A DNA stretch of 64,000 nucleotides from Cyanidioschyzon merolae (lineage: Eukaryota): the NCBI GenBank assembly GCA_000091205.1, contig AP006493.2; one strand, written 5' to 3'. Positions 1 to 64,000 of this stretch are shown one piece after another. Within the stretch, counting starts at the first letter, position 1, and the number at the start of each line of letters is the position of its first letter. Position numbers and translations under genes: made by a program. The notes under the pieces were generated by a model. It saw nothing but the letters and a program-made list of their open reading frames with translations, did no database searches and was not told where the DNA came from.

Positions 1-1617
1 GGCGAAGTCGCTGAAAGCATGGGCACTCCGAGTGGATTCTGGCACGAGTTGCAGCAGATATCGGAGCAACTCGGTTTGACTGTAATCAAGGCGATTGGCG
101 GTCTCGCAGCGCTCGTTCTTGTGGGCGGGGCGGCGTTGCGCTTCATTTTCGATCTCGTGAAGGAGTCCAAGTCTCCGGAAACTTTCACAGCGATGGTCTT
201 GCTCACGGTACTGGGGACGGCTTGGGTGACAGACCACATGGGCTTGTCGATGACGCTGGGAGCATTCATGTCAGGTGTGCTCCTCTCGGAGAGCGACTAT
301 CGAAACGAGATTTCTGTGGATGTAGAGCCGTTCCGCGGAATGCTCCTAGGCTTATTCTTTATCACGACCGGCATGTCTGCTGATCTGAATCTTTTCTGGC
401 AGGAGCCGCTGCTTCTAACTGCGCTAATTGCAACACTGCTCGTGGCAAAGTCGTCGATCGCGACGCTCGTGGGGCGTCCTTTTCTCCCGACCTGGTCGGA
501 GGCGGCACGAGTTGGTCTGCTTCTCGGACAGGGAGGTGAGTTCGCCTTTGTCGCGTTTGCATTGGCGAAACGTTTGGGATATCTGCCGGAACCCGTGAAC
601 GCACTTCTGATTGATGCGGTCGTAGCATCGATGGCCTTGACACCGGCTCTGGCAGAGGTTGGCGCCCGCCTCTTCCGTCCTTCGGGTTCGGCTGCAAACG
701 CGCCAGAAAAGCCTGCCATGGAAGCAGACATTTCAGCTACCGCAAAAGGCGACCACGCTCCGGAGACGGAGGAGCAGGCCGCCATGGCGCCTGTGCCCTC
801 CGACAGCGACACCGCCGTCGTTGCTGCAAGTGCGGTACCGTCTGAGTCCACACAGACGCTGCCGGGAGATGTGGTCGACGCAAATACTATACCAGGACCC
901 GAGGAACTGAAGGCGATCATCCCTGGTGATCATGCCCTCAACGATATGGTTGTCATTTGTGGCTATGGCTTGGCCGGACGGATTGTCAGCTGTATGCTGG
1001 CAAAGAAAATTATACCCTACATCGCCTTTGATCGTGATGCACTCGTCGTGAGGCGCGCCGTAGAGCTCAGCGTTCCCTGTGTCTGTGCAGACGTTCGAAA
1101 TGTAGATGCGCTGCGGGCAATGGGGATTGTAGCGCCTGCCGCTTTCGTGATCACCTTCCATGGGAGTCACTTTATGGACACCAAGGATTTTCGTGAAACA
1201 ATTGAAACGATTCGAAATGCTTTTCGTGAGATTCCGATTTTTGCCCGGGCACGCAATCTCGAAGAGCGACGCTACCTCGAAAGCATTGGGGTGCACGCAT
1301 CCTTTCCGGAGAGTTTCGAGACGAGCCTCTTTCTCGGCCGCGAAGTGCTCAAATCGTTCACTCGTCGCGAGGCTGAAGTCGAAGCCATTGTCACTGAGAT
1401 ACGACGCAACGAGCAGCTTCGGGAGGAGTTTCAGCAATGGGAAATCTGGCACAACGCCGCACTGAGCCGCCGTTCTGCTGAGGCGGCCATCGCGAGCTGG
1501 CCAACTGCTGCTCCCGAATCGCCGACTCTGGACCACAACGGGACATCTAATGGAACCGTAACGGATCCGAGTTCACGAGAAGCTCAAACCGCAGAGGAAG
1601 CTCGGCACAGTCGCTGA
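1..1617 (+). CDS. K+ efflux antiporter, KefB/KefC (KEA, CPA2) family. This is the C-terminal part of the transmembrane domain plus an RCK/KTN NAD-binding domain. The 5' end is truncated by the window edge.
   Basis: The open frame runs from base 1, with no stop before the first Met at 19. The transmembrane segment resembles KefC around 'AGVLLSESDYRNEI...PFRGMLLGLFFITTGMS...GQGGEFAFV'. It is followed by a Rossmann-type KTN segment, 'MVVICGYGLAGRIV...AFDRD'. The stop is TGA at 1615-1617. Confidence 0.7.
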   Translation, partial: GEVAESMGTPSGFWHELQQISEQLGLTVIKAIGGLAALVLVGGAALRFIFDLVKESKSPETFTAMVLLTVLGTAWVTDHMGLSMTLGAFMSGVLLSESDYRNEISVDVEPFRGMLLGLFFITTGMSADLNLFWQEPLLLTALIATLLVAKSSIATLVGRPFLPTWSEAARVGLLLGQGGEFAFVAFALAKRLGYLPEPVNALLIDAVVASMALTPALAEVGARLFRPSGSAANAPEKPAMEADISATAKGDHAPETEEQAAMAPVPSDSDTAVVAASAVPSESTQTLPGDVVDANTIPGPEELKAIIPGDHALNDMVVICGYGLAGRIVSCMLAKKIIPYIAFDRDALVVRRAVELSVPCVCADVRNVDALRAMGIVAPAAFVITFHGSHFMDTKDFRETIETIRNAFREIPIFARARNLEERRYLESIGVHASFPESFETSLFLGREVLKSFTRREAEVEAIVTEIRRNEQLREEFQQWEIWHNAALSRRSAEAAIASWPTAAPESPTLDHNGTSNGTVTDPSSREAQTAEEARHSR

Positions 1618-2460
1618 TGCAACGCTCCTAGGCGATGTGGCAGCGGACTCGCGCCACCGCCAAGGCAGTCTGGAGTATACGCTGTGCCAGTGCCGAACTC
1701 ATTGCGATGTGCAAAAGCCGTCACATCGCGTAAGGACTCGCTAACTTGTACTGCTACGCGATCGAGTAAGCAGCCAGAATAGCACCGCACGCATGTTCCC
1801 GCTGGTGACGGAGCAGATGTCGTGCGGAATATATGCAACAGTGCGGTACAGTCGGCGTGCGAACGGCGAACTTGGGCGCACGACTGCTCCAGAATGGGAA
1901 CCGAACGTGTCGCCCGCAGGGCCGCGGCGGAGTCGGAGCGGAGTCCTCAGACAGAGCGACAGGCGTGCCCGTGAGGCAGCCAAGCGCATAGACTTTGCTG
2001 ATTTGCGAAACGCAGAACATTACCATACCGTATCGAGATTGAATACGCACTTGTTTCCGATGCTCACGAGATGAGCTCACATGATCATTTGCGTATAGCC
2101 TACTGATCGAGGTCAGAGAGATCGTGCTTCAGGGTCTCGGGGCATGGATCGTTTTTGAAAACGACGCAAACGGTCGGCTCTTGATCTCTGTCTTTTCTAA
2201 CCTAATATCGCAACGCGAAATAGTCTTGAACTTCTGGAGAGCACACTGCCTCTACCAATGCACGGGGAGCATCAAGCGATGCACCCGATCTGCCAGAGGC
2301 GCGCTACTCGACTCAGGTCGTGTGCGCGAGTTCCTCATACTTTCCAGGGATGCGACGTCTACCAGACACGCGCTGTTCAATAGAAATCCTGCCGGTATGC
2401 CGTGCAAGCTGTTCGTGACGCTCACACTCCGGCACAGATGTGTGAAAGTTGCCGCTGCGC

Positions 2461-3300
2461 TCACAAATCGGAGACGACGCGCGTTACTTGAACGTATTTG
2501 CGCAGCTCTTGTGCAAGGACAGCTGTCGTGCCACGCGCGAACACGTGCCCTGTAGGTTTTCGGTAAACACGAACGTTTTCCTTCGCATAGCCCCGCAGGT
2601 AATCGACTGCCCTGCCACCGTTCTTCACGACACACAGGTCAACATTAGAACCGGAGCCCAGGTCGTTCTCGATTCCCGCCGAGATCGCTTCGTATACAAG
2701 ACATTTTGCCTCTTCTTCAGTGAGCGCTTCATGCCAACGCGCTTCAAACACAGCCATTGCCGCTAGCGAGCCACTACCCATTGATACATAGGGCAACTGG
2801 TCAACGCTTCCGTGCGGGTATACCGTGTACAGCGAAGGGCCATTCAGCTCGTCAACTCCACCTAGAACAAGCGCCGCGGATATGTATCCTTGGTAGCGAA
2901 ATAAGTAGTGTTTTAATCTCGTCATTGCAGCGGCCACCGGAACCAAGTCGCGATCGACGGCCTGCCGGTGCAGCTCCATTTGGCTCGCGATCAACTGCGT
3001 CGTGGCTTCCGTGTCCGCAGCCGTTCCAGCTCCACAGCAGTAAATATTTGATGCTATGTAGTGAATCTTGCTGCAGTTTTTATCAGCCACAACGTTTCCT
3101 TCCGTCGCGCGCGTGTCTGCTCCGAGCACGACACCGCCAGCGAAGAGTACGCCAGCAATGGTCGTCCCGGTTTTGCGTGGCGGCTTTGCCAGGACGTTTT
3201 CGATCCTCTCCTTGGATTCGTTAGACCAGCGTCTTAAAAGCTGCTGGTTGCGCAGAAACAAGTCAAAACTAAATCCCTGGAAGTCCTGCTCGAGAAGCAT
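2461..3300 (-). CDS. PSMB7: 20S proteasome subunit beta type-7 (beta2, trypsin-like, PUP1 family)
   Basis: A 279-aa uninterrupted ORF. The N-terminal propeptide ends at 'GTTIAG', which carries the catalytic Thr. The C-terminal extension is typical of beta2. The stop is TGA. Confidence 0.85.
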
Positions 3301-3673
3301 GTTTAGCAGGCAAAGAGAAACGGGTCAAGAACTGCGCTGAGGCGCACTCCTAACGCGGATGTGTGCGTTTGCAGGACGCTGCACGGATGCGTAGATTCAG
3401 CTGGAGCTTTTCGGGTCGCTCTGTTTCAACCCGTCCCAAATATGCATCATTGGGTCATGATTTCCGTCTGAGGATGCCCTGGATGCGATAGGAACGAATC
3501 AGTATAAATTATTCCTAAATGGTATCTTACTGCCATCTGTGCATTGCACGCGAACAGAGACCTCTGCGCTGCAGGCACAGGCGACTGTCGCCGTTTTGCG
3601 ATCGCCTCCGACCGAGGCCAGGAATTTAGGCGCCCTCAGCGCGATCCGAGCGCATTCGCCGAATAGCGCATTA

Positions 3674-3698
3674 GATGGATGGATGGATGGATGGATGG
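3674..3698. repeat. (GATG)6 microsatellite
   Basis: The sequence reads gatggatggatggatggatggatgg directly. Confidence 0.9.
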
Positions 3699-4254
3699 TG
3701 AGCGGGTCCACCTCGGCAGTGGGCTTGCGAAGGGCACGATGCATCCGAGTGATCGTCTTGCCAGACTTGTTTTTTATACGGTGAGCGCTGGAACACTTGC
3801 ATCCACGGTGCTGCTCACACCTCTAGTCCAGCACCGTCGACGCCGACGCAAGGCGCGCGAAGCAGAGCGCCTCGAGCGTTGACTTTGCTATTCGTGGTGG
3901 GGAGGCGTAGCCTCGGGGGACGCAAAGCGCACACCTGAAACGCTTCTGCAAGTAAATGGTTCCAGCGCAGTGTCAAGTTGCACGACACCGGAACGCAGCT
4001 GTGGCAGGAGCAGGTCGCGGTAGCGTTGTCCGAGGTACGGGCACGGCTTGTCGCTTGAACTACCCCAGTGAATGAGATTGTGAGAGCCCGCTGCGCACGC
4101 ACCGGTAAAACGGTTGCGCTCCACTACTAAAGCGGGAAACAGTTAGGTGCAAGATCGACGCAAAATTACGCTTCACGTTTAGGACTGGAGGAGCTGCGTC
4201 AGCTGCTCTGCTCCGCCGGCCTGCCACACAACGGATGCTGGTCGTGTAATCGGT

Positions 4255-5973
4255 TTAGGCCGTTTTCTGTGCTTTGCGAACGGCGTTATCAACGGCGCGC
4301 TCATTCATTTCCTCTTCGCCGCAGGATACAGTGTACACCCAGAGATCTCCGACTTGCCGAACTGCGACGCAGTTGCATCCTATGCGCCAGATCGCCTGGA
4401 GAATTGGTGTAGGATCATACAGATAATGTTCGGGAAAAGCCTTCTTGAGAGCCTCTGTGGCTTTCTTACCATGGTAATGGGGTATTCTCGAGCATACGTG
4501 ATGCACCACGTGCGTAGTCCCGATGTGATGGTGCAAAAAGTCGATGAGCTTTGGATACGGCCGGTCGACAGTCAGCAGCGCGCCCTTGTTCCAGCTCCAG
4601 TGCTGCGAGTCATAGTGCGGAATATCCACGTCCGTGTGCTGAAGCCATGTATATAGTACAAGCCACATGTTTGTGACCAAATATGGCAAGCCGTACACAA
4701 CGCAAACGCGCACCGGCCCGTCGTATTGGGCCCAGCTATAGAGTAGCCCTAGCGTCGCCAGTACCCCCAGATCTGAGGCTAGCACTCTGAGCTTCCATCG
4801 CCAACCGGGATACAGCGATACTGGTCTCGGCAAGGTCTCGTTCACAGATTGCAGCTCACCTTGTCCAAACGAGAACGGTATAAAGTGATTGGTCAGGCCA
4901 CGAACTGGCCCGCCCGTGGCACCGTACAAAAGATATGCTGGCCAACCCAGGACCAAATGCATGAAAACGTTGAGGGCTCCAAAAGCATCATCTCCAATCC
5001 AGTGCATGATGCGTAGATTTGTCTTCCCTGAAACACTATTTGCGGTATGCGGAACGTGCGTCTCGCCCTCATCCAAATGGTTTGTACGGGCATGATGCAC
5101 TGCATGAGAGCGTTGCCAACTGAAGTAAGGCACCAACAAGCTTGAATGGAGCACAAATCCGATCAGATCCTGCAGCCATGCCGCCGAGCAGAATGCACCG
5201 TGCCCACACTCGTGTGCGATGACCCAGACGCCGGTGGCGATCGTTCCGGTTACCGCAGCGTATAGCGCCCAGAGCACGAGCATGCCAACTTTGGCCAGCG
5301 ACGCCCAGCCCGCCATACGCGACACTACGCCGACCTGGAGGTTCCATAGATACGTGTATCCAAACCAGCCACAGGCAAGCGTCAGCAACACAGACATGGC
5401 CGCGTATGCCGACGAGCGCACGAAGGAGCGTTCGTAGCACTCGTCCGGAATGGCGGCCAGCAGCGCCTTGACCGAAGGAAACTCCCGATTCGTAATCATC
5501 GCCTGATGACCAGTCCCTCCAAGAACAGATACGTCCGTCAGCACCTTGTCACAAGCCTGGGCGTCAGAACGGGCCTGGTCCGACGCGCACATCGTACCGC
5601 ACGCAGTGCTGGCGTGCGGGCAAGCGTCAGCCACACCGCCAGTCCGCCCTGAGCATCCAACGGAAAAACACCGTTTTGCCTCTGGTGTACCTTGTTTTAC
5701 AGTATCATTCGACTTTTCGCCTCTGATTCGACTTTCATATATGCTTGTATTCATAGATGGCGCCGCTGTGTTTCCAAACAACTCCAACTTTACAGTGTGA
5801 AAATACGAAAAGCTTCTAGGGCGAAGAGCGCGCTCGACGGCTGAACGTATCGATCGATCGACCGGATCCGTGGCGAGGATGCCGCGGCCGCTCAGGGCGC
5901 CGCATCGCCGCAGAAAGCACGACGAGATGAGCGCGCGCGCGCTCCGGCGGATCATCACGCCGTACCGCGACAC
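4255..5973 (-). CDS. Membrane fatty-acid desaturase of the FAD2/FAD3 (omega-6/omega-3) family, with a roughly 150-aa N-terminal extension
   Basis: All three histidine boxes are present: 'HECGHGAF', 'WQRSHAVHHARTNH...DEGETHVP' and 'HVVHHV'. The stop is TAA. The true start may be an internal Met (MITNREF...). The N-terminal extension could be a plastid targeting sequence. Confidence 0.75.
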   Translation of the reverse strand: MSRYGVMIRRSARALISSCFLRRCGALSGRGILATDPVDRSIRSAVERALRPRSFSYFHTVKLELFGNTAAPSMNTSIYESRIRGEKSNDTVKQGTPEAKRCFSVGCSGRTGGVADACPHASTACGTMCASDQARSDAQACDKVLTDVSVLGGTGHQAMITNREFPSVKALLAAIPDECYERSFVRSSAYAAMSVLLTLACGWFGYTYLWNLQVGVVSRMAGWASLAKVGMLVLWALYAAVTGTIATGVWVIAHECGHGAFCSAAWLQDLIGFVLHSSLLVPYFSWQRSHAVHHARTNHLDEGETHVPHTANSVSGKTNLRIMHWIGDDAFGALNVFMHLVLGWPAYLLYGATGGPVRGLTNHFIPFSFGQGELQSVNETLPRPVSLYPGWRWKLRVLASDLGVLATLGLLYSWAQYDGPVRVCVVYGLPYLVTNMWLVLYTWLQHTDVDIPHYDSQHWSWNKGALLTVDRPYPKLIDFLHHHIGTTHVVHHVCSRIPHYHGKKATEALKKAFPEHYLYDPTPILQAIWRIGCNCVAVRQVGDLWVYTVSCGEEEMNERAVDNAVRKAQKTA

Positions 5974-6413
5974 GACGCTCGAACGAATGCGTACGCTGCG
6001 GCTTGCGCACGCGGTAGCATTCTAGGCGGGCAGCAGCGGGATCTCTGCCGCGTGCGAAGGGCAATCGCAGCGCGATGTGGTGCGCTCGATGATGCTGGGG
6101 CGTGCTGTCGATATCCTCCCATCAGATACAGAAAGGTATGATATTAGATGCGGCCTGTTCGGTGAACCGCTCGGACGACGCGCGCACGCCCGCTGCGTCA
6201 TCGATGCGTCGGTGTGCGGGAGCGGCGCGCGTTGCTTGCATTCCTCGACGCTAGGCACCGTGTGCAAGTGCCCGAAGAAAGCCGTCGTTGTCGACTGGTG
6301 GCTTGTTAGAGCGGAGCGTCGCAGCTCGTGCGTCTGCAGCGACTCTCGTTGTTACTGGGACGACCTTGGGAAGCGACATGGTTTGCGGGTTCCCAAACTA
6401 GGGTTCTATTCGT

Positions 6414-7469
6414 TTGCAGATTCAATCTTCGTTCAGGATGACGAACATTTGTTTCATAGACCAGGGGCTGCTGCTTCGGAAACGAGGATTTTCCTGTCGT
6501 CGCTGTAGCGTCTGCTGCGACACACAGCGTCGTGCTCGCTTGGGCGCGTTGCCGCGCAGAGCTGGTGCCTCTCGGCTCGTGAATAGCAGCATACAGGTAA
6601 CTGCTGAGTACGCCCAAGCGTTAGCTCAAGCGAATGAGCTCTTCAATCTGTACAATGCGGACGTACCGTGGCCATGGTTCATACGCGGCGTCGTCCACTT
6701 GCAGCATAATCGCGCGGCGCTAGCGGTAGCTGATCTTGAGCGAGCGCTTCTCATGGGTTTTCGGGGTTCCGAGGTGCGTATTTTCGCAGCGGCCGCGCTA
6801 TTCCGTGCCGGCAAGGTTTCAGACGCCGTTACATACTATCTAGAAGTCATGCGAAATGAGATCGGGAGTGTAGGGAACCCATTGGCCGAGCCGAATGAGC
6901 TGCGAAAGCTCATAGGTCCCTATATTCCGCTGTGGAAACCACCGGGAAAGCTCTTTCAGCAGGCAGTGTGTTTCTATTGCGCCCGCAGGTTTGAGGACGC
7001 GTTCCAGGCCCTGGATAAAGTTGTTGCGCTCGGTCGGGACTACATCTACGCTGGCAACGAAGACACTGGAGATCCCCTGACCTGGGAGCACGTTTTGTGG
7101 CGGATAGCATCGTACCGTCGGCTCAAGGGACAAACGCCAATACTATCACAGAGCGAGCTCGCGGCCGTTCCAACAAGTGATATACCTCTGTCTCTGATCG
7201 ACTTGTACAGGACGAATGACGTTGCGGTTGAGGAAGCGCTCTGCCAGCACGAAAGCGAAATAGCGACATTGAGCGACCAGATTCGCTTCCAGTTCTATCG
7301 TGGTCTCTTCTGGCAGCATCGCACCGATTCTCAGTTGCATCAGCGAGCGCTTCGCCATTTCGAGCAGGTCGCGAAACAGATACCTGACGAAAACACCCTG
7401 GATTCTCTCGATGATTCGGCGGCTTTTCTGGTGGATGTCACCCGCATCATGCTCCATCGAACGTTGTAA
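6414..7469 (+). CDS. Hypothetical protein, probably helical repeat (TPR-like). The start is uncertain.
   Basis: A 351-aa ORF with no match to a family I recognise. Its composition is helical and leucine/alanine-rich. Confidence 0.3.
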   Translation: MQIQSSFRMTNICFIDQGLLLRKRGFSCRRCSVCCDTQRRARLGALPRRAGASRLVNSSIQVTAEYAQALAQANELFNLYNADVPWPWFIRGVVHLQHNRAALAVADLERALLMGFRGSEVRIFAAAALFRAGKVSDAVTYYLEVMRNEIGSVGNPLAEPNELRKLIGPYIPLWKPPGKLFQQAVCFYCARRFEDAFQALDKVVALGRDYIYAGNEDTGDPLTWEHVLWRIASYRRLKGQTPILSQSELAAVPTSDIPLSLIDLYRTNDVAVEEALCQHESEIATLSDQIRFQFYRGLFWQHRTDSQLHQRALRHFEQVAKQIPDENTLDSLDDSAAFLVDVTRIMLHRTL

Positions 7470-8018
7470 TTAGACGTGGGCCATCATCATCCGATATATT
7501 TGCGTACAGCAGCGCTTTATATGTGAGAGAATGTTTTGTTGCGCTTCCGCTGCGCGTCGTATGGGCAACGCAAGATTCTGGCCAACAGAGTTGCCAGCAA
7601 ACCTTGCAATAACCTCTAGACCGCCAGTGCCGATTCCCCTGTTGTCCGAGGAACAAAAACAGGCGGACAACTGGTGACCCTCAAAGCGTATGAACGAGCC
7701 CAGGGATGCGCCTCGAGATACAGTGAATAAGCGCGTACCACGTTTTTAAATGCCGCTCTCCGGAACTGATCGAGGATCGATATGACCAGGAAAGAACGAT
7801 GCACACACGTCTTCATGTATCTGGGCTGCAGTGTCGTGCGCGGTATTCTACGCTCCTCTTCGAGGCCATACGCGCGATAATACCCCCAGTGCATGAATGC
7901 GTCTTCTGCGTCGTACGTGCCACGTCTTGGATGATGGCTCGTGCGATTCAGCAATGCCCTGTGAGACGCGCATGCACGCATGCATGCAGTCGTGCATGTA
8001 CCAGGGGCTTAGTGAGCC

Positions 8019-10181
8019 TCACGGTGCTTGCTCGCATCCAGTGAGCTCAGCTTGTCGCGAGACAAGGTCGAAACATAGCTGCTCGATCGCAGCGCAGCTC
8101 CAGCCGTCTGTCTGGGCAACTAGTTCATCCAAAGCAACGGAACCAGGAAGCAAAGCCGTCTCTGATGCTTGTTGGTCAAACGTGGTTCGCATGGGCGTCT
8201 CAGTTGGCGCCCGGGTGAGGTAGAGTTCAAGGATCGCTCGCCGATCGACTGCGCTGGGCAACGGTACCTCGAGCTGCAGGTCAAAGCGTCCCGGGCGCAG
8301 TAGCGCCGCATCGACGCGATCGATACGATTGGTAGCTCCAGTCAACACTACATGCGCATCTGTTTCGTTCATAGCATCTATTTCGGTGAGGAGCGTCCCC
8401 AAGAGACGATTGGCGACATCAGATGCCCCTGCCGACGTGTCTGCATTTCGGATTCCTATAAGGTTGTCGATTTCGTCGAGAAAAACGAGCGCGGGACTCG
8501 AGCTGCGTGCGATCGAGAAAATTTCACGTAGCGTTCGCTCGGATTCTCCCAGATACGCGGAATAAAGATCGGCGCTGCTAACATGAATGAAGGTGAACGG
8601 AGCTCCTTGTCGCCAGAGCGTCTCCACTGCAGCCCGAACGAGACGCGTTTTCCCGCATCCTGGTGGGCCGTAGAGCAGCACTGCACGAGCAGGTCGCACT
8701 CCCAGTCGCACACAGGTACTGCGGTACAGGAGAGGCCAGGCCAACGCGCGGAACAGCGCTTCTTTTGTGGCGTGGTGTCCACCGAGGGCATCGAATCCAC
8801 GAAACTGATGTCGCAAACTTGACGCATTAGTTCCGTCCACGAGAACATCCAGGCATTTTGGGTGCTCAATTCGATACGTCTGGTGCGCTCGCGCGGCAAC
8901 GCCACCGGCTCTCTGAAAAGAAAATCCACAACTGGCGAGGCGAACGTAATCACTGGCCACGTAGCCGGGCGTTTGTGCCGCCAGAGACGCCGGGTCCGGT
9001 GCTCCAAGCGCTCGCATCAGCGCGATCCGCTCCTCGAATGTAGGTACCGTGGCGTGAATGAGTCCTTCGAAGCGACCCCCTCGTCGCAAAGAGACCGGCA
9101 TGTCGCCGAGCCTTCTCACAGTCGCCACACAAACGACTCGCGAACGCCCAGCCGACAGTCGATGCTCGATCGTATCAAACCAGTTCACAAGTAGAAGCGG
9201 AAGCGCGTCCGTTGCTTCAGAAGCGTTTCTCGCGGCGAAAGGCGCTCGCTCACCACACACTCGATCAATATCTTCGAAGAGAATGATGGTGTTTTTGCAA
9301 GGGCGTTCTTCGCAGGACGCTCTACTCAGTCGCCAAAATATCTCAGCGGTTAGCGCCTCTAGATTTGAGCGAAGCGTCCCCAGGTCGCGCCCCTTTTCTC
9401 GGAGCCTGAAAGTAATGTGCTCCGCTTCCAAGTCCTGCGATGCTTGCCTGACGGCGTACGTCTTGCCGACCCCGGCAGGGCCTGCCAAAATACACCCATG
9501 AATGACGCCGCCGCCATATGCTCGAGGCAGGCACCAGAGCGTCTTGATGTAATCAATGAGCTTCTTCGCAAAACGGAAGTAAACTTGAGTATCGGGGGTC
9601 GCGTCCCCGATAGCGCGCACGAGCGTATGTTCAACTCGTTTGGGCGTTCGGTGGATTTGGGTTGCGAGCGTAATCCAATTTCCTCCGTGGACTCGAAGGA
9701 CTCGCCAACGTTGGTGAATCACTGCACCGGCAACGACAGGCAAATAGAGCAGAAGCGCTCGCAGTGAGGCGGAATCTTCGCACTGTGGTGGACCAAGCGA
9801 TGCATCTGCCTCGGGGAACAACAACTCCTCGAGCCAGAGCTCAGATGCAGGAGCCCGGGGACCAATGACCTGCACGCATGCTCGGTTCTGCTCTGGAGGG
9901 GCTCCTTTGTCTGCAACTGCGTCAAACGCAGCAGCTGGTGCTGCAATACGCACTGCGTTGACGTCGTGCAGCTCTGAACGCACCAGGTGCGGCGGGTTCT
10001 CATCGCACACGAGCGGAGCGTCCACCACCTCCCGAGCACTGCTTGGCCAGAGCGTACAAAGCGCAGACCCGTAGAGCGTGACGACTGAGCCTACGGTGAC
10101 ATCTTTTGGCCACTCGCTAAGCGATAAAAATGCTTTCCCGGAACTCGTGGTTCTCCCGTTGCAGCTTGTCATTCCAAACAC
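8019..10181 (-). CDS. Type II AAA+ ATPase with two ATPase domains (PEX1/PEX6/AFG2-like)
   Basis: D1 carries Walker A 'GPAGVGKT' and Walker B 'ILFEDID'. D2 carries 'LLYGPPGCGKT', 'LVFLDEID' and 'ATNRIDRVDAALLRPGRFD'. It is a 720-aa single ORF and the stop is TGA. Confidence 0.75.
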   Translation of the reverse strand: MFGMTSCNGRTTSSGKAFLSLSEWPKDVTVGSVVTLYGSALCTLWPSSAREVVDAPLVCDENPPHLVRSELHDVNAVRIAAPAAAFDAVADKGAPPEQNRACVQVIGPRAPASELWLEELLFPEADASLGPPQCEDSASLRALLLYLPVVAGAVIHQRWRVLRVHGGNWITLATQIHRTPKRVEHTLVRAIGDATPDTQVYFRFAKKLIDYIKTLWCLPRAYGGGVIHGCILAGPAGVGKTYAVRQASQDLEAEHITFRLREKGRDLGTLRSNLEALTAEIFWRLSRASCEERPCKNTIILFEDIDRVCGERAPFAARNASEATDALPLLLVNWFDTIEHRLSAGRSRVVCVATVRRLGDMPVSLRRGGRFEGLIHATVPTFEERIALMRALGAPDPASLAAQTPGYVASDYVRLASCGFSFQRAGGVAARAHQTYRIEHPKCLDVLVDGTNASSLRHQFRGFDALGGHHATKEALFRALAWPLLYRSTCVRLGVRPARAVLLYGPPGCGKTRLVRAAVETLWRQGAPFTFIHVSSADLYSAYLGESERTLREIFSIARSSSPALVFLDEIDNLIGIRNADTSAGASDVANRLLGTLLTEIDAMNETDAHVVLTGATNRIDRVDAALLRPGRFDLQLEVPLPSAVDRRAILELYLTRAPTETPMRTTFDQQASETALLPGSVALDELVAQTDGWSCAAIEQLCFDLVSRQAELTGCEQAP

Positions 10182-10744
10182 TTCGGTGAAGCGTCTGCCA
10201 GCTTGAGGTGTTTGGCTCTCTTACACCGTGCGCTTACGCTGATCGAACCAACTTGGTACCTTAAGCACGTCGTAAATCGTCAACCAGCTGCCAACACGTG
10301 TACTCTTGGCGGCCTTGTACCGGCGTCGCTGGAGCCGCACCGCCCCAGGAGTAGAACGCTTGTCCTGGTTATGCCAGTGCCAACTGCTCCTAATGGTGTG
10401 TGCTCCACAGCGTACTCGTGACAAATAGCAGTCACCAGTAGAATGTCATGCCATTATAAAAACAACGCTAGGCACAAGAACGAGCCTTATTGTCATTTTG
10501 GCGACTACAGCACCGAAGCGGGAAACCTTCCCGACACCTTCAATACGTCGAGCAGTAGGAAGTGCAGGAACGAGTCCAGCGCTCACGCCTTCATTCATCG
10601 GGGGATAAAATGGAACAGGTCCAGCAGCTCGGTTGTGGGCGTCCATGTTCAGGGGTCGCTTTGTATTCTCATCATCACCAGACTCGGCAGGCTCTTTTTG
10701 CGACTGATTCACGCTCTTCTCTAGTGTAGCCTTTCAGCTCGGTT

Positions 10745-11580
10745 TGGTTTCATCCACGTTGGAGAGTAAAGCAGGAGATCGAAATCACGATGCAATATTC
10801 CGTATAGATCGTAGACGGATTGTCTGTAGGATATATATTCTCTAGTGAACAGTGAAAGGAGAACCGCAATCATCATCCTTTAGCTCTGCCATGCCACGGT
10901 GCTAAGATAGTTGAGGAACACTGGATGAACGAAGTACATGCGTTCTGCGCCAAAAACCGATATTGTGAATGACTGCTGTTGTTCAATGGTGGATAACGAT
11001 CCGCTGATCACCACACGGAAAGCAAAAGTGAAGATAACAGCCACCAGGGGCGTGCCTGTTTCTCAACAGCTTGTTCGTGTGGTCCTGAAAACACTGGGAT
11101 ACAGTCGCAAAAAAGGGTCCTGGTTCATACACAGCCAGCTTCCATGGGAATCGAAACTACTACAGGTTTCCTGCGACTCAGTGATCGGCATGAAGCAGGG
11201 GAACCTTGGTTTGTTTTCCCAGTGGATGAGACTTGCTTCAGGTAAAATGGTCGAAGCGTATACAGGTATTCGTGCAGACAGAACCCGTTGTGTGTACGAT
11301 CGAGCTCGTAGAGAACGGGGACATGATCATACGTTCTACCTAAAGTGCATGCACTTGGCGACGTCAGTTTCGCTCGTAGACAAGGCTCATACAACAGCAG
11401 CAACCACTTTGTTGAACCATTGACAACTTTTTCCCTGACGTCCGGCGACGCCCTTCTATTAGACAACGTGACATTTCACGATGCCCTTCGCTTTGTCTTT
11501 CTTCCGCAAGACCTTCTCGCTCGGGGAACGCCATCACCTATGGGCTTGAAGCGGTGCATTCATTTTCAAAAATAAGAAAT
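10745..11580 (+). mobile_element. Decayed repeat module with a Tc1/mariner-like HTH remnant. It is a second copy of the module at 47145..47800 and is contiguous with the Fanzor-like fragment at 11590..12030.
   Basis: Its nucleotide and peptide sequence is similar to 47.1-47.8 kb. Shared peptides include 'GVPVSQ(Q/K)LVRVVL(K/E)T', 'MRLASG' and 'KAHTTAA / EGSYNRS'. The junction sequence 'ttcaaaaataagaaat' matches the 5' end of the 48.1-kb mini-element. Confidence 0.45.
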
Positions 11581-11589
11581 CTAATATTT

Positions 11590-12030
11590 GAGCTAGGGTG
11601 TAAACTTTAGAAGGTCGAGATGGAGAAAAGCCAGCAAAGCGCTCCAGCAATAGAAAAGCACGGAGGACTGACAGAGCAGCAAATTGCGCAGAGGGCGCGA
11701 GTTCTAATAATACATAAAATAGTCAGTTCCACCAGAGGCGACAAACGCATGAAGTTCGTGAACCGATTCTACAACTCCACCATCAATTTCAGACAGTGTA
11801 TGGCGTTGAAGACGAGGCCCGAGGAGAAGAGGCGGTCTAACTTTGTAGGGCAGTGTCTCAGACTCGAAGTGCGTCCGGACAAACTGAAACTGGTTGTATG
11901 CGGAAGGCCAAAAAAAGACTGGGAGGCCTGTGCACCTGGGTATCAATGTACCCTATATGGTCGTGGGTTATTTTTCGTTCCATTAATCACATTTTACATA
12001 CCTCAGGCTGTACATACTCCGATCTAATCT
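11590..12030 (+). mobile_element. C-terminal fragment of the TnpB/Fanzor-like family (degenerate RuvC-III 'VNRFYNSTINFRQC')
   Basis: The peptide 'DKRMKFVNRFYNSTINFRQCMALKTRPEEKRRSNFVGQCLRLE' aligns to the copy-A C-terminus 'DKKRMEFVNRDFNAAINIRRCAVLGNRPPE'. It also aligns to the 39-kb tail 'LKTRPEELTRSNFMGQNLRL'. A terminal-repeat-like sequence, 'aaagactgggaggcctgtgcacc', follows it. Confidence 0.5.
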
Positions 12031-13874
12031 GCTTCTCCAGCTCCGTTTTCAGCAGTCGATGGATGCTGATGACCGTTTTTAAGTCCCGGTGTCGCTGCTC
12101 CAGACTATGGTCTATGCATTTGATGAGTCGGCGAAAGCTGCGATCTACGCTTCGCCTGGCACACTCATCTTCATCGTACACAGCCTCGGTTCGCCCTTTC
12201 CAGCGATGCCACTCGGCTGTGATGAGGTATTGGCGTACGCATCCGCAACGCCTCCTCCTCCGAGCGCCGCCCCGTCGCACGTGAACACTTGCTTCGTCGC
12301 CCGATCAACGCCCCCTGACGGAGAGAAAAGACTTCCTGAAGTGTCCGTCTCCGTTGGCACGCTCGATGGCTTCCGTACCACGCGCGGGCTTCCTTCAGAC
12401 GACGCCCTCGGCGACTACTTTATCCGTTGAACACGCGCAAGCACGAGCTTTTCCATTCCATAGAGGTTTTTTTGTGTCACGCAATATTTCCCATGACAGA
12501 ACACCGCAAGGAAAATCTCGGACGGAGAGCCAGGCGTGGAATTTTGGATCTGTCCGCCTTCCTTGGTACGAAGCGGTGACACACGCTTCTCGGGAAGCGA
12601 TAGCTGCGGTGGCTGAAGTCAAAGTCTACGACCCTTTCTTCCTCGCAAACGGAAGAGATGGGAGCCTCTGGGAGCATATGCCGTAGGTGGATTCACACTG
12701 CTGTCGAATGCAGTTTTGTCCGTAGCCATAGATAAGGACGATTTGTCTGGCAAACCGAATCCAGTGCGATGCGTGAGAATTTGACTGAGCTTTCGGCATG
12801 AGCTTGTAACCAAGTCGTCACTGGTCGACGTCGAGCTTTTCATGCGGAATCTCGCTACGCGAAACGCCGCGCCAACGAGTTTCTTTTGAAGCAGAACGAT
12901 TGAAAACTTGCAGAATACGTGTTTTCAACATGTTACACTTATGACAGGGAGAAGCGTGGAGGCTTGTACATATGAATCGGTTGATGACCCAGGTTTTTTA
13001 CGAGCCCTGGTTCGAAGGCGTCGCCAATCATCCTGATTCCGGTGACCTTACCAATTTCAGAAGCAAAGCGGTGATGGAGCCACTCCAAAAACACAACCGA
13101 GAACGCTAGAACAACGTACGAATTCGCAGTTTCATTGCTGGTCTACTTTGAATGTCGAAGATGAGCTTCTAAAAAAATTTGGAAAGGCAAGAATAGAGCC
13201 AGCAATTCAGCATTCGATTTTAAACTGAAGCGGGTGTAGAGCGCGCCAAGCACCTCATGGTCCGCAGGCACAGCGACAATGCTTCGCGTCATCGACTGCT
13301 TTCGAGAGTGAATCGAACTTTATGGTTCACCTGTACGGGCAAGGTTTGTGACGTGTTCCAGCCACGAACGTCTGGCACGGTGCGGCGCATGGTGCTCCAC
13401 TCCTGAACCAGCAAGCGTGCAGGAATCGTTCGCCGATGCGCGCATGACGTGCTTACTGGCTTGGCAACCAGAATTTTGTGTGCAGCATCGGGTTCATGAC
13501 AGGAATGCAGAACTGATGAATTCCGGTTCTTTTCAGGACCAAGAGATGCAAAGCAGATCGCATCGCATTCTTATTGAATGAACACGATCTATACGGCCCG
13601 TTTCCGGAAGCGGCGCCCTCCAAGACCTAGACAATTCGGTGGAGAAGGTACCCTGTACCCTATGGACGCGAATACGATATCCCCTTGACAAGCAGGCGTG
13701 ATCGATGCGGTTTTCGATGGCTCTCAATTGTGCCGAGGCGCTCCGTGGATACGGTGGCTCGTCTGGATGCGCGTCGATGGAGGACTCGTATCGTTCATAA
13801 GGGATTTGCATACCAGCCCTGGGGGACACGTTGCGTCGACCGGTCTCCTACGAGCGACCTGTCGAAGCACCCTT

Positions 13875-15074
13875 TCAAGATTTCTTGAATGCCTGGCCAT
13901 AGTCCATCTTGGGTTCGAGTTTCTTGTTCTCCGATAGTTTGCGCACGGCTTTCATAAAGTCGTCCATCACAACATAGTCACGCTCTTCCCGTATCGCAAA
14001 CATGCCAGCCTCAGTGCAGATATTCCGGAGATCTGCACCATTGAATCCATCTGCCAGACGGCAAACAGCCTCGTAATCGACGTCGCCACGAATGTTTAGC
14101 GAGCGCGCGTGAATACGCAAGATCTCAAGGCGTCCCTGTTCGTTCGGCAGTGGTACCTCTATCTTACGGTCGAGTCGTCCAGGCCGGAGCAGCGCCTCGT
14201 CGAGCACATCTGGACGGTTGGTGGCCATCACCAGCTTCACTGCCGCGAGTTCATCAAAACCGTCCATTTGCGCAAGCAGCTCCATCAGTGTACGCTGGAT
14301 TTCCCGGTCCGCAGAAGTGCCTTCACTGAAACGTTTCCCGCCAATCGCATCGATCTCGTCCATGAAAATGATGCACGGTTGATGATCCCGTGCGAATGCG
14401 AACATCTCCCGAATGACTCGCGCGGATTCCCCGATGTACTTATCGACGATGGCTGACGCGACAACCTTCAGAAAGTAGGCATCCATGTTCGAGGCGATCG
14501 CTCGAGCTAAGAGCGTCTTACCGGTACCAGGCGGGCCGTACAAAAGGACGCCTTTGGGCGGTTTGATCCCGACCCTGATGAAGAGTTCTGGGTTCGTCAG
14601 CGGTAACTCCACCGCCTCACGCAGCTCCCGAATCTGTTCACTGAGTCCGCCGATTTCCGAATAGTCTATTCGCTGCCGTGTTTCTGCATCAGCAAGCATT
14701 TTATGGACCAGAGGATCCACTTCCCGTGGAAGAATGCGCATAATCGTGAGCGTCGTCATATCGAGCGCCACCCGCGTGCCTTTCTTCAGTCGCCGTCGCG
14801 GTAAACGTGCTTTGCAGCCGACCACGTAGCGCGGCCCTGAAGACGCTTTTACGATAAACTTCTCCTCGGTGAGAGGCCGTAGTACTTCGCCCACGATCTG
14901 GCCGACGGACTGAAGTGCTCGCAGGTCTTCTTCGGTTTTCTCGAATTTCGCTCTGACCTGCCGCAGCGTTTCTCGGTGCCCGCGAATTTTCTCGGACAGT
15001 TGTTCATGCTGCTGGAACACCCGTCGGTACTCCTGAAGAGCGGCCTGTCTGCGAGGATCCTCCCCGGTCGACAT
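13875..15074 (-). CDS. RPT4: 26S proteasome regulatory subunit RPT4 (PSMC6/S10B)
   Basis: A 399-aa uninterrupted ORF that is collinear with PSMC6. Recognisable segments include '[13 protein letters not shown]', 'FIVKA', 'GPRYVVGC', '[13 protein letters not shown]' and '[13 protein letters not shown]'. The stop is TGA. Confidence 0.9.
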
Positions 15075-16592
15075 CGTCTACGCAACAGACGTCTCTGAAC
15101 AGTTCTGTGCGCTGTCAAGCGTCCGCTGAACTAAAGCGATATCGGTGCGCGGGGTGGCGAGCCTTCGATTTAGGGCGAGGCCGCGAACGCACCGGATTCA
15201 GGCAGGTGCGCTGACGGCGGGCACTCGGCACCTGGAGGATCGTATTTAGGAACCATGCTTCCCAAAGGAAAGTCTGGGTGATGGCTTCTGAACCTTGAGG
15301 GACCTGGTGTCCAATGATGCACGCTCGCGGGGATGCGCACAACCATCGTGCACCATTGGAGATCCCGTGGTTCGTGTCACCGAGACTGCGCCGAACGAAA
15401 AATCCAGCGAGGTGTTGACGTTTCCCCATGAGGTAGTGTCGAGCTGCTGACGAAATTAGCCAGCATTTTGTCCGGGATTTTATTGGCTATCGTCGGCGCA
15501 TTCAGCAAGACTCACTAGAACCGGCGATCTTCATCAATTGCCCTTGCGCCAGCGTTCAGCATTTGCGGTAGGCGATACGCGGGGTGCGTTACGGAGCGAC
15601 GGCTCCTGCTATTAGCGTCCGCGTCTCGAATGTCGCAGCATGGTCCATGGACCAACGACTCTCATCGAGCAGGGCGTGTCGTTCGTACGCGAGAGCAGAG
15701 GTCTGTCTCACAGCGACGAGGGCGCCTCAGAGCTGCCCGTGGCAATCTGCATTGCATTGGGACAGGGTAATCTTGGGAAACCTTGCAAAGTGGGAGGCAG
15801 CGTTCCTTTGGCGTCATCGAGCCTCCTACGATAGACCAGGACCATGTCAGGTGTTTGCTGTGCGGACGATCCAGGATGAGGCGCTATCTCGGGACGTGAA
15901 CCAGAGATTTCCTCGGAATCGTACCGAGTGTCACAGCACGCGCTCAGAACGTGCGAGCATCAAAAAAGCCCAAGGATATACGGCGCATATTTTCGGGAAA
16001 CACTGAATAAGTGGGTCTTCTCTCTTCGTTCAACGCGGGTTTTCGTTCCTCAAGCGTCCAGTACCAGCGCTGCAGTGAGACGCGCCACCTGGCCGTATGC
16101 TAGCGCAGCGGGAACCAAAAACATCGGATCCTCGAAACCTCGTATCAGGGATGCGTTGCACCGCCAGAGACGGGTTACACGGACGTCCCTCGCTGCAATG
16201 CCGTGGGATGCACCCCGAAGCGATGCTCGACCAGAGTCTATGCAACGCGCGACGCCTGTGGATATTACGCCCAGCTATCTATGTCTGCGCCACGGACGCG
16301 AAATGGGATCGCAGTCATATCCTAGAGACGGCGTACTGTTTGTACAGATATATACCTAAATGTACAGATCGCATCTTCTCCCCACGAGGCAGTACCCAGT
16401 TGCCGTGATTTTCGGACAGGCAACGCGCCCGCTGGGAGCACGCATCGCAGGATGTCACGGCCACGCGCATGCGCTGCGTGTGATCGGGGCACCAGCTTCG
16501 CGACGCGCGCGCGTCCATTATGCGTCCGTTGGCGTTCTTCATCGTAACCGACGTTTCTCGTGAACGTGCGCTGTGCGACCACCTACAAATAG

Positions 16593-17003
<411 letters not shown>

Positions 17004-17305
17004 GGTTTTCGGTGGTATGTGATTTACAGCGAAACTGCTGGCTTTGTGATTGTGAAGGAGAGACTTTGAGCGCTTCGAGTGGAAAGTAGTTTCCCGCGTT
17101 GCGCTCGCGGCACAGTTGTGGAAAGCGGTAAAGTTTGTTTTTCTTTCAGAGTCTATTGTCCAAACTCAGTTTTTTTTGTTCGGGCGTTCTCGGCAAGCAG
17201 TTTTATAATATTTGTTTGCCGAATAGGACGATCGTGTGCGTATATGCCCTGCGCAGCACTCGTCTCTGTCGTGGCTGAACGTCCGTCACGTCCGCAAGCT
17301 CGCAG

Positions 17306-18292
17306 CTACGCTCGCTTTTGATCGCGTCTGGAAGACGGCTTGGAAACTGACTTGCGCTCGACCCGGGAGCGCTTCGCGCAGTCAGGACGTCGTCGGGTGG
17401 GTCGCTTCGCGGGTACCAACTTTGGTGTTGGCACCGGCAATGGTGGCGGCTCGTCCACCACTAGTCGCCGGACATGCGCCGCTTCGAGGAAAGCGCAGCC
17501 GCATGGCCCCGGCGAATGATTTTTCCTTCTCATGATAAAAGGAAGCAGGGCTCCTGAGGTAGAATCCTCCTCCGGCCAGTCTACTTGCACGCATTCCTTC
17601 TCCAGAATCCGGGAACAGGTTGACCAACTGAACCGAACAATACTAGGAAAACCGAAAATCGGGTCCAGGTGCTTGCGGAGCCACCGCTGCGTCAGCGGGT
17701 CTGCGGGATAGCCAGAGCCGTACTCGCGCGAGAAACGCAGCTGTGGGTCATTCGCCTCCTCAGGGAAGGTCCATGTTCGAAGGGCCTTGTCTCGGGTGAC
17801 CTTCGCAATGATGCTAGCCGCAGCTACCACTGCGAATCGTGACTCAGCCTCGCTTTGGACAACGATACGAGGTATCTTGGGGAAGATGCGTTTAAGCCGC
17901 ATCTGGTACGCATCCGGCTCACCAACGGTGTCCACAAAAAGCCCTTCGATAAACATTCCGGAGGAAAGCGCATCCTTCACGAGCGAGATGGTGGCAGCAT
18001 AGCTGGTCTCGTTGAGGTTCACTCGTTTCCGCCCGAGCATCGTTGCGGAGAGCATTTCTGGACTCAGTATACGGGTCCTACTGTAGATCCAGTCCGCATT
18101 TTCTCCAAGGGTTTGAAAGATTCGTTCCCGGCACTGTGCCGAAAGCTTTTTGCTATCGCGTACTCCAGTAGCTTCCAGTTCCTGCAGGCGGCCCGCTTGA
18201 CACGCACAGCATGCATAGACAAGGGGACCTAGCACAGGCCCGCGACCGGCCTCATCAATACCCATAATGAAAGACTCTGACACAGGTTCCAT
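17306..18292 (-). CDS. RNASEH2A: Ribonuclease H2 catalytic subunit A
   Basis: The N-terminus reads 'GIDEAGRGPVLGPLVYACC', which carries the catalytic DE residues. 'DSKKLS' and 'VDTVG' are also present. It is a 328-aa single ORF ending with a TAG stop. Confidence 0.85.
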   Translation of the reverse strand: MEPVSESFIMGIDEAGRGPVLGPLVYACCACQAGRLQELEATGVRDSKKLSAQCRERIFQTLGENADWIYSRTRILSPEMLSATMLGRKRVNLNETSYAATISLVKDALSSGMFIEGLFVDTVGEPDAYQMRLKRIFPKIPRIVVQSEAESRFAVVAAASIIAKVTRDKALRTWTFPEEANDPQLRFSREYGSGYPADPLTQRWLRKHLDPIFGFPSIVRFSWSTCSRILEKECVQVDWPEEDSTSGALLPFIMRRKNHSPGPCGCAFLEAAHVRRLVVDEPPPLPVPTPKLVPAKRPTRRRPDCAKRSRVERKSVSKPSSRRDQKRA

Positions 18293-18627
18293 GAGCTAGT
18301 TGCCTATGACAACCTATGTGCGATTATGAACGTCGTATGCCGCCGAACTGAAAGTAAACTTGCGGGTCGACAGTGTTATTCTTGGCGCGTTCCCTCGTGG
18401 GCAGGTGCGAGCTGGACGCTCCCGCACAGCGGCGCTCTGTCACGCGTTCACCAAAGCGTCGAACTCGAGGCTGCTACGCTCTTGTTCAGCTCACCTGAGG
18501 CTCGTATTTATGAAGAGAGTGAGCGACGTGTTCGGGGTTAACACCTAGAGCAGTCAGTAACAGCTGTGCTCGCGAGTTTGTGAACGGCACGCTGGCAGCA
18601 CTAGGACAGGTAGTCTTGCAGGAGTGC

Positions 18628-18669
18628 AGCGGCAGCAGCAGCAGCAGCAGCAACCGAAGAAGAAGAAGT
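18628..18669. repeat. (CAG)n followed by (AAG)n microsatellite
   Basis: The sequence reads gcagcagcagcagcagcagcaaccgaagaagaagaag directly. Confidence 0.85.
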
Positions 18670-18896
18670 ACTGCAAGTATGGTCAAGCCTCCAGGTTGCC
18701 GCGTTCAGACTCGTCGCAGCGCTGGAACCAGAGCCCAGCGGCAGCTGTAGAGGCTCACCCCAGGTACCGTCAAACCTATAATTTGCCGCGTACAGACCAG
18801 ATGAAGAAATGCTGTTTCGGACGTGTGCACGACATGTTTACAAGGCACGTTCGAATCGATGCCACATTGCCGATATGTTTTGGAGCATTGATGCCA

Positions 18897-20330
18897 TTTG
18901 CACCCATGTCAGAACAGAATAGAATAGAACGAGTCCAGTCAGGGAACGCGGGAGAGCATATTCAAGTGGGAATCCCTTCCAATTGCTCTCAACGCGAGCC
19001 TTTGGGGGCGTTTTCGTCAACTGCTTACGTTTCCTCTCTATGATCGCTGACTTTAACGACGTCGGCTTCCGCTTTCCGTCCGACTCTGTTGTCCGCATCC
19101 GAAGGACGTTCATGGCAGCGTTCAAGTGCCCGATTTCGACGCTGCCGGCTGTTGTCTACGCATTTCGTGCACAGGCAAACGTTGCGATCTACGCGTCGCT
19201 TGCCATACTGTTCGTTTTGGTGTACAGTCTGGGTGCGGCCTCCGCGGCGGCGAAAAGTGGATATGGTCAGGTATGCCCGAAGGTCCACCACGCCTCCGTA
19301 TCCGAAGGCCGCTCTGTGGCGCGACAAACGCTTGCTTTATGACTTGGTACGAGCCCTTACGGGGTAACGGGGGCTTCCGCGTCTGCCATTCTCTGATTCC
19401 GCACCTGGTGTTGTACGCTACGTTTGCGAGCCTCTTCTGGGTCGCGATCCGAGGCGACTAGTCGGTCCGCTGCACGCGCGGGCGCGCGCTGCTGCATTTG
19501 TTGTAGGTTTAGAGATGGCGATGTTGTCCATGAGGAATCATATACCGTCAGGAAAATCTGGGCTAGAGAATCGGTCGAGAAGTCTGGATCCGCGTACGCT
19601 CACTTCATGTAGAGCCGAGAAGTACGCTACAATGGAATCCATCACTGTGATGATCGAAGACTGAACTGAAGACTCGTTACGATGGAAACGGTATAGACGG
19701 GAGCCTTTGGGAGCATATTCCCTGAGAGGTATGCTGCTGGTGGTGCTGGTGCTGGTGCTGGTGCTGGTGGTGCTGGTGCTGGTGGTTCCGAGGTCGTATT
19801 CGTCGTTGACCACACAAAAAATAAGACAGCTGGTCATTCGTGTCTGATCGATTATTGTTCGTGACAAGTCCAGTAAACTTGCGGAATGAGCTTTTGCGCA
19901 AGTCAGCGAGAGACATCGTCGAGTTCGTGCTCCTCGCGAGTCCAGCAGCGCGTATTGGTGCGCTCACGAGTTGCCCCGAAACAAAAATATCTGTATTTTG
20001 AAGCACTCATGATTTGAGCGTGCTCCAGGTAAGAAAAGGAGCAGAGTGGAATCTTGTGTGAACAAATTGATCCGCAGCATCGTAGATATGGCGAGCCCGT
20101 GTCCAACATAGTCACGAATCGTATTGATTCCGGTGGTAACGGGTCGCAGGAACCAGGCTTCCAAATCCGATCAGGAGTTCTGGAACTGCTTATGAGTCCG
20201 TGAGCACTTAGAACTGCGCATCGAACGCTGAGGGTGTAGATCTGAATGTGAGTTGGGGAGAAAAGCGGATAGCTTGGACAAAGCGCGTAGTTTCCTGTTC
20301 TTTTTTAATTTAACTCTGGTGTTGCACCGG
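18897..20330 (+). repeat. Left arm of a large inverted repeat, paired with 23545..24976
   Basis: Every ORF in this arm has a near-identical partner on the opposite strand in the right arm. The coordinate sums are constant at about 43873-43879. Examples are 19126..19461(+)=24412..24747(-) and 19964..20164(-)=23715..23915(+). Confidence 0.9.
19735..19790. repeat. (GCTGGT)n microsatellite inside the left inverted-repeat arm
   Basis: The sequence reads ctggtggtgctggtgctggtgctggtgctggtggtgctggtgctggtgg. Its partner at 24093..24139 is one 6-nt unit shorter. Confidence 0.85.
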
Positions 20331-21036
20331 GCGCCAGACCCGAGAGCCGCGCTCTCGAATAATGCGGACCCTGGAAGCCACTTAGGTTACTCATCGAACT
20401 AGGAATGCATCAACCAATCAGAAAGCAGCATCGGTGATCATGCATTCGGAAGCGTCGGCAGCTTACTACCCAGGCGTTCTCACTGAAATACCTCACATAC
20501 TCAATCAATACCGAATGGGATACACCGAGGGCCAGAAGCGGGAAAAAGATAAGAGCTTCGCGAGCGCTGCTTGTTGCTCGCAACCGCTGCTTGTCTGGAC
20601 GCATTGAAAATGACTGAAGGCCGGCTCTGTCTCTAAATCTCCGCCCACAACCCGCGATCCATGCAACACTCAGGCACGAGATATCGCCTTCCGGTACACT
20701 GCAGGGGCCCACATCCGCAACACAGAAAACTCCTTTTCATCGTTACGGTCGGTTGGTGTGTAGCATTTCCGTTGACTCGCTCACATCAGTCTGCGTTCAC
20801 GAATTGAAACTCTGGCCGCAGCGAATGGCCAGGACCGCCACACCTCACCAGTCTGGTCTCGTTGGAAAGCCTCCAAAGCATCCCTCTGCTCCTATTACGC
20901 GCCTCGTATCCGTGTGGTATCGCCGGCCAGTGCACTCTGTATCCGGAAAGGTCCCGGCGAACGGCATCGACACCCGTGTCGCAAAAGCGCCTTGAACGCA
21001 CACAAACACACGCGCACATAGATCATTGCGCAACGT

Positions 21037-21852
21037 TTGCTTCTAAAGCGTGCCGTCTGTTGCGGCTGTGCGACTTCGAGCTGGGCGGTGCCCGGACTAG
21101 GTCCAATGAGCAACGCTTTCGTAACCGGGCTGGAATCATGCAAGCTTAGGCAAAGTGTTCGCTTCGAAATTGAAAACGGTGCGAACGCGGAACCGCACGC
21201 TTCGCTGGACAGGTGGCGGCGTTCACCAGCTCTGGTGCGGAGGCGTACTCGTTCTCTGCGGTTGCCGCTTTGGCAACTGCGTAGGCAATCCGGCTGCATT
21301 CGAATTCGACTTCTGTGTGCAAACTCAGAACCCAGTTCGACTGGGCGACCACGAGTGACACCGTACCCATCACAGCGGGCTATTTTCTCGAACGATAAGA
21401 AAGCGTTCACGCCGGCGGAGCTCAACGACTTATTCGTACGATGCAACGAGCCGCCACGCGATGAACGTAAAATTTTACGTTGCTTGAAATACTCTTTCTC
21501 GGTAGTTTCCGCTCGTCTGCTTGGGAAAGATCAGCGCCTTGTTGCATTTGTGCGCAGTATTTCCGATGGTGTTATGAACGCGACTCTTTGGGACGTGCTG
21601 GTGGACCCGAATCTGCCCAACCCGGCCGTCATGCGTCGGAATATCATTCGAAGGATGCTGGACGACCTCAGTAGGGATATTCCATTATGCTCAGTGGCCA
21701 TGATTGCTCCGGAAGATCTCGTAATATTCTACGAAAAAGAGTGCGGTTTCGTGGCCGAGCCAAACGGTATCCGTGCGATGCGGCTGGTTCGTTGGCCGGA
21801 AAATCTCGATGAACTTGACCCTATAGAGACCGAAGACGGTGGCCAGATATAG
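21037..21852 (+). CDS. GNAT-family acetyltransferase resembling plastid NSI/SNAT-type enzymes. The start is uncertain.
   Basis: The C-terminal half, 'LVAFVRSISDGVMNATLWDVLVDP...IAPEDLVIFYEKECGFVAEPNGIRAMRLVRWP', is collinear with plant NSI ('[24 protein letters not shown]...[20 protein letters not shown]'). The N-terminal approximately 130 aa are arginine/serine-rich. Confidence 0.55.
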   Translation: MLLKRAVCCGCATSSWAVPGLGPMSNAFVTGLESCKLRQSVRFEIENGANAEPHASLDRWRRSPALVRRRTRSLRLPLWQLRRQSGCIRIRLLCANSEPSSTGRPRVTPYPSQRAIFSNDKKAFTPAELNDLFVRCNEPPRDERKILRCLKYSFSVVSARLLGKDQRLVAFVRSISDGVMNATLWDVLVDPNLPNPAVMRRNIIRRMLDDLSRDIPLCSVAMIAPEDLVIFYEKECGFVAEPNGIRAMRLVRWPENLDELDPIETEDGGQI

Positions 21853-23544
21853 GGCAGTGAGGCGGCGACTCGGAAACCGGCAAGTCGACCAGGATGAACA
21901 CGACTATGAGCCGGGACGCGAATCGGTGCTGTGCACCGCGAAATCGATTTCGTAGCGATCCTGTTTAAGCTTTGCTTGCCCACAGCACGAACGCTACGTT
22001 GTGACTTCGAAGCTGCGTCAGCGTTAGAGGATACGCAGGAATCGGTGACACTGCTACAATTCTGGTGCAGCGTTCGCCATGCGGGTCCCGATTCCGAGAA
22101 CGAGGTACTGTTCTGCGCACGGCACGCTCCTCTTTGAATGCAGCAAATTTTTCGCGGACGCAGGATCCGATAGTCTATCTGAAACGTCCCCGGGTGCGTG
22201 AGTGCCACCAGTAACCAGACGAAGGTTTTCAGCGGCTCAGGAGATGCACACGCTTTTCACAGATTCCCGGGTCATGCTCTCCGTCGGGAGTAGAGGTTCG
22301 ACCCATACAGCGACGATCCGAAACGGAGCGTATCGTGGTCGCTTACAGTAAAGCGGGATTCGGCGTCGCTGTGTTCGGCCAACAAAGACAGATTGGCTCT
22401 CGGTCGATTTAATGGTTGTCGAGTCAAGGTGCAGGTACAACAATGGTTTTCGAGAAGAGCGCGTTTGTCGGATTATAGCAAGTTACGCGACGAATCCGGT
22501 GACGCTGCTGATGCCTCTCGACGTACACACTGCCGACAAAAAACCGCCTGATGACCTCTGCTGCAGAGTCACACGACGACCCAATCTTTTATGCTTTCGA
22601 AGCAAACGTACCCAACTGGGAGGGTTGCGCGTCGTCTTCGGCTTCCAGATCCGGAACACTCGTGCTCTGGGTTGCTTGACGCTGCTCGTTGCACGAACCG
22701 GTCACGAGTATCTAGGAGGAATGTTTGTCGGAGGTCGCATACTACATTGATCAGTTTGGAGACGTGACTATTTCCAAATATGCGAATTGACACTAAGCAC
22801 ACAGAGGCGCTAAATCGTTTCTTGTGGCGAGTTTGCCTGCTCCTGGACGACTACAGCAAGAGAAGTCTGCTGTGGTGCCTCTCGGGTCCGTTCACGAACG
22901 GTTCTAGACTTTACCGTTCAGATGCTCATTTTCCATTTTCATCACGCAACCAGCGCGCTGTATTAGTCGTACAGTATATTCAAATTACGCATGGCATTCC
23001 ATGAATTGATAAGAGGCAGCCCTGAGTTGCTGTTGGCATATGTTTGGGACAAACGCCTGATGCAGCAATGGGAGACCATTCTCGCGCGGGTGCACCAGGC
23101 GCCATGCGTTGGAGCTCGCAGACGCCGCGCTATGAACTACCCAGCTCACCGGATACGCGCCTCATGCGGATTTTTGCGTCAATGGCCAGCTATCCAAGTC
23201 ACCGGGAATACGACGTGCTCCGCAAGGTAGGCTCGAACAGCGCGGGCCCGTACCGTACTCCACGTACGACGCACGATGGGTTTTTGACGTCCGCGTTTAC
23301 AATGCTGCTCACCATCTTTCGAATCGAAAGGTTAAGGAGCGCATAGTGCTGGGCAAGTGCACGTGGAATCGTTTTTTCTGCTACAGGATCGTTTACAGCA
23401 CCAACGCATCCGCGACTGCGTCGTTGCTAGTTGCGTGAGGGAGAGTGCCGACTCTTCTGTTGGAGTACAGGATTGTTTACTCCAATCAGGCTTTATCGAT
23501 TGCACGATAAAGCAGGCGCCTGCTGCTTGCATCCTGTGGCACAA

Positions 23545-24976
23545 CGCACTTGCGCAACGCCAGAGTCAAATTAAAAAAGAACAGGAAACTACGCGCTTTG
23601 TCCAAGCTATCCGCTTTTCTCCCCAACTCACATTCAGATCTACACCCTCAGCGTTCGATGCGCAGTTCTAAGTGCTCACGGACTCATAAGCAGTTCCAGA
23701 ACTCCTGATCGGATTTGGAAGCCTGGTTCCTGCGACCCGTTACCACCGGAATCAATACGATTCGTGACTATGTTGGACACGGGCTCGCCATATCTACGAT
23801 GCTGCGGATCAATTTGTTCACACAAGATTCCACTCTGCCCCTTTTCTTACCTGGAGCACGCTCAAATCATGAGTGCTTCAAAATACAGATACTTTTGTTT
23901 CGGGGCAACTCGTGAGCGCACCAATACGCGCTGCTGGACTCGCGAGGAGCACGAACTCGACGATGTCTCTCGCTGACTTGCGCAAAAGCTCATTCCGCAA
24001 GTTTACTGGACTTGTCACGAACAATAATCGATCAGACACGAATGACCAGCTGTCTTATTTTTTGTGTGGTCAACGACGAATACGATCTCGGAACCACCAG
24101 CACCAGCACCACCAGCACCAGCACCAGCACCACCAGCAGCATACCTCTCAGGGAATATGCTCCCAAAGGCTCCCGTCTATACCGTTTCTATCGTAACGAG
24201 TCTTCAGTTCAGTCTTCGATCATCACAGTGATGGATTCCATTGTAGCGTACTTCTCGGCTCTGTATGAAGTGAGCGTACGCGGATCCAGACTTCTCGACC
24301 GATTCTCTAGCCCAGATTTTCCTGACGGTATATGATTCCTCATGGACAACATCGCCATCTCTAAACCTACAACAAATGCAGCAGCGCGCGCCCGCGCGTG
24401 CAGCGGACCGACTAGTCGCCTCGGATCGCGACCCAGAAGAGGCTCGCAAACGTAGCGTACAACACCAGGTGCGGAATCAGAGAATGGCAGACGCGGAAGC
24501 CCCCGTTACCCCGTAAGGGCTCGTACCAAGTCATAAAGCAAGCGTTTGTCGCGCCACAGAGCGGCCTTCGGATACGGAGGCGTGGTGGACCTTCGGGCAT
24601 ACCTGACCATATCCACTTTTCGCCGCCGCGGAGGCCGCACCCAGACTGTACACCAAAACGAACAGCATGGCAAGCGACGCGTAGATCGCAACGTTTGCCT
24701 GTGCACGAAATGCGTAGACAACAGCCGGCAGCGTCGAAATCGGGCACTTGAACACTGCCATGAACGTCCTTCGGATGCGGACAACAGAGTCGGACGGAAA
24801 GCGGAAGCCGACGTCGTTAAAGTCAGCGATCATAGAGAGGAAACGTAAGCAGTTGACGAAAACGCCCGCAAAGGCTCGCGTTGAGAGCAATTGGAAGGGA
24901 TTCCCACTTGAATATGCTCTCCCGCGTTCCCTGACTGGACTCGTTCTATTCTATTCTGTTCTGACATGGGTGCAAC
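23545..24976 (-). repeat. Right arm of the large inverted repeat, paired with 18897..20330
   Basis: It is the reverse complement of the left arm. Arm-encoded peptides are more than 95% identical. Similarity ends at the sequences revcomp-matching 'ttttttaatttaactctgg' and at '...VLTWVQ'. Confidence 0.9.
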
Positions 24977-26003
24977 GCAAGTACTAGCAGACAGCTCGAT
25001 GCGTTTGCGAAGCAGCGATACCCCCAGTTGCACGAGCACGCTGCTGCTCCAGTGGCTATCAGCACGCGCATCCGGTGAACTCATGTCCTCGTCCGTGCCT
25101 AGACACTGCTTTTCGCAGTCGGCAGGTTTGTCGCGTGCAACGAATATCTGGAAACGCAGCGCCGGCCACGTCGAAAAGCTTTCTTCAGGATCTGCGTTTA
25201 TTTTCTGCTTTGGCGACGACACTTTGCGGGTTTTCAGACTGTCAGCCCCCGAAGCGCTTCAGAGGAACAATATCACTGAATGCGAACTCCAGTCACCTTT
25301 CATACAGCACGTCAAACGAACGCACCCGCACATTCCTTGTTTCGCTTCTATCGGCGGTGAGTCGTGGCATATCAAGCACTCACCAGCGTTACAGGCATCC
25401 TCCTCCCGACTGCTAACATGCTAGCGACACGCGACCAGACAAACGGACGGAGCAGCAGACGTTCTGAGCATAGATGCTCGTGTCCGCTCTCTGGCTACGG
25501 GCATTCCCGCGACACCCGATCCGTCAAACGGATGGATCGTTGAACGATCTGCATACCGATGCCGCGTAACCGACACCCTGTCCGCAAGATCCATTTTTAT
25601 ACAGAATCTGTTCCGAATGCCCTTCGATCCAGGGCGACCTGCCCACCAGCTCTGATCCCGGTCGACAGGGCGGGGTTTGCATCGACCCGAGCCCGGGTCC
25701 GATTCTGAGTCCAAAGCCCCTGTCCTATGGCGACGCCAGCGTTTCCGCATCAGTACCACCGGGGCGCACCAGGCGACGCTGTGTTGGCACTGTGTGCCGA
25801 AACGTCGCCCTGGAACGGGTCCAGCGTCATGGCGTGCGGGTCAGCTGGCCCCGATGCTGGCTATCGCATGTGCCTCTCTGGCCCAGCTCTTGTGGCACTT
25901 TTTCCCGAATAAATTTTGTTCGTGATTCGAGAAGGCATTCGCATCAGCACGAGTTGCAAGTGCGGGCTGGGGCGAGGCATTTGCACACCGCGGTGCGCAG
26001 CTC

Positions 26004-28562
26004 ATGCGCCACTGGCGGCCTCGTCGAGCGCACCCACACAGTCGAATCCTTTGGGTGTTTCTCTCTCTCTTCAACATATTTATCTGCTATGCTGCTACGG
26101 TCGCGCTTGGCGGAGAGGTTTCTGCACACGCATACGACCGGTGCAACTCATCCCTGATGGCAACGGCTGGCTTCAACGACAGTGCCGCACAACAGTTTGT
26201 CTTTCAAACAGCACTAGAATTGCTCTATACCAGTTTCGCATCATCAGAGGCTGCAGCGAGCCTAGTGCGCCGTGGATATGCCCATAATGTCCTTGAGTAT
26301 GCGGCCATGTTAGCGATGAGGGGCAACGCTTCCGACTGTCCCTTCTTTCGCGAGCTGCTACGTGAATACGGTACGGCCTTCGCTCGAAACCCCAAAGCTC
26401 TCGCCAGTGATTTCTTCGCTGCATTACCACTGGCGGCCGCTATCCATTACGGTCTCGAAAATTCTTGGATAACTGTGTCTGACCCTGGTCTCGACCCAGC
26501 AGTGATCCGTGCGGTCTGTAAGCCGGACTGGACCCTGCGCGGTGCGCAGAATCAAGCGATGATCAAGGCAGCCGGCACTGCGCTCTGTCTCGCGTCGATC
26601 CCTTCCCAGATTTTAGGCGGATCAGCCACAACCACGTATGCTGCGTATATCGAGGCAGTATGGGATGACTTTGCGGTACGCGCCCAAGGCGATACCACCG
26701 AGAATGCTCCGCAGTATAACGTGATATTTCTCAGCGGTTTGTGGGTCCTGGTCAACCTGAACCAAACGAGGTGCGATTGGCTACAAAAGTCTGCGAATGC
26801 CTTCAACATGTTCATGGATTTCGCGAACCAGGTGTCGCCCCTCGGTATACTGCCGAGTTACGGCGACGACGGACTCGGGACGCCGCTCGTTTTCGCTGGC
26901 GACTGGGCCAGCGTGCTGGCGCTCGCTGCGAAGCTCTACGCCGGCCACGTAACCGGGAGTGGCGACATGACTGCAGTGTCGCTCCTCGAGGCCGCGGCGT
27001 ATCGCGTCTGGCAGTTTCAAACTAGCGGGCCGCTCACAACCAAAGCTGGCAATTCGGTTGGCGTTTTCCTCCATCCTGTCCGCTCAACACAGCCGTTGTT
27101 TCACATGGCGCTGCTAGCACACCCAACATGGGCCGACTTGCGAGCAGGCGCTACTGCTGCTGTGGGCGCAAACAGCGCCGCAACCCGTGCAATTGTGACA
27201 GCGCGCGTGCCTCAAACGCCCGACAAAGTCATCGTTACCGCGACGGATGGCTCCGATGCCGGGAATCAGTCCCTTTTCGCCTGTGCGAGTGTGTATTCAT
27301 CGCCTTTCGCGTACCATGCCCATGCACAGCAACTGGGAACAATGGCCATGCTCTCGATGAACGATGCCGTACTTCTGTACGGCCTCGGCTACAATAATCG
27401 CCTCCAAAATCAGTCAAATACAATGGTGCTCGTTCCGCGTCAACAACTATCCATGCCCAGTGTCATGAATGGCATCTGGCAGAGCGCGATGCTCCCGACC
27501 GAGAATCTGGAGCCATATGTCGCCGGAATGTCGTTTGAGACACTTGCAACAGGTCTTCTGTCCCTGCAGCAAACCGCGAGTTTGTTGCGCAACTTCAACC
27601 GGACTGTGACGTTTCGAGTGCAGTACCGAGGACCCGGAACCGGCAAGCTTACAGTGCGCAACCTGAGGCTCGTATCAGGTGCCGGAGAGGAGCGCGCTGC
27701 ACCACTGCTGGCCTCCACGGGCATGCGCGGTGCGAGCGATAACGGTGCAGAGGTCGCCTTCGAGAACTGCGGCGGTGATGCGGTTGCCTTCAACACATAT
27801 GCCCTGCGCAACGGCAGCGTCACCTTCAGCGTCACCGAATACCCGTATGTTGCTTTTGATTGGAAGTTCGAGGTTTTTCCGAACACTGCTTGCGAGCCGG
27901 GAAAGCCACCGCCAGCTGGTGCCGGCAGTATTACCGCACCTTCTTACACATTGTTGATCTTTCGGGCATCGCCCTCGTCGCTATTCGATATCAACGTGCT
28001 TACGGACCCGATGCCTCGACCCCGAGACGTTGAGGCGGCGCCTATGACATCGCTAGGCGAAGCAGGATCAAGCCCGTGGCAGGCAGCCGCTCGGTATCGC
28101 ATACGCGGGTACGGCACAGCGGATACTATCTGGACCCGCGAGCTCTTTCTCTCGGCGATTGCAGAGCGGACCCTCCTGGTCCGTGACACCGTCGAGTGCG
28201 GCGACGCGCTCCTCCAGAGAGGTTATGCGTCGATAGGACCTGTTTGGAACTTTCTCGGAACCGCTTACCAACTGAACTCAAGTGACCGTACCGTATACAT
28301 ACGGGGCTTTCCCAACGCTGTCACGAAAGTTGCTCACGACGACCGCCTGGTAGCCGAAGTGCGCGTGCGCTCCAACACAACAGCTCAACTACAAGTATCG
28401 AACACGCAGCTCTTGTGGGCGAACGTTAGACCAGTAGTCGTTCGCGCTCAAGCTCCGATCACGAGTTCGCAAAAGACGTTGCGTTTTGAAACGACCATCC
28501 GCCTCGTTTCAGAGTCACCGGCTGGTGCGCTGTGGCACAAATACCAAACACTCGACTTTTGA
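26004..28562 (+). CDS. Large secreted or membrane-anchored hypothetical protein (852 aa) with an N-terminal signal peptide
   Basis: A hydrophobic N-terminus, 'ILWVFLSLFNIFICYAATVALG', is followed by a long uninterrupted ORF. There are many N-glycosylation-type sequons. I recognise no confident family; it could be a polysaccharide lyase or heparinase-like fold. Confidence 0.45.
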   Translation: MRHWRPRRAHPHSRILWVFLSLFNIFICYAATVALGGEVSAHAYDRCNSSLMATAGFNDSAAQQFVFQTALELLYTSFASSEAAASLVRRGYAHNVLEYAAMLAMRGNASDCPFFRELLREYGTAFARNPKALASDFFAALPLAAAIHYGLENSWITVSDPGLDPAVIRAVCKPDWTLRGAQNQAMIKAAGTALCLASIPSQILGGSATTTYAAYIEAVWDDFAVRAQGDTTENAPQYNVIFLSGLWVLVNLNQTRCDWLQKSANAFNMFMDFANQVSPLGILPSYGDDGLGTPLVFAGDWASVLALAAKLYAGHVTGSGDMTAVSLLEAAAYRVWQFQTSGPLTTKAGNSVGVFLHPVRSTQPLFHMALLAHPTWADLRAGATAAVGANSAATRAIVTARVPQTPDKVIVTATDGSDAGNQSLFACASVYSSPFAYHAHAQQLGTMAMLSMNDAVLLYGLGYNNRLQNQSNTMVLVPRQQLSMPSVMNGIWQSAMLPTENLEPYVAGMSFETLATGLLSLQQTASLLRNFNRTVTFRVQYRGPGTGKLTVRNLRLVSGAGEERAAPLLASTGMRGASDNGAEVAFENCGGDAVAFNTYALRNGSVTFSVTEYPYVAFDWKFEVFPNTACEPGKPPPAGAGSITAPSYTLLIFRASPSSLFDINVLTDPMPRPRDVEAAPMTSLGEAGSSPWQAAARYRIRGYGTADTIWTRELFLSAIAERTLLVRDTVECGDALLQRGYASIGPVWNFLGTAYQLNSSDRTVYIRGFPNAVTKVAHDDRLVAEVRVRSNTTAQLQVSNTQLLWANVRPVVVRAQAPITSSQKTLRFETTIRLVSESPAGALWHKYQTLDF

Positions 28563-29540
28563 CGCCTTCGCACGGACACCTTGCCGACGTGTCCGCGCAC
28601 GCATGCAGTCAGTTGCCGCGCACGCATGCGTCCATCGCTGTGCGTTGTTTGTGGCGCAGCATGCAGGGCACATGCCGCATCCGCCGCTAGGCACTGCATC
28701 AGCGCCTGCTGTGGCATTCGCGCTCGTGCTGGGCGGCAATACAGCGAGATCTCTCTGCTGCTTGACAGAGGGTCGACGCAGACAAGGGATCCCCGAGTGC
28801 ACGCTTGATAGCAGCGTGCGGTGAAGCACCCATCGTTCCACGCCCTACCTCCACGTACCATCGTCCATACTTCCCCTCGCGGATCCTGGATACGGTGAAA
28901 TGACGCTGGCGCCCGCAGCATCACCGATGCGATACGATCAGGAGTACGTTGCAAATCAGGCGAGCATCCGCAGGATGATGGATGTATGATGTAAGGTCGA
29001 TGCCTTGAACCGGAATCTCCCAGATCATTCAATGATACCGGTGAACAAGCTAGTGAGTTTCTGGTCCTTCCAGATACGTTACGGCGTAGTGCAACATCCA
29101 GAGCGATGATCCATAGTGCATGTGATGCTAGACCGAGGCAGCGCCCTTGCGGGTGCCGCGCACGCGTCATTTGGTTGACACGGCGCTGGATGCGCCGTCG
29201 CAGCCATGGACGTCCTGCAGAGGTGGAACAGCTTTGGGCTGCGTTGATGAGAGTCAGCTCAAGGCATGGAGATATCTGGCACAAGACCCGGACTAGTCAC
29301 TGGTTTGTGCACTGCCGCGTTTCGGTTCACATTGTGGAGTGCGTATCGCACACGGCCGCTGCCGGGAACCAGTGGCATGCATGAGCAAAACGAGCTAGGT
29401 GCTTTTCGCAAATATCGCAAATGCGCAAATGCCCCGAGGATGAAAGATCTGCTTTTTGATGCTTGTTTGTTATTGCATGGTCAGTAGCAGCCGGCACTGG
29501 TCTGCGAACTGAAGCGAGATCCGCTGATGACTGGCGGTGC

Positions 29541-30098
29541 TCAAAGCATCCAGCCAGCTGTGCTACATTCGCGTTGTCGAGCCAGGAGCGCGAGCACTGT
29601 GACAAGGCGCGATCGCTGCATCACCGCAGCATCTGGTAATCGCTGGGCGTAAGTAGTATCTTCCCAGCAGTTCCCTGGGGAACGCGTGTCTTTTCCGAGC
29701 ATACAGTCTCCATAGGACTCATGTGTTCCGCTCTCGTGCCGCAGTTCACAGGCTAATCGCTCTGCCAGCATTGTTCCGCACGGGCATGTGAACCATGTGC
29801 TGTGCGTTTGCGGCAGTCTCCATTGAGCCGGTATGCCTGTCGTGCAACCATATGCAAGCGGATTATCTTCAAGTCCCCGATACTGCATGTTCTGGATCAA
29901 GCGGTCACCGTCGACGCTCCCGTCCATCATATGAACACACAAACCAAGAGTGATGGAGCTCTCGTCGATCACACGAGCAAACCGCCTTCGGAGCGGGCAT
30001 ACAGCGACCTCCATATTGCGATAGTACGTGCGCTGGACTTGGTTTCCGATGCGAACAGGAACCGCTTTCCCCTCGTGACGAGGCACTAAGCAGAGCAC
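29541..30098 (-). CDS. Hypothetical cysteine-rich protein
   Basis: A 185-aa ORF with no family I recognise. It may be an artefact of GC-rich sequence. Confidence 0.2.
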   Translation of the reverse strand: MLCLVPRHEGKAVPVRIGNQVQRTYYRNMEVAVCPLRRRFARVIDESSITLGLCVHMMDGSVDGDRLIQNMQYRGLEDNPLAYGCTTGIPAQWRLPQTHSTWFTCPCGTMLAERLACELRHESGTHESYGDCMLGKDTRSPGNCWEDTTYAQRLPDAAVMQRSRLVTVLALLARQRECSTAGWML

Positions 30099-30198
30099 AC
30101 TACAGCATTCAACTATTTGTTTCCTGACTGTATCCGTGTACGTGTGGCTGTGCTTCTCGTTCTGATGGATTCCAGTGAGCAGGCGGCTGCTGCGTTCA

Positions 30199-31281
30199 TC
30201 ACGGATTGTATCCGACCGTTATCACAGCATTTGCGATAACAAGCCGATCATCGCCCGGCCTATCACCGTGCTCCCCGAGATAAATGCCGGAGCTCGCCGC
30301 CAAGCCGCCAGGTACGATTTCCACCTCAACTTGCCCATATGGAAAGAGTCGCCGGAGAGCGTGCTTGTCGACGCGATTGTGGAACTCTGGCGGCAAGCCT
30401 AGTAGAACATGTACTCGCATTTGTTGGAGGTCCCCCGGTGGCGGCAGAAACTTCCGTAGTCCGGGGTACGAATTGCGGTGCAAGGCATCGTTGCAGGCCC
30501 GTTCAGCCGCTACCTGAGCGTCTTGTCCGTGCAAGTCCACGCCGAAGCCAACCTCGATAGCGAATACCTCGGTGGGCAGCCCGGATAGGGCCTCAGTGTG
30601 CCCGAAAGTCGTGCGATGTTCATCCGAAGCCATCAATAGAGTTCGTGGTTTGCTCTGGCCAGATGAAGTGCGACCGCCTGGGCCCACAAGCGGTTGCCAA
30701 CGCCGCTTTCGGGCTTGCGTCAGTTGAAACCAGTTCCGCAGAACGTTCCGCAGTCCAAACAGGTACGCAGTTCCAGGCAGGTGTCTCCAATAAGTTTGCG
30801 CTCGAGAGCTGGTTGCACGGACGGTCACTGCGCGCCGCCCTTCAGTGGCCAGTGGAGCCCGCAGTTTCTTCCTCTGAAAGCGACACGTCTCAATACGACA
30901 ACCGCTTGTCAACAGCCCTGAGCACTGCCCGGTGTCCAAGCATTGAGAGCACCAAGTCGCTTGCGGCGACACGCTTACAAAGAGCGCCACCAGGATACGT
31001 CGATGGCTTCGCTGTACCTGTGGCATGCGCGAAACCCGCACCCACGCAGGAACAAGTACGACCACAGTGTCGTGGGCGCCGACGTCGCCCTCCACAACAT
31101 TCCCTGGAGCCAGCACTGGGAGCGCGCCCCAGAACCCCTCTGTTTTCTGTACGGCATCCGGCATAGCGCTTCCATCGGCGGAGGAGTTGCACAGGGTACG
31201 CTCGGCACCTGGGAAAACTGTTTTCGAACGATCCATGCTCCCGAAACAGGTGCTCTGCTGTCGGTTGAGGAACTGCGACAT
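30199..31281 (-). CDS. Lin0512-family (TIGR02058-like) conserved protein. The true start is probably the internal Met near 30690.
   Basis: The C-terminal roughly 160 aa carry 'MASDEHRTTFGHTEALSGLPTEVFAIEVGFGVDLHGQDAQVAA...PYGQVEVEIVPGGL...VIANAVITVGY'. This is remembered similarity, not a database hit. The N-terminal 200 aa of the ORF overlap other frames and look non-coding. Confidence 0.4.
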   Translation of the reverse strand: MSQFLNRQQSTCFGSMDRSKTVFPGAERTLCNSSADGSAMPDAVQKTEGFWGALPVLAPGNVVEGDVGAHDTVVVLVPAWVRVSRMPQVQRSHRRILVALFVSVSPQATWCSQCLDTGQCSGLLTSGCRIETCRFQRKKLRAPLATEGRRAVTVRATSSRAQTYWRHLPGTAYLFGLRNVLRNWFQLTQARKRRWQPLVGPGGRTSSGQSKPRTLLMASDEHRTTFGHTEALSGLPTEVFAIEVGFGVDLHGQDAQVAAERACNDALHRNSYPGLRKFLPPPGDLQQMRVHVLLGLPPEFHNRVDKHALRRLFPYGQVEVEIVPGGLAASSGIYLGEHGDRPGDDRLVIANAVITVGYNP

Positions 31282-32029
31282 CGTTTGAAATGGGGTGGTA
31301 GTTACGCAACTTGAACACCGATCGCAGTCGTGAACTCAGAGAGCCTCGATATCCAGTTTATCGAACCTAGATCATCGAGATTTTCGCTCAGCTCGACGCC
31401 TTGGTGGTGATTACAACAGGACCCATCCGTATCCGTGCAGCGTTCGCAGCGGTGCTATGCAGGCGCGGGCCTCGGCGCTCACGACAGGCTCAGTAGCCAG
31501 AGGATCGGATGAACATGGCATTATTTTCAAAACGACGTCTGCTTCGTGGCAGACAGAGACTGGAGATCTGGTGTGGCATGATAGATGCTTTTTCTGATGC
31601 CAATATTCGATGTACAATTGGGGTTACCTGGCTGGAGTAAATGATCCTGCATCCCCGTATGATCGGAACATTCACCAGAGGCGCCGCCCGAGTGCCATGC
31701 CTCGCAGCGCGCCGTTACGTCCCGTTCCGTTGCCAGGTCGAAGTGCCAGACCCGCAAACCGCGATAAACGGTACGTCCGGGGTATCTAGTGTGCAGTTTT
31801 GATCCGTCTGCGGCAGGTAGCTTCCGGTGGTACGCACGGGAGCCGTCAGGAGCGCTGAGTCAACCACCTGAAGCTGGTTGGTGCTCGGCTAGCAGGATCC
31901 CCGCGCTGGAGGTTCACGGTCTCCGTTGGGATAGCGTGCCCCGCGCGTTTCGCGTTTAAGCACGGGCCAAAGCTGCTTACCAGAGCAGTGGACCTGCTTG
32001 GGGAGCTCGCGTACTGCTCAATCTGAGGA

Positions 32030-33202
32030 ATGGCTCCTGATGATCAGCCCGAGGAGCTCGACGCGGCAAAAGTCCTCGCGGAGCTGCAGCGTCTTCCAGA
32101 CAATAAACGCTGTGCAGACTGCGGCGCGTATCATCCGCAGTGGGCTACAGTAACGTACGGCACGTTCATTTGTCTTGAATGTTCAGGTCGACATCGCGGT
32201 CTCGGCGTGCATGTTTCGTTTGTACGCTCTGTGAGTATGGATCGCTGGAAACCTCTGGAGCTGCGTCAAATGCAAGTCGGCGGGAACGCTGCGTTCATAG
32301 ACTTCATGCGGCGCTTCGCCGGCATCACGCCCAGCGTCTCTGCTGACATTCCCGCCAAGTATGCGACTCCAGCTGCAGCAATTTACGCGCAACGTATTCG
32401 AGCACTAGCACGAGGCGAGCCCTGGCAAGACCCTGAACCTGGGCGCGTACCTCGTATGCCAGCGCTCAGTGGGTGCTCCGATAGTGGCGGGCCAGCCGCA
32501 CCTGCAAGTGTATCAAGCGGTGCTTTTCCGGGGGGGTTTCCACGACAAACACCACTCCTTGCACAATCGGGCCGGATCGAGAGCGTCTCCAGCCGCCCAG
32601 TGAGCCTCTCTGGTGGTCGCTCAATGCGTTCCGTTCCCCATGGTAGCGTCGACCATGATGCTTTGAGCGTGGAGCAAGCTCTAAAGACTGCCGGCTCTAC
32701 GCTAAGCGAGCTGACGGAGCAGGGTACGGAACTTGCGCGCACAGCGACGATGAAGTTGAGCGCATGGATCTCACGGGCAGCCAATCTACTGGAGGGTCCG
32801 AATACAGGTCATCAAGAGCTGACCTCGCATACGGAATCCATTCAGATGACGAGACGCACCGATAACGGCTCGTACACTGGTGCCGTCCGCGACGACAACG
32901 ACGATGAACAGCAAAGTCTGCTGGCGGGCATTCGACACCTACCAAAAGGCAGTGGCCTGGAAGGCATCGGCAATCCGCGACGTCCAGCGCCCACTGAGGA
33001 ACAACACAGCGCATCGCGATCGTCGAATTCTACGGAGAACTCGAGCATCTTTAGAGGTTTCTTAGGCAATGAATCGAGCCTATCGTCAAGTTTGAGGCGA
33101 GATCTTCGACACCTGCAGAGAAGTCAGCGAAACCTGGACGATGGCCCCTCCACAGCATCGGATGCTTCGGTCCATTACGCGTCCCAGAAGCGCTTTCAAT
33201 AG
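32030..33202 (+). CDS. ADP-ribosylation factor GTPase-activating protein (ArfGAP1/Gcs1-like)
   Basis: The N-terminal ArfGAP zinc finger reads '[46 protein letters not shown]'. It is a 390-aa single ORF. Confidence 0.85.
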
Positions 33203-36200
33203 CGGAACATTTAGGTACGTATCCCAGCTGTGATGATATGTACCATGTTTCGTTTCATACATCCATTACAGGAATGGTCTGCCTAACAGCGTAGGGCAAT
33301 TGCAGCATAGCAAGGCTGTATGCGCTGTAGGCAGAAGGAGCTGGCGTCAAGAGGTAGCGATTGCTGTCACGTTTTCTGCAGAAGAGCTATTTCGTCGCTG
33401 TAAAGATGAGAAGCATCATCGTATGCGCTTCGTGCATTCGTATCCGTGTCCGCAGCTCGAGACTGCTCCATTGCAGGTAGCTTGCGGATGCGGGAGAGCA
33501 CCCAAAGAAGGTGTCCAGCTCAGAAGCTCGCGAATTGTCGATTTTGAGACACGCTTCAGCACAGGGCGTGAAACTCGGGACGCAATGTGGCGAAATATCG
33601 AGCAACGAGGAACTCGATGCTGCGTCGAGCTTATATTTGCCGTGCGTACGACATAGGCAACTCGTGGAGATGCTTATATCCGCGGATTCGGGGTAATAAT
33701 GTTTACATCAGAGTCATATCGACATCTCGCGACGCGCACAGTGTCCAGAAACGAGTTGCCAGCGCCAGCTCCGGCACTGCGGTTTGCGCCCGGTGCATTT
33801 CGTGGTTCGAGTCAATGAACCGCGACTCGCATGGCTGGAAATACGCATAATGATTAGTACTTACGTCACATCGAATTCTTTAGCCTCGTCGCGCAATGCA
33901 GTGCTTCCCCATTTCAGTTTAGCAGGCCCATTTCGGAGGCATTCCAGACCGTTCGCGAACCAGTTCGCATAGCAGGCCAAGGCGTACGTGCCTAGAATGG
34001 GCTTCCAGCCACGAAGCCCCTTGCTTGGCAGCAGCGCAGAGCGGCTAACGACTTTGGCTCTGGTGAAGCGCTCTCTCCGAGCCACGCGTTGCTTCGGATG
34101 CTTCTGCCATTGAATACCATCGTGACTAACGCACGAACACAATCTGGAACGGCAGCGGTTGCTTGCTTCCAATAATCGAGCTTGTGTCAGCAAGCCATAA
34201 GGAAGCTCCTGGAAGTGCGGAACGACTTGTAAAGGGAGCTGGTAACCGCTGAAAGCTCGCTGCCCTGGAGAACGTCCAGCTTGACGTTTCAAATCCCGCC
34301 TGCAATCCCTGAGCCAGCGCACCCAGTGAAGGCATTACATGGAAACGTACCGAGAACAACCAAACTGGAGCAGTTTTGTATCCCAGTCGTATGACTACTC
34401 CATGTCACCGCTTATCTTATGGCGCACCCTTGATATATCCAGTAACATCGAAAAATGGAGCAGGAATCTCATTTACCAATCGTCCAGGGAAATCGATCCC
34501 AGTCTTGAGAAAGACAGCACTTGTGCATTGCGAGATCGCTGATCTGCACCATAGCGAATGCCCTGCTCCGAGCAAGAATCAAGTTCTCTCTCTCCTGACA
34601 ACTGCTTTTTTCGCCGTAAGTTTTTACGGGTTTAGCACACCGTTCTCACTGAGTATTCAAGGATTTCCTCGAATCCTCGCTCCACACACAAAGCCGCTGG
34701 AAGCTCCAGAAGCACGAATATTTTCGGCTGTTGATCGAGACGTTGAACTCTGGACGCAGAACATGTTTGCATTCACTGTTGCTGATCGATGCACAAAACA
34801 CCACGCCTTTCACTTTCGATCGCGTCACCATCAGACCTTCGCTCTGCTGACGATAATCTTTTTCGCCAAACCGTCTCCGTTTCACGGACGTCATCTCAAC
34901 CGGTTTCATCATATAACCAGGCTGGAGATACATGAATGTCGCATTGAATCCATCGATGGGAATCGTACACCATTGATGTCTAGACTCGTTGGGTGCCCTC
35001 GTCGAACGAGCTGAAGTGGAGCCCATGCTCGCTGCAGCAAGTCTGCATCCACTGGGTCCCATTAAATGACGTCATTTGTCGGTTACTTCCATTCCGACGC
35101 ATCGAAGGTTATGAGTGCTCGCTTCTTGCCTATGTAGGAACGAGACCGTTGACATCTCTCGCCCAGTGTCATGGCAGCCTATCAGAGATCATCCGCATGA
35201 GCTGTTTGGACGCACACGGACTCTCTGAATGAAGCGTACAACGCATCAGCCTCTGCTCGATGAGATGCTCAGAGCGTCGAGATGGTTCCAGACAACACAG
35301 TTTCGCTTACTGGTACGCTTCCTAGTGCTGATCATGTCCGACACCTAAGGATATCGAACCCTGAAATAATCAGGTCGCGTTGCATAGTGTGTACCGAGCA
35401 TAAGATGTCACGTGAAGTTTTGGTCCAAAATCGAATAGAAATGCAGACAGCTGGTAGATCATTGACCAGAAATTATTGCGACTGGTTGCTTGAAAAGGTG
35501 CGTCAAGGCAAGGGATGCCCGGCGAGAATCTCTCGAGTAGGAAGATATACCGTCCCTCATGGCGTCGTACAGCTCAAAGTTCGAAGATTATCACCCTGAC
35601 GTGTTTTACTACGGAATGCCTGACAACAGCATTGGACTGATGTTTCGGCTCCGTTACTTTTCCCTGGGTGTACTTCATCGTCCGTAAATCGGAACGATTT
35701 TCTCTTCTTTTTCAAGTCGTTTCCTCTCCGTCCCGTTCACCTGGCGGGCTGGCATAAATATGGCTGCTACCCTCTGTATCCGTTTTCCGTCTCGGAGCCG
35801 GAGACAGTGTGTCGAGGGCGCGTTGGAGGCTCATCTCCTCTATGCACGTGTTCACTGTTCCTGAATTATATTTCCGTTACGATCCCTTTTCGAGGATACC
35901 CATGTACCGACGAACACGTTTTCGTTCGCTCCCTCGCATTAGCAAGGAAGCAGCACATCTGTTTTTGGATATTGAACGCAGGAAAAACTTGTACAAGAAC
36001 ATTTTCTCGACTAAGATTGGTGCCACGGACATGAACGACCGTCCATAGGTATGTCAGGGCATCGACAAAAAATTTGGGAAGGAGCGAGACACAAGGAGAC
36101 CCTCTACGACGGAGACGGTGTTGAGCGATCCCGTCTGTTTCATGATTCGTAGGAGCACAGGCAACTGATTCGCCCGCTTCTGCTGAAGTTTTCGGAATGC

Positions 36201-37029
36201 TCGCTTGTCTCTTCTCTACGAACGCTCGTCTGATCTTCGTTGAGTACCCATGTACATGTCTACAATTTCTCCCGAATACAGTCTCATCAACTGAGACGAA
36301 AACTCGTGCCGCTCGTGATAAGCGTTGACGCGTCAATATGAAATCAATATTAATTGTCGTTCAAAGCGCGACGCTCTGTTATTATAGAAACGTTCCACTC
36401 TCCGGATTTATTCGTAGTATGCCCTAGGGCACGTGCGGACCGCAGGGGATGTATGGGGAGACACTCGTGTACATACATAAAAGTCGAGGAGCTCTTTCCC
36501 GGCGCAAGTCTTTTCGTATAAACACTCGAAGAAAGGTGTCTCATGCATCCTGTTACCCTAGATTGACCTATTTTGGACGATGAAGATCGTTTTGTCACCG
36601 GCTATCCGCAACTGCATACGCTCTCTCCGCACTATTTCCATTCGCAATAGAATATCTTCCTTTCGAGGAATCCCTGCAAGAAAATCGTACAAAAAACAAA
36701 ATAGGATGCGCCTGTCCAGGTACACCACATTTCGCTATACAGAGCAGAACGCTAACCTTCGGTAACCGTTTCCTGAAACACGAAAAGGCATCAAGAATGA
36801 TAGCCGTGTTAGCACCTTGTCCCCGCTACTGCCTCACCCGAGGATCGTCAGTTCGGGGGCTGTGGATGATGGCGCGCGCCCCCGATGACAGGCCATGCCT
36901 GATCGCGGGCTCGGGCGGCCTGAACGCCCGTATGTCACGTGACTTAAATTTGATTTTTCCTCCTACAAGTAGTTACGCTCCTTCATCATACCTATACTTG
37001 GCTGTCTCCCACGGCGTGGAAACTGAAGC

Positions 37030-38214
37030 ATGGATAGACTTGATGAGCTGCGCAAGGGGCAGTCCAGTCCTGACAATGGTTCCGGGGTCCAAGAAAGCGC
37101 TGGTGACATGCGAAGCGACCTGGAGGCAGGGCCTAGCACGTCCGGTGCGACTCGCACCGCCGTGCGCACTGGAACAGGCCGCTCGCTAGGGGAGCCTGGA
37201 GCTGTTGGCGACGCAAGCAAGAGCGACACCGTGTTCGATCGTATGGAGAACGGTCTTGCCAGACTCCAGCATCGCTTTTTGCGCGGCATCCCGGGTTCGA
37301 GTCGCAGAGGCGCGCAGCGCACTGGCGATGCCTCTGGTGCTGCTGAGAGCTCCGAGGCAGGCGAGGCTAGCGAAAGCAGCACGCAGCTGAGCACCTTTTA
37401 CGAAAAAGTGGATATGGTGAAAGCTCAAATCGCTGACTTGGTTGCGGAAACAGAACAGATACGTGCTGCACACAGGGCGCGGCTTGAGGATCCTACTCGG
37501 ATGCAGCCACCCCCGGATATGCGTCGAGCGCGAATGCTTGCCATCGATATTAAGCGCCAGCTTGACGAGATGAAGCTCGAAGAGCAAAAAAAAGCATCGC
37601 AAACTCGAGGACAGGCTTCGAGCTCGGCTCAAGCTCGGATAATCGGTGGAACACATGCCGCGCTCTCGCGCCGTTTTCTCAGTGCCTTGAAGGACTTCCA
37701 GCAGCTCCAAGGTGAATGCGATAGCGAGCTCCGGGAGCAGGCCGAACGCGAGCTCCGGATCATGAATCCCGATATCACACACGAACAGGCGACTGCAATT
37801 CTTGAAGCTGCCGGCTCGTCTGGTAATGCGGGCGAACTCATGCGCCAGCAGATGTTACAGGCCACCGACCGCGACTATGAGCAGATTCGTATTGTAGCAC
37901 GAGATATGGAAGAGCGCGCAGCAGCGCTGCGTGAGCTCGAGTCTGGCATGGAGGAGTTGCGGAACATTTTCCTCGACATGAGCGTCTTGGTCGAATCGCA
38001 GGGCGAAACTCTAGATGAGATCGAGAAGAACATCGCCGCCGCCAAAGTTTCGACTAAACGAGGTACACGCAAGCTGCAGACGGCTCGGAAACGGCAGCGG
38101 ACTTATTATCGTCTAATGTTTTGTGGGTTTTATTGCTTGATTATTTTACTCGTGGTGATTCTCGTTCCCGTTCTGGTTACGACGTTGCGAACGTCTACCA
38201 GTACAGGTGGCTAG
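37030..38214 (+). CDS. Syntaxin (Qa-SNARE) with a C-terminal transmembrane anchor
   Basis: The SNARE motif reads '...ELRNIFLDMSVLVESQGETLDEIEKNIAAAKVSTKRGTRKLQTARKRQ'. It is followed by the hydrophobic tail 'MFCGFYCLIILLVVILVPVLV'. Confidence 0.8.
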   Translation: MDRLDELRKGQSSPDNGSGVQESAGDMRSDLEAGPSTSGATRTAVRTGTGRSLGEPGAVGDASKSDTVFDRMENGLARLQHRFLRGIPGSSRRGAQRTGDASGAAESSEAGEASESSTQLSTFYEKVDMVKAQIADLVAETEQIRAAHRARLEDPTRMQPPPDMRRARMLAIDIKRQLDEMKLEEQKKASQTRGQASSSAQARIIGGTHAALSRRFLSALKDFQQLQGECDSELREQAERELRIMNPDITHEQATAILEAAGSSGNAGELMRQQMLQATDRDYEQIRIVARDMEERAAALRELESGMEELRNIFLDMSVLVESQGETLDEIEKNIAAAKVSTKRGTRKLQTARKRQRTYYRLMFCGFYCLIILLVVILVPVLVTTLRTSTSTGG

Positions 38215-38398
38215 GATCCGGCAAGCGCCCTGATCAGAGATGACGGCACCGCCTGGGTCGTGCCAGATCTATCCCGTACGAGATGACATCGATCAGAGCG
38301 CCCATTCTACTGGCCTATACAGCGGCCACTTGTCGAGGTGACGGTGCACGGGCGCGCGCTGAGGTCTCTCCATCCACGACGGAGCCGCAACCGCGACA

Positions 38399-39007
38399 CT
38401 ATCGCTTGTCTCGGGACGCCGAGGCCCGTCGTTTCACGGCGTGATCGAATGAGTGGGCAGCGTTCCGCTTTTCCCAGAGCAACGATACCCCACGGGTTGT
38501 CAGCACAAGACTCGTACCGAGCGCGAGCACTCCGGTCAGCGTGGCAGCATGCGCACCGCGACGCATTCGTCGCCACTCGAGTCCTGCACGCCAGCGTATC
38601 CAGCGCCATGGATCAGCGCGAGAGTCTGCAGCTTCACTCCGGGGCGCCGTAAACGCAGCAAAGCCTGCAGCGTCGCGGACCGCTGACGCGCGACGAAAGG
38701 CCCGCCAATAGGCCTCTGTGGCGGCATCCGCATAGCTGCTGTTCGGTGAGCAGGTAAACCGCGAACCAAACCTACTTGATGCTGCCTCGTGCGGTTCCCG
38801 TGTACTCGAATGCTTGCGCAACTCTTCACAGCGCTTGTACGCTTCAGTCACCTTCTTGAACTCTCGCTCCGCCAGCGCTTGCGTTTCCGGTGGGTGCTTG
38901 TCGGGGTGCCAGCGCAACGCGAGGCGAAGGTATGCGGCGCGTAACTCCGCCTGTTCCGCGTTTCTTGATATGCCAAGCAGCTTGTAGGGATCCTGCCCCT
39001 CAAGCAT
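38399..39007 (-). CDS. J-domain (DnaJ/Hsp40) protein
   Basis: The N-terminus reads 'DPYKLLGISRNAEQAELRAAYLRLALRWHPDKHP...EFKKVTEAYK', containing the HPD motif. A hydrophobic C-terminal segment is present. Confidence 0.75.
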   Translation of the reverse strand: MLEGQDPYKLLGISRNAEQAELRAAYLRLALRWHPDKHPPETQALAEREFKKVTEAYKRCEELRKHSSTREPHEAASSRFGSRFTCSPNSSYADAATEAYWRAFRRASAVRDAAGFAAFTAPRSEAADSRADPWRWIRWRAGLEWRRMRRGAHAATLTGVLALGTSLVLTTRGVSLLWEKRNAAHSFDHAVKRRASASRDKR

Positions 39008-39129
39008 GCCTTCCCTGCGGACTGCGTCCGCGTAACCACAGACTGTAAAGGGTTATGAAATAGTGCGCTTTAGTGTGAACAGCTGACTTGAGGGATCAAG
39101 GTGATTGGTGCGGCGCGCGCAAAAACGTC

Positions 39130-39760
39130 GTCTGATTGGTTTGTTTGCGGCCTGTCACCTCAGTTGTGTTCCACCGCAGGAGCGTGTCATCAAAAGCTTG
39201 TTCGCGATTTATTAGAGATGCGTTCGAAGTGCGTTCATTTGAAGAAATGAATAATCCAAGGGATAGGCATGGGTATGCAAGTGGGGATCCTGGAAGTCTG
39301 GTGTCGCCAGTTGCCGGGAAAAACGAAAAAATCCTCTTCTTGCTGAGTATCAAGCGGAGAGGAGCATATGACGAAGAAGAGGACGCAGGGAGGCGATTGG
39401 CGACAGAAGGCGTTTGCCCGACGGAATGATGACGAGACTGCAATGAAAGAGAGGGCGCGAGTTCGAGGAAGCCGTGCAGTGGTGCGTTCAACCAAGGCAA
39501 AGCATGCAAGGAGTTCGTGAACCAAGACTTCAAAGCTGCCTTCATTGTGAGAAATGTGCGATGCTGAAGACGAGACCCGAGGAGCTGACGCGATCGAACT
39601 TTATGGGACAGAATCTCAGGCTCAAAATGTACAAGGAGAACTTGAAGCCGGAGCAGGAACTGCTCAAAAATGGCTGGGGGGCGTCTGTAAATGTGCAAAT
39701 ATATGGACTCTGTGGTTGCGTATCGTTTCATTCCATGGAACGTATTCGCAGATCGTAGCT
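39130..39760 (+). mobile_element. Internally deleted (MITE-like) derivative of the TnpB/Fanzor-like family
   Basis: An NLS-like N-terminal remnant, 'GDPGSLVSPVAGKNEK', is followed by a degenerate RuvC-III segment 'FNQGKACKEFVNQDFKAAFIV' at 39516..39548. The C-terminal tail 'AMLKTRPEELTRSNFMGQNLRLKMYKENLKPEQ' and the terminal motif 'ggggggcgtctgtaaatgtgc' follow. Confidence 0.55.
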
Positions 39761-42700
39761 GCTTCTTTTATTTTGATTGCTTAGGTTTCACGAGTAGCTT
39801 GGGTTTGTGGAACACATGAGTGCCCTTTGCACCCTTATTACTCCAAATGTACAGAGGATCTTCGCATACCTTGGTACACTGCCCTTGGTGTCTCAAGTGC
39901 TCCCTGTAAGATTTACGCAGCTACTGTATTTTGATAGAGTAGGAGTCGAAGTTGGCAGGAATGCACGTTTAGGGTCCACATTCCTCTGTGCACAAGTGCC
40001 CCTACTATCTTCCGTGTCTGTATGTTAAGGTGTCTTTGGTATCAAATGCAAGTGAGAACCGAGGTCACCAAATGTACTACGGCCTGTTGACTGCGCTGTC
40101 GCAAAGGAGCCGATGGATGCTCGCTGGACTCGCCGAACGCAGATAACAAGACACTGTACGTGAGCGGGTAATTGGCACTGGCGGCTTCATGGTCAAGGCG
40201 CGTTTGCTATAGGCAGACGTGGTGTGGTTGCGAAAAGGGGGTCCAGCGTCACCACCAGCACAAGCACCAGCATATCGATAGAAAGAATGTGGGCCACATG
40301 GAGCAGCTTCACTCCGAATGTCACGTTTGTGCCCATGTGTGCTGCATTCTGCCTGTGATGGAGTTCCAATTTGCATCGCTGTACGATGAAAAACATGTCC
40401 TGTGCCTTGATGGAGCTGTCGGCGAACGAGTCCACATGATGCGTCGTCCCGCGAATAAAGGCAATCATGACCAAGCGAAACATTTAAACTTGGTACTTGA
40501 TGCCAGCAGTTCTGCAAGCTGCGCAGAGAAATCGCTTCGAGCGTGGAGTGCAAGTTTTCAGCATCGGTGAGCAAGAAATGCGCTTGCATACTGCTTGTCG
40601 TCATCGCTTCTCGCTGGCGGCAGAACGAGTCTCCTGCATGTCAACCGCGGAGCTTTCAAAGAGAGCGAACATTCCCATGTACAGATTATTTTGAACCGGT
40701 GTCATTGACGTGTAAAATAGTCTCACGATCATTAAATTCAGATCATTTAAAGATAGCGTCCAATCTAGCGACGGGATGAAGCGCATTCCAACCGGTGCAT
40801 CGGGTTTTTGGGGTAGCGTATTCCACTGTACCAGCGGTCCCGTATAGTTAGAAGAGAACCACAAAGACGGCCGGCAGCCTTGTTCACCTGTCGGAGACTG
40901 CGCTGTACGGCACCATGCGGACCTCATGTTTCCCGCTGCTGTCACGTGTCGCGTAATATATAAATATCATGAACAATATCGAGCACCGAAACACCATCAT
41001 CGTCTCCCAATTTTCCTGAACAACTGTTTCCAATGTATAATCAGGCGCTTCCGCTCTTATCGAATACGGTTCATGCTAATCCCGTGCAGTGCTGACAGCG
41101 AGAATACAATTCTCTTAATCGTCGATCAATTTTCTTCCTTGGAATTCTTCAGTGTTTCGGCGCAATGCCAACGCTGACTCATAAAGGATTCCCTGGAAAG
41201 TTCGCTCGAAACAAAGCGGCTGTATGCTACGGGAATGCGAGACTTTTCTGGATGCGTATCAAAAAATTAAAGACTCGGTTCAGAAATCGGTTGCATGCAT
41301 GGAAGCCAGAGGAATCGCACTGTCGGAAGAACCTCACCATCGACTGCGGCACCATCCGACGTTCGGTGAGTTTATCGTGCATTATATCGCGCGTCCGGCT
41401 CTGTCTAACTCTCTTCTACTTGGCCTGTTCAGTCATGCGCCCGAGCTCATCACGCGGTGATGACGTCCTGAGCTCATCGGTTGTGGTCAACGAGAGCCGA
41501 TTCATGCTCTCGAGAAAAGCCCTCGTCGACAGAACAGCAGTGCAGCCCTTGCGCCCACCAGCACGTCCATTCCCATCTGCTACCAGCACCACAAGACGCT
41601 ACGTATCGACCGTCTCTCGTTCTGACTCATGGAACAAGTAGACGAATGAGTCCCTTTGGCATCCTTACAACCCAAGCCGTTGGCAATTCTGGCATGGTTT
41701 CAGGTACTCCTGGGAGGCATCATTCGCTCGAGCCTTTCGACGAGTCATATACGATTTGAATGAAGCATACCAAGCGTCGAAATTTGTTCGATTTGGTGCT
41801 CAGGCATCGAGATGTGTACGAACGCCGTAATTTCACATTTGGGGGGTCTCTCCTGTTGCCCATCATGTCTGGCTCAAGACGGTACCGCCCCGTGCACGAG
41901 GTCAGCAGCTTTATTTGCTTTCCGTTTGAGTCTTTCGCACCAGCCTCTGGATCTAGAGTTGCTTGGGCTGCGGCGGTGGCTTTCAGCAAGCGATCAGCGC
42001 TCACCTGGAAGTCTTTCTCTGCGCCTACCCTGAACAACTGGATATTGGTCTTTTTCCTCGACACAGGCCTAGCGTTCACAAAGTGAACAATGTTTCATAT
42101 GTTGTGCGTCTCTATCGTCCGTGTGGGCTTCTATGCATTTTGCTCCTCGTCGACGAGGAATCATGAACATGTGCCGCTAATGCTCTTCTTGAAATTCTGT
42201 GAATGCGACAAATTTCTCTTAGGGATCACTTGAAGCGCATTGAGGAGGCCAAAGAATACTGTGCAGAAAAATTTTCTCTTGGATAACATATGCCTTGATC
42301 TTACAACTGGAGACCATATTCAATAAGCGCTTGAGGGACTTCGGGCACTCAGATTCGGATAAGGCGTCGGTTTTGCTTTTCTTCTGAACGGCGCTCTGGG
42401 AAAAAGCGAAATGGCGCAGCATGCAATCTGGGTAGGGATCATGGTTCATATAACTTTTGCGTTAAACGTCCGTCGGTCTGAGGCCGAGGGCAGTGCAATG
42501 CGCTTAGACGATCTGAAGCGTCTAGCGCTCTCATTTTGGCACCTCTTTCGAACTCGACGCAATCTCGAGATCTTCCAAAAGGAGTACGTCATTTGTCTCC
42601 GTCGGCACACCCCAGAATTCATTCCATCAGGATGCACCTCCTCGGCATATGAGGTGAGGCTACGAGGGATGCAACGTCCACAGCGTTCGCTTCATGAAGA

Positions 42701-45419
42701 GCTCGACATTGAACCGTTATAATTATGGTGTTCTAGGGTCGTTTGATACATTTTGGCAAGCGCGTTGCAGATCTTGCTATATCCGACGTACGATGGAGAC
42801 GTGCCCAAGTATTCTGGGAAGCAAGTGTCCGCAAGTCGAGGATCCTACGATCAGGCCGTGTTCCATCCAGGATCCCGTGTACAAGTTGTGGTATCGCACG
42901 AAGGTTTCATTGAAGAATTCTCGACAGATGAGGAGAGCTAGCCTTGGTGCGTCAGGAACTCGTATGAATAATTGCTTGAAGGGATACGTTCAGGCAAAGG
43001 AGCATAAGCGGGTCTTCTTCTCGTGAAATGCGAATCATCCCCTATTGCGTTCTGGATCTAATATTTTGCAGGATTCTCCCCCACAATGTGCTCGAGCAGA
43101 TAGGCCTTGGCAGAGTCTCAGACTGATCTTTCCACTCCGATACGTTTTCCCACACCCGTGCTCGTCACCTGTTTCAAGAAGAGCTTTACCTTCTGCTCCA
43201 CATGGTAAGCAGCACAGAAATATACGTTGTACGCGATATAGGTCCAAATCCTCGGGATTCAGACACACTGGGTGGAAAATGAATCTGAAGCTCGCCGTTT
43301 CTATACATGTACGAATCGATTCTTTCTAGAGGACCTTCTGGTCTACTTATCCATCCCGAGCATGCTCATGGACAGAAACGAGATTGCCCGCTCGCCCTCT
43401 CACGCACGAGCGGAGAAGCAACCGAGCGGCTCAGGTATTATGAAGGGAAGGAGCGATTTTTGGAAGAAGATTTTGTGAAGGAACGGTGCCACGGGTGCAA
43501 AGGACAGGTTTACTGATCCGCGAAGATGAACATTTCGCGTTTGACAACCGAGAAGACGACCTCAACTCGATCAAATCGGGGAGCAGAGACTGGTACGAAG
43601 AGCCGCTCAATGCCGAGGTGAATCTGTGCGCCCATTCTCAGCTCCCGATTCAAGGCAAGCAATCTTGTGTAAGGTCAGGACAGAGGGATTCAGAAAGGAG
43701 AGGACACTTCGGGTGTTCGATGAAGGACGAGGTGAAGAACGATACCGTATGTTTGATCGTTTCTAGGTGACTACACAACTGAATCGCCTGTAGCGGTAAC
43801 GTTTTCTTGGAATGCACGCGTGTCATTTCTTTACAAACATATATATGGCCCCCTTGGGTTCTCAAATAGACGTCTACGATTCCTCCCAAGTCGAGCCGAA
43901 CTGAGTGCGATGAGCATCCGTCCCTCTTGCACTATACAATTAGGTTTGAGCACAAATTATACAACGTACTGCTGAGTGCGTGACGGTCTGGGATACAAAG
44001 TGCACTTTTTCGTCGCTCCATCCGTGTCTTTCCGTCACCAGCCATATTACAGGTACAGAGACGTCGTATCCTGCGGCATCTTTCGCATCATTTCTGAGAA
44101 AACGTATGGAGTCGAATGGATTGGCGCGGATACTCTCGTGTTGATAGAGTTTCATAATTTCTGTGGTGGGTTAACTTCGTTTGCGATAAGGACATCGATA
44201 AGGATGGTTCAAATATCTGCTGACCCGAGAGTGACAGACATCTGAAAGTGAGGCGGTTTTTGGGGGGGCCAGCAGTTAGAGCATAAAGCCTTTCTGCGGC
44301 TTTGCTCAAATCTCCAAGATACACTCCATCTCTTGAATACCTAGAACCAAGATGATCAAAAAAGCCGCAATGGTACACGTGTTGCAGAATTCATTGGACT
44401 GAGTTTAACGGAAACCTCTAATTTACAGCCGTGTCGAGATGAGAGCTGGAACAGAGCCGTGTCTCAGACAATTCGGCATCCATCGGATGCAAAGAAACAA
44501 ATGATTGCGTTGCGGGCGCTCCCGACACATCTCTGTTAGATCGATACAAAGCTACTCCAAGCGCAAACGTTGTAAAGTGAACAGTGGATCATTAGAGGCG
44601 GACACATCCTAAGAAAGTCTGTTTCTCAGAGCATTCTCGCTGGATCGAACAGACAATTACATGATTGTACATAGCCCTCTCGGACGCATTGCCATGACCG
44701 GGAGTGCGTCTGCGGCTCTTCCAGAGTACCCGAAGAAGGTGCGCTTTTACTGTAAACGGGGTAGCTTGAGGAGAACGTGCACTGGGCCCAGACTAGCTCT
44801 TCACTTTCGCACTATTGACGGGACAATGTTTCTCTGGCCAACTGGTACCATTCTCTTCTTTTCCATCCACATTCTCTGACAGTGAGCATACGGAATATAG
44901 GTCTCAACCAGTGATCGAGTACGGTTGCTCGTCCCTCTCGCCACTGGTGGGCTCAAGCGGCATTAAACTAGAAGACATGCACCATGAACACTGCAAGTGC
45001 GACCACTATCCAGCTAAACGAATCCAGGGTAGTTTACCAGCAGCGGGGTTCTCGTCGAGGCAGCTTCATGCATCAATGCGGAACCGCGTTTCCGCAACGT
45101 TCGGCGTTGGTGTGCGAAACGACAACACGATTCTCTCCCAAACCTCCGTCAACGTATCGTTGCCATATCGCGGCTCCCTGAGCTTCCGTCTGTGCCTGTG
45201 CGGGCCGGGTGCAAACGGCAAAAGTCTCTGGATGAGCAAGCAGCAGCGCATGGCTCAGGGGTCTTCTTGCCTGAATGGCGCGTTGAGCAGGCAAGTCCCG
45301 TTCGGCAACCGGAGCTGCGGATCACTTTCGCGCTGTGTTTGTGTCTCCGAGTTATCCCAGTAGGAACGAAATCGTTCTGCCCACGCCTCTGCAGTGACAC
45401 GCGAAATCAAGAAAAGGGA

Positions 45420-46403
45420 CTAGGCTGTCGATATTCGTTCCCACAAATACACGAAACCCTTCTCATCGCGAGTAACTCGGTAGACGTCGTCCAGAAAAGT
45501 AACATCTAAATATCCGGTGGGATCGAAGAGCTCTTTCAGCACCTGCTGGCGCTGCTCATTCATTATGGACACGAAATTTGCTGGCTGCAACGAAGACGAG
45601 ATGCCCTGGATCCAAACCCGCGCCGAGTTCGACACGTCTGCCCCGTAGAAAGCCTGTACGGTGTAGACACCGTCAATACCCCCGAATACCCGAAATTCTA
45701 CACGGTTCTCTGCTCTACCAGTTTCACTTACGTGCGCTCCATGGAACTGCGCAGGTACTTTTTCCGGAGCGTGTATTTGCTGCGTCACCTCTCCGAGGTG
45801 CACCAGGCCTGGCTTCGCGCTCGACGTTAGGTACAGAAGCGCCCTTCTCCGACCCAGAATCATTCGGTCAGTATACACAAGGCGCCATGTGCCCAAGAGC
45901 TTCGACTCCAATTCGCACAGCGGGGCCTTGGTGGGATTCTTCTTCTCGAGCCGGGCCAGCTGCGATGCGATGGCGTCGCGTTCGAACTCGTTAAGCGCAA
46001 AAATGCCTCTGTCTGGACCAGCGATCTTCACAATCTCGGAAACAAACAATGCAGAAGCAGACTGTGGTTGCTCCAAGTCAGAAGTGTCTCCATTATTGGG
46101 CTTTCTCGGGCCAGAGCGCTGCGCTTTCACGTCCGCATCGAGCACGCTGTGCAGAGTCCTACGCGCGAGGCGTCCCGGACTCCGCTTACCGTACAAAGCA
46201 GGTAACGCCAATCTATTCTGGGTACTATGCAGTTCCTTTCGGTCACAACCAGTGTGCAGTAGTGGCTCCAACGTGAAGGAACTGAGGAAAGCGGCCTTCA
46301 TCCTGTTTGGTGCCTCCAAACGCCAGGGTGAACAAAAAATTTTAGTCAAAGCGTTGAACGATTGCACCTGTTCATGGCGGGCCCGGCGTGCGGATTGCCT
46401 CAC
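45420..46403 (-). CDS. Plastid-lipid-associated protein (fibrillin/PAP family)
   Basis: The fibrillin signature region 'LLGTWRLVYTD' and a 'FERDAIASQLARLE' segment are present. It is a 327-aa single ORF whose N-terminus is consistent with a targeting peptide. Confidence 0.65.
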   Translation of the reverse strand: MRQSARRARHEQVQSFNALTKIFCSPWRLEAPNRMKAAFLSSFTLEPLLHTGCDRKELHSTQNRLALPALYGKRSPGRLARRTLHSVLDADVKAQRSGPRKPNNGDTSDLEQPQSASALFVSEIVKIAGPDRGIFALNEFERDAIASQLARLEKKNPTKAPLCELESKLLGTWRLVYTDRMILGRRRALLYLTSSAKPGLVHLGEVTQQIHAPEKVPAQFHGAHVSETGRAENRVEFRVFGGIDGVYTVQAFYGADVSNSARVWIQGISSSLQPANFVSIMNEQRQQVLKELFDPTGYLDVTFLDDVYRVTRDEKGFVYLWERISTA

Positions 46404-46409
46404 GGGGCG

Positions 46410-46980
46410 ATCGATTTTTTTTTCAGATTTTCTTTTCAGATGACAAACCGTTTAGATTGACCAAGGATCCCAGAATTCGGAATGGATATTCGCCTTCGGG
46501 AAAGCGTCTACTATGAAGCACCTACCTTCATGTGTCATTACTTATACTTCCTCTCGGATATGCTGGTCGTTTCGTATATTCTATCGTGTACCAAGTGCCT
46601 GCCGTGAAGACACGCCGTAACGCGCTTATACCACTGAAGCAGATCCTGCACGGAGACAGAACGGCTTTGGCATACCACTGAGGGCGTCGGCTCGAGGCGT
46701 GATTCATCCGATACGGGGTCGGAGCACATAATCATTCTGGGAGCCTGCGACAGCGCGAAGCGATATACTAGGAGTCCACTGCGACCAGGGCGACGCTCAG
46801 ACGCAGCGTACGCACTCCTCGTTCCAGAATGAATTGCGTTGCGAACGAGTTGCACAGGTCTCGCCACAGCACCTGCCACTGGAGGAAGCATGAAGCACTA
46901 GCTAGCCCCAGACACTCGTCCGGCTCGCGGGACCTTCCGCCTCGAAAGTAAACTTTCGAACATACGGAAACTTTCCCCAT
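46410..46980 (-). repeat. Dispersed repeat 'X' of about 0.6 kb, in minus orientation. Other copies are at 57470..58060 and partly at 63260..63670.
   Basis: It is about 80% identical over roughly 570 nt to 57.47-58.06 kb. It starts at 'ttcgaggcggaaggtcccgcga' and ends in an A-rich stretch. The paired pseudo-ORFs 46538..46891(-) and 57713..57931(+) share '...PTPSVVCQSRSVSVQDLLQWYKR'. Confidence 0.8.
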
Positions 46981-47144
46981 TTCAACGCTTACTATCAAGG
47001 TCATGCGAAACTGTTATCGAGTTGCTAGTTAGCCGTTAGTTTCTGCTCTTTCAGCAATCTGTCGGGACTCACTATGATTCTGGGAGCCTACATGGCGATT
47101 TATGCGTTGCGATACGCTACTGAAACTGTAACAATGCAATTACG

Positions 47145-47800
47145 CTTCATCCACACTGCCGTGTACAGCAGAAGATCGAAACTAAGGTGCAATGTAGTCT
47201 ACGTATCGAAGATAAATTTCGTGTAGGATATATGCTGTACTGAAAAGTGGAACGAGGACGACATTCCTTCTTCAGGTCACTCAGAACACAGTACTCAGAT
47301 TGTTGAGTGATACTAAGAAAAACAAGTGGATGTTCTCCGTATCGAAAACCGAGATTCTTAAAGCGCGTTTGCGGGCAACAGTACAGAACGACTCATTGAT
47401 CACATTACGGCAAGCTAAAGCGACGATCGCAGCAATCGCGGGCGTCCCTGTCTCTCAAAAGCTTGTTCGTGTGGTCCTGGAAACACCAGGATCCAGTCCC
47501 GAAAAAGAGTACTAGTTCACGCACGGCCAGCTTCCATCGAAATTGCAACGACAGCGTTCCTAGAACGCTCCTATCGGTATGTAGCACAGGGACGTCGGTC
47601 TGTTTTTTTAGTTCATGAGACTTGCCTCTGGCGAGACAGTCCTATCGAAAAGGGGAATTCGCAGAGCAGGGATCCCGTTATGCTTACGATCGAGCTCTAG
47701 GAGAACGAGGATACCGTCTGTGTTAGCCGTAGTGGACTGATTTCACAGCCGCAGTTTCTATCGTAGAGAAGGCTCATACAACAGAAGTATCCACTTCATC
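47145..47800 (+). mobile_element. Decayed HTH module (Tc1/mariner-like transposase remnant). This is the second copy of the module at 10745..11580.
   Basis: The peptide 'KATIAAIAGVPVSQKLVRVVLETPG' and 5' nucleotide similarity match the 10.7-11.6 kb copy. It lies between repeat X (46.4-47.0 kb) and the Fanzor-like mini-element (48.1 kb). Confidence 0.45.
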
Positions 47801-48134
47801 GGATCATTCCAGTCTTTTTCCTAACTTCTTGCAACTTGGAGCTAGTGGACAACGCAGTATTTCATCTTTCCCCTTGTGTTCTAGCTTTTGCCAATGGTAT
47901 GGTGGAGTAGTGCTGCTTTTCATTTCGCGATACTGTCTCTGATTCATCCCCACCGAAGGACTGGTTTCTTCGATGAAAGGTAATGACGTCTCCAGTGTGT
48001 GAATCACAGAAGAATTCAGCACGCGGTGACACATCGGTGCACATTGCGTCTTCTTGCGTATGTCCATCTGCCTCAGGGGAGGTCCCTACCTAGGGGCATA
48101 AAGAAGTGCGTTCATGTTCAAAAAAATGAAAATT

Positions 48135-48480
48135 CCAAAGGCAAGTTATGAACATGAAAGTCGAGGATCCTGGAGGACCGGTGTCGCCGGGTTCGAAGAA
48201 AACGAAAAACTACTCTTCACGCCGACCATCGAGCGAAGGGAGGCAAGTAGCACAGACGAGAGAAGATAGACGGGAAAACATATTTACCCTACTGGGCGGT
48301 GACAAGACTTTAGTGGCACAGAGTGCACGAGTTCTTGCAATCTTCGCGGTGGTTTATTCAACCAAGGCAATGCGCACAAAGAGTGCGTGGACCGAGACTT
48401 CAACGCTGCCATCTATATCAGACGATATGCAGTGCTGAGGACGACATGCGCGGAGCTTATTGGATCCAGCCCCAGCTGAG
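48135..48480 (+). mobile_element. Internally deleted (MITE-like) derivative of the TnpB/Fanzor-like family that retains an intact RuvC-III motif
   Basis: An NLS-like region, 'KVEDPGGPVSPGSKKTKNYSSRR', is followed after a frameshift by 'FNQGNAHKECVDRDFNAAIYIRRYAVL' at 48391..48420. Confidence 0.6.
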
Positions 48481-48947
48481 CTGAGTTTCGCGGGCGCATG
48501 CCTGACCCCCCAGTTTTTATTGAACATGGCGACGTGACGGGTCGTATCCGTGGAAAGAAACGTCTATAGCGCATCCGGCCGTGCCAAGGAAAGCTTCTAG
48601 GTGTGCTACGAATTGCAGCACACGCTCTGTCGGCTTTCGAGAACTGAGAAATCGCTGGAGCAGCGACGCATCGCGCTCGAGTCGACGGCTGTGCATTTCG
48701 GATAGTCGGCAGAGCTCTAGACCGTATACATCGAAAAATTGTCCTGCTTGATTCCATTGCGCCTAGAGTATGATCTTCTCGTATCCGAGGCTCACCTCTA
48801 AGGACTATGAGAATCTCTCAGGCATGGAGTGATCATTTTCCCTGGTAGAAATGCGAATCTGAAGGATCCGACTTCGCCGTTCAGGGAGAACACAGGCAGG
48901 CCCACACCAGGACGCTGCATCGACGACGCCTGCCAGGGGCTGTAACG

Positions 48948-50330
48948 ATGATCACGGCATTGAGGCGCTACGCTTTTGAGCACCGGAACGAGGAGTCGGT
49001 TTTTCTTTTAGGCTGTCGAGCTATGTGGTCTCAGTTGGCACCTGTTCACTCTCTGCAACGGCTAGAGCGCAAGTTTCGTGCGCGGTGCCGTTCGCGAAAG
49101 CCGCTGCTGCGTCTGCACCACGGTTCTGGAGACGGGGAGTTCTCCGTCTCCCGCCGGGAGTTGCTGAAGCACTCCGCCGCAGCCCTCACTGCAGCAGCTC
49201 TGTCGCAGCTTGGGGTAGCTGCCTTGACTGAGCGGCATGTAGTAGATGAGGCCGCTGCGGCAAATAGGACCTTGTCCGGCGCTTCAGGAGTGGTCAACAA
49301 AGACCCGGAGTCGCTGTTGCGTTGGGCGCTTCCCATTGACAACGAGCACTTGCGGCAGCTCCAGACGGAGCTCGAGGCGACGCTGCGGGAGCTTCGGCAG
49401 AAAAAGTGGTCCCAAATTTCTAGTCATGTCCGCAAGGCCTCACAAATGACTAGTAGGAACGCAAATGACTTGCTTGCGGACGTGAGTGAAGCGAAAACCG
49501 CAGAGGCGCAGCGGGCTCTCAGTACGCTGCAGTCAATGCTCGGAAGTTTGCAGGCTTCTGCGGATGCAAAAGACGCTGAAAATTTCGAAAGTATGGCGAA
49601 GGACGCTCTGCGCCAGGTTGGAACGCTAGAAGAGCTCTCTGTTAAAGGCTTTCCTTTCCAGGTCCCGGAGGAATACAGCCATCTCCCACAGCTTCTGGGG
49701 CGGGCAACCGTCGAGTTTGTCCTACGCAAGAGCGGCGAGGAGGGCTCGCCCAAGCAGTTTGATATCGATGGCAATCTCTATGACAGGGCACGGCTCGTAA
49801 TGGTTGTTGATGGGTATTCCGCTCCGGTGACTGGTGGTAACTTTGTGGATCTCGTCTCCCGAGGCTTCTACAATGGTCTACGTATCATTCGATCCGACGG
49901 TTTCGTAATTCAGACCGGAGATCCCGAACCAGAAGGCAAGATCCACGGCTTTATCGACTCCAAAACAAACCAGGAGCGAACGATTCCTTTAGAAATTTTC
50001 GCGAAAGGAGATCCGATGCCTCTTTACGGCACAACGCTCGAGGACGACGGAAGAGGCGGTCAGGCCACGGTGCTTCCACTAACGGCCTTTGGAAGCCTGT
50101 GCTTTGCACGTAACGAATTCGAGCCGAATAGTGGCTCGAGCCAGTTTTTCTGGTTCCTGTTCGAGCCAGATCTTACTCCCGCGGGGCGAAACCTGCTCGA
50201 CGGGCGTTTCGCTGTCTTTGGGTACACGACCGAAGGCGCCTTTTTCTTGCGGGATGTCAAAGTCGGCGACATCGTGGAATCAGCCAAGGTTGTGCAGGGA
50301 CTCGAGAATTTGCGTCAGCCGACAGCGTGA
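48948..50330 (+). CDS. CYP38: Thylakoid-lumen cyclophilin-type peptidyl-prolyl isomerase (CYP38/TLP40-like) with a twin-arginine signal
   Basis: A Ser/Arg-rich presequence is followed by an 'RRELLKHSAAALTAAALS' twin-arginine motif and hydrophobic core. The cyclophilin domain reads 'LVMVVDGYSAPVTGGNFVDLVSRGFYNG...GFVIQTGDP'. Confidence 0.8.
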   Translation: MITALRRYAFEHRNEESVFLLGCRAMWSQLAPVHSLQRLERKFRARCRSRKPLLRLHHGSGDGEFSVSRRELLKHSAAALTAAALSQLGVAALTERHVVDEAAAANRTLSGASGVVNKDPESLLRWALPIDNEHLRQLQTELEATLRELRQKKWSQISSHVRKASQMTSRNANDLLADVSEAKTAEAQRALSTLQSMLGSLQASADAKDAENFESMAKDALRQVGTLEELSVKGFPFQVPEEYSHLPQLLGRATVEFVLRKSGEEGSPKQFDIDGNLYDRARLVMVVDGYSAPVTGGNFVDLVSRGFYNGLRIIRSDGFVIQTGDPEPEGKIHGFIDSKTNQERTIPLEIFAKGDPMPLYGTTLEDDGRGGQATVLPLTAFGSLCFARNEFEPNSGSSQFFWFLFEPDLTPAGRNLLDGRFAVFGYTTEGAFFLRDVKVGDIVESAKVVQGLENLRQPTA

Positions 50331-50730
50331 ATGTGCTCGATGCGTTGAAGAGTCCAGGGCGCTCGCTCACGGTGACTAGATTTAGCGATGAATCCAAGTT
50401 CTCTAGAAGTCGAACCTGGTAGGAATGTTCGTGTCATTTGTGAAAAAATGCTGCAGGCACCGAGTGCGCCACGACTCGATTTGGGTGTCTCCAGTTTCTT
50501 GCAGGTAAGGATCGATCGTAAATAGAACGGGGTTTAACTCAGAACAATCCACGAATGAGATCGCACAGGTCGACTATGCGACAGTGTGGGGCTCGTGATG
50601 AACAGCATCCCCCGACGGCGACTTTTGAGGGGCGAAACGATCTCGTTCACTGAGAGCATCGTTGTATACCCGTCCACAGACGACCCGTCTTCGCCGAGCA
50701 TGGAGCACACCGTAGCGTTTCGAATACAGC

Positions 50731-52038
50731 CTAACAGGCGCGCTGTCTTGGTGCTTCCGATGCCGCCTTGAATGCCCGGTATTCTGGTACGAGATGCCGC
50801 AGTTGCACCAGGATACTGCTCAGCAGGCCAATGTCAATGATGTGATTCAGCCACCGCGTAAGGCTAGAATATAAACCGATATCGCGGATGAGGAAGCCAC
50901 GACCTATGGAGCGCATGATGCTTTCAGCAACACCCTCAGGGCTGGCACCTGTAAACCGATCCAGGAAACGCAGAATGGCCAGCTTTGGCTGGCCTGCATA
51001 GAGATTTGTCCGCGTATAGCTTGGATGGACGACTAACACATCGACACCAAGGTCACGCACCTCCACCGCCAGCGACTGTGCAAACGAGGTCAACGCCGCT
51101 TTCTCGGCGCCATACAAGGTCGCGAATGGCGTTGGCAGAAAGAAACTCGAAGAGCTCGTGAAAACAAGCAGTCGTCTTCGAGAGGTTCGCGACGTCGCAC
51201 CGGTACGTTCCAAGTCACCGAAACGATGCTGGTTTTGGGCCCAACGTTCCAGCACATAATGCGTCAGCCGCAACGCCGCCGTGACGTTGCACTCCCAGTT
51301 GCGCATCTGCTCCGCGAGGCCTCGCTGCCAATAGAACGACATTAGAAGGTAACCAGCATTGGAAAACACCAAACGCAATGTGTCTGCAGCAAAGAGATCA
51401 GCTGTAGCTTCCTTCACATCCGAGAGGTAGCCGGGTATCACACCTACTTCTTTCTCCAGTGTGTTGTTCGCTGGGGTAGCGTCCGAGAGATCCGTCGCCA
51501 CTACGCGGAAACTTCGCTCCGGAAACTCAGTGTGCAGCTGCTCCACGGCTTTTGGTAAAAGCGCATCGTTTCGAGCAACCAGAACCACGTTGATGCCCTG
51601 CCTAGCCAACTCTCGAACAATGCATAACCCTATTCCAGAAGAAGCCCCTGTCACAAGCGCCCAGGGCTCTTTTGCTACGTCGACGGGGTTCCGCGGCTCT
51701 TCGGCTGCAGCGGTGCCCGCGCCACCCCTCTTTACTGAGTTCGCTCGCTTCCTCCTGGACTCCTGGGTGCTCGCAGGTTGCGAGGAACGTCGTCCGATCG
51801 TACGATCGACTGCCTCGGCTACCGACTCTGATCCAGAAGCACGCGCTGACTCGAGGTCCGCGAAGTAGCGTCGGCACAGGTTGCACCGTGGGGCCCAGCT
51901 CATGAACAGCAACGGGCCAAAATAAGAGACAATCAGGCACGTCAGCGAGATGCTCGCCAGCAAGCCATAAATATGCCAAGCATTGATAGCCAACCTCCAG
52001 ACAATAGGAAACTGAGGAAACATCTTGTGGAATGGCAC
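50731..52038 (-). CDS. Short-chain dehydrogenase/reductase with an N-terminal transmembrane segment (3-ketoacyl reductase-like)
   Basis: The SDR motifs are the Rossmann 'WALVTGASSGIGLCIV' segment, 'NAG', and the catalytic 'YGAEKAAL' (YxxxK). The N-terminus is hydrophobic. Confidence 0.75.
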   Translation of the reverse strand: MPFHKMFPQFPIVWRLAINAWHIYGLLASISLTCLIVSYFGPLLFMSWAPRCNLCRRYFADLESARASGSESVAEAVDRTIGRRSSQPASTQESRRKRANSVKRGGAGTAAAEEPRNPVDVAKEPWALVTGASSGIGLCIVRELARQGINVVLVARNDALLPKAVEQLHTEFPERSFRVVATDLSDATPANNTLEKEVGVIPGYLSDVKEATADLFAADTLRLVFSNAGYLLMSFYWQRGLAEQMRNWECNVTAALRLTHYVLERWAQNQHRFGDLERTGATSRTSRRRLLVFTSSSSFFLPTPFATLYGAEKAALTSFAQSLAVEVRDLGVDVLVVHPSYTRTNLYAGQPKLAILRFLDRFTGASPEGVAESIMRSIGRGFLIRDIGLYSSLTRWLNHIIDIGLLSSILVQLRHLVPEYRAFKAASEAPRQRAC

Positions 52039-52184
52039 CCGAGCTCGCTTTGAGAGCGCCTTTCTTCGGCTTGTGACGTGAAGCGCGCATCCCGTGTGCC
52101 GAGAGAAATGTACACTGGTAGTATGAGTACCGGGGCTCTGCTGCCAACTCGATCACGAATGGGCGGCTGTGGACCTGATGCTCT

Positions 52185-54341
52185 ATGCTGCTGCTTGTTG
52201 TAGAGGTTGTGTATGGAAAGGGGCGCTCCCTACTTCAACAGGCACAGTGCATGCACCCGCACCAGAGCAGCGAAGCGGACGAGTCCTCAACAGGCGTACA
52301 AAACGAGTCTGCACCGCGCTGGGCGAATACTCGTTTGACAAAGGGCCCCAGCGAAGCGGCGCCTGAAGCACCGGTAAGCGACCTTAGCCCTGAATCATCG
52401 ACCGCGCTCCCAGCGGTTGGCGCTGCTAGTGAACGCGGAGAAGTGTGTGAGGCCTGGCGAAAGCAGCCTGCAACAGGTACGGAGTCAGTTGACCCGCCGG
52501 CCCGAGCGAATGACTTTCGCAAGCCAAAAGGGTATGCGCGCCGGGAACCGGAGGACTGCCCGAAATGGCTCGATTTCAGGGCGGGAAACCCAGAGATTCC
52601 ACTGGACACCGTTACTGGACGCATTCATTTGCTTGCAGACCGGCAGAGCGCTCGTCGTGTTCAAGAGCCCCAGCTGGAGAGCAGTGCTCCCGCGGCGAGC
52701 ACCACAGCGGCTGTGCGTAAACCCACGGAATCGAGCCTGGGGGACCACATTGCGCGCTCCATACTGGAGCATAAACAATCCACTTTGAACGAAGACGAGG
52801 ACCAAACGAAGAGAGCCGAAGTCGAAGTGGGTACACCCAAGACGCTGGCGGAGGCATCCAGCGACTCGGTGAAGGGTTCACATGCCACTGGAGAGGTGCC
52901 GGCTGCTCACTGGAAATCGTCTCCTAGCTCGCTAACTTGCTCGGACTTTGCCCGACGGCATGCAAAAGCTTCCATGATTTTCGATCAAACGACATTGCTC
53001 TGTATGCTTGGAGTTCCCGGTTATTTGAGCACTGCCGATCTGGCCCAGTTTGTAGCACCATTCAGGAGTAGAATTCGCCGAATGCGAATTGTTTGGGACT
53101 TGTCCTACTCGAATTCGTACGCGGTTTTGCTGCGCTTCCTGAGCCCAGACGATGCTGTCCTCTTTCGAATGGAGTACGATGGGCGAGCGTTTTCAGAGGC
53201 TCTCGCTCCCGAGCGATGTCGGGTGCTCCCTGTGGAGCGCGTGGTCTATCGCTGCACATCAAAACAGAGTTCCCGTTTGGTCGCCTCGTTGGCGCTTCCT
53301 AGCGAGCAGGACGGGGACGAAATCGTGGAATATGACGAGTCAACGTCGAGTGACGCGGATATCGGACATCTGGAAGAGTGGCCTACCTGCCCAGTGTGTC
53401 TTGATCGGCTCGATCTCGAGTCTATACTGGTGGGCCTCTGCAATCACGCCCTGCACACGGCCTGTCTGGCACGTTGGGGCGATCCATCGTGCCCCGTGTG
53501 CCGCTTCGTGTCGGAGACGCTGAACCCACAAAAAACCTCTTGTCAGGTCTGTAACGCTCAGACGCAGCTCTGGATCTGTCTCGTTTGTGGGCATGTGGGA
53601 TGCGGGCGCTATGTGCAACACCATGCGCTTGCGCATTTTCGAGACACGAACCATGTCTTCGCCATGGAACTGCAAAGTGGGCGCGTCTGGGACTATGGTA
53701 GCGACTCGTACGTTCACCGCGTGCTGCTGAACGAAGTCGATGGGAAGCATGCAGTGCTCGAGATGCGTGCGTCGACCGGCAGCCGCGCTGTCGCAGCGAG
53801 CGGTGTTCCTTATCACAGCGATGGAGGTGCGAATGCACCGGCAAGCTCATCCCAGCGAAGCGCTCCGGAGATAGACGAGGAACGCACGCAGCTTTTTGCT
53901 GCGACGATTGCTAGCAAAGTTGACTCACTTTCACAGGAGTATGAAATGCTTCTGCTTTCGCAGCTGGAGTCGCAGCGGCTGTGGTACGAGGCAAAGGCGA
54001 CAGAGTTGGAGCGAGCTTGGAGCAAACGCGTTCAGGAACTCGAGCAACGCCTTGAGCGACTCAGCAAACCGAAGTGCTCGCGAGACGCAGCCACGGGTGA
54101 TGGAGCAGGTAATGAGTTTGATGCCAAGCTTTTACGGGAGCTGAACGAGCGCTTGCTTCGTGACGCTGCTGCTTGGCGCGAGCAAGTCGAGCGTCTCAAG
54201 AGGGAGCGCGACGAGCTTGCCGAGCAAGTGAATGACCTCCTGCAGCACATTGAGGCGAGCGCGAAGCTATCAGCCCGAGGAAACAATTCCACGAGCATTC
54301 GGCTAGAGGCGCTTCGCAACAGGCGCATCACAAAGCCCTAG
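52185..54341 (+). CDS. BRAP2: BRCA1-associated protein BRAP2/IMP-like E3 ligase (RING-H2, ZnF-UBP, coiled coil). The start is uncertain.
   Basis: The RING-H2 finger reads 'CPVCLDRLD...CNHALHTACLARWGDPSCPVCRF'. The ZnF-UBP region reads 'CQVCNAQTQLWICLVCGHVGCGRYVQHHALAHFRDTNHVFAMEL'. A C-terminal coiled coil follows. Confidence 0.85.
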   Translation: MLLLVVEVVYGKGRSLLQQAQCMHPHQSSEADESSTGVQNESAPRWANTRLTKGPSEAAPEAPVSDLSPESSTALPAVGAASERGEVCEAWRKQPATGTESVDPPARANDFRKPKGYARREPEDCPKWLDFRAGNPEIPLDTVTGRIHLLADRQSARRVQEPQLESSAPAASTTAAVRKPTESSLGDHIARSILEHKQSTLNEDEDQTKRAEVEVGTPKTLAEASSDSVKGSHATGEVPAAHWKSSPSSLTCSDFARRHAKASMIFDQTTLLCMLGVPGYLSTADLAQFVAPFRSRIRRMRIVWDLSYSNSYAVLLRFLSPDDAVLFRMEYDGRAFSEALAPERCRVLPVERVVYRCTSKQSSRLVASLALPSEQDGDEIVEYDESTSSDADIGHLEEWPTCPVCLDRLDLESILVGLCNHALHTACLARWGDPSCPVCRFVSETLNPQKTSCQVCNAQTQLWICLVCGHVGCGRYVQHHALAHFRDTNHVFAMELQSGRVWDYGSDSYVHRVLLNEVDGKHAVLEMRASTGSRAVAASGVPYHSDGGANAPASSSQRSAPEIDEERTQLFAATIASKVDSLSQEYEMLLLSQLESQRLWYEAKATELERAWSKRVQELEQRLERLSKPKCSRDAATGDGAGNEFDAKLLRELNERLLRDAAAWREQVERLKRERDELAEQVNDLLQHIEASAKLSARGNNSTSIRLEALRNRRITKP

Positions 54342-54849
54342 AGGTATCGGTTGTTTGTTATTCCTGCACGATACTGGATGGGATGCTCGACACGATGCAA
54401 TAAAAACGCACTATGAGAAATGGCTGTATTCCGAGCGCGTTGCTACTCATGGATCCCTCGTCGATGCAGAGCGTTGTTGTTTGGGTGCCACGTGAGCCTG
54501 CCTCCTGGCGTCCTCGATGCTCGTCGCCATGTATCGTACCGCGAGTCCAAGGCTCGTTGGACTATGGCAAAGTAGGATCGAAATGTAAGCATGAAGTGTA
54601 GGATCAAACTCTCGATTCATGGGCGATGCGCGAATAGAGATCGTGATGCGTACTGATGACTAACTGGGGATGATCGAAACATCAGCAATCATTTGAAAGC
54701 ATCACTGATGATTCATTTTGGGGCGCTATCGACGTAACGAGTTGCTGCAGCGCCAGAGAAGCCCCTTGATGGCTTGTCGTCTCAGAATCGAGCGTTGTAT
54801 CCATGCCTGATGGTCAACGGGACTGGAAAATTACCGAAATGGAACTGTG

Positions 54850-57175
54850 GGAATGTTTGCAGCGGTATCGCGAGCTTTCACATGCCGACACCGAACACTT
54901 TCCAAAAGTCGAACGATGCCGACCGTGTACAGCAGTGGCGGACGGTGCGCCCTAGACGACGTCTCCATCAGACGTGTAGACGCCTCCCCGTCTTTTTGGA
55001 CCGGCCACCCACTACTGTCTCCAACTTTTTCTCATATTGTTTGACCTTGAGAGGTTGTCCAAAAAAGTTCCTTCTTGTTCACTCTGGAGGTCTGTTCCCC
55101 AGCACCGCACATCTCCGGATATTGATAGCGGCATTAAAATCTCGATTCACAAACTCCATCCGTTTCTTGTCATTACTAGTTGTACTTACTAGTGCAAGTA
55201 GCCCTCGCACTTTTGCCATCCTTTGCATTTGCTTTTCCGTCTGCGGTCCGTACTTTGCTATTTCCTCAGGACTCCTCTGGCACTTTTCCATCTCAACTCT
55301 CTGAAGTATACTCCCCAGCTCATGGAGTGTATACGATGTTCGAAACTCATATACAGGTATCGTAATGAAACGCCGTGCACACTCGTTGTACGTTCTCGTC
55401 GTTGGAGCTCGAGTAGTCCCTTTTTGGGTCTTCCATAGCCCTGCCCCATACGCTACTACGAGACTCTGATTCTCGTCCTTTTTGAAGGCACTCAACTGAT
55501 TGAAAATGTCGGCAAACGCCCGCTGCCTCCCACCATATAGATTCATACGCAAACGAGACCACCGGGGCTTGGTATATTCCTCCCACAGTGCATCCCAATG
55601 AGCAACACGAACTTCCATGAATTTCCGAAAAGCTTCAAAGTCCGCTCTTTGGCTCGACACCTCGCTCAAAGCTTCCAGGTGATCCTTCATCCCTCCATTC
55701 CATGTCTCGATTCTCGATTGTATCTCGATCTCGAGCACCTCAAAAGACGCTTGTCTTTCTGGCTTTAGTTGCCGTCTGTGCCATCTTACCCACGCTTCGA
55801 TGCTGCGATGGTTATGATATTCGTATTCCCAGCGTCCGCGCCAACCATAAAGTTGTTAGCCTCCACCTCCTGCGTCGCAGGACCCGCCTTTCTCTCATCT
55901 TCATGGCTCACCAAGGGCGGGACTCGACGATCTTTCTTCAATAGCCGTTAGTGTACACCCAAGGCTACACCATCGGTTTCGATCATCCCAGTGGACAACT
56001 TTGCTTGCTCGCTCTCAGACGTTTGAAATTGAAGATGTTCTTCCAGTACGTCTGCCGGTATTCGCCGGCGAAGTCCTCCCTACTAGCATCGAACTGGGGA
56101 CTGATCTCCTTCATGATGCCGTGAAGGATTCTGGAGTCGGTACTCACAAAATGTGACTTGATGTTGCACATTGGAACCGCGTTGAGGTGCTTTCTCATTA
56201 GGAAAGCTTTCCGTCTCTCCCACTCTTCATTTTTTCCTCACTCTGCTTCATCTCTGCCTTGCGTTCGAGCTCTGGTCCAGAAACACGAAATAGCGCAGGA
56301 CGAGGCGATAGTATTTTTCTTTGTCTTTTTTCAACTCTGATATCTGTCTGCTGGATTCGCCAGCCCCAAGACTGCACCGTGCTCATGTATAACCGAACGG
56401 ATGAGGGAATTCTCATTTGTGCTCCTGCTTGACGGCTTCTTATCGACGAATTCGACTTCATCTTCATGCTGGCGATCTTTCGCTTTTCCATTGATAATCG
56501 CCCATATTCCTTTGCGAGAGATGCCCGGGTACAGCGCAAACACGGCACGTATTATGAGACGTTCGAGTTTCACGATTACGTGATTCTTCAGGTTCGTGAT
56601 GTACTTCGTCGCCCCTTATACGTAAACATTCGAATCACCTCTGTATGGAGTACTGTTGAAGCTGTGGAAGGGACATTTTTTGTGGAGGTCATGCACTCGC
56701 TCCTTCCTCATCGATGCTTTTCTTGTGTCAGCCATCAGGTGACGAATAAAGCTCTTATCGAAAAACTCGTCCGGAATCTCGACCGTTTCCATGTGCATCA
56801 CGTCGCGATACATCTCGCTCGCCAAATGCATCAGTCCTGACGACGCCTTGACGATACTCTTGGAGTACCAGTCGACACGGTTTCTGATAGCTTCTTGCTA
56901 CTTGAACGGATCCATGATATGTACAAGAAGACAGGCTTTCACCACCATCTCGTTGCACAGTCGTCTTTCTTGCCGCCTTCGACCTAGGGCCTTCCCCTTT
57001 CGGTCCTTCTTCTCTCTTTTTTCTTCTGGATTCCGCATTGTCTTTTGCTTTTTTTTTTCTGGCAGCCGGCGACCCTGGACCTCCAGGATCGTCAACTCGC
57101 TTTTTCATAGCTTTTTTTTTCATCTTTTTTGTGAAAAAGAACGCTCTTTGAACCCTCCTGTTATATGCCACGACA
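54850..57175 (-). pseudogene. Copy A: the longest copy of the TnpB/Fanzor-like (OMEGA RuvC nuclease) element. Its coding region is decayed into several frames.
   Basis: The best fragment, 55079..55738(-), carries the RuvC-II-adjacent block '...ITIPVYEFRTSYTLHELGS...' and the RuvC-III block 'RMEFVNRDFNAAINIRRC'. The lysine-rich N-terminal region 'KKMKKKAMKKRVDDPGGPGSPAARKKKAKD' lies at 56755..57171(-). The middle segments at 56331..56573(-) and 55983..56198(-) match copy B at the peptide level. The 3' terminus at 54960-54990 carries the hairpin AGACG-cctccc-CGTCT. Confidence 0.65.
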
Positions 57176-57469
57176 AAACGCTCGAATATTTTTAGTCGAG
57201 GGTTGAAACGGCATCGGACTGGAAGCTATGATTTGTTACGACTTCCACACAAATACAGCTTGCCTGTTAGAACAGCAAGAAAACGTGTCGTCACGGTCGC
57301 GTTTCTCTTCAAAGGCGACATATGCGTCGTGTCTCGTAAGTGCCATACTTGGAGATGCACGTATCGAGCGCGCCATACAGGAAAAAGGACAGTGACTTAC
57401 GATTTACAAGAAACGATGTAAAATTTTTTCCCGCTCTACGATAAGCGTTTAAGGGGAAACAGATCGCCG

Positions 57470-58060
57470 TATTATCGGAAGCTTATGTTCGAGGCGGAAG
57501 GTCCCGCGACCCGGTCGAGTCTACCGGGCTAAAGCTCGGTATGCCTCTAAAGTGGCCGCTGCCGCTGCTGCTGCAAGACCTGCGTAGCTCGTTCGCAACG
57601 CATTTTATCCTGAGACTATGCACAGGATGCTGCGTTGGGCCTCGCCCTGGTCGCAGTGGAACCCTAGTACAGCACTTCGCGCTGGCGCAGGTAGTAGGTC
57701 TTTCTGCGCACTTTGCATGTTCCCAGAATGACAAATAGCCCTGATTCCGTTTCAAGTGAATCATTCCTCGAGCGGACGCCCTTAGTGGTATGGCAAAGCC
57801 GTTCTGTCTCTGTACAGCACCTGCTTGAGCGGTATAAGCGCTACAGCGGGTGCTCACAACAGGCTCGGCGCTCGATAGAACATACGAAACGACCAATATA
57901 TCAGAGAGGTAGTATGGATAATGGGACTTGAGGACAGGTGCACTATGATCGAGATATCCCCGGAAGCCATCGTGCGTTCCGAATTCTGGGATGCATGGTC
58001 AATGCAAACGTTCTTTCATCAAAAAGAAAAAAACGCTCCGGAGGCGGACTCGTCATCGAG
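57470..58060 (+). repeat. Repeat 'X', plus orientation, immediately upstream of the copy-A N-terminus
   Basis: See 46410..46980. The order and opposite orientation relative to the Fanzor-like ORF match the 46-48 kb locus. Confidence 0.8.
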
Positions 58061-58410
58061 ACGCGCATCGCTCTGGATCGAATCTCCGGAAGGCGCTTCT
58101 GGGCGATCGCGAAAGCCCTCAAGTGCATCTTTGTATTCTCAACGGATAGCATGATTTATTCGGGGCGCTCAGTCTCGAGCGTTCCCTCTGACTTAAAGCA
58201 ATACCTTCGTGGATCCGACAGCTGTGTTATCAAAGAGCACTGTACCTAGTTTTGGCGAGGCCTATAGTGCTGGAGAACAAAACGATCACGGGTTTGTAGC
58301 GATCTCGGCACCAGTGCTGGAAACAACCCTGCACTGGAGCTCGGGCGATCTAAAACCCGTAGTCGGACTTTTTCGAAGATCTGTCTGGCAAGGAAGCAAA
58401 TCGTGGAAAT

Positions 58411-59486
58411 GTGCTCTTTGGAATGACGTCAGGGATCGACGAGGCAGCAGCTGAGCTTCAGGGAAGTCTCTTTGGGGAGGTCTCGCCTGCGATCGACACG
58501 CCGGGTGCGGCGCTTGCACGTTCGTACCCCGTCCGCATCACCGTTGTCGGAGCTGGTGACGTTGGCGTTGCTTGCGCCTATAATATTTTGACCCGAGATA
58601 TTTGTAGTGAGCTGGTACTGGTGGACGTTCTCAAGGACAAACTCAAGGGTCAAGTTATGGACTTGTAGCATGGAGGTGCGTTCTACAGCACCCGCATCCG
58701 GCTGCCGAGTCCCACGAGGGTACAGCACATTCGGCAGTATGTATTATAACGGCAGGTGCGCGTCAGCGGCCCGGAGAAAGTCGTCTCGAGCTCATGGATC
58801 GCAATGCCGCATTGTTCAAAGGCATTATTCCGCCCCTGGTGCAGTATTCGCCGAACACAATCCTGTTGGTTGTGAGTAACCCCGTTGATCTATTGACACA
58901 TCTAGCGTGGCAGATGAGTGGCTTGCCTCGCGAACGTGTGATTGGCTCAGGGACATATTTGGACTCTTCGCGTTTCCGCACACTTCTGGCGCAGCGGCTG
59001 GGCATCGATACCGCTTCTGTCCAGGCCATGGTACTGGGCGAGCACGGAGACTCCTCGTTTGTGTACCGGAGTGGTATTACGGTTGGTGGCGTGCCGTTGC
59101 GAACATGCTTCGAGCGCATGACCGACGCTGCGAGCGCGTCCACAGCATTCTATGATCTGGTGAAAGGTGTCCATCAGCAAGTTGTAGCCGCGGCTTACGA
59201 GGTCATTAAGCTGAAAGGCTACACCAACTGGGCCATTGGCAGCGCTGTTGGAAGCATCGTTACAACGATTGTGCATGATCGGCGCAAAGTGCTGCCAATA
59301 ACGACGCATGCGGGCTCGTTGCGAGGCCTCGAGTCGGCGGATGTATTCTTGTCGTTGCCATGTGTGCTAGGTCGGAATGGTGTCGTTGAAGTACTACAAA
59401 TACTGCCGTTCATGGAAAGTGACGAGAAAGAAGACCTCCAATCCAGCATAGAGGCACTCCAGAGCACGGCGAAGAAAGCATCTTGA
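58411..59486 (+). pseudogene. LDH: L-lactate/malate dehydrogenase (LDH-like) carrying an in-frame TAG and a 1-nt frameshift. It is either a pseudogene or affected by sequence errors.
   Basis: The N-terminus '[20 protein letters not shown]...[17 protein letters not shown]' is typical of LDH. A TAG at 58666-58668 sits exactly where 'DLQHG' is expected. After a -1 shift near 58700 the other frame continues '...TAHSAVCIITAGARQRPGESRLELMDRNAALFKGIIP...' through to 59486. Confidence 0.7.
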
Positions 59487-60599
59487 GCATGTTGCCTGCG
59501 CATGGTAACGCGTTGGATGCGGATCGTTTACAGGGACGTTAATCAAATGCCTCGTCGAAGTGCGGGCTCTGCACAAGCGTGCTCGGTCTGTACTCAAAAT
59601 AAGCGGATGAACAAGGAGGACTGAGATATGCTGGATACCTATGCCAAACTGGTAGGTCTTGGCACCGTAGAAAAGGTGTGGAGGGGAGCGTCCGTAACCA
59701 TCTCGGCGAGCTTGTTCCAAATGGACAGCATTGCTGGAGGACAAGGTGGCACCAGAATTGCAACTGCAGAGTAGCGTTCGCCTACTATCATCATTGAAAC
59801 CTGCTAGTCGTGTCATGGATACCGGACGTGCTGGAGTTCGCATCCGCAACAGCGAACAAGGATCAAATCAACTGACTCAAAAATCTCCAAAGCGATGCGT
59901 GGATGAAAGCTGGTGAAAGTTGCGGGTCTGGTACGGCATAACGTACGCTTACCCGGATGCCGATATGCATCGCACCTGACCCGAGATACCCTGGTTCAGG
60001 TCAACCATCCTAAACCGCAGGATAAAAGTATGCCATGATTTAACGTTCACTGATGTTGGCTGGACGGCATCGCAACGCTCCACGAACCTGGGCGCGGCGC
60101 CGAAGGCTTAGTTTCCGAGTATGACCGTGACAGACTTTGCTCTATGCGTATGGATCTGGAAAACACGAGCCGGAAGTGTGCATCAGCACGCATGGGCGAC
60201 GAATAAAACCCTTAAAGCGACGTGCGAACAGTGACCTAACGATGCAAGTGGAACGAACCGAATACCCTGAGGTAGGTATGATGGCACAGCTTCTGCCTTG
60301 AGAGCAGCTGCACAAGCGCTTCAGTGCGGTAAAGCCGAAATCGTGCCGAAACGTCCGATTCGCGTCAGCGCTTCTAGTGAACAGGAATGTGCCTCCAGCT
60401 TCTCTGACGTTCCTCTCGCGTCCCAGCAATTCTGGTACAAAGTTTCGCTCTATGCAGCACAGGCGCTGATGCAGCGCTCCTTCGGAAGCCCTGCCTTCCG
60501 CAAACTTGCACCGAGACGTTCCGTACGCAGCTATCGTGGTTATGCTTCAAAACCGGAACGGTATTGCAGTGTCTTGGAAGCGTCGGCTAGAGCTTCTGA

Positions 60600-62850
60600 G
60601 ACCGAAACGTCTCGTAAGACCACCGCACCCGACGACAACAAACATCTTTCGAAACAAAAACGTTGCTGCCGGCAGTAGACAGTACTGGCGAGAAACTCGC
60701 CCTAGACAAGAAGTCGCCAACTGACGTGCAGACGCCTCCCCGTCTTTTCCGACCGGCCACCTACTGTGGGTACCATTTGTTCTTATATAGTTCCAGTTTA
60801 AGAGGTTGTCCAACAATGGACTCTCGTGTCACCGCTGGGAGTCTTTTGTCTATTCCCGCACATCTCCGTAGATTGATTGCAGCGTTAAAGACTCGGTTCG
60901 CGAACTCCATACGTTTCTTGCCGATGGTAGACGTACTTACTAATGCAAGTAGTCCACGAGCTTCTTCCCTCCTTTCCATTTCCTCTCCCGTCAGCTGTCC
61001 CTTACTTTTTTATATCATGACGACTCCGCGGGCACTTTTCAATCTCCATCTTCTGAAGAGTACATCCCAACTCGTGGTGTGTATACGATGTTCGGAACTC
61101 ACCCACAGGTACCGTAGCGAGACCCAGTGCGCACTCCTTGTCCATTCCTGCCGTTGGAGCTGGTGTAGTCCCTTTTTTCGGAGCCCAGCCCCCTACATCA
61201 TATGTAACAACGAGCCTCTGACTTGATCGTCTTTCAAGCCGTTCAACCCATTGAAAAAGCTCGCGAATGCGTGATGCTTACCACGGCACAGATTCATACG
61301 CAAACGTGCCCAGCGGTGCTTTGTATACTCGCCCTACAGCGCCACGGAATGAGCAACCCCAACTTCCAAAAATTTCAGAAAAGCTTGAATGTCCGCTCAT
61401 CGGCTCGTCACCACGCTCAAAGCCTCCAGGTGATCCTTTATTCCTACATTCCACGTAACGATCTTCTTCCTTGCATTCGTTATACCGGATTCTCGATAGT
61501 ATCTCTCTCTCTCGAAAACCTCAGCAGAAGCATATGTTTGTGGCGTAAGGTGCAGTCAGTGCAATCTTCCCTTCGCTTGTGAACAGCGATGGTTATGAGA
61601 TTCGTGCTCCAGGGACTAAGGCCGACGCCAAAGTGGTTTTCATGGGGCTTATACGTTCCATAGCCCGTCAACCTGTGTTCGTTCTTCGGCAAGGGCCGTA
61701 AAGAAGACGGGATAGGACGAGCTGCCTTCAACCGCTGATGGTGTACACATATGTGCGCCACATCGAGATCGATTGTTCCAGTGAATAACCTTTTTTTGGC
61801 CGGTTCGGGACACTTGAAATCGAAGATATTCTTCTCGTAGGCGTCCCGATCTTCACCGGAGACCTATTTGTTGATTACATCGAGCTATGGATAGATCTCT
61901 TTCCTGAAGATGCAAAAGGACTATGGGGTCGATATTCACAAAATGTGACTTGAACGCGCATAACCGACCGACATTGAAGCGCATCTGGAGAAGACTTCAA
62001 TGTCGTTTCTCGCACTCGTCTTTTTTTCCACACTCAGCTCCATGCCGACCCTGCGATCGAGGTCTCGGACCGAAAACATGAAGCAGGGCAGGTTGAGAGA
62101 GTAACAACTCTATCCGTCGTTTCTCATATCCGAGAGTTTTCTCTTGGGTTGACATGACCCAAGACCGAACGATGTTTTAGAATAGTCGCGCGAATTACAG
62201 AAGCATCATTCATTATCCTGCGTGATGTCCTCTTGTCGACGAGTCTGATCTCCTGTTCATGCTGGCGATCGTTCTTCATACCGTCGATGATTGCAAGCAT
62301 CCCTTCGCGAAATAGGCCATGGTACAGCACAAAGGCGACGCGTATCATGAAACAATCGAGGTTTGCCATTTTATGGTTCCTCACATTCATAAGGCACCTC
62401 TTTGCCCTGTATTCGTAAATGTCTGCGTCACCCCTGTGTTCAGCACCGAAGACGAGGAATTTGGCGTAATTTTTGAGGAAGGCATGCACTCGCTCACTTA
62501 TCCCCGATGTTTTCCCATTAAAAACAATCAGGTAGTTGATGAAAGTCTTTTGGAAAAATTTTTCCGGAAACATCACTTTCGCGATAAGCGTTACGTCCCG
62601 ATGCAGGTCGCTGTCCAAATGCCAACGTCCTAAAGAGAAGATACAAACATACCTGGCGTACGAACCGACACGGTTTCTGATAGCGTCTCGCAACAATCAG
62701 TCGTACGGATCATTGATATGTTGGAGAAGATAAGATTCCACCACCATCTTGTCGTACAGAAGTCACAATTTCGGCCTTCGATGTAAGGCCCTCCCATGTT
62801 GCTTCTTCTTCTGTTCTTGACCCTCTTCGCTAAGCACTACGTCTCGTTTC
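60600..62850 (-). pseudogene. Copy B: second long copy of the TnpB/Fanzor-like element. It is more decayed than copy A.
   Basis: The ORF 60761..60979(-) reads 'LLALVSTSTIGKKRMEFANRVFNAAINLRRC...GQPLKLELYKNK'. The ORF 62124..62696(-) matches copy A at '...GMLAIIDGMKNDRQHEQE...'. The 3' end at 60721-60745 contains 'gacgtgcagacgcctccccgtctttt'. Confidence 0.6.
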
Positions 62851-63259
62851 TTTCTGACATCCGGCAGCACCGGCCACCCCAAACCCACAACCTCCAAATA
62901 CATAAGTCTAATTTTTGTTTTGGGAGAAAAACTCATTGGACGCTTCTGCTTTGAACGGCGAAAATAAGTTGAATACCCTTACTTAATGATTGAAACGCCA
63001 TAGGAGCCAAAACTATACTTTGCTACGATTCGATCAGAAATACAAGTGGCCCCGATAGAGCAGTCGCTCCAGAAGAGGTCATTACCGCGTTTCTATTGAT
63101 CGGCGAGATGCACGTAGCGTGACGTGACGGCCAGATTTCGCGATGCGTTACCAGGACGCACGATATAGAAAATGCCAAAAAATTGACAATATCCAAAAAC
63201 GGGGTACCAAGTACTAACGCCACCTACTGTAGACGTTAAAAGGAAGAAGTCTTTGCGTA

Positions 63260-63670
63260 TGGTCAAGCAGTGACATATAGGCGGAGGGTCGGCAAGCAGC
63301 GAGACTCTACCAACCGCTAATACCGGTTGACCATACAGTTGCGAGTGAAGTGACACACCCTAGCATCCCATCCGAAAAAGAACAGATTCTGGAACAAGGA
63401 GCGGATATATTGCGTCTAAGCGTGACCTAGATTGCGGTAGACTAATGGTATAGCGCTTTACGCTATCGCAGGCAAAAGGTCTGCAAGAACAGCTTGAAGG
63501 CTCCAAAGAAAATAAATTTCCCTGATCCCATGTTGCATGAACCAAGACCCTTCCAAAGCGCTCAGTGGTAGGCCAGAGCTGATCTGTTTGAAGAGTGCAA
63601 CAGCAACGAAGAAAGAGAGGCTACGGCGGGTGCTCAGAGCAGGTAGACGGCGCAGGAGAGAAAGTCTGAT
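63260..63670 (+). repeat. Partial repeat 'X' upstream of the copy-B N-terminus
   Basis: The sequence 'ggcggagggtcggcaagcagcgagactctacc' matches X 'ggcggaaggtcccgcgacccggtcgagtctacc'. The sequence '...gctacggcgggtgctcagagcaggtagacgg' matches X '...gctacagcgggtgctcacaacaggctcgg'. Confidence 0.5.
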
Positions 63671-64000
63671 ACGATCAGTACAGCCGAGATAAAGTAAATG
63701 CGACGGAAGGGAAAGAAACTGGTCAGCGGGATGGACGATTCTCCGAAACCAGTATCGATCCAGGAATTTCGCCGGTCTATCCAGTGGGCAAGTTCCACCA
63801 GACCAATAAAAGCATAGCGCCGGAGGTAATTCCCTAATGGCTCTAATATGCTAAATGAAAAAAATGACATATGCAGAGGAGCTCAGACGGTACCGCCGAA
63901 AAAAAAATCCCTAACGAGTCCGGAATGGTAGACGTCAAAATCACAGACGCTTTCGCGCTGGGATCATCGCGTTAATGGTGGGACTGGGGGGAATGGGGGG

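Follow-up and report, generated by a model that had tools for sequence, protein, structure and literature searches.

The window analysed here, a stretch of 64 kb from Cyanidioschyzon merolae, contains five recognisable copies (A to E) and two remnants of a Fanzor1 repeat family, as found by self-BLAST and tblastn, and all five copies are pseudogenes. Two C. merolae 10D proteins, BAM80641 and BAM80643, match the window exactly, and the family is thus placed in a eukaryotic nuclear genome as a multi-copy mobile element. The interval 54850-55080 is the 3′ end of the minus-strand pseudogene copy A, the parts of which are as follows.

57375-58030, minus strand: TE-N2_CMe-like 5′ module joined to copy A, with an inverted match to 46428-46991; its 5′ homology starts at about 58020-58030
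54885-57373, minus strand: Fanzor1 (CMe-1A-like) core of copy A, a pseudogene, from self-BLAST, tblastn, homologues and Fanzor1 profile matches
55082-55738, minus strand: longest surviving ORF fragment of copy A, with the RuvC motifs VYEFRTS and NRDFNAAINI; 100% identical to P0001
55079-55081, minus strand: premature TGA stop of copy A, a sense codon (Leu, Trp, Ser or Met) in relatives
54955-55078, minus strand: former C-terminal coding tail (TRRNFFGQPLKVKQYEKKLETVVGGRSKKTGRRLHV...), earlier taken for non-coding sequence
54978-54993, minus strand: previously proposed hairpin AGACG-GGGAGG-CGTCT, codons K-T-G-R-R-L, structurally unsupported
54952-54954, minus strand: position of the genuine stop codon (TAG) of the family, out of frame in copy A
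54934-54954, minus strand: remnant of stem-loop 1, family consensus UAGGGCGGG-UUU-CUCGCC.CUA
54886-54921, minus strand: terminal hairpin (stem-loop 2) of copy A
54860-54884, minus strand: flank directly outside the element, beyond the collapse of conservation (boundary +/- ~5 nt), which would be the guide if an ωRNA were made

The proposal that the interval lies at the 3′ end of a nuclease gene of TnpB/Fanzor type is supported. A profile built from 26 distant homologues matches the solved Fanzor1 structures of PpFz1 (9cf0, E = 1.7e-22), SpuFz1 (8gkh, 1.6e-17) and GtFz1 (9cer, 8e-8). Pfam gave no match for the ORF fragments and longer homologues, nor did phmmer find one in the PDB for the longest copy A ORF. 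The RuvC motifs of the family consensus, GADPGNTN, VDEFRTS and NRDFNAAINI, follow the pattern DPG ... DEFRTS ... NRDxNAAxNI including the relocated glutamate, and copy A retains them as GADAGNTN, VYEFRTS and NRDFNAAINI; alignment to PpFz1 suggests the catalytic roles of these residues. An intact ORF is absent at the copy A locus, which has the premature TGA and at least three frame changes, and copy B is similar. Indeed, tblastn of the 772-aa ORF from locus L029 needs the frames -2/-3/-2/-1 in turn to follow copy A. A 5′ truncation seems to lie at about 55904; this is probably an artefact, as BLAST alignments break at a tandem linker repeat of 69-75 nt. Locus L008 was rejected as the orthologous locus of copy A because its host flanks mismatch.

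The transposon family is already known, as is the location of Fanzor guide RNAs at the 3′ right end. By published description, not by sequence comparison, the family fits CMe-1A, which has ~150 copies of ~3 kb, ~80% identical to their consensus, without terminal inverted repeats or detectable target-site duplications, and which has a 635-bp 5′ module in common with TE-N2_CMe (Bao and Jurka, 2013; PMC3627910). The likeness extends to the organism, the multi-copy state, the length of ~3 kb, the ~80% similarity of copies, the lack of terminal inverted repeats, the ~635-bp module and the encoded Fanzor1 protein, but that description contains neither a 3′ terminal structure nor a guide RNA. The family has 227 close homologues, and 347 related places were found in metagenomes. 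C. merolae is absent from the main text of Jiang et al. (2023) and from the main text and examined supplements of Saito et al. (2023).

The sequence-only reading had described about 200 nt of conserved non-coding sequence downstream of the stop codon, ending at an AGACG/CGTCT hairpin. About 193 nt are conserved between copies A and B, but about 125 nt of this region is coding tail in intact relatives. The tail reads in frame as TRRNFFGQPLKVKQYEKKLETVVGGRSKKTGRRLHV, and intact homologues carry it to an end at ...GGRSKKTGRRLHVSWRRFV*. Conservation at the three codon positions of this tail in the family is 0.88/0.91/0.75, which indicates selection on the protein. Nor does the conserved region end at the hairpin, as it continues for another ~93 nt and collapses at 54880-54885. 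The corresponding features of the other copies are listed below.

60634-60705, minus strand: non-coding tail of copy B, fold z = -2.72, nhmmer match 60706-60635
60702-60704, minus strand: stop codon of copy B
60687-60701, minus strand: stem-loop 1 of copy B
60634-60670, minus strand: terminal hairpin of copy B
60730-60745, minus strand: counterpart of the proposed hairpin in copy B, within the coding tail, where B has a frameshift
11914-11934, plus strand: degenerate motif of copy D (AAAGACTGGGAGGCCTGTGCA), in frame (KKDWEA), without stem
39669-39689, plus strand: degenerate motif of copy E (AATGGCTGGGGGGCGTCTGTA), in frame (KNGWGAS)

The AGACG/CGTCT stem is indeed present in both copies, but at 54978-54993 and 60730-60745, 3 nt away from where it had been placed. 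Could it be the terminal ωRNA hairpin, with the element ending just beyond it? Overlap with the 3′ end of the ORF is known from some ωRNAs, and the 21-mer AAAGACGGGGAGGCGTCTACA at 54975-54995 has a counterpart with one mismatch at 60727-60747, when none is expected by chance. However, the hairpin lies inside the coding tail, and homology runs ~93 nt further. Across 66 copies its 5′ arm varies (AGCCT, AGACT, AAACT, AGGCT) with the 3′ arm CGTCT fixed, so that the changes are uncompensated. The suggested check by folding and covariation, applied to this hairpin, gave no covariation across the 66 copies and a fold no better than shuffles: the 51-nt segment containing it in copy A has z = -0.14 with the stem absent from the MFE structure, and the matching 42-nt segment has a mean z of 0.01 over 52 copies. 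Conservation is not above the level of the ORF, A-B identity being 0.70-0.76 in this region versus 0.62-0.86 across the ORF, and no conservation excess reaching into the coding region was found in the family alignment. By rough arithmetic, hundreds of perfect 5-bp stems with a short loop are expected in 64 kb. The motif had also been said to recur in the copies at 11.6 kb and 39 kb. The 21-mer is not found there at up to 3 mismatches, and what remains is degenerate (4 and 6 mismatches), lacks the stem and lies inside the reading frame. The hairpin is coding sequence, and its identification as the end of an ωRNA is almost certainly wrong. A guide region directly outside it falls with it, since any guide would start ~95-100 nt further on, below ~54885. 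For similar scans, conservation after a stop codon that appears non-coding may turn out to be what remains of a pseudogene's coding tail, and a short perfect hairpin within it carries no weight.

That the right end of the element lies inside the interval is, on the other hand, supported, because conservation across 66 copies collapses at ~54880-54885. Column identity drops from ~0.7-0.9 to ~0.3 after ...GTTGTCGG. The minus-strand alignment of copies A and B reaches from within the ORF to ~54886 and 60635, respectively, and beyond these points their identity is 0.24, the background level. The homology of 89 locus matches to copy A ends at 54869-54947, mostly at 54886-54925, and the position of the 3′ boundary is uncertain by 5-15 nt from one sub-subfamily to another. 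Between the stop codon of the family and this boundary lies a non-coding tail of ~68 nt (54885-54951) on the same strand. The 3′ ends read ...TTGGTG, ...GTTGTC or ...CCAGGGG, and the 5′ core starts with CGCTC.... A GCGCTC-NNN-GAGCGC hairpin, seen in alignments only, marks the start of the aligned core behind several upstream contexts. A(T/G)CG precedes this hairpin in several of them, but these contexts partly belong to one repeat, and the actual 5′ edge is ambiguous. With several repeated contexts at the 5′ edge and a fuzzy 3′ edge, no transposon-adjacent or target motif could be defined from the flanks. No ORF-less 'ghost' right ends, consisting of the RNA part only, were detected by nhmmer.

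The right-end module consists, in this order, of stem-loop 1, which includes the stop codon, a highly conserved single-stranded linker (CCACUACUGUACAC) containing a conserved UGUA, and a terminal hairpin of 13-19 bp whose end lies a few nucleotides short of the element boundary. Stem-loop 1 is 81% paired across copies with covariation not beyond shuffled controls, and is regarded as a conserved potential stem only. The terminal hairpin is predicted in nearly every copy, in one of two registers of the same alignment columns: type I copies are 89% paired in register 1 versus 61% in register 2, and type II copies 86% in register 2 versus 55% in register 1. RNAalifold on the 66 copies pooled gave almost no structure because each subfamily pairs in a register of its own. 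Once the types were separated, the terminal hairpin was found in each of them independently, with 3 pairs changed on both sides in type II. Compensations from GC to UA occur within the type I hairpin, where column-wise covariation is weak or marginal, as at least as many double changes as observed occur in 27 of 500 shuffles.

In comparison with controls, two representative tails have z = -5.0 and -5.0, with 0 of 200 shuffles as good, and the terminal 42 nt have a mean z of -1.65 versus 0.04 for the flank and 0.01 for the previously proposed segment. Copy A's own tail is no better than shuffles (z = 0.03). Ten random substitutions leave the hairpin as stable as that of type II in 2.7% of trials, and random bases at the same positions do so in 0 of 5000. 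The tail evolves faster than third codon positions (sequence conservation 0.66 versus 0.75) with the fold retained. The terminal hairpin appears to be maintained by structure and not by sequence. In 46 of 49 copies the sense strand folds more stably than the antisense strand (p = 5e-9), and G·U makes up 21% of the hairpin pairs. Rfam contains no match at gathering score for the whole window and none at E <= 1 for 54700-55200.

A structured tail directly after a stop codon might also be an ordinary 3′ UTR of the Fanzor mRNA, with its stem-loops serving 3′-end formation or stability and having no guide role. The position of the ~68-nt tail, its sense-strand specificity and the conserved UGUA in the linker are in keeping with this. 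However, UAAA, which is the poly(A) signal of C. merolae used by 93% of genes (PMC8831791), is not enriched in the tails, and TAAA is present in 2 of 36, the chance level. In addition, the structure is located exactly at the element boundary, and characterised Fanzor loci have their guide RNA at the same position. A purely UTR role is highly improbable.

Known Fanzor1 ωRNAs derive from a structured 3′ non-coding tail that abuts the right end, and consist of SL1 and SL2 followed by the guide (Saito et al., 2023, PMC10432273; Xu et al., 2024, PMC11423790). By analogy with them, the hairpin of the last ~68 bases is probably part of a guide-RNA scaffold, and we regard it as fairly likely that the interval, being the 3′ end of a dead CMe-1A-like Fanzor1 copy, carries a right-end module which works as ωRNA scaffold in active members. 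In these, the module would be transcribed either along with the 3′ end of the Fanzor mRNA or from it, the RNA would extend ~15-20 nt into the flank, and the Fanzor1 protein would bind it as ωRNA with the flank as guide. Transcription, protein binding and guide function are inferred, and the ωRNA reading is a plausible one. The copies in the window are fossils, so no activity is expected here.

The resemblance to the SpuFz1 and PpFz1 ωRNAs lies in the two stem-loops before the guide and in the homologous protein. It is one of architecture, and the C. merolae module is a candidate ωRNA. SL1 has 7 bp in the solved structures, whereas the first stem here has an invariant core of 4 bp extendable to 6-9 bp. 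Spu-1 elements carry inverted repeats of 30 nt and have numerous 'ghost' right ends without an ORF; the C. merolae family has no inverted repeats, and nhmmer detected no ghost ends in it.

The same hairpin may instead act at the level of DNA. The terminal hairpin and the hairpin at the 5′ edge of the core would then be cis signals, which a transposase acting in trans, of HUH/Y1 or another type, would recognise as single-stranded DNA in the manner of IS200/IS605, and the RNA scaffold would not be their function, or not the only one. Fanzor descended from TnpB of IS200/IS605-type elements, which suits such a role. So do the lack of terminal inverted repeats and of detectable target-site duplications in the family (PMC3627910), the end of the hairpin a few nucleotides before the boundary and the start of the core alignment at a hairpin that follows several different upstream sequences. 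DNA parameters, too, give a fold of the sense strand at the 3′ hairpin (z = -4.0 and -3.0), which would allow a role as single-stranded DNA. Against this, the share of G·U(T) pairs and the strong strand asymmetry fit RNA better than DNA, the 5′ hairpin is known by inspection of alignments only, the 3′ end lacks the Helitron CTRR, and no transposase gene was reported for the family (PMC3627910) or noticed in it. We consider a DNA signal in place of the scaffold, or besides it, rather unlikely; it is compatible with the ωRNA reading. In IS200/IS605 elements, the same right-end DNA serves both as DNA signal and as RNA source.

With IS200/IS605 elements that encode TnpB and its ωRNA, such as ISDra2, the family has in common that a nuclease of the TnpB family adjoins a structured right end, that a hairpin is located near the 3′ end, with a putative one at the 5′ edge, and inverted repeats and target duplications are absent, and that a guide would come from the flank. 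It differs in being eukaryotic and nuclear, in having no reported TnpA, and in a much shorter candidate scaffold without detectable ORF overlap. Some Fanzor1 genes are carried in Helitrons, which have a hairpin 10-12 nt from the 3′ end and the termini 5′-TC ... CTRR-3′. The C. merolae element likewise has a stable hairpin ~5-15 nt from its 3′ terminus and neither inverted repeats nor target duplications, but its termini are not 5′-TC/CTRR-3′ and no Rep/helicase gene is associated with it; a Helitron was rejected on the termini. A Replitron was also rejected, as the termini are unsuitable and the paper on Replitrons reports none of their proteins from red algae.

The scaffold and DNA-signal roles can be combined. 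CMe-1 would then be a Fanzor1 element that keeps an IS200/IS605-like architecture, with hairpins at both ends and without inverted repeats, target duplication or a transposase of its own. Its right-end hairpin would be used twice, as a single-stranded DNA signal for transposition and, in a minimal ωRNA of ~68 nt, as the stem next to the guide, and would evolve by register-shifting and not by column-wise compensation. We hold this to be distinctly unlikely. Hairpins at both ends could help to explain the movement of a transposase-less family that has been unclassified since 2013. If the IS200/IS605-like reading were true, the family would be a living link from bacterial TnpB elements to eukaryotic Fanzors.

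What is added to the known Fanzor1 family is a testable candidate scaffold with defined coordinates and a consensus sequence, in a thermo-acidophilic model alga amenable to genetics. If real, it would count as one of the shortest Fanzor1 scaffolds, and its two register-shifted hairpins would show which features the protein needs. C. merolae grows at ~42 °C and pH ~2; under the IS200/IS605-like reading, the family might therefore yield a compact RNA-guided nuclease that tolerates heat.

The interval 54850-55080 lies at the right end of a Fanzor1 element, and both this identity and this location are nearly certain. The protein has no match in Pfam or, as a single sequence, in the PDB. An exhaustive HMMER search collected 1244 relatives, many of 600-700 aa, and a profile from 26 relatives matched Fanzor1 proteins of known structure from Parasitella (E = 1.7e-22), Spizellomyces (1.6e-17) and Guillardia (8e-8) in an alignment spanning DPG, DEFRTS and NRD..NAA..N. 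The family has 227 close protein homologues, and a few metagenomes contain 347 related places; 80 of the latter were fetched (loci with L-numbers) and analysed with one genomic window. The published C. merolae element CMe-1A comprises approximately 150 copies of ~3 kb with ~80% identity to the consensus, lacks terminal inverted repeats, has target duplications that were not determined and shares its 5′ 635 bp with TE-N2_CMe (Bao and Jurka, PMC3627910). Every one of these traits agrees with the family in the window, a match by published description.

The window is nuclear DNA, and two of its ORFs match exactly BAM80641 (thylakoid lumen rotamase) and BAM80643 (BRAP2-like) of C. merolae 10D; other ORFs near by are plastid-type and eukaryotic genes. 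The family is represented as follows.

Copies of the Fanzor1 family and features of their coding tails
~54885-58030, minus strand: copy A, Fanzor repeat with the flagged interval at its 3′ end
~60634-63500, minus strand: copy B, Fanzor repeat
46428-48460, plus strand: copy C, third copy
10749-11940: family fragment D
39226-39690: family fragment E
54952-54954: family stop TAG in copy A, out of frame there
60702-60704: family stop TAG in copy B
54978-54993 (copy A) and 60730-60745 (copy B): stem-loop AGACG-GGGAGG-CGTCT, codons K-T-G-R-R-L

Two heavily degraded Fanzor-like remnants (34721-35368 and 41176-41832, both minus strand), mutually related by tblastx and 25-28% identical to the family protein across the RuvC half, bring the Fanzor-derived pieces to at least seven in 64 kb. 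An inverted duplication of 1.4 kb (18898-20325 / 23554-24975; ~99% identical, arms 3.2 kb apart) holds (GCTGGT)n-type repeats and has no relation to the Fanzor copies.

A and B share 68% identity across ~2.1 kb, and the surviving ORF of copy A (55079-55738) has the C-terminal end ...VNRDFNAAINIRRCAVLGNRPPE* with a RuvC-III-type motif. Several frame changes are required to align both copies with L029, the longest intact-looking relative (772 aa), and both are pseudogenes. Most copies across the family are pseudogenes, yet purifying selection is evident at codon positions. Codon-position conservation is 0.88/0.91/0.75 in the coding body and 0.80/0.81/0.76 in the final 75 nt of coding sequence, and synonymous sites show no clear additional constraint; the protein family has been subject to purifying selection that is relaxed in the final 25 residues. 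From the values for the coding body, the family diversified via several long-lived active lineages and not by decay after a single burst. A 69-75-nt unit (55836-55904, minus strand; L008:3495-3788) encodes an acidic linker just before RuvC-I (..KDEENKEADPATQKVQDNDFVV..) and forms tandem repeats varying in number among relatives, so that BLAST alignments break there and probably imitate 5′ truncation.

The sequence-only reading had placed a conserved non-coding region after the stop of copy A. Its conservation holds, but most of it reads in frame as the C-terminal tail of the homologues: past TGA (55079-55081) the frame of copy A continues as TRRNFFGQPLKVKQYEKKLETVVGGRSKKTGRRLHV*, and because intact-tailed homologues end ...RPPELTRENFVGQPLKVELYEKKLEAVVGGRSKKTGRRLHVSWRRFV*, this TGA is a premature stop. 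The 5-bp hairpin proposed there, at 54975-54990 and 60733-60748, actually occupies 54978-54993 and 60730-60745, within codons, and did not survive folding and comparison across copies. A comparison of 66 unique copies shows a 5′ arm that frequently reads AGCCT, AGACT, AAACT or AGGCT against a fixed 3′ arm CGTCT, which breaks the stem, and no compensatory change was found. The 51-nt hairpin segment of copy A has z = -0.14, with the stem missing from the MFE and centroid structures, and the mean z over 52 copies is 0.01. Conservation at the hairpin is 0.79-0.80 vs 0.82-0.88 in the ORF family-wide, and likewise no higher than in the ORF between A and B. A motif search of the window at up to three mismatches returned copies A and B only; the supposed recurrences at 11.6 kb and 39 kb are in-frame remnants in fragments D (KKDWEA) and E (KNGWGAS) with four and six mismatches, respectively, by manual count.

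The right end itself is well marked. In 89 locus hits to copy A homology stops at 54869-54947, mostly 54886-54925; column identity in the 66-copy alignment falls from ~0.7-0.9 to ~0.3 past ...CGTTCGTTGTCGG, and A-B identity falls to 0.24 past 54886. This collapse leaves ~68 nt of true non-coding sequence after the stop codon. The 3′ edge is fuzzy because sub-subfamilies have 5-15 more nt in common. Past the common hairpin they have 8-15 shared nt, so that the 3′ terminus differs between lineages; these extra nucleotides are GGTGYCRGCAT, GGTGGCTTGTCCAT and TTTCCAGGGG (window 54875-54890; L008, L017, L025, L012, L028, L067, L068), and GGTG-like repeats are frequent at 3′ boundaries. No TAM was definable from the copies examined, no ghost right ends were found, and a Helitron was rejected, its termini being absent from the element ends. 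Fragments D and E (tail regions 11690-11990 and 39450-39760, plus strand) come from a more distantly related subfamily and have in common a different 3′ tail, ..TATATGG.C..GTGG.TT....CGTT.CATT.., which has no sequence relation to the A/B tail and in E contains the palindrome TTCCATGGAA.

Tails chosen to represent the two main subfamilies, types I and II, share one fold (z = -5.0 each; 0/200 shuffles as good): a stop-codon stem-loop, UAGGGCGGG-UUU-CUCGCC.CUA (stem-loop 1), is followed by the conserved linker CCACUACUGUACAC and then by a long terminal hairpin. Copy B retains the fold (z = -2.72); the tail of copy A has decayed (z = 0.03), but its terminal stem survives at 54886-54921. Across copies, stem-loop 1 is 81% paired, with no covariation above shuffles. 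The terminal hairpin is GGCGTCGTTCGA-CTT-TCGAACGGCGTT in type I and CAACGTTTTTC-TTTT-GAAAGACGTTTG in type II, which differ at ~8-10 positions in homologous columns. Each type has its own predicted pairing register: in register 1, type I is 89% paired and type II 55%; in register 2, the figures are 61% for type I and 86% for type II. RNAalifold, run per type, found the hairpin independently in both, with two-sided changes at three pairs in type II; within type I, GC->UA compensations occur at two pairs, and double-change cells are marginally in excess (12 vs 8.2 ± 2.0 in shuffles; 27/500 shuffles reach 12). Column-wise covariation is weak overall. When an equal number of sites was substituted at random, the stability of the type II hairpin was still reached in 2.7% of trials; random bases at the same sites reached it in 0/5000. 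The terminal 42 nt have a mean z of -1.65, below -2 in 49% of copies, with flank and coding controls at ~0. The predicted fold is strand-specific: MFE is -13.3 kcal/mol in sense vs -7.8 in antisense, sense being better in 46/49 copies (p = 5e-9), and G·U makes up 21% of all pairs. Third codon positions are better conserved in sequence (0.75) than the tail (0.66), so in the tail it is structure that persists, not sequence.

Solved Fanzor1 ωRNAs consist of SL1, then in compact cases a single SL2, then the guide (PMC11423790), and elsewhere among Fanzors the guide RNA originates in 3′ non-coding sequence adjoining the right end (PMC10530073). The CMe-1A tail occupies the same location as the guide RNA of published Fanzor1 systems, and its two stems in ~68 nt agree with the SL1 + SL2 layout. 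On account of this match, the best explanation, held with moderate confidence, is that the tail represents an ωRNA scaffold of the Fanzor1 element, fossilised in these copies. The right-end part of the sequence-only reading is supported and its ωRNA proposal plausible; the hairpin it singled out and the non-coding label are set aside. The terminal hairpin may also act at the DNA level, a role that could coexist with one in RNA, as it folds under DNA parameters too and, in several contexts, the core opens at its 5′ edge with the hairpin GCGCTC-NNN-GAGCGC. A plain 3′-UTR or poly(A) element is unlikely, since UAAA, the C. merolae poly(A) signal (PMC8831791), occurs in only 2/36 tails, which is chance level. 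Rfam gave no match, and a C. merolae ωRNA is not mentioned in the main text and supplements covered of Saito 2023 or in the main text of Jiang 2023. Both the family and the right-end location of Fanzor guide RNAs are already published.

The GC-rich 5′ hairpin is the point where the alignment of all copies starts (57357-57373 in copy A, decayed; also L005, L008, L014, L020, L031, L043 and others), and A(T/G)CG usually stands in front of it, independent of upstream sequence. Together with the terminal hairpin, it leaves the Fanzor core hairpinned at both ends. A TE-N2_CMe-like module of ~650 nt stands head-to-tail ahead of the core in copy A (57375-58030, minus strand) and copy C (46428-46991, plus strand), and at other loci (L030, L038, L047) it adjoins the same 5′ hairpin inverted; the explanation is that one of the two elements targets the other or that they have an insertion site in common.
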